Assembly: GCA_020891255.1 (NCBI GenBank)
Contig: BQFW01000013.1
Coordinates: 2,418,001-2,482,000 of the forward strand
Direction: 5' to 3'
DNA from: Entomortierella parvispora E1425
Lineage: Eukaryota; Fungi; Mortierellomycota
DNA: 64,000 nt
Shown: positions 1 through 64,000 of the stretch, piece after piece
Layout: each line of letters opens with the position of its first letter
Position numbering within the stretch: position 1 is the first letter of the stretch
Program-made: the position numbers and the translations under genes
The notes under the pieces: model-generated
Told to the model about the DNA's origin: nothing
Seen by the model: only the letters and a program-made list of their open reading frames with translations
Database searches by the model: none

Positions 1-499
1 GAAGTTCGCGATCCAGCCGCAACGTCACAGAAGTGAGTGCCACTGATCTACTGCAACGGCCGACTCAGAGCACAGATCAAGCCAGATTTGCCACACGCGG
101 GCCGTGTCCAAATTTAGGTTGCAATCGACTCGCCCCACAGGCTGAAGCAAATGGAAAGGGACTCGCGTCAAGAATAGCAGCTGGAAACAAAGAACAAGGG
201 AAACAATGGAACAAAGACAGAAACAAGGAACAACTGCCGCCTAGAGGCCCCACTTCAATGATTAACACACACCTCGTAGGCACATATAAAGAAAAGCACA
301 AGAAAAATAAAGAAAATCGAGCACCTTCGTACTACAAATTTTAAGTCAAGAACTCCACCCCTTCCCGTTCATCTTCACAAAACCACGCACGAGTACATCC
401 ACAACAAAGTACAGTTACTTTTACACTGTCAAGCGATCGTACTCTGTTTTCTTCACTTCTTCGTCTACAGACCAACTTTCATCATTCCACCAACTCTAC

Positions 500-2530
500 C
501 CCGTCCTTACACCGAGGAGCAAGAGAGAGCTTTCGATAGCCTGGGATTTAGGTGGGCGTTCATCACCTTTGCTGTCGCTCTCGCCGTTTCCTCTATCTAC
601 TTCTTCTTACTCGGACCATACGCAATTCCTGAGGCAACCATTGGTTTGAGTTTTATCATCCTCTGCAGTTTCCTCGTTGCCATCCCTTTCATTCAAAGAC
701 TCATCAACGACACCACCTTCTACCTCACTGACTGGCTTCAGTACAACTTCAAAAATCCGAGAAAAGCTGCCCTATCTGGAGTACCTTATGAGCACTCTTC
801 TCATCATTGTCCTTCTTTTTTCTCTCGCCCTCCTTATAACTCTCAGTCTCTACTATTCTGCTACCATCATTTTCGATCGCCTCGTTAGAGTCCTTTCACC
901 TTTGATCAGACGTATCTACCTTATTCTTTACCACGTCCAACACGTCCCCTCTTTCGTCTCATACGCCCTTTCGTACGCTACATCAGATTACCGATTTTGG
1001 CGTGTCACCAAACAGAAGTTCAACAATTTCCTGCAATCCATTTCGTACCACTTTTTCCTCTTCATTTCTCTTGTCTGGAACTTCCAGATATTCCTCTTTT
1101 ACGGTTATTCATATCTGGTCACTGAACTACAACGGGCGCGTCCTAGGACTTTCTCTGTTCTACTGGTGAACGGTTATCGACAAGTTCGTGGCATCGCTAA
1201 GACCGTAGTCCTGAGTGCAATTGCCCTATGTATCCTGTTCCTCAGTCTCTACGCCCTGTATTTCTTTTCTTATATCGACTACACCCAATCTTTGTCGTGT
1301 TTCCTCTCGTCTATCTTCTTCTACGAAGCACCTTCGACAACCTATTGTTCATTGTCCAAAAGACCGGCCAACTCATCCGAACCACTTGGCGACTCTTCAC
1401 TGCCGTCCTTGCGTTGGTACTCCGCCTCGCTCGACTTTCTATTCCTCTCGTTCATATCTTGGCAAGTGTCGCGTCGATTGCATACAAGAAAGCTCTTTGG
1501 ATCATCACCCTCTCACTTTCGATCCTCCCTTACATTCATCGGTACCTTCCTAGCACTCTTTCTACTCCAACTTGGCCTGACCTTCTCTCCCTCGTGGTTG
1601 ATCCACTGGTTTTGGTTGTTCTCGTCATCCTTTTTCTTCTGGTTACAATCGCTTTTTCCTATCAGCTGGTTTTCAGAAGTAAGGAGATACTTCGAGTCGT
1701 TTTCCGTTGGAACGTCGCTGTCCTCAAGTTCTCCCTTACCCTCGCCGTTGCCAGACTCGCCCTCAAATTCATCTCTATCACCTTCAGCAACTTTGAAGAC
1801 CACTACTCAGAACTCCTCCGTTACTACAGTCACTACATCCTTGTCCGCCTCCACAATCTCTTCGACCACGAGTGATCTAGTCAGTACCGCCATCTCAGCT
1901 TTCTCAACAACAACCACCGCTGTTCCCTCTTACCCAGAGTCTATGTCCGAGTCTCAGTCTTCAGAAACTCCGTACATTCATCAAGAAACAGCTACTACTA
2001 CGATCCCCTTCTCAATTATTTCCACTACAACCGCCCCTTTCTTGACCTTTACGGCAACAACACTTCCATTTCTATCAACCTTCAAAACCTCTGGCTCTCT
2101 CTACACGCCATCCCCTACGATGAGTGAAGACATCACCACAGCTGATACCAGCGAGGTGTACGCGACACAAGTAGAGACAGAAACAACTCCCCAACCAACT
2201 ACGACCACTACTTTCCCTTCATCGGCCAGCCCAACGGCCACAGTGACCCCGGAGGGAAACACAACTAGTTGGCAGTCACAAGATCCACCCCACAGTGGCG
2301 CCACACAGCAATCCAGACTAAGCCACCGGATTCCTGGTGCTTTCAATGCACTGGACCATGCATGTCATGCCAGGACCAGTCAGTCATGCACCTTCCCTCG
2401 ACATCCATCTCTTCATTCCCTCATTCCCCGCGCACACATTCATTCTCCTCACGATCGTCACATTCTTTTTCTTTCTTTTATTCCACGGTATTCAATGAGT
2501 CCAACCACTCTGCTGCCCACTGGCAATTAA
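500..2530 (+). CDS. Multi-pass membrane protein with Ser/Thr-rich (mucin-like) C-terminal region; probably frameshifted near 770
   Basis: The 617-aa ORF 677-2530 has several hydrophobic stretches followed by a long S/T/P-rich tract. An upstream frame (RPYTEEQERAFDSLGFRWAFITFAVALAVSSIYFFLLG...) is also TM-like and overlaps it, which suggests a frameshift. Confidence 0.45.
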
Positions 2531-2780
2531 ACAGTGTCAAGACAGCGCAATGACATTACCTCTTGATGACCCGACCGAGTCATGCCCGAGTCAGAGGCTC
2601 CTTGGCCAACCTAGACAGCATATGATGGATATGCAGCAGTCAGAATCCGAGGTAGAGGCACATTAATAAGAATTGGGCAGTGAAATGATCACGTATTCTC
2701 CGGTCAAAGTCTCTGACAGCACATCAAACCGTCAAATATAGGGATCTACCTTGCCCCCTCAGTCGATATCATTGCCAAGC

Positions 2781-5700
2781 ATGGATATGAGAACAGCCTC
2801 GACGGGAAAGCACAATATCGAGATGCCAGAAACAGGACTGCCTAAAAGGCCCCGATTGGAAAGCTCCTGTTCGAGCAAAGAATACTGGCAAAACGGAGAG
2901 ACCTCATGTCAGGAGCCACGAACGACGATCCGAGATCCATCCTTGTCTGCCGCTATGGAAGATGACGATATCAGTGACATGGTTGACACGGCAATATCAC
3001 GCGAGCAACTGCGGCTATTTGAGCAGACTCAAGCGGAAGATAGAGATGTCCGTAAAAGATCGAAGATCGCAGAGATGCGTGCAAGGCTCCAGGGAGCCGG
3101 CAATCATAGGTCCTTGTCTGCCAATTCCATAGCGCACTATGCGCCGCATCTTGTTGATTTTGAGGTAAGGGTCCCAAATCTCGATGGAGTCACTTTCAGG
3201 ATGATGTGTGGCTGCAACAATCCCAAAATCCGAACTAACATATTGTACATTCATAGATGTTTTGCGACAAAGAGTACGAAGGCAATTATTCCGTCGAGCC
3301 GGAAAAGGTGGTGGCCTTTCTGACAAAAAAGATATTCACAAGGCGCAGGATAATAGTGATCAAGCTTCGGGAAGGTTACAGTGGTCTAATCGGGGTACGA
3401 GGCCATGACCCAAAATCCAACGACCCGGCTGAGGTTACGAAGGCCAAGGAGGAGGAGATGGAAATAAGGACTGAATTTGGCAGAGGTAACGATGCGACTG
3501 GTGCCAGGCGAAATAAGCATCCTACTTGGACAGAGTATACTGATTCATTGTGTTCTACAAATTGTGATTGGCCCTTAGCAGTTGAAGTTGACCCTGGTGA
3601 GGACGAGCCTGAACCTGAGAACATTGACGACGATCCAACAGGTGGTACAGACACGATCGATGACAGTTCCCCTGACGGCAAATTTGCACCGCCGAGAATA
3701 CAATCATCTGAATGCGACGTATCCTCGGAATGCCGATATATTATTCCCATGGGTAAGGAAACGGTGGAGGCTGTCTTGAAGGCGCTGACGTTCCTTTGGG
3801 AAACTCAACATCAGGACCTGGACCATCCGAATACATCCCCAAAACCCCGCAAATCGCTGTTGGTGCAAGAGGCAAGAGATTCTTATTATAGGAGGCTTGT
3901 GTTTGGCACCGTATCGCCCTGGCCTGACCGTGGAGTTTCTTGTGCCTCACGAGACGAGTACACTGTAGCGGACTTTCTGAAGATGATGGTCGTGCTGTGG
4001 AAAGGATTTGATACTTGGGACAGGCGAACGCCGCTCATTCGGGACCGAATGTCTATCAACCTCCGCCACCAAGCGTTCTTCCGCGACGATAGTCTTCGTA
4101 TCATGGCCCTCTCAGACTGTTTTCGTCAGTCCATCCACACAAAATTCGATGGAACAACAAGCAAAGTCCATGGCCTGGCTTTCTGCCTGCGAGCCGGCAA
4201 GATTCAGCCAAATTTCAAAACGGACTTTGCAATGGTTTTAAGACACAAAAACTATATGCGATGTGGAGTCGGCGCTACTGCATTTTATCTTTTCGAGCGG
4301 TTCCATGTAAGTTGAGTTTGTGCAGAAGGATGTGAATGAAATGGACATGGGGTACAGTCAGGTGTTGACTTTTTTTTTTTTTTTTTTTTTTTTTTTGGTT
4401 CATCTTCGGATATCTAGCTTCGTGAAGAGGATGTTCCTAACTCCAACGATATCTCCCAGTGGAACAAGATCAAATTAGTTGTTGGGGAGGACAGGACAAG
4501 GGACATCGACTATAGTACCCAATGGAGAAGCATGAAAGGTGCGTTTGCACTCTGCGAGATCCGCTCAGGTTGCGGCACTGATTCTGGTAGCCATTGTGCG
4601 GCATTGGAGCTTCAGTCTATGGGTCTGGCCATTGATCATCCCGCAAGGGTGGGGCGTTGGGCGCACAACAATTTGCAGTCCTACATGTCGTTACTTGGAT
4701 TCCCAGGAGCATTCGCTATGGCAGGATTTCATAATGAACGATACCGCCTTGCACGGGACTGCTTGACTCCTCCCTTGGAGCTCCAGCGTCTTGTATTTCC
4801 ATGGATTGAGGACCAATGCACAGAGGATAATCGGGCAGCTTGGAGGAAAAAATGTGACGAGATTATGAAGGATAAGCCCGAGAGCATCAGCTCAGTCATC
4901 GAGGAGATTTACAACACTGTCAAAGCTGAACAAGATGAGGAGGAACAGCAAACAGAGCAGGCGATCAAGAAATATTCGAACAAGGACCAGAGGCAGAGTC
5001 AGAAGCAGACACAAGAGCCCAAGCGCAGGGTCGCTTCCTACTCTGATATCGCCAAGGAAGGTTTTCTGTGTCTGCTTGTTTGGCTTCGTCGGGTTATTCT
5101 TCAAGATGCGGTCATGTTTCTTCGGGACGGTGCCAGCAACCACTTGCTAGAGCACCCTACCTTCAAGCACCCACTATTTCGAGAGTACAGTGTCAGTTTG
5201 GAGGATGCCGTCGCAAGCAATCTCAGGACTCAACTAAATGCAGATGGGGCTATGGATCTGTCATCGACCTCGCAGTCTTCTCAAAGCCTGCAGGTGGAAC
5301 AGGGGAACCACCTGGCGACTCTCCTACAGGCGCAGCAAAATTTCGAGGAAGCTGTGAGAACAACAGTCCATGTCTCCGTTGAGCAGCAATTCGAGAATCT
5401 GACGCAGGCAATCATCCCAGTCATTCAGGAGATGTTGTATGCAAACCAACAGATATTACAAGCTGGCGGGAAAGTGGCGCAACTTATGGAATGCATTGTC
5501 CAAGCCACCCAATTGGCGATTGATCGCTCTACAAGCGCGCAGCGACCAGCTGGACTGGACACATCGCCTGTGGCAGCTACCATGACGCAAGTGCCTGGCA
5601 CTATCCCCCAAGAACTCGTGCAAACATCTCAAACGCCAGGTGCGCCTGCAAACCCCACTCCGCCGACCGAGCCTGCTGTCCCAGGGACATTGTCTCTACC

Positions 5701-5827
5701 AAGGACGACTGGTGTCAAATCTCAAAAGGAGTACAGGTTTGACGAGAATTATCCCGTTGCTATGGCCGTCCAAGAACTGCAGGATGAACAGGGGCGGTGC
5801 AACGAGATTGTTTTTCAATTTATTTAG
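2781..5827 (+). mobile_element. Crypton (CryptonF-type, Ndc10-domain tyrosine recombinase) derived gene, 3 exons
   Basis: Exons 2781-3164, 3257-4306 and 4418-5827 join in phase 0 through GTAAG...TAG introns with no internal stop. Motifs: VEPEKVVAFL, LRHQAFFRD, GKIQPN..., VLRHKNYMRCGVGATAFYLFERFH, ARVGRW..NLQSY...FAMAGF, PPLELQRLVFPWIE, LLVWLRRVILQDA. Confidence 0.8.
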
Positions 5828-6052
5828 TCAGTGGAAAGAGACAAGCAGAGAGGAGGAGCCACCATGTAAATATGTCAATATGCCAATAGCTATCTGGCCC
5901 TCTGCGTCTGATCCCTCCTTCGTGACCCCTGGTGTATATAGTAAAAGACTTTTATTCTTATTTTACATTGCTTCATTGCTTCCTCTGCTATTCCCAACTG
6001 TTTACCGTATGTCCTTTAATGAGTGTATACGTTGGATTGCGATCAGAGTCCG

Positions 6053-6374
6053 GCCGGGTGTCAGCTGGTACTTTGTTCGAACTTGGTTACTCTTGAGTCT
6101 ACCATCACCGCCGAGTTTTGAGGGACAATTGGGCTCATGCTTCAGTGCAGAGGACGCGTTCTTGTGCGACGGAAAGCAGCCTTTGCCCCTTTTGCTTTGT
6201 CACGCATCGCCTTGTGGTTGGTTGTACATGTACAGATTCCATCATCGTGTCCTGAGAGACTCGCCTTCGCCAGTTTAGCCTCCAAGAGCAGGGTGCAAGG
6301 GTCTCCAGTATTTCTCAATCACTGATGTAAGGGGACAATCAATGAATGAAGAATGCAAGTAATCGAGGAATGCA
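6053..6374. repeat. Dispersed repeat, copy 1 (copy 2 at 15101-15415)
   Basis: Near-identical sequence from gccgggtgtcagctggtactttgttcgaacttgg to gtaatcgaggaatgca at both sites, same orientation. Confidence 0.9.
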
Positions 6375-7399
6375 ATGTGGCAACGAATGCATGGAATTAG
6401 TCCTGGTCTTCGGATAGTAAGCTTAAGTCGTCATGTTATTCCACTTGGCCAGCTAGAATCTCGATGACCACACCGACTTCACTGCCCAAGGGTAATGTCT
6501 GCGTTTTTCGTTAATGCTGCGAAAACTCATGTACATGTGCTCATACAAACTACTCTTGTTTCTAGGCCTAATGGTGGGGTATCCGCATGCCAATGTAATC
6601 ATGGTAGCAGCGCTCAGTTCGGGTGTCCACAATCCAGTATCTGCTCATCTCGCTCCAAGGTCTCCCGCTGGACCCGCTCCCCCCTCTCCATATTCAGATA
6701 TGCCTGGTAAGACGCTCGCGCGTGTCCTGCATAGGTGCACCTAACTATTACCATTTTACTCATCTCTTCAAAATAGTCGCATTGACCACCATAGCAACAC
6801 TATGAAGCGGGATCTCAGGAGCAGGATTTCAGGAGCAGGGAAGCGCGGAGAAGTGATTACCCAAGACGCACTGTCGCCATTGTTTTCGGCTTGCCAAAAT
6901 CTGCACATTCTAGAAACCCAACAAGTGGCGCAGATGACATCCTGACCAACTATCCATGGGTCCACCAACGTCCCGAGATGCAGCCAAAAACATGAGGCCC
7001 TTACGCCAAGCCGGTGAGAAGGATCCCGGATTGAACGACATGTGCGCCGTTGTACGTGCCTTGTTAGATATCCCAAACATCCATTCAACGAACAGCAAGC
7101 AACAAATCACAGACCGCATGCGAGACTTGATAACTCTTACATCTCCGTACTTTGTGTCAGTGATGTCATCTTAATTGTCTATCATGTTGCTCTTCTCTCC
7201 TGTTGCATCCCCGAAATCCCTCATCCGCACCATTTCTTTAAAGGTCGAGGCGAGGAGGGGACCGAGGCAATGATAGACAGAGTCGATTCTGCGTGACTTG
7301 TGTGGCTTGGAGTGGCAAGCAGTGTGGTATAGGGTCAATGGCGCGCTTCTGTTACTTTTTTTTTGTGCATCCTCTTTATTCTCATTGTTGTTCGTTCAT

Positions 7400-8140
7400 C
7401 AACTCAAACCTCCGAAACTTGGTAAAATGTTTTGATTAGCTTGTGTGCAGTAATTTGACTGACTCGGGAACTGTTGTTGTTGTGGTTTGCTCAAGTTGTG
7501 CAAAAGCCTCTTCTTCGACATCTTTAGAAAAATATGGGATACAGTACAGTACTGTCATAGTTTGCTGTTGTGCGTGAACCTATTCTTCAGTATCCTTGGG
7601 CAATCGGACTCTGATGCTGTCATGACTGCTGTGTCTGGCCCTGCTCTTCGGCATCCTTGGACGGCTATGCACTCCTATGTTCCTCTACTCTTTTTCAAGT
7701 CCGTACCGGTGGTAGGAGAACACAATCCATGATTTATTTTCTTGGCTCTTGTTTTTTGGAGGGTAGGTTCACGGGTTCCTGGTTCGCTGAACTTGTCGCT
7801 GGCAATATCTCCTCCACTACACTGATCTGGATCAAACAGCTCGCCCCCAGGATCTGAGGCCACTGGCGTTGGTTCTTTTGGAATTCGTCTTGGGAGCCTC
7901 TCAAGTTGAACGTAGTCAATATAAAATCTCATTTTCTTTCGACGTTGTCCCTTTCCGAAGTTGCTTTTCCTTGTACAGCCTGCTCGAGCGAGATATTTTC
8001 GTCAGTTGCGAGCTCATCGACCAACGCTTCGCTAAGTGACTCGCGTTCGTCCTCTGCTGTCGGCCGTTGAGGCTTTGTACTTTTTCTTGCTCAATTGCTT
8101 TTTGGCGTCGATGTTAGTGATCAATTGTATTTTCAGGAAA
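7400..8140 (-). pseudogene. Degraded coding remnant of unknown family
   Basis: A minus-strand pyrimidine-rich acceptor near 8135 is followed by charged, protein-like reading segments broken by stops and frameshifts. Confidence 0.3.
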
Positions 8141-9474
8141 CTGTGGGAAAGAAGACAAGTTAGTTAAAAAGAGAAGGATTTGGGGTCATCCATTTTTCTT
8201 TCGCGTCTTTCCTACCCCTACTAGTTCAGAATTCTCATTGAAAGCAGCAGATGGGATAAGATGGGGAGATGTGAGGAGATTACGACCGGCCAAGATGATT
8301 CTTCAGATGCCAGAAGGAAGGAGAGTGATGACTCAGACGAAAGAGGAGACAGATGAGTGATGAGTGGATGCTAGAAGGATAGGACACGGGGGTCGAGCCA
8401 GAGACGAGCGCGCTTTCATGGGTCACACCAACAAAAGGCACGGACACCGACTTTTTTACAGGGCTCGGGCGCAGTTTTTTTTTTACAAGGCCCGAGCACG
8501 GCCTATTTTATAGCGCCTCGCTTGCTTACTCGGCGTTTCTATAATACTCCAAAGGCCAGGAGTAACAATTCATGTTTTTTCTGCAACCCACAAACAAAGA
8601 AGTGCAAATTGCGTCCTGTTTACCGTGTACGTGTTGGATCTCGTTCACCTTTTCAGCTTCCATGTTTGTTCATGTATCCACAAGTAACATGGATCTCACT
8701 GTCCAAGAGATAAATAAGATTGTCTTTCCAAGCGCCGGCGAAGGGGACCACAGCAGAGGCAGCAAGAATATGAAAAAAAAGAAAAAAAAGAACTATGTGT
8801 TTGATATCTAGGATGAATCTACGTCGTATCCACATCCGCAAACTGGCGCCCTTTCCATTACTGATCACCCCTCCCACACGCTGAGGCTCTTCAGGATCTT
8901 CTGCCTCCTGGGTGTCACGCCTTCGGCCTAGAACTCCTAGGGCATTCACCCCCATTCCTAAGAAGGATGCTTCCGCCATCGACACATTCCGCCCGATCTC
9001 TTTCACACTCAAGTTCCGCCGATCCTTCGAGAAACTGCTCGAAGCACATGGCTAGCTTTCCCGCCCCATGACTTCACCACTCCCAAGCTGGCTTTTGTCA
9101 AGGCTTCTCTACCTGACCCACACCCTTCTGGTTGCCGATGACTGGCCATGCAGGGTTAGAAATTCAGAGCCTTTTACACCGTGATTTTGGACAGTACAAA
9201 AAAGGTTTCACCTTTTGCACGGGTGCCACGCACAGAGCCGGGATCCCGGTCACCCAAAGGGGCCTCAGATAAACCCCAGGAGGCTCATCTTGACGCCCTA
9301 GGGTCGAATCCCCAGATTCACCAACGGCCGAGAAAAAAGCACTTTAATTTTTTGCAATCTGTTTCATTATTCTTCAGAAGAAATACTTTGCTGAACTGAC
9401 AGTGCATCTGGGATGAGGAAAAGGACATTGATTTAACTGCTGTTGCTAGTGAAGAGTTCAAGAGAGAAATTAGC

Positions 9475-12124
9475 TTATGAGTAACTGAATGTCGCTAGCA
9501 ATCTTTTGCTCACACCACGGAGCCTCTTGTTGGCGTCTTCAATGTCCTCAAACGGCCTCTTCGTTCGTTCCTGAATGATAATATCAGCTTTTGCGCTGCC
9601 GACGCTTTCCATTCGCATGAGCTCCTTGCGCGGAGCCGAGTTGATGTTAAGGGCACCTATTGTGGCGAAAATGAATGCTCTACCAGCAAATGGACCGAAG
9701 TAGTCTTCCCACGTGGATCCATCCACGATTCCTGATAGTGATGGGAGAGCGAAATTTGGAAGAGTCGTCACGGTGAATAGCATGAAAAAATCATTATCGG
9801 ATGCTGCCTTTCCCCTCTCTGCGAAGTAGTCGATTTTCCCCCCATCCGCTACCAGCTTGCATTGGTGAACTTCATTGCAGAACGGCTTTGTGTCAAGTCC
9901 AGTGAAGCTATCGCCGAAAGGTGCTGATGGCGCATTGATAATACAATGGTCACCCTTGCGGATATTGACATTCACATTTTCACACCGAACAGTAGGCATG
10001 ATTCGGGGATAGCTTGCCGACTTAGTAGGCACCTGGTGAGAGGCGATCGCCAAGTGAAGGTGGTGATTTGTAAATCGGATGTCGCCATTCAAACGTGCCC
10101 CTGCATGGATTGTCGAGATCGATGTGGGTTTGTTATCCTCCAGTACCCTGGATTTGAGGCAGCGAAACGTGGCGACAAAATGCTCAAAGTGTTGCCAAAA
10201 TTGCGCGCCTGGTGGTAATCTTGGATCCAATTTCGATTCGAGCTCCTGGCCGTCATTGAAGCGGAACTTGTTGAGTAGAGGATCGTTACCGATCGACATG
10301 AGCCAAATCCAAATGTAAGGTGCAGTAAGGTACCCTTCTCGACCCAGACCCATTTTCTGCTCGTACCGAATTAATCCTGGAATGGCTAGCTCCCCAGGCA
10401 ACTTGTCCGTTCCTGCAAGTAGTTTGTTGGGGTCCAGCAATGTGCGGGTCAATACCGCCCGCGCGATGGCTTGGGCTGTGCACGAGGTCATCAGGAACGC
10501 CTCTGAGTACAGATCATGAAGCCTGTAATGCAGAATTCTCATCAGTGATTCGATGGTATAGTCCTCCCCTGCTGTCGTAATAGCTAGCTGCAAAGACTCT
10601 AGTGCTCTTCCATGCCCCCCACAGTCCTTCACCAGCACCTTGATAATATGATCATCTTCATCGAAGACTGGTACAGAGATGTCACCCTCCTGTGTACGCG
10701 GGGATTCTAGTGAAGCGAGAGGCAGCACGACGCGTTTTGAATGAGAAGTTGCCAGGGCCTTTTCAATTGGAGAAGTAACTGTTGCAGTACAGCACACCAT
10801 CATAAACACGCTCTTGATCGCGAGGTCTCGTATGGATGTCAAGGATCTGTAGAACGCCGATTTCTTGTCACGGCCATCTTTGGGATCCGACATGAAGGAC
10901 TGTAATCCATCAACCACTAGAATGACAGTGGCCAATTCTTTCTTCAGACCGGCATTGTGCGCGATTAGATCAAGGACATCCATCGGGTGCGGCTCCACAT
11001 ATTCCCTCTGAACCTCGTAAATATCCTTGCCAGGAAGAAGCTGCTGGAGCATTCTGATACCAATCGCGTGGATAGGATCGTTGAGCTCTCTTTCTGAAAC
11101 GCTGGTGCCATTCTCGAGGGTAACATGGAACACCCAAGCATGCCCAATCTTGTTTTGTAGCTCCTGATCGTTTTCGGTGAGGCATAATCTTGCGGAATGA
11201 TGAAACTCCTGTGCGTTGCGAGATTTTCCTGTTCCGGCTCCAGAAAGGAATAGGTACAACGGGATGTTCGATTTATCGCGCAGTCCTTTAGAGAAGTTGT
11301 CAAAGTGATCCCTGATTGTGGGTAGCAGTTCATCATAGAGCGCCGGGTGAGGCTGGTAGGTCCAGTCTTGGCCTGCTGTTCTGAGTAGAGGTCCGGGTTC
11401 TTGGTAGGGCAAACCTAGTGTCAATGGATGTTAGCCATAGCGAATATTTTCAAAGACCTTCTTCGACATTCGTCAGCCTATTAAACACCCACCATCAGGA
11501 AATGCTTGGAAGACTGTCTGTTTCTGGAAAGCGATAGGAGCTTGAACTATGTCGGAGTGAACAAACGTGGAAAATAAAGTTAGAGTCATAGACACAATCC
11601 TTCTTGTAAATAGCCCTATTCCTTTCTTGGAGAAAACCGCTGAATGAGCACCGCTTGTTGCTGAAGAGCAGAATTTTTCTGCTTTTCACAGGCTCTTTTG
11701 ACCGCTGAAAGAGCAAATCAGCCTATCACATTCATTCAACCAACAAGCACCAAGCGGTGGATCTAAGAAAGGAATAGGGATATTAAATGTCGAATAAGGC
11801 GGCATTACCTGGTCGCTGAACGACGATGCTGATTGTTTTCTTGGACGGCTGAGCCTCAAAGACATCGGAGACGTCGTCCGTCGCTGTGAGTTTTGTCTTT
11901 TCAGGCTGAAGGCGAAGAAGAATGGGGACCCCGTCGTCCCGGTAGTCTTTGATTGAGACGCGCCAAAGGGTGAGGTCCTTCGCATCTACTCCCTCCAGGG
12001 TCTTAGAAATCTCGGTCTTGATCTTATTCTTGAGTACGGCGATGGACTCGCTGGACTTAATCTCGACAGGAAACGGGGTCGATTCGGTTTCGACAACGCA
12101 GAGCAGAGTGAGATTGCTGGACAT
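9475..12124 (-). CDS. CRN: Crinkler (CRN) effector: N-terminal ubiquitin-like CRN header + P-loop NTPase + restriction-endonuclease-like domain + C-terminal helix-hairpin-helix; 3 exons
   Basis: Exon 1 (12124-11809): MSSNLTLLCVVETESTPFPVEI...DAKDLTLWRVSI...ISIVVQRP, a typical CRN header. Exon 2 is 11546-11493 and exon 3 is 11414-9475. Splice phases are consistent and intron 2 has a GCTAAC branch point. Walker A GAGTGKS, Walker B ILVVDG, REase-like DSF...EVHQCK, HhH LNINSAPRKELMRMESVGSAKADIIIQERTKRPF. Confidence 0.9.
11610..11783. repeat. Small foldback / MITE-like inverted repeat inside CRN intron 1
   Basis: Perfect 15-bp inverted repeat ccctattcctttctt (11614-11628) / aagaaaggaataggg (11765-11779), with further imperfect complementarity inward (ccgct/agcgg, gcttgttg/caacaagc). 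Confidence 0.6.
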
Positions 12125-12321
12125 TGTGCTGCAAAGCATGAGAAGAGTTACTGAGCTGTAGAGGAAGAACTTGAGGGCTGAAGGAAGGAAAGGAAATGTC
12201 CGACGAAGAAAGAAAGGATGATGCTGCCAAGGCTAGGTATAAGCAAAAGGCGATGAAGGGTGTGGTGGGTCAAATGATGTGTGATGGTGGCAAAGCCATG
12301 CATCACTTCGCCGCCAAATCT

Positions 12322-15100
12322 GGCTCCAGGACAATCCACGCCTTAATTACGTCACCGGTTGGCTCTCATTGGCTGGGCTACAGTTGGCCCATCATACCTT
12401 CTTCCTATATAGCCCACCAAGCTCCCCACGCTCCTCATTACACGTTATCAGCGACAACCCTTCGCACCATTACACATCTACATCGTTTTCCGCTCATCAC
12501 CTTTTATCATCTGCTCTTTTACTCATCCTCCAAATCGTGCCTCTAATGGGTTTACAAGGTTGATTCCCCTTTTTGCGCAAAAGGGCTATGATGAACCTTC
12601 TGTCATTTATCCCTCCAACGTGAAGTCAACTATGACCGATCGTACAAAACGTCTTGATGTACTGTCGTTTTACTCTATCATCCGCAACGCATACTCTTTT
12701 AAGGCACCCGAAGAAGCGCACCAGGTCCTTGAAGCAAACTTTTTGCGTTATGGCGGGAAGGATAGACTCATTCTTTACATTGATGGTGGCGCAGCGGTGG
12801 AGAAAGAAGAGACAGCAAAAAAACGAAGGGCCAACCGTGACAAATCCGCGGAAAAATGCTACAAGAACCTTGACGCACTCGAGCAACGAGTCATCAACAA
12901 CCAAAAGGCTAGGAAGCGACATTTTGTCGATGTCAAGAAGAGCCTTGCATCACTTTTCTATTGGCCATCCTCAGTTCGCCAAGAATTCATCGACTACCTG
13001 CTTAAGGCTGGATGGACTGTTCGGATATGTGAAACAGAGGCTGATGTTGCCATCGTAGCGGACTGCCGGCCAGAAGATATCGGTTGACAGTGGCGTGCTT
13101 GCATATGGCACTATCTACACGCTCTGGCGACCCATCTCTCGTGGACTTCATCTAGCCTATAGTCGCGCAGACGTTTGCCAGACTCTTGGATTGTCATCTG
13201 CTCAGCTCACGGCGCTTTCTTGTGTGGTGTCAAATGACTACGGTAAGAACATCTCTTCGCTTGGTCCAGTCACCAGCCTTTCTGTCGTCATGAACATCAA
13301 GGGCGAAGGTACGAAACAAATGAGATGACTGTGATGTCTTGATTTGACATCCAGTTCAAACGCTAAACAATAACTGTCGTTTTTAGATCCCAGGTCGATT
13401 GTGTCGGAATATCTGGATCACGAGCGTGTCCAATTCAAAAACACCTGCGACAAGACATTTGAATTCGCTCTTCGAGTCTTTGCGGACCGGCTGCATACGC
13501 CAAGCACTTGTCAGATATTAGATTCTGCCTACTCTTTCTTTATCGCTCTTCGCCAAAGATTTATGGACCTCTGTAAACGATATCAACAAAACAGTACAGA
13601 AGTCCCCAAATAGCAGGAGGTAAAGCCTATTTAACAGCTCAAGATTCAAGATATGAAAGGAAATGAGCCAATTTTTGTATTCATCGTACTGTTTTGATAT
13701 CTATAGCAACTCCATGGATATCATTCGGTTGCGATCATCGTCAACCAGCAACCGCTACAAGACGGTAGAGTCACTTGCAATACAGCACTCTAGCCTGACA
13801 CGAACAAGTATCATCATGCCGCCTCCGGTTGAGCAGCCTCAAGACTCGTCCATCTCTCCCGACTCTAATGTTGCCTCGACTTTACGACGCCCGTTGTCAC
13901 ACAGCAACCGGACAGGAGAGGCACTACACCCAGCACAGCACTTCAATGAACACGAACCCCTCGCCATCAGCCAAGATACTCGTTCAAGTCAAGGAAACGG
14001 ACTCAGGTGCATCCACGACCCCCAATGATGAAGTAGTTTGCATACAAACCATACAAGGAGCCTGAGACTAAGCGCAAAAGGCAGATATCCGCTCCAAAGG
14101 ATCCACCCACTTTGAAGACCTTGTCAAAATCAACGGCTGCAACGGACAAACTGGCGATAACTCGACATTTGGCCTATCACCACCCAACAAGTTCATTGAG
14201 CATTGGTACTCTGAAGGCAAATATCGGACATTCAGGGAGCGACAAGCGAGGCAGCTCGAGTGAAGCGCGAAACTCAGAGACTGATTGGCTGCTATATCGA
14301 AAAACTGGACAAAATTGGAATCGACCACATCAGCTCTGTAGACAAGGAAATCCTGCGCCACCTCTGTCAACCTCTTAGTATGGAGGACGTGAAGGATACT
14401 GACAACATTGCTGCGGATGAGGAAGACGACAACCAGATCAACGGTCTTGTGAACGCTGAGCTTGATCCCGACGATGGAGAACCTGAAGTAGAGAGCGATG
14501 ACAGTGACTTGCAGCCACCAAGCACGAGCACAACAAAAAAAAAAAGAAAGATGACAAGGTGCAGGCACCATTTATCTGGAGCTTTCTACGAGTAGTGTAC
14601 TCTGGAAAACGACCGAGACCCTCTTCCATGGGGGACAAGGTCAATGCATTTATCGATCGGCTCACGGAACTTGGAATCTACGTCTCGCCGTCCGTTGATA
14701 TCAACGAATCAAACATGCCCTTTACTCCCACGGATCTTGTGCGCTCAATGGCCACGCAGCTGAAGGCTGAGCTTGAAAGATGTATAAGCATGGGACCTGC
14801 ATAATTCACAACAGGTAAGACGTGAAGAATATCTGAGAATACCTTGATATCCATTATGCTAACCATAACCACGTTTCCGATCTATTTATTCTAGCTCAAG
14901 AAGGCTAAGGATCTCGGGATTTTGGATGCAAACACACAGATACTCATTCTAGATGCCGTCTCCGCAGTTGAAAACTACGTTTCGCTCAAGAAGTTGATCC
15001 AACAGCCCCGGAGAATCGCTCGTATGACATCAGTAGAGCAGCCATTTGGTTCACTGAGCGTGAACTGGCCGGGTTCTTCATGAAGAGCGGGGGAAAGCTC
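12322..15100 (+). mobile_element. XPG/FEN1-like PIN-nuclease-encoding repeated element, copy 1; pseudogenised and 3'-truncated
   Basis: ATG at 12546: MGLQG*FP (TGG>TGA), LDVLSF, LYIDGGAAVEK, ETEADVAI, ..DSG/DSD, CVVSNDY.KNI..LG (H3TH). Contains stops and frameshifts. The 5' region from ggctccaggacaatccacgcc is shared with 60095-61059. The coding trace stops abruptly at 15100, where the 6053-type repeat begins. Confidence 0.75.
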
Positions 15101-15415
15101 GCCGGGTGTCAGCTGGTACTTTGTTCGAACTTGGTCACTCTTGAGTCTATCATCACCGCCGAGTTTTGAAGGACGACTGGACTCATGCTTCAGTGCAGAG
15201 GACGCGTTCTTGTGCGACGGAAAGCAGCCTTTGCCCTTTTGCTTTGTCACGCATCGCCTTGTGGTTGGTTGTACAGATTCCGTCATCATGTTCTGAGAGA
15301 CTCGCCTTCGCCAGGTTAGCCTCCAAGAGCAGGATGCAAGGGTCTCCAGTATTTGTCAATCACTGATGTAAGGGGGCAATCAATGAAAGAAGAATGCAAG
15401 TAATCGAGGAATGCA
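15101..15415. repeat. Dispersed repeat, copy 2
   Basis: Matches 6053-6374. Confidence 0.9.
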
Positions 15416-15601
15416 TTTAATTTTTGCCCCGCGGGATTGGGTTGCCGCATTTCGTTTTGTCCAGTTGCTATGTCCACGATCAATGTGTGCCCGACGGTAT
15501 CCCTTTCTGTCCCTGCCGCAAGCGCATATGTGCCTGATCTACTTTACGCATCTGTGCCAGAAAAAAGATAAAGATTCATTTTTTATTGTCTATGGATTCC
15601 T

Positions 15602-17847
15602 CTAAGCACGGTCCTTGCCCTTGTTGATATCTTGGCGATGCCCCTCCCCCCGGAGCCGGTCCAAGAAAGAACCCAAGCTGCTTCGACGACTGCCCCCCTT
15701 CTGGGGTGGCGCTTGTTCGACATCGACCGCATCGTCATAGTATTCGGTTTGAATAATACGTTTCACCCAAACAATATCCTCTCCAGGTGCCACTTGTGGA
15801 AGAGGACCGCTGTACCCGACAGGGACATCCGTCACAAATCTGCCTCCGATCGATGATGGGTCGTAGGACGATCCCTGAGCAGTAAAGTCAGAGATTTCTC
15901 CCCCAGAGGAATAAGACTGGCTGTGGGTAGTGGTGTTTTGGTATTGGCCATTCTCTAGCACGGTTTGACCGACGTTGCCGGTTCCTTTGCCCTTGGCCGA
16001 GTTGACATTCACCCTGTTCTCGCCATAAAGATCCGAACCTTGAAGGCCAGGCGTTCCTGATCCTTGAAGACCTGATCCATGAATTTCAGCTCCAGGAGGA
16101 TCCGCTGAATTGGCAGCAAGAGTATCAACCCCAGAGGCACCAGCGACTCCTGCAGCCGCAACCTCTCCCGCGCGGCTGCTCCCATCATGGTGACTAGCTT
16201 CAGCAAGGTGGAGACTTGAGGTAGCTTGTCCGTCCACGTTCATACCAGTCCTTGTGCGATCAGTAGAACCGGCCTTGTCCACATGAATGGCTGACCTTTC
16301 TTCGTGAGCAGGGTGCTCTAAAGACGTCGGTCCAACAGCTGACGACTTGGTATTGCGATTGTCGACATTCAGTCCAGAGGCGGACGGTCTGCGGTAGTGG
16401 CTAGCATGACTTTGCTCCTCTCCATCTTTGCTATCGCCGCTTGCATTGACGCCAGTTTCGTCGGAGGCGCCGGCACCGGTGGCCTTATTCTTGAAAGGGA
16501 CGCTTTGGTCGTGGACATGAACATCATGACCATCATGTGGGTGATCCGCCAGAGGGGTCTTTCCATCCACATTAAGTCCACTGGATCGGCTGCCTCGGCG
16601 ACCGCCGTGAGAATCGCTTGGGTCTCCTACCATACGAGGAACATCCACGCCCATACTTGAATGAGATCCTGCGGACGCGCTGGTGCGCGAAACTGAGGGC
16701 TGGTCCACGTTCATTCCTTGCTGAGGCGTGCTGCTGGGGTCGCGACCAGCCACATACATCGTTTTGAGCGTTTTGGACGAGGGAACTCCTAGTGCAGAAT
16801 TTTGCGTTGCGGATTTTTGCGATGCTTCGGACAATGGACCATCACCTGGTGAGTTCTATATGGGGCAAGCGCCATAGAAACAGAAAGTGGGGTTAGTCAC
16901 GATTGAAACTTGCACGGTTCATAATATGGAAAAAGTAAAAAGTCAAACAGGCACGGTTTTACCTGTCCCATGCCTCCAGAGGATGCTGTGATTCGATCAG
17001 CTCCTGAGGATGACATATGCGAGGCGGCGTTTCCTGACTGAGAAGGGTCTTTTTGGCGACCGTTGTCGGGGTTGGATCCATCTCCGGCGACACCGCTCTT
17101 GAGCGCCGATCCGGACGCTGATTCTGCTCCTGACCTTGATTCTGCTCCTGCTCCTGCAACTAGCCCTACACCTGCACCTGCACCTGCAGCTAGCCCTACA
17201 CCTGCCTCCGAGATTTCGCGGGTCTCAGATGTAGCTGTCAAAGAGCCAGCAGCATGACTAGAGCTAGCTCCAGATGTAGCTGCCAACGAGCCAACAGAAT
17301 GACTAGAACTACTAGCTCCATTCGATGACGACTTTTTTTTGCGAGTCAAGGATAGACGCCTTTGAGAAAACTCGAGACCGTGGTGGTCGGAACCAACAGG
17401 GTGCAAGAAAGAGGGCAGAACGCTGCTACTGCGGGCCTCTGGCTCGCCATGAAGAGTCTCTACTTTGCGTTCGTCATCTAGGGCGTCCTCATCGTCGTGG
17501 AGAACCAGTCGGCGAGCAGCATGTACGACGGAAGCAGCACCTGCGAGAACAGTATCGGTCATGGATGGTTTCCTGGCATGGGTGGAAGTAGTTTTTGCAG
17601 TGGTAGTAGCGGCGGAGACGGAAGAAGGACCGCCGTTCTCTACATTGCCACTGTCGTAGGGGACGGGGGTGCTAGCACGAAGAGTAGAGGAGGAAGAGGT
17701 GGAGTTTGACTGTGCAGAGTTGCCTTGGTAAGTAGGTTGACCTTCAATCGCGTCGTTAAAGTCGGATGTGGCGGAGACGGGATCCAGCGGGTTGAGCTTG
17801 TTGACGATAGACGCAGGGTCGCCATCGACCGCGTTGATGGTGTCCAT
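15602..17847 (-). CDS. Low-complexity Ser/Gly/Ala-rich, probably disordered protein of about 712 aa; 2 exons
   Basis: Exon 1 (17847-16963) and exon 2 (16855-15602) join in phase 0 through a GTAAAA...CTAAC...TAG intron. Internal repeats (GLNVD/GMNVD, AAGVG/AGAG). Confidence 0.75.
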
Positions 17848-18194
17848 GGTTAGATAGAATTATGTGTGGAGCGAGTTGTGAGTGGGGTTGTATTAGAGAG
17901 AAGAGATGCGAAGAGGCAGGAGAGGAGAAAGAAAGGCAGTGGTGCAGACAAAAAAAAAATGTTCTCGCGGTTTCACGAGATTTAAACGCGTGAGCGGTGA
18001 CTGCCCTATCAGGAAAGGGTGCGCCACCAATCTTGACTTGCACCTGCACCTGCAGATGCCATGTCTCTTTTCCCTCTTGGTTTGCTTCTTGTTTGTTCAA
18101 GCACACATACTCTTTCTGCATCAGCACCCCTCCCCTATCTCCTTTTTCTTTTGCCGTCCGAGGACACAAGCTAGCCATCATTCCGTACCATACC

Positions 18195-18551
18195 ATGTCG
18201 AGCGCAACGCTCAACGGCAAAATCGTCTCTGCCAGTGGAGGGGGAGGAGCTGGGCCACAGTCCAAGATCACTGTGCATCTGCTCGACATCAGTCTGCCAG
18301 ACCGTGGGTCATCGTCCTTGGGCGGCCAAATCATCTTGACAGGCGCACGGGGGCGGCCGTTCCCGATCTCGTTCAAGATCCCGTACGACACGCGACAGCT
18401 CAATCCCTCGAATCGATACTCTGTCTCTGTCCGTATTGAGGATGTGGGTGGCGACCAGCGGTTGCGCTGGATCTCGACCACGCACAGCCGCGTGTTGACA
18501 TTCGGTCACCCGGTCGACAACATCACCGTGGCCGTGTCTGCGATCCCTTGA
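18195..18551 (+). CDS. YbaY/YscW-like (pilotin-type) small beta-sandwich protein, lacking a lipoprotein signal
   Basis: 118 aa, intronless: LNGKI...ITVHLLDISLPD..S..LG.Q.I......FPISFKIPYD...LNPSNRYSVSVRIE...LRWISTT...VLT. This matches the YbaY pattern as I recall it. Confidence 0.75.
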   Translation: MSSATLNGKIVSASGGGGAGPQSKITVHLLDISLPDRGSSSLGGQIILTGARGRPFPISFKIPYDTRQLNPSNRYSVSVRIEDVGGDQRLRWISTTHSRVLTFGHPVDNITVAVSAIP

Positions 18552-18928
18552 TGTGATGCACGTTTGAGCAGCGAGCAAAGTAGGGGGAGTGATCATGTCG
18601 TGTCATGTAGTCATAATAATAACCGTTGTCTAGATGAGATGCCAAATGCCATGTTGTGTGTGCAACCTGGACTGTGCACCGTTGCGAGGAGGAGGAGTGG
18701 GGAATGAGAGCGGACATGCAATTACGTGCGGAAAAAGGGAGAAAGTGACGGAGCCACAAAAAAGAGGGTGTGCCCACTGAAACAGGGCAGAGACAGAGAG
18801 GCCGGATGGTCATCGCCCGAGAAAAGACACAGAAAACCCTCTTGTTCTTTTTGCTCTTTTGCTCTTGCTCTTCGGGCTGCCTTCTCTCCCCTCTCTTCTC
18901 TCCTCTCTTCTCTCTCCATCACCCCTAG

Positions 18929-18988
18929 CATCCATCCATCCATCCATCCATCCATCCATCCATCCATCCATCCATCCATCCATCCATC
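18929..18988. repeat. (CATC)n microsatellite, about 15 units
   Basis: Uninterrupted catc run about 140 bp upstream of the ATG at 19129. Confidence 0.95.
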
Positions 18989-19128
18989 CCTATGGAAATG
19001 GGCAGAATGATCCCCTAGTCTTGTGTCATTCTTTAATCTCTCTTCTTTGCATTCACTTCTTACCCCACTTTTATTCCTCCTGTCATCCGTCTCTCCTTCC
19101 ATCTCTCTCCCTTTAATAACATTACCCC

Positions 19129-22100
19129 ATGCCATTCTCGTCAAACCGGCGGAGGGACAAGGGCAAGGACAGCGCCAGTGACAAGGACGTTCCATCGTCC
19201 AAACGAAGTGGACTATCCCCTCCCCACCCAAAACGTCATTCTTTCGACTCGATCCACAACCCCTACCAGTCCTCATCGCACTCGAGTGCCATTCCCCGAG
19301 GCAATGGCCACCAGGCAATGTCCATCCCCATGCCCCCTCCCCCCTCCCTCTACTTTTCACTCCTTCCCAACAACAGCAGCTCTACTTCTCACTCTACCAA
19401 CAGCTCACCAAAACAGAGCCCTGCAGGCGTAGACCGACAGAGGAAACGGTCAAAGTCCACGAGCGCATTTCGTCTCCATGGTCTTACCCATTCCGACCCC
19501 ACAACGCCCACGATCGTGCTTTCCCCCATGACGCCGATTCTGCCCTCGACCTCAGCGTCGAATCCCAGTACTCCTAGCAGCGGTGCGGTCCAGTTTGCTG
19601 CAGGTGCAACGACTGCAGGACAAACAGTAACGGCTCCGCCCTCGCTGCACTCGGCGCACTACCATACCCACCACCATGCACCCCGCTCCACCTACCCCCT
19701 GTCTGTCACCCACTCTCGCCGTTCGAGCTTGTCGCACATGCAGCCTGGGCCTGTGCCGTCTATTGGCATTGGAAGCACAGACGGGCAAGATCGTCAAAAA
19801 CTAGGGTAAGGACCGTCCGAATATGCTATTGCGCTAAATCCAAACAGGGTCCGGATGAATGAACTTGTGTCACTCTGGAATATGCTGACAGCTCCCCTCC
19901 ACTCCCCTGCCTCCGCTTGTTTTATTTCTTCCACAAAAGGTTTTTCGACATGGCCATCTTTGATCCGTCTCCGGACCACCGTCCCAAGAGCGCTCGGTCC
20001 TCGGTCGACCATGAACGCACCAGTCATCGCATGACCGTCTCGAGACCGCCCTCGATAGAGTCCATCAACTCTGCCAACTCTGTCCCCTTTGCCCCTCCGC
20101 CGCCTCCGCCGCCCTCGGCCTGGAAGAGGTTTACAAACCATTTTTCAACAAGAGTCATCAAGCGTCATATCAAGTTCTTGGTCGCCCTGTACATTGCGTC
20201 CGTCATGGCTCTCGTGCCTCAGATTGGTACGCTCCTGGGTCCTTCTCCGTACCTAGCCAATGTGGCCGTGGTCTTCATGCACCCTGCGCGTACAGTTGGA
20301 TCTCAGCTCGAGGTGACCATCTTCAGTGTCCTGGGTGGCCTCCTAGCCGCAGTGTGGATCATCCCCTGTCAGGTTGCGGTGGCCGCTTTTAATCGGAGAT
20401 ATCTGGCAGGCGGGAATAATTCGGCATGGGCTATCAACGCCGCTTGGTTTTTTCTCGGAGTGTGGATCATGACTACCTTCAAGGCGCGCTATGCAAAGTT
20501 GAACTGTACCTTCATCATCTACACCATTGGCGGCATCTTTGCCTTGACCACGAGCCATACCATCTTGCAATTTGAGTTCAACGACTTTTGGTACCTGATG
20601 GGGCCCTTGATGTTGGGAGTGGCCATCTGTCTCGTTGTGAGTGTTCTTGTTTGGCCAGAGACTGCCAGTGAAGGACTTGGGTAAGTTCATTGTCCGTTTG
20701 GTTTGAGTCATGGATTGATCTTTTTTCTTGTACCATGCGCATGTATCTTTGGGAATTCGAGAATGTCATTTCCACCCTATGGTGTTTTATTAACCGTGGT
20801 CGCTCTTGCAAACAAATATGAATAGACGAGCCTTGAATGAATCGCTGGATACGTCTAGGGCGCTCTTGAATCTCAGTACTCGCTCTTTTCTGCTCAACCA
20901 CAAGACCATTGCCCTTCCAAAGTCCGCGATTGACAAAGCACAGGCCGAGGTCCGCACGGCTCAAAAGAAACTGTTTAGTGCCTACAGAGAAGCTCGATAT
21001 GAGGTGACGTATTCGTTGAACAACCCAGCCGACTACAAGGAGGTCCGTGTGATCCTGTCGGCCCTGATGCGACATCTTGGATCCATGAGTTTGGTCGTCC
21101 AGAATGAGCGTCTGTTGATGCTAGGTCACCCGGACAGAGATGACGAGGATCTCTTGACCCAAAGCGGAGGTGAGTCTTATTGCAGCAGCGGAAGCAGCAG
21201 TGAGAGTGACAGTGACGACGAGTCTGAAAGCGATCAGAGTCCATCGAGCCCGTCGGCTGAACGACAGGACAACAGGAGTGATTACTTTGGCAGCGCGGCC
21301 GCTCTTAGTCAAGAAGGTGGAGCAGACTCCAGGGGCCACCACTCTGGACATCATCATCACCGTCACCACCATCACCGCCACCACCATCACCGCCACCCCC
21401 ACAGAAAGTCACATCTTGCTGAGAGCCCCACCAGTGAAGATGAGTACATTACCCACCACAGGCGAATCCAAAGACGAGGAAGCGCAGCTGAGTTGCGTCG
21501 TATCCGACAACTACTCAAGAGAGCCGACAACTCGACACAGGCGGCCTTGAAGGCTCGACAGCAGAATGCTCAACGTCAGCAGAAGGAGCATTTGCAACAG
21601 GCCTTCCAGTTTGATCGGGGCGGTGTTTCTACTGCACCACCCACACCTGGTGGTCGTGGTGTGTTTAGTGTCTTTGGACACCACCAGAGCCACAGGAACA
21701 AAGGACCCCTGTCGATGAGCCATTATGCAGGAGGTGAAAACACAGACACCCCCTCCAGCGTGAACAGCCCTGACTCCTCCAGAGCCAACTCGATCCATGA
21801 AGAGCACAATCTGGAGACGGTCAAGAGTTTCAAGTCCTTGTTCTCAGTGCGCTCAGGATCCAAAAAAAAGTCCAGGAGTCGACCCGCGTCCTTGAAAGCT
21901 GGATTCAAATTGGGTCTTGGCAAGAGGAGGAAGGGCGAGAGTGCAAGTAACTGTCCTTCCGTTGAGATGCTCCCAGGCATTCCCCTTGGTGATACCCACT
22001 TTGCAACGCTCCCCACTCATCTCGACCAGAATACCGATAGGCGCTTGTCTGAATCCCGGCTTCGGAAAGCTGCCGAGGCCTTTAGAAAGAAGCGCGAAAA

Positions 22101-25100
22101 GGAGACCAAGCGCGAGCGCAAGCAGGCTGAAAAGTTGGTAAAGGCAGCGCAGGAGGCACAGGAGAAGGAGCAGCAGGCAGAAGCAGCAGCGCGAGCGATC
22201 CCACCCAAAGAAGTCGCTTTCGGTGATAGAAAGCTGTTCATGTCTTTTCTGGATATCGTCCGGGATCCTCTGCAGCGACTGAGTGACACTTGTTCTCGTG
22301 TCATGGTGGCCATGGAACGGGAATTGGTCACTGGAATGGATGTCGAGCAGGATCGATTAGAACGTCTCCGTCGACGGGATGCCCAACGTGCAGCGGCTGT
22401 CAAGGCAGCAGAGGCTCGACTTGCAGAAGAGGAACGCGCGGCGGCCGCTGGCACCAATCTTTGTGCCAACCATTCTGGTAATTCGTTGGAAGGAGAGGCT
22501 GCTCAAAAGTCTATGGACAGACCGACTGTCCTTGAACGGCTGAGGTCCGTTGCTGGCATCAACTCCAGCCATCTGACCAAGGAGGACATGGAGTACGCAG
22601 AGGCGATCAAATCTGGGATGCAAAAGAAGGCAAAGGCCACAAAGTTGCGATTGATGGCCGATACAGTGCATCCCAACAAGTTTTTGAATACGAACAAGCA
22701 AAGGACTACCACATCCTCTGGTGTGGAGGAAGACGAGTTTGTGTTGCCTGTGGGCATGTCGTATGTCCAGTACCTGACGCAGGAACTCAAGGTCTTTGAC
22801 GAAGCTGAAGCCAAAGGACTGCGGGATTTCATTTCGACACATCCAACCCTGGATGTCGGCCCTCGAGAGGAGATCTTTTTGATCTTTTTCTTTTTGTTTG
22901 CGCTGCGAGAGATTGCGCGCGAATTGCTTCGCCTTGGAACGTATATTGAGGAGCTGGAGGAGAAATCACGCGTGTCCATGGAAGAAGCAGGACGCACCAA
23001 GAGACGCAAACAACTTTGGTGGCCCAAGGTCATGGGCAACTTTTGGCACTGGTTCGCTTGGGGCAACTACACTCAGGTCAAGACCAGTGAGGGTTACAAT
23101 GCGGTGATCTTGAACACGACCAAGAACTTGGAACACCGCCAGCCAAGGACGGTCGAGGAGGAAAAAGTGGTGGTGGAGGCCAAGGCTGCCAAGGCTGCGG
23201 CCGAAAAAGCTGCAGCGGCGGAAACTCTTAAGACGGCCTCTGATAAGAGGCACCGGAGACGACATTCCGAAATGTGGGACTTGGCTCCCCTCCGTCGGTC
23301 GGCTACCCTTTCGGCTATGATCCATCGAGGTGGTCATGCGCCTGACCTTGAGCAAGGACTGGGAGGTCAATTTACCGACAACCATCAAAAGCACCAGCTC
23401 AAGGGAGTGCTTAGGCGCAGTAGTGGAGGCCGATCGCGCTCCAGCTCGCACGGACCCATTGACGGCTCCAAGACTCGTCGCCATCATAGCAATGAGAATA
23501 TCTCTGAGGGCCTGGCGTTGTCGTCCGATCGTGGTCGAAGCCGCTTATCGGATCAGGAAGCTCCTCCAAAGACTGTGGATCTTGGGGATCCAAGTGTCAT
23601 GGGACCTAGGGAGGTTTTAGGAGGCGATTCAGACGACGAAGCTAGAGGTCGTTCCTCCCATGTTGCCGTCACAAGCGACAAGGGCATTCAACGGTATACG
23701 GTTGTCGATATTCCAGAGTATGGATCGTTGAAGCGTAAAGGAAAACAGGAACAGGAACTTCAATACTTCGAAAACTCCAACCAGGTGGAACTTTTGCCAA
23801 GGCTGAACATTGTGAAGACCAACAGGACCGCGCCACCCGATATGGTTGGAGGGTCCAGGACAAGCAGGTCTGGATCCGGAGATCGACGCGAGACCATCCT
23901 TGCAGCCCCATCTTCGATGCATCAGGATCGCTACCCTTCGTTTGCAAGCAGCACCTCACCCGCATTGATCTATAGACGACGAACGTCCGATATAGCCGCC
24001 ATGGCCAGCAATGGCAAAACTCTGGACAAGGACGAGAGTGCACATTCCTCGGGCAGTGATCGACCCGGTCAACTTTCCAGACATACCAGTGAACGGTCTG
24101 GGATCAAATCTAGGACGCAGAGTCTTTTTGCCGCGTTCAGTCGACATGCACACGATTCCGACTCTGAAGAATCGTCCAAGAAAGCGAAAGCGGAGCCAGA
24201 ACCCCGGAAGATCTTTATGAACGTCCGTAAACCAAAGACGTGGCGTTACCGAGCCTGGGAGTTTTTGCAGCCGTTCAAGTCGGAAGAGTTCAAGTTTGGC
24301 TTCAAGATGGCGGTGGCTCTCACTTTTATTGGTCTTTGGTCCTGGTTGCAGTGGAACAATGTCGCATTGGCGACGGATCGTGGTCAGTGGGCCATGATGA
24401 CGGTCATGGCTGTTCTTTCGCCGACAGTGGGTGCCACGTTCAGTGTTTGTGCGATGCGTATTGGTGGCACATTGGCGGGAACGCTCTGGGCGCTCTTGAC
24501 GTATCTGGCTCTTCCCAGGAACCCTTGGGTGATTTGCGCCATGATGCTTATTATCGGTAGGAATGCCGTTTGTTTAAGATGGATGAGGGCTATTATAGGT
24601 ATTTGGATGACTGACTGAAGGAGTTTTTTTTTTCTTTGCTATTTTCTTCTAGCCTTTGTGGGTATCTTTTTGATTCTGGAAACAAGCCATCCCAAGCTTG
24701 GTATTATTATGTTGCTATCGTACTCGTCCATCACCTTTATCATGTATGAGGGTAATTCGTCGGAAACTATCTACCAGGTATGTTACAAGCGAGCCATAAC
24801 AGTGATCGTTGGTATCATTGTCTCTGTCATCATGAACACATTCCTGTGGCCGATCCTGGCGCGTCGCCAGCTCCGAAAAGAGATTGCGATCTTGATTGGT
24901 CGTCAGGGCGTCTTGTTTGCAGAGATTGTCAACAAGTTTTTATTGGAGGATCCTCCAGAGACCACAGAGGATGGTCAGGCCGGGGTCCGGAACTGGATTG
25001 AGGATCCTTATGGCGACGGTGAAGAGTCTTCGCTCGAGGAGGAGGAGGACAAGGAGATTGAGCTCAAGTATGCAGGAAAGTCGGATCCCTTCCAAAATAC

Positions 25101-27425
25101 CTTTGTGGAGCGTGCAGAGCAAGAGCAAAAGGAGGAGCGACGAAAACGGGCGGCCCAGCAACGGAGACAGGCGAGGCGCCTACGACGCCTCACCTCAGCG
25201 ACGGCGACCGAGATCAGTGGTGACAGTGACAAGGACAGGGAATCGACCCGCGAAAAGATGGGGCGGGCCGGATTGGCGCATCAGATGGATGATATCCGCA
25301 ACCAGATTGACCCTGACCGTCTGGCCTTCCAGCATGTGGAACACCAATTGCAGACCAAACTCATCAAGATTTTGCAGTTGCTGGAACTTTCTGGATCGGA
25401 GCCTCGACTGAAGGAAGAGTTCCCGATGAAGCTGTACAAGCAGATTATCCAATGTTGTCAAAACATCTTGGACAGGATGGTGTCGATGCGCATGGCGGCT
25501 CAGTTGCTCTCGCCCGAGGTTCGCGATTTGGTGACGGGACCCATGAACTACTACCGTCGCGACATGGTAAGTCGGAGTTTTGAGATGACTCTGGACAGAA
25601 AAAAAAAAAGAAAAAAAAGATATGGACTCTTGATGTACTCACTCGGCTTTTCCACACTTTTGTTCATAGGTTGGAGCGTTGCTGCTCTACTTCAGTGTCT
25701 TGTCTTCGTCTTTGGCTTCAAAGTCGCCTCTGCCCCCATATCTGCCATCAGCGCGTATGGCCCGCCTTCGTGTGATCTACAATGTCAGAGAGGCGATCGC
25801 AGCTCACCAGGCTCAAACCGGAGAAGACCATTATACCTATATTTATTACTACGCGTTTTCATCCGCTCTGGAAGAAGTCATTGAAGAGCTGGGTGAGTAT
25901 ACAGAAACCTTTTTTCATGAATAGGAACAATATCGAGACCTGTTGCTAACCCTCTGTTCTGTTTGATTCGTTAGAACTTTTGGCGATTTTGATCAAACCC
26001 ATTGTGGGAGTGACCTTGGTGTCCTCTGGCGATGAGTACTCATATGGGCTCGGACAAGCAAACGAGCCGCTTCATATGCCCCCCAACCTATGTGCAGGAG
26101 CAGGAGTAGGATCCGATACATCTCAGGCTGGAAGTTTGCCTACAGCAACCGCGTCAACTACTCCTGGGGCCGCTCCTCAATCATCGTATTCACAGCATGC
26201 GGGATTGGGCGGCAGTCTAATGGAGGGAAGTCTGAGCTCTGTCCCAGGTCTGGCGGTGGGTATGGTCAATGTCAGCATGGCCAACCCTTCGACAGCTGGC
26301 ACAGGCGCCGGCGCTTTTGGATCAGCTTCCTCTCCAAGACTTGGACTGGGGGCTCTCCATGGAGGACTCAGTGCCACTGGTTCAACGCCTCAGCAGCGAC
26401 AGTACCTGCATGAGCGTCTGCTCCAACAACAACATGCTCAACGGAACCGCCGCGCTTTCTTTGCAGACGAGGCGAACCAGGCCTCAGAAGGAGAAGACCG
26501 TCAGGATAACGACGTTGAAGAGCCAGCCGGTCCTTCAGAGAGGGAGCTTGCTCTTGAGGAACAACTTCGGGAAATGGCAGCTCAAAAGGAGGCATTGGAA
26601 CGTCAGATCGAGGAACAGCACCAAAAGCTCTTACTGTTGGCTGCCAAGGACGGTACTGGGGCCGATTCGTCGACTGCAAAGCCCAAATTGGGTCGTCAAA
26701 AGAGTAAGGTGTTTGGGGAGGGACTCCACCTCCACACTTCTGTGGCGGGACTTCATATCGATATTCCCACAGTCACGTCTCCTGTTAATGCTGGTGCTTC
26801 GTCTTTGGCTGTCCCAGGCGCCAAAGCCATGCATCCTGCAAGAGCAGCTCCGACTTCCCCGATCCTGCTGATGGATGAGAACATGCTGTTGGGAGGCAGT
26901 GGACTTGGAGGCCGCCATTCTCTGCGCTACAAGGAGGCGATTGAGACGGCTCAGGAGGCCAGTGGTCAGCGTTTGGTCGAGGTCCCTACTTCTCCGTTGA
27001 CCAGTGTGACCGTGGTACCGGGTCATATTCAGATGCCAACTGCACAACAACAGGCTACTGGTACCCCGACAGCAGCAGCGACTGCGACCCTTGCGAGATC
27101 GGGTTCAGACAAGAAGGTGGATCACCACCAGCACTCACGCCACCGATCCATCAGTCGAGACCGCGGTCATGGACACGGACATGGACCTGAGCACGAGTCT
27201 TTTGCGCTTTCACCCACGAGCACCGGCTCAGCCCAGTTTTCAAACAGGAAGAGTAGTAGCAGTAGCAACAACAACACCAACGCCATGACGGTACCTGTGG
27301 CGGTGGTGATGCCTTTTGGCACTGACCTTGTGGCCCAGGCACCTTTACCTCTACACCTGATCCCCACGGTTGCTCAGCAGCAGGCCTTACAGCAGCTAGA
27401 GCATCAACAGCAACGACAAAAGTAG
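19129..27425 (+). CDS. Large multi-exon FUSC/aromatic-acid-exporter (ArAE_2, Bre4-like) membrane protein
   Basis: ORF segments 19129-19805, ~19940-20681, ~20820-24557, ~24653-25566, ~25670-25892 and ~25977-27425 are separated by GT-AG introns (boundaries approximate). N-terminal TM bundle ([14 protein letters not shown]...[11 protein letters not shown]). FUSC_2-like [10 protein letters not shown]...[21 protein letters not shown]...RIGGTLAG. C-terminal FPMKLY..I...Q.ILDR. Confidence 0.85.
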
Positions 27426-28228
27426 ACGACTCATACCTATAATCTTTAATACACCATGTGGTTCATCGTGTTCAGTTTTCCTGCTTGCAATGACCCAAGA
27501 TCCCCTCCATCTTCACTCTTTTTTTTTTTATCTCTCGTCACGTAAAAACTCTGGCCAGATTGCGCTATGTACGACCCAAGGGGCCAAGGATGTTGACAGG
27601 AGACAAAAATAACGCTTAACGGGGGGCCTGGCTCTAGAAGAGGTCGCCCCAGGGACGAAACAGATTTTTTGATGTCTTGTTCACGCGAGTGAGCTGGGTT
27701 TTCTGTGTTGCAACCTGGTAGTCCTTCCCCAACGAAGCAACTCTCCTTGCATCTTTTGGGTTCGTTTTTACTTTTTAGTCCCCAACAGAGAGTCTGTTAG
27801 ATTTTCTGATCTTGTTGGGATACCTGGAAGTCCTCAAGAACGGTCCCCCCTTTTTTTTTCTCCCCTTGATGATTTTTCGGGGCAGCACTTTTTTTTTCTG
27901 GGAGTCTGGTTTTTTGGTCGATGCATTCGTCTCTGGGAGTAAATAACGACGCACCGTCTACTGCTTTTCTTCTGGTGCATTGCATCTCTCTCGATCTATA
28001 TCTTTTTTCCATCCTGGGGCCCTTCTTTTTAGATCGGATCTCCCTAGATTTATTCTCCCTGCTTTTTTGTCTGATCTGTACACGGCAGGGAACGACTTTG
28101 AAGAACATATAAAAAGGACAGCCTTTGTTTCCAATGATTTCTATATCCCATTCATCTACCACTAGTCTTCCACTGCCACACACACACTCACACGCTCTAA
28201 GTCCCAATCCCAAGAGATCAAGCACATC

Positions 28229-28642
28229 ATGTCCGTTTACAAGGGTCGATTCTTCCAAGCCTACATTGTTCTAATTGCCGTCGTTGTGATCCTGAACCAT
28301 GGCGAGAACAGAGGGATGAACTTTGCAGTCAACGCCGCTCCAGTTCCTTATGGGTTAGAGGATTTGACAAGGCCGGCCGTAGAGGGTGTTGTTAATCCCC
28401 TTGGCACCGGTGTGGGTAGAGGGGTTGCAGGAGCAGCAGCAGGTACCCAACAAACCGCTGATCTTCTGGGAGATGCTATCGACACGCTATTGCACACGCT
28501 TGGAGGTATTGCCGGCAACGCAGATCAAGGTGCCGGTGTTGCAGTGGCGAATGCTGCACCTGCTGTGCAGAGTACTGTTCATGCAATCCAACACAATGAT
28601 GGGGCGCTTGGAGACGTTGCGACCATAGTCGGTGGAAACTAA
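28229..28642 (+). CDS. Small Gly/Ala-rich secreted protein (137 aa)
   Basis: Hydrophobic N-terminus (FFQAYIVLIAVVVIL), NAAP processing-like site, intronless ORF, paralogous 5' end at 53420. Confidence 0.7.
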   Translation: MSVYKGRFFQAYIVLIAVVVILNHGENRGMNFAVNAAPVPYGLEDLTRPAVEGVVNPLGTGVGRGVAGAAAGTQQTADLLGDAIDTLLHTLGGIAGNADQGAGVAVANAAPAVQSTVHAIQHNDGALGDVATIVGGN

Positions 28643-29224
28643 AGGAACGAGAACGGCGTGCACAAAGAACTTGTCTTTGTATTCTTTTTTTCCCTCACAG
28701 AGGACTTCTGAAATGAAGGGCTAGCTTGAGTCTTTGTCAATAATAGAATTATTTTGCAACTTTGATCCTGACTCCCTGAGTGTGTTTTTGATCAGCTTAC
28801 ACGACTAGCAGTGTAATACAACTTTTTTTTCATTCCTGAGGAGAAGGTTGTGGAGTCTGTCGACGTTGAAAGTAGCAAGGAATTGAAGGACAGTGAGAAA
28901 AGACAGAGAAGAGGGCTCAGATGAAAGAACCTTTGACTAGTGATAAAACACGAGCCAATGTAGTAGCAGAAGCAAGGATGGTTTGTAGATGTCGCGAACT
29001 TGGCATGGTTGCTCCACGGTCTTTTTTGTTTTTTGCGGTCGCGTCGCGTTCAGCATAGACCTGTTGTTCGTCCATGGAGCCAAGTCTGGAGGTAGTGGAC
29101 ATGGAACTTTTGACGCGACTTGGCCCCCACAGGAGGTCGTCCCTGGCACAAAGGTCTTTCTGGTGGCTGGTAACGCTTTGGTAAGTGGTTTCTGATCTGA
29201 GCACACTACCTTCCCCATATGGGC

Positions 29225-29815
29225 TAACGTCCTCACCGATGCGGCTGATGGATGAGAAAATGCTGTTGGGAGGCACTAGACTTGGAGTCCGTCATTCTCT
29301 ACGCTACAAGGAGGCGATTGAGACGGCTCAGGAGGCCAGTGGTCAGCGTTTGGTCGAGGTCCCTACTTCTCCGTTGACCAGTGTGACCGTGGTACCGGGT
29401 CATATTCAGATGCCAACTGCACAACAACAGGCTACTGGTACCCCGACAGCAGCAGCGACTGCGACCCTTGCGAGATCAGGTTCAGGCAAGAGGATGGATC
29501 ACCACCAGCGCTCACGCCACCGATCCATCAGTCGAGGCCGGACACGGACATGGACCTGAGCACGAGTCTTTTGCACTTTCACCCACGAGTACCAGCTCAG
29601 CCCAGTTTTCAAACAGGAAGAGTAGTAACAGTAGCAACAGCAACAGCAACACCAACGCCATGACGGTGCCTGTGGCGGTGGTAATGCCTTTTTGGCACTG
29701 ACCTTGTGCCCCAGGCACCCTTGCCTCTACACCTGATCCCCACGGCTGCTCAGCAGCAGGCCTTACAGAAGCCAGAGCAACAACAGCAACAACAACAAGA
29801 GCAAAAAAAGTAGAT
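29225..29815 (+). pseudogene. Partial duplicate of the last exon of the FUSC/ArAE gene (copy B)
   Basis: Matches ~26866-27425 (ctgatggatgagaa...ctacaaggaggcgattgagacggctcaggaggcc...aaaagtag) with indels and frameshifts. Confidence 0.9.
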
Positions 29816-29995
29816 GATACAGGGACACCGTATCGATTGTATACTATTCTTTTATAAATGTCAATGGTTTTTTGGAATGAATTAAAAATATGAACTCATA
29901 CTATCTCCTGGGCACAGATCTGGGATGTAAATCCACTACACCACAATGTTGTTGTGGAACTCGAATACGCTACCAGAGAAGATATATACAGTATT

Positions 29996-31420
29996 TCAAT
30001 GTGGAGCAAGCCTATCAATTGGACATGGAGGAGGGCGGTTAAGAATTCTATGGGACTCTACTAGGCTACCGGTTGCTAAGGCTGCGCAGAGTGATAGCTC
30101 GCCGGCCATAACACCAGCACAAATAATCCGAGCGAGACGTTGAGCATTCGCACCGGGTCTCTCGGCGTGAGGACCGCGGACGCCAAGTAAATCCAGCATG
30201 GATGCTTGAGGAGGCAATACTGTACCACCGCCAAAAGTACCGACTTCAATCGAAGGCATTGTGCAGTTGATAAGAAGATCCTGGCCGTTGTTGATGGCCT
30301 TCATTAGGGTGATGCAGGCTGAAGACTGTACATTTTGGGCGGGATCTTGACCAGTCGCGAGGTAGATGGCTGTCAATATATTGGCCGCATGAGCATTGAA
30401 CCCGCCAATAGCTCCTGCCATAGCAGATCCGATGAGATTCTTATTCAAGTTCAGCTCTGCAAGTGCAGCGACCGTAGTTCCAAGGACAGACTCTACAACC
30501 ATTCTAGGAATCACAGCCTCGGCCACAACAGATTTGCCACGACCTTCAATCCAGTTGATAGCCGCAGATTTTTTATCGGTACAATAGTTGCCGGACAAGG
30601 AGACAATCGACATCGTGGGGAACCATTTACCAAGCTCCTCGAGTGCTCGCTCACTGCCCTTTGTGACCATGTTCATGCCCATTGCATCTCCTGTTGAAGC
30701 CGAAAAACGAATATAAACTAATCGGCCTGCAACTGCTGCCTTGATTTTCAAAAGGCAACAAAAGCGACTTGTCGACCTAAAGGCATCTTGCATCTTATTG
30801 AAGCCATGTCCTTCTAGCCATTTCTTGCATGCGCTGGCCTGAATGATGCTAGGGAATTCAACGCAAGGTGCGCGAGTCATACAATCGGCCAATAAAACAG
30901 TGGTAGCTCCACCTCCAGTATTGATGGCTTTGCATCCCCGTGACGTTGAAGCAACCAGGCATCCTTCAGTTGTGGCCATTGGCAGATACAGACTCTCGCC
31001 ATCGACGTTGAATGGCCCAGCGACGCCGACAGGCAAAGGTATGTAGCCAATGACGTTCTCACAGCATCGACCCAAAACGTGGCTGTAATCGTAGCCGTGC
31101 ATGGGTAAAAGAAACTCTTCCAGAGTCTTCGATTTGGTGCCGCGCAAAATCAGAGCTCGTCGGATTTGGACTGCGCGGGTCGTGTCGCCAAGTATCCTCT
31201 CAAGTGCACGTGCAGGTATTTTGTCGTGGATCAAAAGCATCACCAATTCTTCGTCGGATAATGATGAAGCATCTTCGGGAGTGATCTTGAAAATCGACGC
31301 ACATTCACTCATAGTCTTCATATGGAGCATATTGGTACACAATGAGTTAAACTGTATCAGCTTGCGACTTTGACAAAGACTCTTGGGGTGTTTAAGGCAA
31401 AATGTATGATTAGTTCTCAT
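29996..31420 (-). CDS. HMG1: Class I HMG-CoA reductase, catalytic domain only, intronless (start at 31420 or 31330)
   Basis: [109 protein letters not shown]. Catalytic Glu, Lys, Asp and His are present. No membrane or sterol-sensing domain upstream. Confidence 0.95.
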
Positions 31421-31557
31421 AAGGTGGTTTCAGATGGATAGTATTTATGTGAAATCAATTCTAGAAATGAAAGGCTTTGGTTGATTCTGCAGCACGCAAT
31501 GAGATGGTATATTGCTATATGTAGCAGGATCAACACGAAATTGATAACATAATGTCT

Positions 31558-31870
31558 AGCAGGGTCTACTCTATGCTCCTCAGACCGCAGGCACATAACA
31601 AGACACGGATGAAATGTTCAACGAACCTGCAAACCCTACTGCTCGCGAGTCAATGTGCTAAGAGCAACAGTTGGCTACTGTAGATATTACAAACAAGAGT
31701 TTTGTAGCAGGATCTGCTTTATCCATCAGACTTCAGGCAGATGATAAGACACGGATGAAACGTTCAACGAACCTGCAAACACTACTGCTTGAGAGTCACT
31801 GTAATAAGAAAAGTTGGCTACTGCAGATGTTACAAGATCAACAAGAGCTTTTGCAGCAGGATCTACTCTA
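31558..31870 (+). repeat. Tandem repeat of ~140-145-bp unit, about 2.2 copies (same family as 35240-35705)
   Basis: Recurring gcaggca...aagacacggatgaaa.gttcaacgaacctgcaaac..tactgct.g.gagtca...agttggcta...aacaagag.ttt..agcagg.tctactcta. Confidence 0.85.
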
Positions 31871-31912
31871 CGTTTCTTGTACCTCACCATTCCCTTAACT
31901 GCTTCACTATTC

Positions 31913-32129
31913 TGTCACGATCAGACAAGGCAGGGAAAAAGGAAGAAAGATAAGACGAGGTCTATTGTGAATTGCAGACTGAGGAATTAAAGAGGGTGAA
32001 AAGGTCAGCTGTTTATCATGAATCGAAAAGGGCTTATGACGGGGCTGAGACGTAATGGAGCTGGAATGGATACTGGGGCCTGGGGCTGATACAACATGGA
32101 GTGGTGTCTTGGGCTCCATGGTTTAGACA
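31913..32129 (-). mobile_element. Candidate solo LTR
   Basis: 217-bp segment bounded by TGTC...GACA. The minus-strand reading ends in gatcgtgaca. No clear target-site duplication. Confidence 0.35.
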
Positions 32130-32499
32130 TTCTAGAAACTCTCACATGGTCGTCAGGATACTAGGAACGTTGTGAGTCGCGGGCCGCGGTCCGAAAGCTG
32201 GAGACAAGAATTTGTGGATATGGCAATCCTAGGTGGCAATGTGCAATATTAATAAGACGGAACCGTTCATTTCATCCCGACTCCATTGTCGTCCAGCTCC
32301 CGACGACGCCATCCCGGTACTCACCTGTTGGACGCGTCCTTGCAGAAAACCCCTACATTTAGTACCATCTCTCTCTACAGCTTACCCTTGTATCTGACCA
32401 TGAGCTGGGAAATAGCCCAATGCCTCTACATTTCAAGTGCATACGATCCCTCCCCCCCGTCTGCAGTTCATTTGGTGCGCATGGCAGGCACAATATATT

Positions 32500-32720
32500 T
32501 GTTAATGCGACTGTTCACGCCCCTCATCGTCTGTTCATAGGGCTTTTCATGCTCATGTAGGTCTGTTCATGGGGCTGTTTATGCCCATGTTGGTCTGTTC
32601 AAGGGGCTGCTCACGCCCATGCTGGTATGTTCATGGACTACTCGCGCCCATGTTGGTTTGTTCCAGCGACTGTTCATGGACTGCTCTCGCCCATGTTGGT
32701 CTGCTCCAGCGGCTGTTCCC
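32500..32720. repeat. Degenerate ~31-bp tandem repeat
   Basis: Repeated cgcccatgttggtctgttc(a/c)..gg..ctgctc units. Confidence 0.7.
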
Positions 32721-32999
32721 GCCCTTTTCGCCCTTGTTCGTCTGTTCATGAGACAACGCCAGGATTCATAGCATGGTTGCCGAGGGTCGAGTCAGGAATG
32801 AGATGTCATGAGGTCGAGTCGAATTTGTTCAATGAGGGTGATGGTAATGCAAAGAACAATGCGATGAGCAGTGTGAAGAGCAGTGCGAAGAGAGGGCGAA
32901 GAATGAACGAAGAGAGGGCGAAGAAGACAATTGAGGAGGTGCGCGCGCTCGAGACGCGAAGAAGAGGGTTCAGAACCAGCCATAGCTGGCCCCTAAAAC

Positions 33000-35238
33000 A
33001 GTGCAGCAAAAAGGCCCTGCGGGTTTCTGTCCGTTGCGCCCTGGGCGGAAAGTGCGACTGGTCTCCAGACTGTCGTTGAGCTCAAGAAAACAAATTTCAC
33101 TCCCTCCTTCTTCCCTCCTCACCAAACAACATGGACCGACGAACAACAGTCTGCATTCCTTCAACTCAAGCGGGCCATCTGCTCCGCCCCCGTCCTGTGC
33201 ATCTTTGACCCCAGCCTTGTCACCTTTGTCGACACAGATGCATCCGGTTTCGCCAGCGGTGCAGTGCTGCTGCAGACTGACCGACAAGGGAATGCCCATC
33301 CCATCGCATTCACTTCCAGGAAGTTGCAGTCAGCCGAGAGAAACTACCCCACCCATGAGCAGGAGCTGTTGGCTGTCATACATGCCCTCCGCACCTGGCG
33401 CTACTACCTCGATGGAACCAGGTTCACCGTCAACACCGACCACGCCACCCGCCGCCACTTTCCCACACGGCCCAAGCTCACCCGTCGACAAGCCCGTTGG
33501 ATAGAGTTGCTTCAGGAATATGGCTTTGACTTCAAGCACAAGCGAGGAGTTGACAACATCGTCCTGGACGCCCTCTCTCGACGACCGGACTACCGTGACC
33601 CTGACCCTGTTGAGCTGCACAGCCTCAGCGTCTCCCTGTCACCGGACGTCCGCGACTAGTGTCCAGGACTACAACAGTGACCCTCGACTTGGACCCATCT
33701 ACAAGGACTGTCTGGATGGAAAGATTGCCAACGGATATTAATTCCAGGACAACCTCCTCTACTTTACCCGACGTGGATCAACCACCCTGACCATCCCTCG
33801 ACACTCCCCGATCCGCCTCACTCTCCTGCACAACGCTCACGACTCTTCCACCGCTAGACACGTTGGTTTTCAGAAGACTTATGACAACCTGCGCCGTTTC
33901 GTATATTGGCCCCACATCGCCAAGGATACCCAGCAGTATGTAGCCAGCTGAGAGAAGCGTCAAAGGAACAAGGACTCCTAGGATCGACCAGCTGGACTCT
34001 TGCAACCCCTACCCATTCCCTCGCAGCGTTGGGAGGTAGTCACCATGGACTTCACCGGCCCTCTTCCGCCCACACAGTTGGAAGCTTTGATGCCATCACA
34101 GTGTTTGTCGACAAGCTCACCAAGCAAGCTCACTTCGTTCCCGGTACTATCTCCGCCATAGCCATCGACGTCGCCCACTGGTTTTTTGACAACATCTTCA
34201 AGCTGCATGGCGCCCCAACAGCCATCATCTCGGACCGAGACACTCGATTCACTAGTAGGTTCTGGCAGGAGTTGCACAAGCTAATGGACGTCAAACTTGC
34301 ACTGTCAACTGCCTACCACCCACAGAGGGATGGACAGACAGGAGTTATGAACAAGACGTTGAAGAGAGCGTATATTGACAACAAGCAGTCTAAAGGGACT
34401 GACTCCTTCCGTCACTAGAATTCGCCTACAACAATGCTGACAATGCGTCCACCGGATACTCGTCATTCTTCCCCAACTCTGGCCAGCACCCTTGTCTTCC
34501 CACCGCGCTCCTCGGTAAACCCAAACAGCTCAGTCCCCACTGTTGACACCTTCTTGTCTGAGCAGGCAACCACCCTTGCCCTGGCCCAGGATGCTCTGCA
34601 GCGTGCCCAGGATCATCAGGAGAAACAGGCGAACAAACGACGACGGGATCACAGGTACATGGTTGGCGATAAGGTCCTGCTGCGTGCCACCAATATCACC
34701 ATCCCTGCCGACAGCGTCAGACCAGCCGACAATCTTCGACCTCAGTTCCTTGGGCCGTTTACACTTCTGGAGCAACACTCACCTGTCACTTTCCGCGTCG
34801 AGCTGCCGCCATTCTACAAGATCCGTGACGTCTTCCATGTTGATACCTTTCGACCCTACTTGCCGTCCCCAGAGTCACTCGGCATTCGAGCTCCTGCCCC
34901 ACGGACCCTACTATAATTGACGGCGAAGAAGAGTATGAGGTGGACGAAATGTTTAAAGTACCGCTTCTACTGCGGACAGCACCAGTTCCTAGTGTTATTC
35001 AAAGGCTACGGCAGAGAGGCTGATGAATAGCTCGCAGTAAGCAACTTGGACAACTTTATGGACTTGGTCACAACCTTCAAACAGCAGCATGGTAACAGCA
35101 GCACGGTATCATTTTTTAGGAGGGGAAGTGTAACAGGAATACGGTGACATCACGCGAAGTGCACCTACAAAAGCTAGAAACTGCAATATAATAAAATGCG
35201 CTCCTTGTCTCCACGCCATTCTCGATACTCCTATTGCA
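33000..35238 (+). mobile_element. Ty3/Gypsy chromovirus remnant 1 (RT connection, RNase H, integrase, chromodomain, PPT, truncated 3' LTR)
   Basis: FVDTDASGFA.GAVLLQ, AERNYPTHEQELLAVIHAL..WRYYL, TDH, LTRRQARW, NIVLDALSR, VFVDKLTK, AIISDRDTRFTSRFW, STAYHPQ.DGQT, GP..LLE, IDGEEEYEVDE. PPT aggaggggaag (35118-35128) is followed by TGTAACA at 35129. Many stops and frameshifts. Confidence 0.92.
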
Positions 35239-35239
35239 A

Positions 35240-35705
35240 TGCATCTCGTACTGCAGGCAAATGGTAAGAGACGGATCAAAATGTTCAACGAACCAGCAAA
35301 CACTACTACTCAAGAGTCACTGCACTAATAGGAGGAGTTGGCTAAGACCAACAAGAGTTTGTAACAGGACCTACTCTATTCACCTCTTACTGCAGGCAGA
35401 TGGTAAGAGACGGATCAAAATGCTCAACAAGCCTGCAAACAGTACTCCTCAAGAGTCACTATACCAATAGCTGGAGTTGGCAATGATCAATAAGAGTTTG
35501 TAACAGGATCTACTCTATGCACCTCGTATTGCAGGCAGACGGTAAAGACGGATCAAAATGCTCAACGAACCTGCAAGCACTACTCCTCATGAGTCACTGT
35601 ACTGATAAGAGGAGTAGGCTAGGATCAACAAGAGTTTGCAGCAGGGTCTACTCTATGCCTCTCATACTGCTGGTGGACGGCAAGAGACGGATTAAAATGA
35701 TCAGG
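35240..35705 (+). repeat. Tandem repeat, 138-139-bp unit, about 3.4 copies
   Basis: Unit starts (a[c/t]tgcaggca.a.ggtaagagacggatcaaaatg) near 35250, 35389, 35528 and 35666. The unit length is not a multiple of 3. Confidence 0.92.
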
Positions 35706-36007
35706 AGCCTGGATCGTATTGTTCTATAGCTACTCTGTTGAAAACGACCTTGTATTTTCTTCACGTAAATTTATTAGGAGGCACTCCATGTTGTCAAAGG
35801 TGTAAGAACGACTCTCCTATAAAAGGGGCTTGGAATTTTCTCGAAACACAACTTTTCACCTTGATACCCTCTGTTTCAACACTTCTTCCCGGATAACATC
35901 GTTTAAGTAAGATAACATGAGCACCTCTATCGCTAACTCTTCCGAAGTACGTCACTGAGTAAAGAATTATTTCTGACCGGCAGGTATTCTTCTTCACTAG
36001 ATTCTAC

Positions 36008-37441
36008 ATGGTGGAAACGACAATCGTGATGACTGGCAAATCATTTGATGCTGATACTCAGGATCTCAACAAGTCTGGCCATGAGTATCGGGGTAGTGAC
36101 TTTGATGCCGATATACATTACACTGGAACTGAGGAGCGCCGCCAGCTCGCTAAGTCTGAATATGGGTACACATGGGCCAGATGCGTGTTTCCGAGACTTG
36201 ACGCCGCAGCCCAAAAGTCTATCGGTGATGGATATGAGTACGTTCGCTCATCTTATATGAGTCATCCGCTTACGACGCATCCTGATATCGAGCAATCCAC
36301 AGGATCCATGCGAGACGCGATATATTCCGAGGTTGACCGGCGCAAATACGACCAAAAGACCATTGGCAACCGGTATTGTCTCAACGAGCGACTTCTTGGG
36401 CGAACCGAATGGTTACACTCTCGTACGTTGGGTAGTGATACCGTGGCGCAAATCCTTGCCAATGAAGGGCACACCATTCATGAGTGTGTTGCTGGCATTG
36501 CGATAGGTCGAACTGCCTCCCTGATTGCATCAGCAATACACGACGGCATTAAGAGGGCTTGTGCTGAAAGATCTGTCCGACGTAGCAGATTGTGGAGCGA
36601 GTACGGAGGCCATCCGGTGTGCTTGATACGTACCGCAATCATGTGCAGCATCATACTCAGGGTGCGCCGACTCATGGATTGCCAGGACTATTTATACGCA
36701 TTTGGCCACATAGTTAGAAACATGGTGGATTTCTACAAACGACCCGGCTTGTTGGATACAATGGCACACTGCGAGGAGACGTGCACCTGCACTCAAGCAT
36801 TGGAGAAAATCAGCCTCTATCTAGGGATTGATGAGTCCTCTGTGATTGCGCAAACCATACCATCTTTCGTTACAGGAAAGGAGCTGGCTCTGGCTTGGCG
36901 CTCGGCAAGAGGCCTTAGCCCGAGTGCGGCGTGCAATAGAGATGTTGCTGCAGCTTTTGTGACTGCAGGCGTATCAGGCCTTGATATAACTGAAGACGAC
37001 GAGGATGCTCTCGTGGCTGCCATGGTAGCCAAATATCACCGGGATGGAACGTTCGATCTTGGCTATTGTGTGGCTTGTTGTGATGATATTATGTCCAAAA
37101 ACAATCCACACCGCAAGAGCATCAACGCCATGTTGTATCTCGACCCAGCTGACGTATCCCAAGAAGGATTAATGGTAAGATCTAGTATGCACATTTACAC
37201 CGATATCATGCAGCTAGACTCAACTGATGCCACGTATATCCTTTATGAGTTTCGGAGAATTGAAGAAAGTATTGCCCAGAGTTCGAAGACCAGCCGAAAA
37301 GTAGTCAACGCTGACAGGCGCGACAGCATTTTCTCCACTCCCACGTCTCCCAGCTCAAAATGGGCAGAACGAACCATCGGCTTTGCTATACCGGCATACT
37401 ATGTCGTAAAAAACATATTATATGGATCCAATGCTCATTGA
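36008..37441 (+). CDS. Orphan intronless ORF, 477 aa, unknown function
   Basis: Long uninterrupted ATG-TGA ORF with globular, Cys/Ala/Asp-rich composition and AT-rich flanks. No family motif recognised. Confidence 0.8.
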   Translation: MVETTIVMTGKSFDADTQDLNKSGHEYRGSDFDADIHYTGTEERRQLAKSEYGYTWARCVFPRLDAAAQKSIGDGYEYVRSSYMSHPLTTHPDIEQSTGSMRDAIYSEVDRRKYDQKTIGNRYCLNERLLGRTEWLHSRTLGSDTVAQILANEGHTIHECVAGIAIGRTASLIASAIHDGIKRACAERSVRRSRLWSEYGGHPVCLIRTAIMCSIILRVRRLMDCQDYLYAFGHIVRNMVDFYKRPGLLDTMAHCEETCTCTQALEKISLYLGIDESSVIAQTIPSFVTGKELALAWRSARGLSPSAACNRDVAAAFVTAGVSGLDITEDDEDALVAAMVAKYHRDGTFDLGYCVACCDDIMSKNNPHRKSINAMLYLDPADVSQEGLMVRSSMHIYTDIMQLDSTDATYILYEFRRIEESIAQSSKTSRKVVNADRRDSIFSTPTSPSSKWAERTIGFAIPAYYVVKNILYGSNAH

Positions 37442-38289
37442 TAGCTACACTTATATGTTTTAATAATACTCTATTGTTCAAAGAGTCTGAAGTCGTCTAA
37501 GAGATAACCGTCGTTAGCTTGGTATTTGTATGGTATCCTACTACCGATGAGGGCCTCCAGGGAGTGGATGGTAATCACGACTTCTTGGTAGCGGAGAGCT
37601 AGGACTTCATGGTGGGGCAGATCCATGTCGATTACTAGCCTGATGTGAGTGAGTGTGAGTGCGGAGCACGAGCTGCGCTATAAAGACGTCAGCCTGAACT
37701 AAGTCTCCGAAGGAGACAGTGTCCCTAGAGCAAACTTATTGGTGTCTTGCGCGCGATGGGTGGTAGTCCGAGCTAAGGCCACTAAAAGGAGGACGCGCCT
37801 TTATCCCAAGCAAAAAAAAAAAAAAAATGAGAAGTACTGTGGTGTCAGGTGAAAAGCACCATGTCAACAGAAAAAAAAAAATAGTAGATCTGCCACTCTT
37901 CCATGGTACTCGATTAGAATCCTCCTGCGCGTGAGGGCGAAAGCCCGAACTGGGCCTCCAGCGGAGGCTCATCATTGAAAATAAGAGCTGGAAATCCGGG
38001 CTCGGATAGCCCAAAGTCTGAGCGCGAAGCGCGAAGTTGTCTCTGTTATTCTCCAATGAACAAAATCCTGATCCCTGATCATCTTCCTCTCTGACCTGTT
38101 GCTCAGATAAACTATCTCCATAGTTTATTACACCGGCCTTCGCCCCTGTAGGTGATCGTCTTTCCTTGAAGGACTCCAGAAGGTGACGAGTCACATCGTT
38201 TTTTCGCAAGCACACACACGACGTAATAAATTGATCAAAACAAAAAAAAAAACCTCCTCTACGTTCTACTGCTCCGCAACTCTCTACGG

Positions 38290-38432
38290 TACAACCCGCT
38301 GACCCGCTGCTACTGCTCTGTCTACCGTATAACCCGCTGCTACTGCTCTGTATACCGTACAACCCGCTGCTACTGCTCTGTCTACCGTACAACCCGCTGC
38401 TACTGCTCAGCAACTCTCTGCCGTACAACCCG
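38290..38432. repeat. 30-bp tandem repeat (ctgctactgctctgtctaccgtacaacccg), about 3.5 copies plus partial units
   Basis: Directly visible. It is followed by a tataaa near 38448, upstream of ORF 38543. Confidence 0.9.
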
Positions 38433-38542
38433 CCAATCTCACATAGATATAAACCGTGTATTCCTCTCTTTTCTCGTCTTCTCTTGAATCGTAAATTGAG
38501 CATTCTCTTTTAACACATGGAATTTAACTTCCCATTCTTCGC

Positions 38543-40462
38543 ATGTCTCCATACTCCAACACAAGCAAACACATTGTAGCCACCAGGGATGCGATCGAAT
38601 CGCTTAGTGGTGAAAAAGTCAATGGCGCTCAAAATGTCTCCTGCGACGGTGTAATAGTCATCGACAAGACATGGTATTCCAGAGTTGCCACGAAGCTTCA
38701 ATACTACGGTTTCCCGACAAGTAAACCGAATCGCGCCATTGACCACAGCGAAGTGCTGGAAGAATACAGGAGCAGCGACACGATGATGGGCGGCGGGGTT
38801 AGCGTCAACATGATCTTTGTATGCGCCACGGTTGCCGCTGATACATGGGCTCATGCCGGTCCGATTATGGCTTGGACAGGTGCTGCATTGAGTAGCTCGG
38901 TTGCTGCTCTAGTTGGTGGTATTTGCAAAGTGGTGTCACCGGGTGACGAATCCAAAGTTCAAAAAATGATGACAGCAGCAGTGCCAAACGACGAAACGGC
39001 ATTGATCAATGATGTCGATCTCGCGTTGGATATTGACGGCCAGAAAGTCTGTGGATGTGATGACGGCGGACTGTGTGCGAGTCATTACATACAAACCATT
39101 GTGAATACTCGCAAAGACACGTCCATGCCAGCTGAAGAGTTCATAGCGAATGCCGCGCGATCATCGGTCGTCACTAGCATCGATCTAACCCGTGTGGCAA
39201 CCTCCAGTGTGCTCAAAACTAGACCGGCTGCTGCCCATATCGAGGGTGGCAAGTGGTACGAGTACGTCCAGAACAGTCGTATTCCACCGTTGCTGTGGCA
39301 ACGCCATTTTGGAGTCCCTGTCGTATTGAACAGCACGACCAACCAATGGCTCGCGGCGGGGTGTATTATAACTGGTTCGCGCTTGTCGGTTGGGGGATAT
39401 TTGTCCGACTGTGGCGCACTGAGGGTTGCGGATGAAGACAATAATAAGTCGTATGCATTTGAAGCTGCGAGGGATGAACGGGCATGGAGAGAAACGATCG
39501 GTGCGGCAGAGGTGTGTGTTTCGGTACAAGTCACCCACACGTGGAACTCACTAATGAATGAGATGGCTGTCCTTTCTCGTAATGCCGGCCTTCCGTTTGT
39601 CGTGCTCGAAACTCTAAGTGCCAGGCAGAGGTCATGCATGCTCGTACTTGATTCGTGCCTGCAGCATTGTGTATTGACCGAAGATGCTGGCGCAATGTCG
39701 TTCCCCGATCTGGTCACTACTCAGATTGTCAATGGATACAGTGATCAGGCTGAGGATATTGCGCTACATGCATACAACAACGGGTTGTTTCTGGGGTTTG
39801 GTGTTGCTGGAGCAGTATTCGATGATGACCACCCAGCTGTGTATGGATCGCTTTGTCGTAGTATGATGGCTGCCTGCCAGTACCGCCGGACAACGCCGTG
39901 TTCCCAAGCCATTTGCTATACAATCTTATGGAACTTGCTAAATGGAAGACACCGTTCCTTGGAGAAGGGTGTGTATGTCAAGTGGGGGCTGCTTGCCGAA
40001 AAATTTAGCCTGCCCGAAAAGCTGGAAAAGTGGAAATTGATCGAGTGGTCCATCTGTGTAGAGTTGTGTGGAGAGGAATGGGTCAAGGAAACGACACTTA
40101 TGGCTGATCATCTACCAGCTGATGGTTCTGTCAGTCCAAGCGATCTATGGGCCCGCACGATGTATCGCGTTGGACATCAAAACGGATGTAGCGTTGAAGC
40201 GTTGGTGACTTATTTCTGTGCAGACTGCGATTGCACGCCTGAGGTCGTTTGCAGTTTGCACGGTAGCGATCACGGTGGAAGCGATGCGATGGGAGAATTG
40301 GCAATGCTAATGGAGAAGACTGCATTTGGCATGATCACCCAATCTTTTGGGTGGTTGCTTTGTGGCGTTGCTTGGTTCCGACGCGCCTTACATCTGCGCT
40401 GTGGATTTATGGGATACGCTCTTATCGGCGCAGGTGCGAAAGCAGATGCCACCTGTGCTTGA
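38543..40462 (+). CDS. Orphan intronless ORF, 639 aa, unknown function
   Basis: Long uninterrupted ORF, Cys/Ala/Trp/Val-rich and globular-looking, with an upstream TATA-like box and an AT-rich 3' region. No family motif recognised. Confidence 0.8.
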   Translation: MSPYSNTSKHIVATRDAIESLSGEKVNGAQNVSCDGVIVIDKTWYSRVATKLQYYGFPTSKPNRAIDHSEVLEEYRSSDTMMGGGVSVNMIFVCATVAADTWAHAGPIMAWTGAALSSSVAALVGGICKVVSPGDESKVQKMMTAAVPNDETALINDVDLALDIDGQKVCGCDDGGLCASHYIQTIVNTRKDTSMPAEEFIANAARSSVVTSIDLTRVATSSVLKTRPAAAHIEGGKWYEYVQNSRIPPLLWQRHFGVPVVLNSTTNQWLAAGCIITGSRLSVGGYLSDCGALRVADEDNNKSYAFEAARDERAWRETIGAAEVCVSVQVTHTWNSLMNEMAVLSRNAGLPFVVLETLSARQRSCMLVLDSCLQHCVLTEDAGAMSFPDLVTTQIVNGYSDQAEDIALHAYNNGLFLGFGVAGAVFDDDHPAVYGSLCRSMMAACQYRRTTPCSQAICYTILWNLLNGRHRSLEKGVYVKWGLLAEKFSLPEKLEKWKLIEWSICVELCGEEWVKETTLMADHLPADGSVSPSDLWARTMYRVGHQNGCSVEALVTYFCADCDCTPEVVCSLHGSDHGGSDAMGELAMLMEKTAFGMITQSFGWLLCGVAWFRRALHLRCGFMGYALIGAGAKADATCA

Positions 40463-40792
40463 AATAACACAGCACAGCCTACACATAACTATATAAGTAC
40501 AAAATCTTCATTATCACCCTTCCAATGAATTTGACATAGCTTGGATTGAGCTTGACTGCTGTCAGGTGGAAGGTCATCAGAGATATCATCATCCGCAATG
40601 ACACATCATTCGTCCAACATGGAAAAAAAATCAATGGTAAATCGAGATCTGCATCTCAGTAGGAACAAAACACAAGCGTTCTCTTGTCGATACGTTTTCT
40701 TATCATATTTCTCCCTCCCCGACACTCCTGCAAGACGTGCATTTACCCACAAAGACAACAACCAACCACTGGCTTCGACACTTGGTAAACAA

Positions 40793-43408
40793 TGTTCTGG
40801 TTGAGACCGTGATTTTTTCCAAGTAAAACTCTAAAAGTGACAGAAATTGTGCTTTTGATTGTAATTTCAGGCAATTTGTAAATAGGTACGGAGGGAGAAT
40901 GCAAGGAAGAGACCAGGAAGGGGACAAAGGCAAGGACAGGGGACAAGTACAAGGGAGGAAGCAGAGTTGGAGGATTGAATGAGGTTTAATGAGTTAGAGA
41001 GATTGGGTGTAAATATGTATCAGTGTGGCTATGGTGGTTCTGTGCAATAGGAGTATCGAGAGTGGCGAGACAAGGAGTGCGTTTCATTATATTGCAAGTT
41101 TCTATTTATCACTAGGAGCGGTATTTTAAAATTTCGTCCACCTCATACTCTTCTTCGCCGTCAATTATATAGTAGAGTCCGCGGGGGCAGGAGCTCGAAT
41201 GCCGAGTGGCTCTGGGGACGGCAAGTAGGGTCGAAAGGGATCAACAAGGAAGACGTCATGGATCTTGTAGAATGGCGGCAGCTCGACGCGGAAGGTGACA
41301 GGTGGGTGTTGCTCCAAAAGTGTGAACGGCCCAAGGAACTGAGGTCGAAGCTTAGCGGATGGTCTGACACTGTCGACAGGGATGGTAATATTGGTGGCAC
41401 GCAGCAGGACCTTATCACCAACCTTGTACTTGTGATCCCGTCGTCGTTTGTTCGCCTATTTCTCCTGATGATCCTGGGCACGCTGCAGAGCATCCTGGTC
41501 CAGAGCAAGGGTGGTTGCCTTCTCAATCAAGAGGGTGTCAACAATGGGGACTGAGCTGTTGGGTTTACTGAGGAGCGCCGTGGGAAGGCGAGGGTGCTAG
41601 CCAGAGTTGAGGAAGAATATCGAGTATCCGGTGGATGCATTGTTGGCGTTGATGTAGGCGAATTCTGGTGACGGAAGGACCCGGTCCCTTTAGACTGTTT
41701 GTTATCAATAAACGTCTCAACATAGTCTTCAACGTATTGTTCATAACCTCTGCCTGTCCATCCGTCTGTGGGTTGTAGGCGGTTGACAGTGCAAGTTTGA
41801 CATCCATCCATTAGCTTGTGCAACTCCTGCCAGAACCTAATAGTGAGTCGAGTGTCTCGGTCCGAGATGATGGCTGTTGGGGCGCCATGCAGCATGAAGA
41901 TGTTGTCAAAAAACCAGTGGGCGACGTCGACGGCTATGGCGGAGATAGTACCGGGGACGAAGTGAGCTTGCTTGGTGAGCTTGTCGACAAACACTGTGAT
42001 GGCGTCAAAGCTCCCAACTGTGTGGGCGGAAGAGGGCCGGTGAAGTCCACGGTGACTACCTCCCAACGTTGCGAAGGAAGGGTAGGGGTTGCAAGAGTCC
42101 AGCTTGTCGATCCTGGGAGTCCTTGTTCCTTTGACACTTCTCTCAGCTGGCTACGTACTGCTGGGTATCCTTGGCGATGTGAGGCCAATATACGAAACGG
42201 CGCTGGTTGTCGTAAGTCTTCTGAAAACCAAAGTGTCCAGCAGTGGCAGAGTCGTGAGCGTCGTGCAAGAGAGTGAGGCGGATCGGGGAGTGTCGAGGGA
42301 TGGCCAGGGTGGTTGCTCCACGTCGGGTAAAGTAGAGGAGGTTGTTCTGGAATGAATATCCATTGGCAACCTTCCCATCCAGGCAATCCTTGTAGATGGG
42401 TCCAAGTCGAGGATCGTCGTTGTAGTCCTGGACAAGCTGGTCACGGACGTCCGATGACAGGGAGACACTGAGGTTGTATAGCTCAACGGGGTCAGGGTCG
42501 CGGTAGTCCGGTCGTCGAGAGAGGGCGTCCGGGACGATGTTGTCAACTCCTCGCTTGTACTTAAAGTCAAAGTCGTATTCCTAAAGCAACTCCATCCAGC
42601 GAGCCTGTCGACGAGTGAGTTTGGGCTGTGTGGGAAAGTGGCGGAGGGTGGCGTGGTCGGTGTGGACGCTGAACTTGGTTCCATCGAGGTAGTAGCGCCA
42701 AGAGCGGAGGGCATGTATGACAGCTAACAGCTCCTGCTCATGGGTGGCGTAGTTCCTCTCGCCTGACTGCAACTTCCTGGAAGTGAATGTGATGGGATGA
42801 GCATTCCCGTGTCAGTCAATCTGCAGCAGCACTGCACCGATGGCGAAACCGGATGCATCTGTGTCGACAAAGGTGACAAGGCCGGGGTCAAAGATGCGGA
42901 GGACGGGGGCGGAGCAGATGGCCCGCTTGAGTTGAAGGAATGCAGACTGCGCAAGCCCCAAAAATTGTTGAACGTCTTTTGTGCTCCCAGGGGTGGGGCC
43001 AGGCTTTGTTCGAACTTCAAAGCCCCCAAATGAAAATTCTTTGAATAAAAGTTTCATGTGCGCTCTATCTTGCTCTTTATCTTCTTTGAGAGAGCAGAGG
43101 AATGGAGAAAACCAGGGTGGGACCAAGAGCGGGACATATCCGGGTCTGGGTCCAGTTCGACCACAGAAATAGGTGAGCTCAGCTCATGTTTTGATTCCAT
43201 CCTTGGTGATGGTGTGGCCCAAAAATTCAGTTGCTCAATTTCGCGTACAGACCATTCTTGCGGAGGAGACCCAGGACGCTTCGGAGATGCTGCAGGTGTT
43301 CTCTCTTGATCTTGGAGTAGATCCACAGATCATCGAGATACACGACAACCCATTTGTCGAAGACTGGATCGAGTACTCGCAACATCATATTGGAGGAGCG
43401 TTAGTTAG
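40793..43408 (-). mobile_element. Ty3/Gypsy chromovirus remnant 2, same family as remnant 1, in inverted orientation
   Basis: Minus strand: LTNAP...VVVYLDDLWIYS (RT), DVQQFLGLA, TDASGFAIGAVLLQ, ERNYATHEQELLA, integrase, IIDGEEEYEVDE, then a deletion into LTR sequence shared with 35170-35238 (ctcgatactcctattgca). The LTR appears to end ...accagaaca near 40793. Confidence 0.92.
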
Positions 43409-44260
43409 ATCCAGATGCCAACTGCACAACAACAGCCTAGTAGTACCCCGACAGTGGCGGCAGTTGCCACCCTTGCGAGATCGGGTTCAGGCAAGAAGGT
43501 GGATCACCACCAGCACTCACGTCGCCGATCCATCAGTCGAGACCGCGGTCATGGACACGGACATGGACCTGAGCACGAGTCGTTTGCGCTTTCACCCACC
43601 AGTACCAGTTCAGCCCACTTTTCGACCAGGAATGGTAACAGTAGCACAGCTGCTCAGCAGCAGGCCTTGCAGCAGCTAGAGCAACAACAGCAACAGCATC
43701 AAGACCAAAAAAGTAGACGGCTCATACTTATAATCTTTAATACACCATGGGTTCATCATGTTCAGTTCTCCTGCTTGCCTTGTTCATCATGCTCAGCTTT
43801 CCTGGTTGCCATGACCCAAGCTCCTTCACTCTTTTTTTTTTTTTTTCCTATCTCTTGTCGAGTAAACTCTGGCCATATTACGCTATGTTCGATCCAAGGG
43901 GCCATGAGTGTTGACAAGAGAGAACAATAACTCTTGACGGGGGCCTGGCTCTAGAAGAGGTCGCCCCAGGACTAAACATATTTTTTGATGGCTTGTTCAC
44001 GCTAGTGAGATGGGTTTTCTCTGTTGCAACCTGGTCCTTGCCCTACAAAGCGGCTCTCCTTGGATCTTCTGGGTTCACGTGTAGTCCCCAACGGAGACAG
44101 AACGATGGAGCGGTTGGAACTGTTGCGGACCTGGTTGCATGAAAATAAACAAACAAGAACGGAGCTCACAAAGAACTTGTCTTTGTATCGATGAACGCCT
44201 CTTTTTCCCTCACAGAGGACTTTCTTAAATGGAGGACTGGATTTAATCCTTGTCAATATA
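43409..44260 (+). pseudogene. Partial duplicate of the FUSC/ArAE gene 3' end and downstream flank (copy C)
   Basis: 43409-43715 matches ~27029-27425, 43715-44090 matches 27425-27780, and 44150-44260 matches 28640-28745. The intervening secreted-protein gene is absent from this copy. Confidence 0.9.
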
Positions 44261-44396
44261 CTGTAATAAAATTACTTGGCAACTATGGCTTGAATGCGCT
44301 TTTGATCAGCTCATACACATAGAGTTGTAGACGCTGAAGACATCCGAAGTTACACAGGCGCTGGTAAAGAAGGCATGTGGATAGGAGCAGCTGGTG

Positions 44397-44909
44397 TTAG
44401 CGGCCGTCAAACACGATTTGCACACGCGAACCTCCACAGCCTCCGTTTTCATGTTCCCGTGCACCATCTCCTCTATTGTCCTCAACATGGTCGCTGTACT
44501 CATATTTTCCCCTCTCGTCAACAACGTCGTGTGAGAGACTGCATGTCTTTGTAACGTGTCCATATTGTGTGTCTGACAATCTCCACCCAGAAATAAGAGT
44601 ATTCAGGTTGATGGGGCTGCCGAATACCGCCAATTTTGAGCTTGTTTGGTACACGATAATCGCCTCTTGTCCCTTGTACGTGCCTTTGCAGCACTTGTCA
44701 GCCTTTTGGTATTCGAATTTTTGGAGGACATCTCGGAAAGCAATGATGCCAGCACCCGCACATGGACCATGGTATCCGAAATCGGGACCGTGTCGGTCGC
44801 AGGCATGTTGCACGTTGTTGTTCGGATAGTTCAGCGTTCCATACGTGCATGTGAAGGCTTGAGCAGCCCCCGACACGAACGCAAGCAAGGAGATCGAAGC
44901 GAGGCGCAT
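44397..44909 (-). CDS. Secreted colicin-D-like (tRNase fold) protein, 170 aa precursor
   Basis: Signal peptide MRLASISLLAFVSGAAQA, then QHACDRHGPDFG...AFRDVLQKF...KGTYKG..AIIVY..S.KLAVF...NTLISGWRLS...Y. This is collinear with the colicin D nuclease domain (KHAGDFG...KFRDAIEEH...KGTYR...VYFNP...FLSGWK). TATATAA lies about 65 nt upstream of the ATG. Confidence 0.8.
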   Translation of the reverse strand: MRLASISLLAFVSGAAQAFTCTYGTLNYPNNNVQHACDRHGPDFGYHGPCAGAGIIAFRDVLQKFEYQKADKCCKGTYKGQEAIIVYQTSSKLAVFGSPINLNTLISGWRLSDTQYGHVTKTCSLSHDVVDERGKYEYSDHVEDNRGDGAREHENGGCGGSRVQIVFDGR

Positions 44910-47900
44910 TCTTGTTTTGTTTTGACCTGAGTTGGTGCTTGATCTATGGGGCAAATTGCGCAAACTCGGTGGGTTATATAACTCGGATGGTCAATCTTGG
45001 ATATACAATTGTAAACTTACAAGGTTGCTCGGTTGTTTGTGTGCGTAGTTGAGGGACTTTTGAAGATGCTGAGGTAGGATCGCAGGTGTGTTGGTGAACA
45101 ACGAAGTCCACAGGCTACCTCTATATTTATACGGAAGAGGAAGGGCATCCTGTCGACACAGCGCGCTGCCAGGGAGTGCACAATCTCTAGCGCGCGACAT
45201 CCTGAACTCAAAAAAAAAATGCCCCCTGTTCGCTCTCCTCGGAGCGATTTTGCTCAATTGTTCCGCGTCCAGATCCATTGGCCTTCGTTGAATTGTGCAA
45301 GCCTACGAACCGTGCGCCTCAATGATATCGAGGAGGCCGAAGGGCAAACTTCAGCAACTGTATTTGTGCCAAAGTGTCCAGTACAAACATTGTAACTGGT
45401 CTCTTTCAGGTTCATCACGACCTCGTTTCGACCGCAAGTCTTTCGTGCTGACGGAAACACTACACAAGCATGAGATATGCAGATCAGTGCACAAGCCTCG
45501 CATTTTTAATTTTCCCGCTTTTGCAGAGTCCGCTATCATGCACTATGCACAGGAATCTTCTTGGAACTTCACAAAATGCCGCGGAGTCGGCATTCAAGCA
45601 TCTTGCATAGAAGTTTTTCTCTGTGCTTGATGGTTTTGACTCAGATATTTTCACAGAGAAGTATAGGACAAAACGCAAGAGTCAGGAGAGGACGGTGCCT
45701 GATCGCTCTTTTCAAATGGTTCCTATAGATCTGCCAGCTGTAAACCGAAACGTGGCCTGGAGGACCACGTAGTTTCAGTCTGTTCACAAACGATAGAGTC
45801 GATCTGTTTAAAGTAACTAGGCTTGGTTTTATTGTCCGCGGAGCACATTGCTTCTAGACTTGAAGTAGATTGATCTGACGCGTGCCAGGTTCGGTGGTTA
45901 GGTCCACAACTTCCAAATTCGGCGCTAGATTCCACCTGCCAGTAACTCTCATGCAAAAGGAGAACAAGCAATCCCTCATTGGTCTGAATGATCTGACTGA
46001 AAGCGAAGGGTGATTTCCGATACTCAACCTTTTTTTTAAAAAAAAAATACTTCTGGACCATGGTGACACTCCAAACAAAACAAACAAACAAACAAAGAGG
46101 CGAAAGTTCATGACCCAGACGTTCCGCTGGCATCGATATAGAAACTGTGCGGTGCAGTATTTGGTTTGTGCTACTATTATTGACTTGTCGGATGTTCTCC
46201 CTTTTAGGACCAGCCACGTCGCACAGGCTCTGGCCCAACAGCTCAAGCCAAACATAGAGCATGTGCCTGCCATGTGTCTGGATCTGGGGCCCAGATGCCC
46301 AAACCTCCAGATCCAGCCTTTGCCTAGATCTCGCAAATCGGTATACAAAGGAATGACACTCACCCACCACGGGGCAAAAAAAAAAAAGAGGAGAGCGGAA
46401 AGGTAGGTGGCAATGTGTTGAACATTCAGCACAGGGCCGTGGGGAAAGGAAGTTGAATCAAAAATGGCAGGCACAGCCAGCGCGTCTTTTTTTCTTTTGA
46501 GACATTCACCTACCTCCGCTCAAGACACGACAGGATTCGGATGCACTCCCATGACACATTTGCACCCGACAAGAGATGCCACGATGCATCTCCTACTACA
46601 ACTCAACTCGCATGGCATCGGATGGGGCGAATCTGGACCATTTACTCGGACTAATGTTATGGAGCCGGCCATCACGAGATGCCGGATGCCAGTGAGCGGG
46701 AGGCGCCACCGACGCAATCGATTGGACTGGACCCTGGACTTGAGTTAAAGATCACCTTCATATCGACATCCCTGGTCAGAGATCCACTGAGCGAAGGGAA
46801 ATGAGGTTGGTCACTACGTTCTTAATGCCCATCTCAATCATAGAATCAATTTTGCCATTGAGTACATCTTCGAATGGTTACATCATTAGGATGTCTTCTG
46901 CCACGTCTTCTATCACATTACGACATACTTCACCCTTGGAGGTTGCTCTGCTCTGCCCGTTATTCTTCCTGCTAGCCCAAAGAACCCTGCCAAGCAGTCC
47001 ATTCAAGTGATCAGTGCATAGAGGTAAGTATCATGGATAGCATGTCGGGGGGTTTTATGTCTATACTGGACCGTCGACTTATCAACAGCTTTGCAGGAGA
47101 CAGGAGGCAGGAGGCAGGATGTTGATGGGAGGATCAGTCCTGGAATCAAAAGCATGCTTATGGTCATACGACCTCATGATAGATACAGGAGAGGATTGCG
47201 TTCTGGTTTTCGACTTCAATGAACTGTACGAACTCACTGAAAGCAACTCAGGGCTAAGTTGCCAGTCACCAACAATTTTTTTTTCTTTTTTCCTCGATAT
47301 CTTGCTTCAGAGAGACAATGCTATTCCCTTGCTCGCTTTGCAAACATTTGCATAGGTATTGGATTGACCGGCTGGGAATAGCCAAACTCGAGGGAATGAT
47401 TCACTGATTCTAGAGTCTGTCCTTTGAAGGGTCCGTCACCAACCTCGTACGCTCTTGGAGGATTCACGGATTGCCTCCTCCACATCAAGGACGTTAAGAA
47501 CATTGACGATGGTTAACAGAGTCAAGCAGGAGGTGAACCTGTGGAGGGCGAAAAACAGGAGGCCCAAGATTTTTCTCAACAAGTAGAGCCTCAATATGAA
47601 AGAGGAGGAGACTGAGGAGGATATTTTCATCGAAACATATGACTACCGGAGCGAAGACAAGGACGGTGAGGATGAGATCCAAGTAGAAAATGTTGAAAAT
47701 CCCTATGGAACAGTCCTGCAGCGGATGTCCGCGGATAGAAGGTGATGGCACAGGCTGCTGCCATTGAAGGAGTCCAGGGATTAACAAGGGCCACTGCAAA
47801 GTTGCGGTGCGGTCGGGACCCCAACTCTACCCAAGGACTTGGATTCAGTGGTCAAAAGCTCATGATGATGAAAGCTAATGCCGCATAGAGAATGGACATG

Positions 47901-48249
47901 GATGCAGGTACAAGAAGAAGCGACAGTGGGCCTGGGCCTAAGTGCGGAGGAATCGAAGCCGAAGACCACCCTGTGCATGATCCGAAAAATGCAGTGCGGG
48001 AAGGGAATCGGAACCATATAACAGTAGCAAATAAAGACACGGTCATCGTCCATTGATACAAGTACCACATAGATCGATTGTGTGCAAGGCAGGAGATCCA
48101 CACCGCGATGTCGATAACAGTCTTGTCAGCATGAAAACTATCAAAAAAAAAGGGAAAAAAAAGTGAGCTCAAAATGGGCGAAGCACGTTTACTGATGTTC
48201 TCCCGTTTGTTCCTCTCATCTCAAGTCTCCTTTTCCCAATCCCCTTCCT

Positions 48250-50900
48250 GCATCTCTCCATTGACATCAGAGGGAAATGTGATTGCGTCGTCTTTTTCAA
48301 ACAACATGCCCTCTAACGCACAAAAGGTCCTACCATCCCCATTGTCCTCCCCAATGGCTCTTCTTCACTACTTCCTTCTCCATTGCTCGTGATGCCTACT
48401 CCGACCATCTCGACGCCCTCATTTACCCGGTGTCTAATTACGACCTCATTCTCGACAAACCCTGGCTCACTGCAATCAATCCGCTCGTTAACTGGCGCAA
48501 CATCGACCTGCACTTCGCTCACAATGGGGCCTCTGCACTTTGGCGCTGTCGCGGTTCCAGGGCTAACTCGTCACTTTCCGCTCCCAGGGTAAACTCCTCT
48601 CCGATCTCCACTTTCACTCCCTCGCTGCCCGACAAGGTAGTGCTGTCTTTCTCGCGCTTGTTAAAATGACTCCTTTAACCTCGGACAATAACACCAACAC
48701 CACCCGCCAAGGCCCCCACCCCAGAAACAAAAGAACGTTCAACAATTCATTGATGTTGCTCAGTTCTACCACCAGTACATCGCTAAAGTAGCCACCACCG
48801 CCATCACTCCACTCCTGTCTAGGTGTCTTCGACCCTGACCTCCTCACTACCGTGGAAACTGACGACAACAGCGAGTCGCGCCCTGTTGCCTTCACCTCGC
48901 GCAAACTGAACGGAACTTCCCAACACAGAATAGGAAATGTTAGCTGTCGTCCATACTCTGAAGATGTAGCACTACTACCAGGATGGGTCTCATTTTATCG
49001 TTTACACCGATCACGCCACCCTACAACACTTTCCTACCCAACCAAGTTGACACGCAGACAAGCACGATGGATGGAGCTCCTGCAGGAATATAACTTCATC
49101 TTCAAATATAAGAAAGGATCTGACAACGTCGTCCCTGATGCCCGCTCACGACGACCTGAGCTTCAACCATCTCTGTGTTCAACTCGACCTCGGGCTTCGG
49201 CGGCGCCTGACAGATGGATATAAGCGGTCCCCCATCTCAATCCGATCTACGAAAGCTGCCTCCAGGGAAGTCATCCTTCATATTACTCCCTTGTAGACGA
49301 TATTCTTTGTGTTCTTCGAGATCATGCTCTTCTTGTCTCTATCCCTGCCAATTCTGATATCCGTCTGTCTTTCCACGATGCTCACGACTCTCCATTTCTG
49401 GACATTTCAGCTTCGACAAGACTTACGGACATCTACACTTCCGATTTTATTGGCCGACCATGGCCAAAGGTACACGACGACGTTTCATTCAGAGCTGTGA
49501 ATCATGCCAACGGACAAAGCCAGGCAACCGATCACCTCTATGCCTCCTCCAACCTCTAGCCATCCCTAATAGGCCGTAGCAGACTATTACCATAACTTTG
49601 TCGGCCCTCTCCACAAGACATCGCGAGTCTTCGACTGCATCGCCGTCTTTGTTGATACGCTTACCAATCAAGTCCACTTTGCCGCTTGCCACACCACGGA
49701 CTCTACAGCCCAGATCGCTCGCATTTTCTTCTATCACGTTTTCCGACTCCGCGGCATGCCCGCCACCTTTGTCTCCGACCGAGATGACAAAGAAGTCGCT
49801 CTTGGAAGGAACTCAACTGCTTCATGGATGTCCACCTCACCATGTCCACTGTTTATCACCCTCAAACAGATGAGCAGACTGAGCGAGCCAACCGCACCCT
49901 CATTACGATGCTTCGAAGCCTTGTTGACCAGGCCAGAACAATTGGGATCTACTACTCTCAGCCGCCGAGTTCGCAACCAACAATGCCACCCACGCCTCAA
50001 AAGGAACCACACCCTTCTTCTTGAACTATGGGTCGCACCCAAACGTGCCCATATTACTGTTAATTCCTGCCGCTGGTTCAAAATCCCGCTGTCAATACTT
50101 TTGTCCAGGTTCAAGATGAAGCACTCGTCATCGCCAAGGAAGCACTGGCCACGGCACAGGACATTCAAGCTAAGAACGCCGATTGCCACTAACGGGACCA
50201 TGACCTGGCAATCGGGGATCAAGTCCTTCTCAACCTCGAAAATGTCACTCTCGCGGCAGATCAGAACCGCCCTTCCCGTAAGCTCACTGCCCTCTCTGCC
50301 GGCCCCTTCACTATTACTGAACAACTCTCTCCTGTATCTTTTCTCCTCGACCTACCGCCGTCCATGAAGATCCGTCCTCTCTTCCATGTCGACCGTCTTC
50401 AGCGCTACTACCCGTCACCTGAATCCCCTGACACACGCACCCCGGCCCGCCCACACCCTGAGGTTATCGAGGAAGAACAAGAGTGCGAAGTCGAAGCAAT
50501 CGCTGAACACAGACAATATCGACGCCGACTAGAGTACCCCATCCAATGGAAAGACTACCCTCGGGATGATTGGACATGGGAACTGGAGCAGTCATTAGCC
50601 CATTGCAAGGACATCCTCAACAGCTACAAACGGGACCATGGTCTATAGCCAGGATTTTTTTTAAGAGAGGAAGGTGCAACAGAAGCGCTACAAGGCGTAT
50701 CTACAACCCTAGCGTTTACGACCCTGCCACTCCAAACCCTGCCACACCAACCAGGCCCAACCAACTCAGCCCCACCAATGTGACCACTTTAACATAATCA
50801 TCTTAGCCACATTGACACATATTTGTACCCCAACTCTTTAGCTCGTTAAAACCTCATTAGCAACTCCTACACTTGTCTGACTTCTAGTCTTCACCGCCTT
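48250..50900 (+). mobile_element. Ty3/Gypsy chromovirus remnant 3 (protease end, RT core deleted, RNase H, integrase, chromodomain, PPT, 3' LTR)
   Basis: YDLILDKPWL..INP.VNWR, NVQQFI..AQFY, VETDD, LTRRQARWMELLQEYNF, YHPQTD.QTERANR, EEQECEVEAIAEHR..RRRLEY.IQWKDYP..DWTWE. PPT aagagaggaagg (50663-50674) is followed by TGCAAC at 50675. The LTR shares gccaca.tga.acatattt...aaacctcatt with remnant 2. The 3' end is approximate. Confidence 0.9.
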
Positions 50901-51213
50901 GGCCTATTACAATTAGTCAGCATCGCTTGACTTTGATGGTAGTGGTATGTGATCATGCATGGGGAGTGGACCATTGGCGGGGGCTCGTGGTCATGGGTAT
51001 CCAAAGTGCTGACATTCTGACACTAAGGCAGTCTTATGATGGGTTTGTGACAGGAGCACACCTCCGTTGGCATATTTTCATTTTACTGTGATCGCTTTCT
51101 GTTTATTTCTCTTTCTGAAGTTTAACTGGATCCCTGCACAGCTATTGTGAGACTATAAACTTGGGGTAGGATCCGATGCGTGTCAGTGGAATGGCCTAGA
51201 GAATAAGAATAGG

Positions 51214-51480
51214 CTACCGGCACCTGCTACAGTCATAATCAGGTGGAGCATTGCACCTCCAAGACCCTTTTCCACAAGATGGACTTTGCCAAGGGTCAGG
51301 AACTAGAGACTGCCAACCGCCAGCGTTCACCTTGTAACTGCTGCAAGTTCCACTTTGAGTACTCCAACAAGCCCCCCCCATCCACGTCGAGGGACATTTA
51401 CAGCAGCATGTACTACCTCCCCCAGGGACGGAGAGGCACATCGGAAGCAGGACCAGAAGGGAGATAAGCTTGATGAGCAT
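51214..51480 (-). CDS. Small secreted cysteine-rich peptide (88 aa)
   Basis: Signal-peptide-like MLIKLISLLVLLPMCLS. The mature part has 9 Cys (CCC.C...C...C...C...C...C..C). A candidate 5'-UTR intron 51638-51540 (GTATAT...CTAAC...AAG) and a TATAAAA near 51873 support a real transcript. Confidence 0.75.
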   Translation of the reverse strand: MLIKLISLLVLLPMCLSVPGGGSTCCCKCPSTWMGGACWSTQSGTCSSYKVNAGGWQSLVPDPWQSPSCGKGSWRCNAPPDYDCSRCR

Positions 51481-52110
51481 GGTGAGCGTTAGGAACAGAT
51501 GGTCTTTGAGCAGTTAACTTCGACTCAAGAAAAAGGTTTCTTGTGAGTAAGGAACGGAAATTAGGGACATATGGTGAAAGGTTAGTTATGACTAACAGTT
51601 CCTCTTTTACATACAATTGCGAAAGTCCCATCATATACTGTAGCTTTACAAGAGTGTGGCCAAGGATGAGCAGGTCTTCTGATCGTTCCTTTTAGACAGG
51701 GGTCTTTGGCTTCCTTCCAAGGGTTCTGCAATGGAAATCGTTTGCGGGGCAGGTCTTGAGATGGTGATTGTAATGGTTCTTGCAGTGGTTTGTTGCGAGT
51801 TCTGTTGCGAGTCTAGAGTCTTGAGGTAAGATCGGATGTGAGCAACACAACCGACCAGTTCGCCTTTTTATACATGAAAACGTTTGAATAGAACCGATTA
51901 TATTGAGGTGTTACCATTTGATCATCGAGAGATACTACAAAGAAGAAGTAAGGGTGGCTGCCAATGAAATCAAGGATTCTGGAAAGGGATCAAGGGCATT
52001 CAGAGAATGGGAGGGATGGGAAAAGATCAAGGACCAGCATACAAGGACAACATCAAGGGACAATATCTAGGAAAGTATCGAAGAAGAGTGGTTGGGAGAA
52101 GAAAGGATCT

Positions 52111-52272
52111 CTGGAAAGGATCAAGGAATGCTGGAAAAGGATCAAGGGATGCTGGAAAAGGATCAAGGGATGCTGGAGAGGATCAAGGAATGCTGGAAAA
52201 GGATCAAGGGATGCTGGAGAGGATCAAGGAATGCTGGAAAAGGATCAAGGGATGCTGGAGAGGATCAAGGGA
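52111..52272. repeat. Minisatellite of interspersed 21-bp and 20-bp units, about 8 copies
   Basis: Units ctggaaaaggatcaagggatg (21 bp) and ctggagaggatcaaggaatg (20 bp), with degenerate copies back to ~51968. Confidence 0.92.
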
Positions 52273-52949
52273 GAGCCCTCTCTTTCTCCAGCTCGAGAAG
52301 GATCTCTTGGCTGTGATTGAGTCATCTTAAGAAAGCACTATTTCCCAGGGAGATTGCAACTGATTGCCAGGCCGCCGTCGGGGCGGTCAGTCGTCTTGCT
52401 GACAAAGTTCAGCAGCTCCCCATAACACCTCTGCCTTGCACACCACTCTCGGCATTGATCAAAGTCTAGTCCTGTCCTGTTGCACAGAGATGGTTTTATG
52501 GGTCCTTCAGAGTGTTTGCGTCGCGAGCTATGCACAGCTAAACTTCCTGAATGAGATAAAGGTTTGTACTCTTGTCCTGGATTTTTTGTTGCACTTACCG
52601 ATGACGCTGTAAAGAAGATCGTGCTCATTCCACATGAGCCTCACTCGCGCGAGTGAACTTTGGCGAGCGCTTTGTCGAAAGGCGCAGGCCAAGTCTGTGT
52701 TTGTAGGTGAGTACCCAGTCATCTGGCTAGATTTCCGCCAACATTATGGTCTCTGTCGATGTCCCAACTGCAGTTTTCACAGAGGATGGATCAGGTAAAT
52801 GTGTCATTCAAACCGAGAGTCGGACAGTGCTGTGGGATCATAAGACGGAAGCAAGATCCTGTAATCGTCCGAATCTTAAGGCCATTCTACACCTTATGAT
52901 CCGATAAATACCGTGTCAGCATCTCCTGCGCTGTCTAACAAGCGATGAG

Positions 52950-53359
52950 GCAGCATCAGATATCTACTGGAACGAGCGTACATTTCATGATTACAGGCAA
53001 GCATGGGAGGGGCTCAGGCAACAAGGTACCCGCAGTATAGAGATAGCTTATGAATATGCGACGCATTTTCGCCACCACTTGTACCTAATATCAAACTGGT
53101 CTTTTGAACTAGCCCCTGGCTGACCATCGGGGTCGAGTTCCAACCGCGGAACCAAAGATACCCTACAGGGGATGCAAAAGGGAAAGGGAAACAGAACCAG
53201 CTGAATCAACAGACGGCGGGAACACCTGACTTGTCTGCTGAACATCAGCAGGAACCACCATCCCCGGGCACACGCAAGCGGAAGCAGTCAGATTGTGTCA
53301 CATTGGAACCGTGGCAGACCTTGACAAAGACTGTTCATAACCTGGTATGTTCACCTGCA
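52950..53359 (+). repeat. Inverted partial duplicate of 58613-59022 (exon fragment)
   Basis: gcagcatcagatat.tactggaacgagcgta ... ggtatgttcacctgca is the reverse complement of 58613-59022 with scattered substitutions. Confidence 0.9.
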
Positions 53360-53419
53360 TATAAGCTCTATATTCTTTTTTAAATATATCTTTCAACCCT
53401 AATGTTGACGTGGATCATC

Positions 53420-53719
53420 ATGTCCATCCACAACGGTCGTCTCTTTCAAGCCTAGATCCTGTTCATTGCCCTCGTCACGATCCTTAACCTTGGAGAGAAT
53501 AAAGCCTCCAATTTTGCTGTGAGCGCTACCCATCATCAAGGTGGATCTTCATCTACGAATGGGGAGCTGATAGGAAAGATAGCCGGCAAAGCTAATGAAA
53601 TTGCTAGTCCTCCTGATCAGGGTGCTGCGATTGGTCTTGACGAAGGAAGAAAAGTTGCAATCACCGAGGATCGTTGGAAATCAGACTCAAAAGATGAAAA
53701 TCGCCAACGCGCTCAATAA
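53420..53719 (+). pseudogene. Pseudogene paralog of the secreted protein at 28229
   Basis: MSIHNGRLFQA*ILFIALVTILNLGENKASNFAVSA aligns with MSVYKGRFFQAYIVLIAVVVILNHGENRGMNFAVNA. TAC>TAG stop at codon 12. Confidence 0.75.
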
Positions 53720-53972
53720 CGCGCCGCTGGGTGACTTTGTTAACCAAAATTCTCGGCTGGGGCCTAGCAGCAGCTGCTGGCACCCGAAAGGCTGCAGGTT
53801 CAATTGGACAGACTCCAGACTACAAAGGTGCACACACGTGTTGGAGGCAGGGCCACCAGAGTTGGAAATACCATGTAAAGAATACAGGTTTATTTTTCAG
53901 TTGAATAATGAAGGTATGAAGCAACAGCGCTCTATTGGCAACACGGTAGGCTGTCAAAGCTGACTACTCAGC

Positions 53973-54952
53973 TTAAAGATCGGATGGCCTCTTTTTCTTG
54001 TCCAAGGTGTCCAGTACACTCTCTTCATCTCTCTTTTGTCCCTGCAAACGACCACCCCACCATGTACGTGGAACACCCTGCAGATCCATGATGAGCACAT
54101 GGAGGGTCCATCCGACGACGGCGGTTTGGACCCAGTCGACTGTCCAAATATTCCATGCCCATTGGCTGATCTTTCCACTCCAAGAGGCTGCTGCTGTCGC
54201 TGCTGCGGCTTCTTTGGCCAACGCCTCTGCATTCTCGGCAAGTTGTCGGGTCATGGTGGCATTGAATGCCAGTCGCGCGAGCGCCTGCTCCTCTGGCGAC
54301 TTTCCATCCAACATGTCCAAGTTAGTCAGCCGACACAGCCACCAAGAGAGATCTGTCTCCGAGAACCCTCCCAGCAGGACTACCATCTTGCCTGCAAAAT
54401 AGACGGAATTGAGCGCCCAAAAAGTCACTCGGCGGAGCTTGGCGGCACGTACAGAGTCGGTCAGGAGGACATAAAAGTCGAGCAGCATATCGGCGCCTGT
54501 CAGAATCAAGAGCGCGACGACTGCACCGGCGAGTTTTTGAACGAAGGAAAAGACATTTTGAAAAAAGAGATTCTCGACTTCTTCAGCCGCGACCGTTGCT
54601 AAAATGGTACAGGAAGGACAAAACACGCAGACAGCAATTTGAAAGTGGGGGGGGGATGAGTTTTTGGGGGGTTCAGAATGAAAGAAAGGTCAACTTTTGT
54701 CGAGGATTAGTTCATTCTGCTCTCTGTTTTACCTTTCATAGCTTCCCAATGAGTTATGAGCTCGGCACTGCTGGATGGGACCCTGTAAAAGAAGGAGAGC
54801 ATGGGAAGATTGATGGCTACAAGCATCATCTTTGGCCAGTGCCGTATCATGAAGACCTTGGCGGCCTCCAAACGCGGCCGCAAGAGACGGGTCATGTTGG
54901 ATTGCTGCAGCCGTGTAAGGGAATCGTGAATAAATACAGATATGGGCAACAT
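53973..54952 (-). CDS. Membrane protein of unknown function, at least 2 exons (start uncertain)
   Basis: ORF 54707-54952 ends at a GTAAAA donor near 54733. ORF 53973-54626 follows a ...TTTTAG acceptor near 54597 and has several hydrophobic helices. Confidence 0.6.
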
Positions 54953-55329
54953 TGGGTAGATGGAGGGTTTTCTTTGTAGTGTCTAAGGATGGGGTACTTT
55001 ATTCGGAGGTGGGTGTGCGTATATATAGTAGAATCAAAGAGAAAGAAACATGGCGGAGCAATGATTGTTATGTCCGCCGGCTCTTGTCCCCCCTCGCCCA
55101 CAAACAGCATCCAGAAAAGGGAAATTTTTCATGTTTGTCCAAACCATGAGTGCATGCATCATTTCACCTCAAACGGAAATGTTCATTGGAATCATCATGC
55201 ATTGGCAGCTCACCAGGAGACTTGCCAATGTCTGTTCCTACGCGGCTTTTAATTTTCCTTATAGATCGAAAAAGATGTCTGTGTGTATAGCATTAATGTA
55301 AAAGTCGTCCATTGTGCTCCATGGTATTA

Positions 55330-56913
55330 TTAGCGGCGCCTCCGGTAACGCGCCAAAGTGCGTCCAAAGACTGCCAGAAACAGGGTCATTACGATCACCT
55401 TGTTAGCCTTGCTGCTGCTAGTTGTATGGTGTTGTTGCTTGTAGCCCAAGTTTTGTTTGATGCCGTCCCAAAAGACTCTGAATGTTAATGGGGTCGAGTG
55501 CCGGCTCTTGTCCAGCTCGTGGTGACCGTTTCCGTTTGCACGCTGTCGATTCGAGGCCAAGAGCTGTTGGTCGGATTCGTCGCGGGTCTTCAGCTCATGT
55601 GAAACTTCCTCTTCCTCTTCCTCTTCCTCTGCATCACCGCCCTCCTGGATGGCAGCTTCGGCCTCCTTGCGAGCTTCCGTCACGCGTTCCAGGATCTTGG
55701 AGTGCTCATAGGGTGGGAGCGAAGGGATCATGTTGTTGACGTTTCTCATGCCCTCAGGAACCGCCTTTGTGGAAACTAGTAATAAAAAAAATTGTCCGAT
55801 TAATCAACATGGAAAAAGCCCCCTTCATATCTCGGCTCCAAAAAAAAAAAAAAAAAAGACAAATTTCCTTACCAAGTTGAATCACCTTCTCAGGGATCCA
55901 ACCCTTTAGGTCTGCATCCAGCACTTGCACCAGGCGACACTTTGTTGGCTGGCCAGGTTCTGGTCCAATGATCTGTCCTGCAACCGCCGTCTCCATGCGC
56001 ACAATCTTTTCCTTGACTCGCTCGGGCATAGAGGAATGTTCCACAGACGATGTAACGTTGCAATAGCGCCCATCGCCCAGATCCTTGACAGTTCCCAAAA
56101 CCACAGTGTCTCTGGAGGCAGTGGGCCACATGCCCTTGGTTCGGACGTATTGAATCTTGGTGCCAGGCGCCACCTCAGCCAACGTCTTTGCTTCCACACA
56201 GAGAGGGTCCCATTCGACACGTCGAGAGATTTCGCTCAGCAAATCAAAAGTGACCGCCGCAGTGTTGTGCATGACTGCAATGACCTTGTAGCACATGGGT
56301 CTGGCCTTGTACTGGTAGACCTCGATCTTGGTGGGACTGTCCTCCTCAAAGACTTTTTCCCAGATCTCTGTGTTTTCAACATAGTCCAAGAACTTTTTTT
56401 CCATGGCTGCCAACTCCTTGGCATAGGCCTGTGTGTGTGCTGATTTGGTCTTCTTCTTCTTGATCGTGATAGGGGTTGGGATGGAGGGCGTGGTGACCTG
56501 TCCTGGCTCTGATCCTGTTGCTGCTCCAGATGATGACTTGCGGACAATAACCCTCTTGATTACCTTTCGCTTTCCGCCGTCGACTGCGGTCGTTTTGGCG
56601 AGGGGGGAGGGTTCGATGGTATGGACAGGTACTTGGGCGGGGAAGAGTCTCTCAGTCAGGTCCGGCAATCCAAACACCTTCCTGAAAGCGAGGACAAAGA
56701 TGAGTTCGAAAAAGACATAATGTACATTGTCCAGAATCCCGTTCAGGAACACTATTATGTGGGGAAGAAAGAGTTAGTTTTCTTTGCGTTTCCTGTCATT
56801 CTTGACAACAAGATGGTGGACAATGAGGACCTACATTGATTTATAAGGTAGAGGATGGTGTAGGGGGTGACCAGCACCAGCATGGCCAGCGGAGATTGCG
56901 TCGAGTCGCCCAT
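55330..56913 (-). CDS. START-domain lipid-transfer protein with N- and C-terminal hydrophobic segments, 3 exons
   Basis: Exons ~56913-56835, ~56754-55873 and ~55776-55330. START motifs WEKVFE...YKVIA......FDLL...RR.EWDP......L......IQY......WP.ASRD.V......R.ET..G...P...KCRL.QV..ADLKGWIP. Confidence 0.85.
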
Positions 56914-57499
56914 CGAGTTGAATATACAGCCTTAGATGCGGAGGAGAGGGAAGGAGAGTGAAGAGGGGAGGAGAGGAGAGGGTTGTGAGACTACTATCAG
57001 AGAAGGAATGAAGGAGGGCGTTGCCAAGGAAAAGAGAGGAATAGGATTAGTCAAAGCGGTCGGTCGGTTGGTCGGTGCGGTCGGTCGGCGAATGCATTGG
57101 CAACAAGCCGAGCAAGAGATGAGAAGCCATACCAGTTTGAGGGATGGTTGCACAGACAGGCCGACACACAGACGGGTGAATGATCCGTCAAGCGAGAAGT
57201 GCTGTCAAGAGAACAAAAAAGACGAAGGGCGAGGGGCGGAAGAGTGCAAGAGGGAGAACAGACGAAAGAACAGAGCAAACGAGACCATGCATCCGTCCTG
57301 TCTCTCTCGGCCATTCCATTCATCTCGCCGTCACAGTGTTCACGTGTCATTGCAAATGAATGCAACCACGCCAACGCCACGCTGCTCCCCTTGTCCTTGG
57401 CACGCTCTTCTTCCGATCTTCTACTCACTCCTTCTTTGGGCATGACTATTTTATTTAGCAGCCTTTGTTGACGTGTTCTGCCTTGACTGTCTGTCTCCG

Positions 57500-59433
57500 C
57501 TTGGAACCATTGTTGCGTCGCCGCTTTTTTCAATGAGTCTCCTGAATACAGCGGCCAAGGCGAATGTTCTTCCGGCACTGCATGGTCACGTTCTTGGAGG
57601 CGATCCCGGCCCGCTTAAACTCGATGTTGCTCAGCTCAATGCCATCATAGCAAAGGGAAAGGTCAACCTTTCGCCCAGCCTCTGTCAGGTCACCAAACTC
57701 GCGCGATTGCTCACGCCGCAGTACTTTGGATGCCTCCAGCATCTTCTCACCGCTCAGTAGTACAATGTCATCTGTGATTAATGAAAAAACATGGGTCTAG
57801 ATAAGCAGGCTGTCCGACTCAGACGGCTCAGACTTTTTGTAGGGAGCGTTGACGACAACGTGGCAGCTAGAGAGAGGAGAGAGTAACGGAGTACAGAATG
57901 GCACACAATGGTCAAGTTATGCTTATGTTGCTCAGCAAGTCACATAATACAAGAAAATGCTTACAGATAATCCAGGATTCGAAGCACCTTCATCTTCAAA
58001 GCTACATCTTGCGGCAGGGACCTGCCTCGTCCAATCTTGCTCAGTAGCATGGCACGATCCTGGATAACTTGAAACCATAATTCGTCGAGTCCCTCATCTT
58101 CCAGTAATGCAGAGTAGCTTCGAAGGATCGAAAGGCACTCATGTTGGTCAAAGGTCTCAATCCTTGTAGCTGTGAAGATCCATATTGTCACTACTCTCAC
58201 AATAGCTGGTGAATCGATCGGACATGACGTTCATGACACCGGATAGAACGACCCTGTGTTATTTCAAACGATTTCGCTGTAAGAAACATATATCATCTCA
58301 TATCTTGAACAAACATGAACTAACTTGGCTCGATAAATGTAATAAACTTACATTGAATCTTCCAATAGAGTCTCCTTTTCTTCTTTTTCCTTGTCTATTT
58401 GCTTTCGCTTCTCGTTCTTCTCGCAGTACTCCTTCAGCAGATTCTGCGCATGAATGAACATAAACCTTTGCAATGTAGGCATGTCGCTCGGTGGCGAAAT
58501 GAAGACTGGCGCCCGCCCGTTAACCTAGACGTTATTGAATGTAGGATACAACTTTATCAGTTTTGATCCTACGTCAACATTGGAGTTGAACAATATAAAA
58601 AAGAATGGAGGTTGCAGGTGAACATACCAGATTATGAACGGTCTTTGTCAAGGTATGCCACGGTTCCAATGTGACACAACCTGACTGCTTCCGCTTGCGT
58701 GTGCCCGAGGATGGTGGTTCCTGCTGATGTTCAGCAGACGAGTCAGGTGTTCCCGCCGCCTCTTTATTCAGCGGGTTCTGTTCCCCTTTCCCTTTTTGAA
58801 TCCCCTGTAGGGCATCTTTGGTTCCGTGGTTGGAACTCGACCCCGATGGTCCGCCAGGGGCTAATTCAAAAGACCGGTCGATATTAGGTACAAGTGGTGG
58901 CAAAAATGCGTCGCATATTCATAAGCTACCACTATACTGCGAGTACCTTGTTGCCTAAGCCCTTCCTCTGCTTGCCTGTAATCATGACAGATACGCTCGT
59001 TCCAGTATATATCTGATGCTGCCAGAGCCTTGAGCGATCCGGCATTTAGACCTTGTTTGCGTCCCAGGTACAAACCAAAAGTACTCTCCGCCGAGACATA
59101 TTCCTTCCGAGACCACTTCTGCTGCAGTCTTTGCGCTCGTCTTTGCAGGCCGGCGTGTTTTGACTGGGCAAGTTGTTTGAGCCCCTGGTGCCAGATGGAT
59201 CGGCAGCGCTTGAGCGTGCAGTTTTCCTTCTCCACTTTGTCCGCGTGCAGGAGGAAGGCTCCATAGTCAATATCATTCAAGCGATGACAGTTGCTCATGT
59301 ACGCCAGTACACACGAGTCGATACCGATGAGCCTTGTGAGGGCCTCTCTCCAATCATCTGTCGATTCTGAGGCCTGAGAGTGTTCCTGGCCATAGCCATT
59401 TTCCTTGCCTTCTGTCTCAGAAGCTGCCTCCAA
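57500..59433 (-). CDS. Multi-exon gene or pseudogene with a C-terminal PD-(D/E)XK-like segment
   Basis: Minus-strand ORF segments 59433-58861, 58903-58574, 58200-57961 and 57742-57530. The last carries GRKVDLSLCYDGIELSNIEFK...MQCRKNIRLGRCI (D...E.K pattern). Exon structure not resolved. Confidence 0.5.
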
Positions 59434-59579
59434 TTCGCTGGTGGGGTCACTTTACATTACGAAAAGGGGTGCGAATGCTGTAAGAGAGAATGTCAAAGCC
59501 AAAAAAAAAAAGTGGTTAAACTTATTTTTTAAATCAAACGCAGAAATAGAAGAAAAGGGGAAAGAAATGGGTGGACCCC

Positions 59580-59975
59580 GGCTCTAGGAGGCCCCGCTAC
59601 GGGCGTCGAAGAGTTAACCAGAGCTCCAGTGCAGGCTGCCGCGCAAGCAGTCTCTCGCGTTAACGAGACCTGCGCGGTACTGCCAGAGCATGGCAATGCG
59701 CGTGGGTGAAACTCATATCGAACGATGCCCTACTATTCAGCGGAGTAACGTCAATTTGGTGGGGACAACTACATGGCTCTAGGAGGCCCCGCTACGGGCG
59801 TCGAAGAGTTTCCAGGGCTCCAGTGCAGGCTGCTGTGACAACAGTCTCTTGCGATAACGAGACTCGCACAGTGTTGTGATGCGAAGCATTACAACATGCG
59901 TGGGTGGAACCTCGACTAATACCGCCCTGCAGGAGTAGTGCAGATGAGATATCAGCATGAGGAAAGGGCGTCAAC
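59580..59975 (+). ncRNA. Two tandem units (195-bp period) of a candidate structured RNA
   Basis: An identical 36-nt leader ggctctaggaggccccgctacgggcgtcgaagagtt occurs at 59580 and 59775. Downstream helices are kept by compensatory changes (see findings). Strand is assumed. Confidence 0.55.
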
Positions 59976-60094
59976 CCCATGCACCCTGACAAGCGAAAGG
60001 GGCGGATAACGATTGAAAACATTCCAGTCTGAGGATAGATCACATTTACCTGAAGACAATTCAAATGAGCGAGAAATTGCTTAGATCGACTGAT

Positions 60095-61059
60095 GGCTCC
60101 AGGACAATCCACGCCCTAATTCTCTCATTGGCTGGGATTGAGAGCTACGGTTAGCCCATCCAAGCGCGCAAACGCGCTCCTTCTTTCTATATACCTTCTT
60201 CCTCACCACGCTCCCCCACGCTCCTCATTACACGCTACCAGCGACAACCCTTCGCACCATTACACATCTACATCGTTTTCCACTTTTTCATCATCTGCTC
60301 TTTACTCATCCTCCAAATCGTGCCTCTAATGGGATTACAAGATTGGTTCCCCTTTTTGCGCAAAAAAGGCTATGAACCTTCTGTCATTTATCCCTCCAAC
60401 GTGAAGTCAACTATGACCGATCGTACAAAACGTCTTGATGTGCTGTCGTTTTACTCTATCATCCGCAACGCATACTCTTTTAAGGCACCCGAAGAAGCGC
60501 ACCAGGTCCTTGAAGCAAACTTTTTGCGTTATGGCGGGAAGGATAAACTCATTCTTTACATTGATGGTGGCGCAGCGGTGGAGAAAGAAGAGACAGCAAA
60601 AAAACGAAAGGCCAACCGTGACAAAGCCGCTGAAAAATGCTACAGGAACCTTGACGCACTTGAGCAACGAATCACCCACAACCAAAAGGCTAGCAGGCGA
60701 CATTTCGTCGATGTGAAGAAGAGCCTAGCATCACTTTTCTATTGGCCATCCTCAGTTCGCCAGGATTTCATCGATTACCTGATCAAGGCTGGATGGACTG
60801 TTCGGATATGTGAGACAGAGGCTGATGTTGCCATCGCGGCGGACTGCCGGCCAGAAGACATTGTCATATCGGCTGACAGTGACATGCTTGCATATGGCAC
60901 TATCTACACGCTCTGGCGACTCACTCTCGTGGACTTCATCTGGCCTACAATCGCGCAGATTTTTGCCAGACTCTTGGATTGTCATCAGCTCAGCTCACGG
61001 CTCTTGCTTGTGTGGTGTCAAATGACTACAGCAAGAGCATCTTTTGGCTTGGTCCAGTC
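60095..61059 (+). mobile_element. PIN-nuclease element, copy 2 (5' part only)
   Basis: Homologous to 12322-~13270 from ggctccaggacaatccacgcc to ttggtccagtc. PIN frame intact from ATG 60329 up to a frameshift near 60920. Confidence 0.85.
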
Positions 61060-64000
61060 TGGCAGGCGGAGGAGGAATGACGACGGAGCGATCTACATCG
61101 AACCAATGTCAAAACTGAACCTAAAGACACTCGACGAAGACAAGCTGGAGCCCATGAGGGAGAGAGTGCAGTCATTCATACAAGGGAAGGCCAAGGTTCT
61201 GCTCATCCTTCGAGAATCTGGATCGGGAAAGTCAACCTTCAACAGGCGCTTGGAGTTTGAGCTCTGGAATGCCTACAAGCCTCGGGAACGGATTCCGTTG
61301 TTCATTGACCTGAAGACCATAGCCGACGACAGACAAATGGTTAAGCAGCATTTGACCAACCTTAACCTATTCTCCAAGGAGCAGATTGCAGAGTTGAGGA
61401 AGAAGCGACAATTCATCTTGATATGTGATGGGTACGACGAATGCCGAAGTCGGTCCAACCTCTACGACAACAACAACCTCAACGGACCATCACAATGGAA
61501 AGCTAAGATGGTTGTGAGCTGCCGTAGTCAGTACCTCGGACTGGATTACCGGACATACTTCCAGCCGCATGCAAACGAAGTGTACAGTAACAGTCGATCT
61601 GATAAATCAGAACTTCTCGAGGAAGCGGCCATAGTCCCATTCAAGCAAGAGCAGATTCAAAACTATGTGGAGCAGTATATCGCTTCCCCTGAAACCGAGC
61701 AATCGGAAGACTGGACCACTGACCGGTACATGGATACGATGAAAGAGGTTCCCCATTTGGCTGATCTGGTCACTAATCCGTTCCTGCTTCGAATCGTTTT
61801 GGACACTCTTCCAGGAATTGTCGAGTCTAGCCCGGATCTCTCCAAGATCCGAGTGAGTCGAGTCAGACTCTATGACGCCTATATTTTCCGCCATTTTCAC
61901 CTGGAGTTACGACGACTGGATGCACAGATATCACAAAAGAAGTTGAAAGAAAGTGAGGAGGCCGCCTTTGAAGGCATCCGGGACGACTTTGTCCATGATG
62001 GGATCCACTATTCAAAACGACTGGCGGCTGCGATTTTTAGAGAACTGGGCGGAGTCAACTCTATCGAATATGTCTCGACGGCAGATTTCAAAACCTCGGG
62101 TTGGATGGAAGAGTTCTTTTCAATGGATGCTGTCGTCAAACTTCGTCGAGAGTCTGGCCCTCTGGTACGCTCTGGCAGTCAATACAGGTTCGCTCATCGG
62201 TCCATCCTCGAGTATTTCTTTTCCTGTCTGGTGTTTGAGCCCAGGAATAATTCAATCGGTCTCAACTATGCAGGAGAGGATCAGGGCAATCTCGATCTGG
62301 CAAATTTTCTTGATCCGACCGTCAACCCCTCTTTGATTGCCAACCATCCCTTTGGACTGGTGGACCTTGTCTCGGAGCCGTCGATCCTTCATTTTCTCGT
62401 AGAGCGTGTTCGGCAGAGCACACCCTTCAAAGAGCAGCTGGATCGGATCATTCGCCTTTCCAAAATTGAGCCCGCTGTTGGTCGAGCATCGGCCAATGCC
62501 ATAACGATTTTGGTCAAAGCAGGGGTCCTCTTTAATGGTGTTGATATTCAAGGGATTCGGATCCCAGGGGCTGACCTCTCTGAGGGACAGTTTGATTCTG
62601 CTCAGATCCAAGGCGCAGACTTGACAGGTGTCCGACTCAAAAGGACGTGGATGCGACAGGCTGATCTCAGTGGGGCGACGATGACTGCGGTTTGGGGAAA
62701 AGACATATGTGAAGATTCCCGATCTTTGCTGTATAGCGACCTCATTAGATGGAAGGATACTTGCTGCAGGAAGCTATAAAGGACACGTTCAAGTGCATGA
62801 CATTTTCAACCATCGCCCTCTTGTCACTTTCGAAGGACATTCTGGTCACGTCGGAAGTGTGGCCATTTCCAATGACAGTTTGGCTATTGTATCAGGCGGT
62901 GAGGATCGGACTGTACGCACCTGGCACTTGGAGGGTGACAATGCCCGCGTGTTCCAGGGACATGAGGGCACTGTCTGCAGTGTTGCTTTTGCACCTCACT
63001 GTGGGCACGTTGTATCTGCAAGTAATGACAGCACTGCCAGGGTCTGGGACATTGAAACTGGATCATGTGTGCACATCCTGAAGATCCTTTTGTCTTTTCA
63101 GCCTGTCGTGGCTTGGTCTCCTTGTGGACGTCAGATCGTGACTGGAACTACGACCTTGATGCTGTGGAATGCTGAAACCGGAGAGCTCGAACGGATCCTG
63201 GCTGGGGAGGGGGCACACTGCGTCGCTTATTCACGCAAAGGCAAACTTCTTGCAGGATCTAGCTCGAAACTCACGATCTGGAACCTTGCATCCGACAATG
63301 GAGACAACAAACCAGTTATCATGAAAGGAACCAGCAGCTTTCAAAGCGCAGTCTTTTCTCAAGATGAGCAGACCATAGCGGTAGCATGCTCTGGCGACTC
63401 TTTGCAGCTCTGAGACGGATCGTCAGGAACGCACCTCGCCACCCTCAATGGTCACTCTAGCGCTGTTTTTGGACTGGCATTTTTAAAGAAGCAGGAACTT
63501 TTGTCCGCCAGTCAGGACGGCACCATTCGATTTTGGCAGCTGGATGATGAATTGGACTTGGAGGAAAGCTCTTTTCATGCGGCAAGTCAAGATTGGAAAA
63601 GTCATAGAGCTCAGATCAATAGTCTGGTGTATGGTCGAGACAGCAGCTATATTCTCTCTGCTGGAAATGATGACTGGTTCCTTAAGTGGAACACCAAGAC
63701 AGGAAGCTGTAACCGATTCTTGAAGGTCGGCTTTGGAGCGACAATGGTCATTTCACCAAGTTGCCGACAACTGGTGGTGACAGAGAGCTGGGGTGATCTC
63801 AAAGTGTATCAGCTCGGCGGCATAGACAAGCCCAAAGTTGACGATCGTCTTTGCTGCGGAGCTTCACAGGCAACGTTCTCTTCCTGTGGCGAATGGATGG
63901 CTACCTCGAAGGAGAGCAATGATATCGTCAGTCTGTGGAATGTACGGTCAGGAAAAGAGGAAAGACTGCTGGAAGGGAAAGCTGGCCCTTTTATGAAATT
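60329..64000 (+). pseudogene. NACHT - pentapeptide repeat - WD40 (NLR-like) gene, 5'-fused to PIN element sequence; disrupted
   Basis: NACHT: LLILRESGSGKSTF (first Walker A Gly>Arg), FILICDGYDE, VVSCRSQYL, NPFLL, YRFAHRSILEY. Pentapeptide: GADLS.G.FDSAQ.QGADLTGV. Frameshift near 62690 into WD40 repeats (GH.G.V.SVA.S), TGA near 63411, then further WD40 repeats running off the window end. Confidence 0.85.

Follow-up and report, generated by a model that had tools for sequence, protein, structure and literature searches.

A signal-peptide-bearing colicin D-family protein of Mortierellaceae as a candidate secreted tRNase toxin of bacterial ancestry

Colicin D of Escherichia coli, whose structure is available as PDB entries 1V74, 1TFO, 1TFK and 5ZNM, cuts tRNA-Arg between positions 38 and 39 (PMC4307339). 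Its activity depends on K607, K608, H611, D614 and S677, and the corresponding family motif has been written as [KH]K, Hxx[ED], [ST] (Zhang et al. 2012, PMC3482391). The toxin is equipped with receptor-binding and translocation domains, is partnered by the immunity protein ImmD, and is cytoplasmic and free of cysteine. Closely related domains, known as Tox-ColD, form the C-terminus of bacterial polymorphic toxins of the RHS, WXG/LXG and pyocin S types and are also found as ColD and ImmD pairs.

[quoted passage not shown] 2012, Biol Direct 7:18, PMC3482391). The ascomycete member is a phyletic-pattern entry with no functional or structural description, for which lateral transfer from bacterial toxin systems was inferred, and the ascomycete ColD accessions are not in the supplement of that study. 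An earlier note on the DNA discussed here, made from the sequence alone, had known of no described example of a secreted toxin of this kind in a fungus. This was too strong, given the ascomycete entry and the two mis-modelled Mortierellaceae orthologues held by NCBI. The literature contained no paper pairing colicin D with Mortierella, nor Colicin_D with secretome, and in the same searches we found no functional study of a fungal ColD protein and no report from Mortierellomycota; a 2026 preprint on BECR classification does not discuss fungal ColD. The stand-alone, signal-peptide-bearing, six-cysteine and immunity-free form seen in the Mortierellomycota clade therefore appears to be undescribed.

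A single-exon gene and its orthologues

The gene lies in a 64,000-nucleotide stretch of the genome of Entomortierella parvispora E1425 (contig BQFW01000013.1, positions 2,418,001 to 2,482,000), referred to below as the window, and positions are those of the window unless a contig is named. A complete single-exon coding sequence for a predicted secreted, colicin-D-like protein occupies 44397..44909 on the minus strand, as the earlier note had it, with the ATG at 44909 and a TAA stop codon at 44397-44399; ORF listing and translation give 170 codons plus TAA and a product of 170 aa. In this product the first 18 aa resemble a signal peptide, the next 108 aa form the domain, and a tail of 44-45 aa follows. 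In the 2.66-Mb contig the gene is found at C13:2462400-2462909, its GC content of 0.48-0.49 is the same as that of its flanks, and a genome scan identified it as the single copy in the 38.9-Mb, 20-contig assembly.

Residues 1-18 (44856..44909, minus strand) have, judged by eye, the classic form of a signal peptide, with Arg2, a hydrophobic core and AQA ahead of the predicted cut, after which the first residue is Phe19; the protein is thus predicted to enter the secretory pathway. The domain that follows (residues 19-126, 44532..44855, minus strand) contains six cysteines, C21, C37, C50, C73, C74 and C123, which probably form three disulfides, since an even number of conserved cysteines behind a signal peptide fits such an arrangement. 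A seventh cysteine, C158, is unpaired and lies in the tail. With a pI of 6.4 the mature protein is close to neutral, and the domain by itself is mildly basic (pI 8.6). A TATATAA motif can be read on the minus strand at 44974..44980, some 70 nt ahead of the ATG; the earlier note had mentioned such a box upstream. It is a possible core promoter and falls within an upstream stretch, 44968-45217, that can still be aligned in assembly X5 (see below). A scan for bacterial-type promoters and terminators stayed at chance level.

An exhaustive homologue search of 1.84 billion representative proteins returned only three close relatives, along with about 27 distant ones at 29-36% identity. The close relatives come from Linnemannia elongata (L001:11557-11979), Mortierella sp. 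AD032 (L009:2569-2946) and a soil-metagenome contig (L007:1612-2037). Each of them is an uninterrupted single ORF with signal peptide, domain and all six cysteines, which are invariant among the fungal ORFs, and a hydrophobic N-terminus of 17 aa in all three is the equivalent of the signal peptide described above. Over the domain, dN/dS is 0.19-0.22 at an unsaturated dS of 0.41-0.55 (Nei-Gojobori, three closer species). The L. elongata, AD032 and metagenome loci are mutually syntenic, and no synteny was detected between the 64-kb window and the 22 kb around the L. elongata gene. A metagenome scan with the fungal alignment gave no confirmed relative, and a second, word-indexed protein search added unnamed metagenome proteins only, with no ascomycete member among them.

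Two assemblies that carry the same species label, X5 and X9, contain the gene at about 85-88% nucleotide identity, with similarity bounded by the stop codon on one side and by a point some 14 nt before the ATG on the other. Every indel within the coding sequence has a length divisible by three, and in both assemblies an in-frame insertion of 3 nt adds one codon to the hydrophobic core of the signal peptide.

In the public databases the two named orthologues are represented by chimeric gene models, JOS17DRAFT_787591 in L. elongata (L001:10001-11982) and KAG0374360.1 in AD032 (L009:761-2946). Both splice exons of an upstream eIF5A-like gene onto the ColD domain, and the signal peptide and the first cysteine are lost. 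The conservation of the intact ORF argues that both models are wrong, and their correction is of value in itself, as they hide the signal peptide.

Bacterial contamination, mis-assembly or a decaying and unexpressed relic of gene transfer could mimic such a gene, and an artefact of this kind would fit the repeat-rich neighbourhood without Pfam-recognisable genes and the chimeric models of both named orthologues. Against it stand the 2.66-Mb contig with matching GC, orthologues in at least five other assemblies or contigs, the intact state of all ORFs with indels in frame and a dN/dS of about 0.2, the eukaryotic type of the signal peptide and the lack of any ImmD match in the genome. An artefact is highly improbable and largely refuted. 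The contamination and pseudogene readings were rejected on contig context, GC, intact orthologues and dN/dS, in agreement with the earlier note, which had spoken against bacterial contamination. Overall, this is a real and conserved nuclear gene of a Mortierellaceae-type fungus, and it is under purifying selection.

The surroundings of the gene deserve a separate description. Genes are sparse and repeats abundant around it, the contig end is about 180-240 kb away, and the nine ORFs of at least 150 aa within about 5 kb (41527-43930 and 45723-50367) have no Pfam match. The 3' flank at 43400-44318, which comes within about 80 nt of the stop codon, recurs in several pieces at 27027-29814, 16 kb away, with 70-89% identity; no second copy of the toxin ORF lies beside that repeat. 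X5 and X9 share a 3' flank directly after the stop codon that differs from the flank found here at 44397, which suggests a rearrangement or an insertion just downstream of the gene in the E1425 genome.

Fold, active site and ancestry of the domain

Sequence and fold both assign the domain to the colicin D family. The Pfam profile Colicin_D (PF11429), which has a gathering cut-off of 25 bits, matches residues 32-116 with 44.3 bits (E 2.3e-11) over profile positions 1-81 of 84, and in a six-frame scan of the genome with the same profile the gene scores 45.6 bits. There is no other Pfam domain in the protein, in which only 18 residues precede the mature domain, and NCBIfam returned zero matches for it. 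A single-sequence search of the PDB sequences gave no match; a profile built from the protein and 30 homologues retrieved the colicin D entries 1v74, 1tfo, 5znm and 1tfk with E values from 1e-22 to 2e-20.

An AlphaFold2 model built on the alignment of the protein with its homologues has block-mean pLDDT values of 95-98 for residues 21-120, where it predicts helices at 30-44 and 53-69, four strands and a C-terminal helix. The best five Foldseek matches of this model are all colicin D, with a target-normalised TM-score of 0.71-0.73 for the isolated-domain entries, and VIA-align places model residues 27-125 on colicin D 599-697 (Z 12.0-12.5, rmsd 2.0 Å over 95 residues) at an identity of 17-18% in the structure alignment. 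The runners-up in VIA-align are CdiA-CT toxins (Z 8.4 and 7.0), followed by toxins of the RelE/BrnT type. The ESM Atlas entries closest in shape fall into bacterial Colicin_D clusters, WXG100-linked, pyocin-S-linked or stand-alone; searches of that atlas by features, or with its own model of the protein (pLDDT 0.32), yielded nothing usable. No sarcin, T1 or U2 entries occur among the Foldseek and VIA-align matches, and Pfam gives none either; the protein is not a member of the fungal ribotoxin/RNase T1 family, even though it may work in a similar mode. The earlier note had named profile and structure comparisons and a phylogeny as checks on its assignment to colicin D, and the first two agree with that assignment.

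The active site is conserved in large part. In the 1v74 sequence the colicin D motifs read KKYKHAGDFG, KFRD, KGTY, VY and LSGWKI, and the fungal protein has all of the corresponding blocks in the same order, as QHACDRHGPDFG (which includes RHGPDFG), AFRD, KGTY, VY and ISGWRL; this comparison bears out the motif series, and the retained His, Asp, Ser and Trp, that had been read from the sequence in the earlier note. His40, encoded at 44790..44792 on the minus strand, pairs with the His of KHAGDFG and corresponds to the catalytic His611 of colicin D, and its alignment column is invariant across 31 homologues. His40, Ser107 (equivalent to S677) and Trp109 are invariant in a 15-sequence domain alignment, and Asp43 (equivalent to D614) is present in all four fungal ORFs.

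The two lysines ahead of the catalytic histidine are the point of departure. The equivalents of K607 and K608 are His35 and Ala36, the latter being the K608 replacement that the earlier note had suspected, and a one-residue insertion precedes His40. Set against the [KH]K element of the family motif, the fungal pair has a His that is permitted at the first position and lacks the second Lys. The replacement of two residues listed as essential in colicin D means that activity or specificity of the fungal protein may differ from that of colicin D. The same His-Ala pair, in the context LQHAF-KH, is also found in a subclass of bacterial ColD toxins that includes RHS-linked members, so the loss of K608 alone is no argument for an inactive enzyme.

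These residues matter for the view that the protein is a domesticated colicin D fold, catalytically altered or inactive, which would be secreted to bind RNA or a ligand, or to act as an effector, and would no longer work as a tRNase. RNase-like pseudo-enzyme effectors of powdery mildews are a precedent. Besides the K607/K608 replacement, the residue ahead of the catalytic His varies within the fungal clade (R, N or S), and the fungal clade is set apart from every bacterial domain by a very long stem (2.78 substitutions per site); both count in favour of altered function. Against this, His40, Asp43, Ser107 and Trp109 are retained in every fungal copy under purifying selection, the His/Ala pair has its counterpart in the bacterial subclass, and a basic residue flanks the catalytic His in all fungal copies, as Arg before it or Lys after it. 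On balance, loss or alteration of catalysis is unlikely, and we favour an RNase that has kept its activity.

The ancestry of the domain points to bacteria. Where sequence or context is informative, the distant relatives are bacterial toxins with N-termini of the RHS type or the WXG/LXG type, or with an ImmD gene next to them; many of the rest are metagenome proteins without assignment. The best non-fungal match is a small ColD toxin of 203 aa at 34% identity (L004; also L005 and L006). In L004, a Logan contig of SRR32193934, the stop codon of the toxin gene (L004:112-723) is overlapped by a gene for a 103-aa ImmD protein of family PF09204 (L004:716-1027). A bacterial origin of the domain is the only sensible reading of this distribution, in line with the horizontal acquisition from a bacterial toxin proposed in the earlier note. 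In a maximum-likelihood tree of 43 domains the four Mortierellaceae sequences are monophyletic (100/100), and there is no supported bacterial sister to them, so that the phylogeny defines the fungal clade and does not identify the donor. Together with the length of its stem this fits a single old transfer followed by heavy remodelling.

Part of that remodelling would be the cysteines. Of the 39 bacterial-type domains compared, 38 have none, and the remaining one has a single Cys. In the homologue alignment 26 of 27 non-fungal domains lack them and one (P0006) has one, and six tabulated non-fungal domains conform to this pattern. On these comparisons the six cysteines, which the earlier note had counted in the domain and which recur in every fungal copy, are an innovation of the fungal clade.

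Export, the acidic tail and possible functions

The family of PF09204 (Colicin_immun, ImmD) has no match at E <= 1 anywhere in the 38.9-Mb fungal genome, in a search for immunity genes that covered this one family; the earlier note had seen no immunity gene in the vicinity, and for ImmD this extends to the whole genome. The question of how a producer would be protected is a real one for a eukaryote, as the catalytic domain of colicin D, when expressed in yeast, cleaves cytosolic tRNAs, according to the citation of Shigematsu 2009 in PMC3775755, and a eukaryote that makes such a domain therefore needs an inhibitor or compartmentalisation.

A built-in inhibitor had been considered in the earlier note, which saw one possible candidate in the acidic C-terminal tail. 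The tail (residues 127-170, 44400..44531, minus strand) has a pI of 4.9 and a net charge of -5, is modelled as disordered with pLDDT values of 44-50 that are mostly below 50, and is lineage-specific. AD032 has no tail at all, L. elongata and the metagenome copy each have one of 16 aa, and that of this gene measures about 44-45 aa; every copy that has a tail has an acidic one. Compared with this gene, X5 has an in-frame deletion of 6 nt in the tail and reads on to the same stop codon, and its differences are spread over all codon positions; in X9, 78 nt are replaced by 93 nt. Between strains the tail is especially prone to in-frame changes of length. Interruption of the tail by an intron was considered; it is made less likely by the similarity to X5, which extends over the tail as far as the shared stop codon and includes an in-frame deletion. 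A conserved auto-inhibitor was rejected as a family feature on the variation in length from 0 to about 45 aa, the disorder and the differences at all codon positions; as an inhibitor common to the family the tail is unlikely, and a weak role in masking charge, or an inhibitory one local to this species, is possible.

The signal peptide, taken together with the missing ImmD, is read as the mark of an RNase that is exported as it is translated, which would spare its producer. The best explanation of the locus, to which we assign a probability of about 0.6, is a secreted tRNase toxin of bacterial ancestry in which export takes the place of an immunity protein. For the fungal protein we infer secretion, disulfides, catalytic activity, substrate and target organism from sequence and model, and the proposal would run as follows. 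A tRNase domain of a bacterial polymorphic toxin or bacteriocin would have passed once, long ago, into the fungal lineage; the bacterial delivery domains and the ImmD partner would then have been lost, the signal peptide and six cysteines gained, and the result held by purifying selection since. Co-translational translocation into the ER would keep the protein off the cytosolic tRNAs of the producer and so stand in for immunity, and the protein would be released as a stable, disulfide-stabilised extracellular RNase. In the cytoplasm of a target it would cut tRNA at the anticodon region via His40 with Asp43, Ser107 and Trp109, and its role may be that of a ribotoxin-like weapon of competition or defence.

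Some properties count against this explanation. Neither Pfam nor the sequence reveals an N-terminal module for receptor binding, translocation or secretion-system targeting in the protein, which leaves it with no recognisable means of cell entry; the mature protein is near neutral and its domain, at pI 8.6, is less basic than the classical ribotoxins; and His35/Ala36 stand in place of K607/K608. The more ambitious form of the proposal, an immunity-free, disulfide-locked secreted anticodon nuclease that would, as a chromosomal 'killer tRNase' of a eukaryote, enter rival microbes or small grazers unaided and kill them, is held only tentatively and is somewhat doubtful.

The absence of a cell-entry module, and the fact that a signal peptide proves entry into the secretory pathway only, have also been weighed in favour of an active RNase that works inside the endomembranes or hyphae of the producer, where it might cleave tRNA in the vacuole under stress, execute cell death upon non-self recognition or control endohyphal bacteria. 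Mortierellaceae commonly host endobacteria, which counts in the same direction, as do transferred toxin domains that have become executors of death or defence in eukaryotes (Zhang 2012, PMC3482391). However, the sequence shows no evident signal for retention or for sorting to the vacuole, the six conserved cysteines suit an extracellular protein, and a lineage-restricted gene in a context unlike that of the L. elongata copy is more typical of conflict genes than of housekeeping genes. An internal function is improbable, somewhat more so than an inactive fold, and the secreted tRNase toxin is retained as the preferred reading.

Comparison with known toxin systems

To our knowledge there is no functionally characterised ColD-family toxin of a eukaryote, and few transferred, secretion-adapted toxin domains of this sort have been taken to the bench. 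A secreted ColD anticodon nuclease, if true, may be the first characterised eukaryotic toxin of its family and would show export replacing an immunity protein; bacterial toxin domains that are re-tooled for secretion in eukaryotes show how new innate weapons originate. The case is small and testable: the domain spans 108 aa, its model is confident and its catalytic His is clear, the tail is present in some natural copies and missing from others, and several of the soil fungi with orthologues can be cultured. An active protein would further provide a tRNase scaffold stabilised by disulfides.

Colicin D itself shares with the fungal protein the Pfam family, the BECR alpha+beta fold, the order of motifs, and the catalytic His together with the Asp, Ser and Trp of KH..DFG and SGW. 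The fungal protein differs in being a bare domain behind a signal peptide, with six cysteines, one extra residue ahead of the His and two more in a beta loop, and His/Ala for K607/K608. The nearest non-fungal relatives, at 27-36% identity, are the bacterial polymorphic toxins with C-terminal Tox-ColD, of which a subclass has the LQHAF-KH variant of the active-site helix that the fungal clade resembles; in contrast to the fungal protein, they carry bacterial delivery modules.

The closest analogy is offered by the fungal ribotoxins and secreted RNases (alpha-sarcin, RNase T1/U2), which are small, secreted and disulfide-stabilised, serve as toxins, have no immunity protein and leave the producer safe by export. 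They belong to another, Barnase-like branch of the BECR fold and act on the sarcin-ricin loop or on non-specific targets, not on the tRNA anticodon loop. The yeast killer tRNases, namely the gamma-subunit of zymocin from Kluyveromyces lactis and PaT Orf2 of Pichia acaciae, are secreted fungal toxins that do cut the anticodon loop of tRNA, but their genes lie on linear plasmids, they depend on carrier subunits to enter cells and they are outside the colicin D family; according to Zhang 2012 (PMC3482391) no bacterial homologues exist for them. If the Mortierellaceae protein is active, it would extend killing via the tRNA anticodon from colicins, CDI toxins and the plasmid-borne toxins of yeasts to a chromosomal gene of early-diverging fungi.
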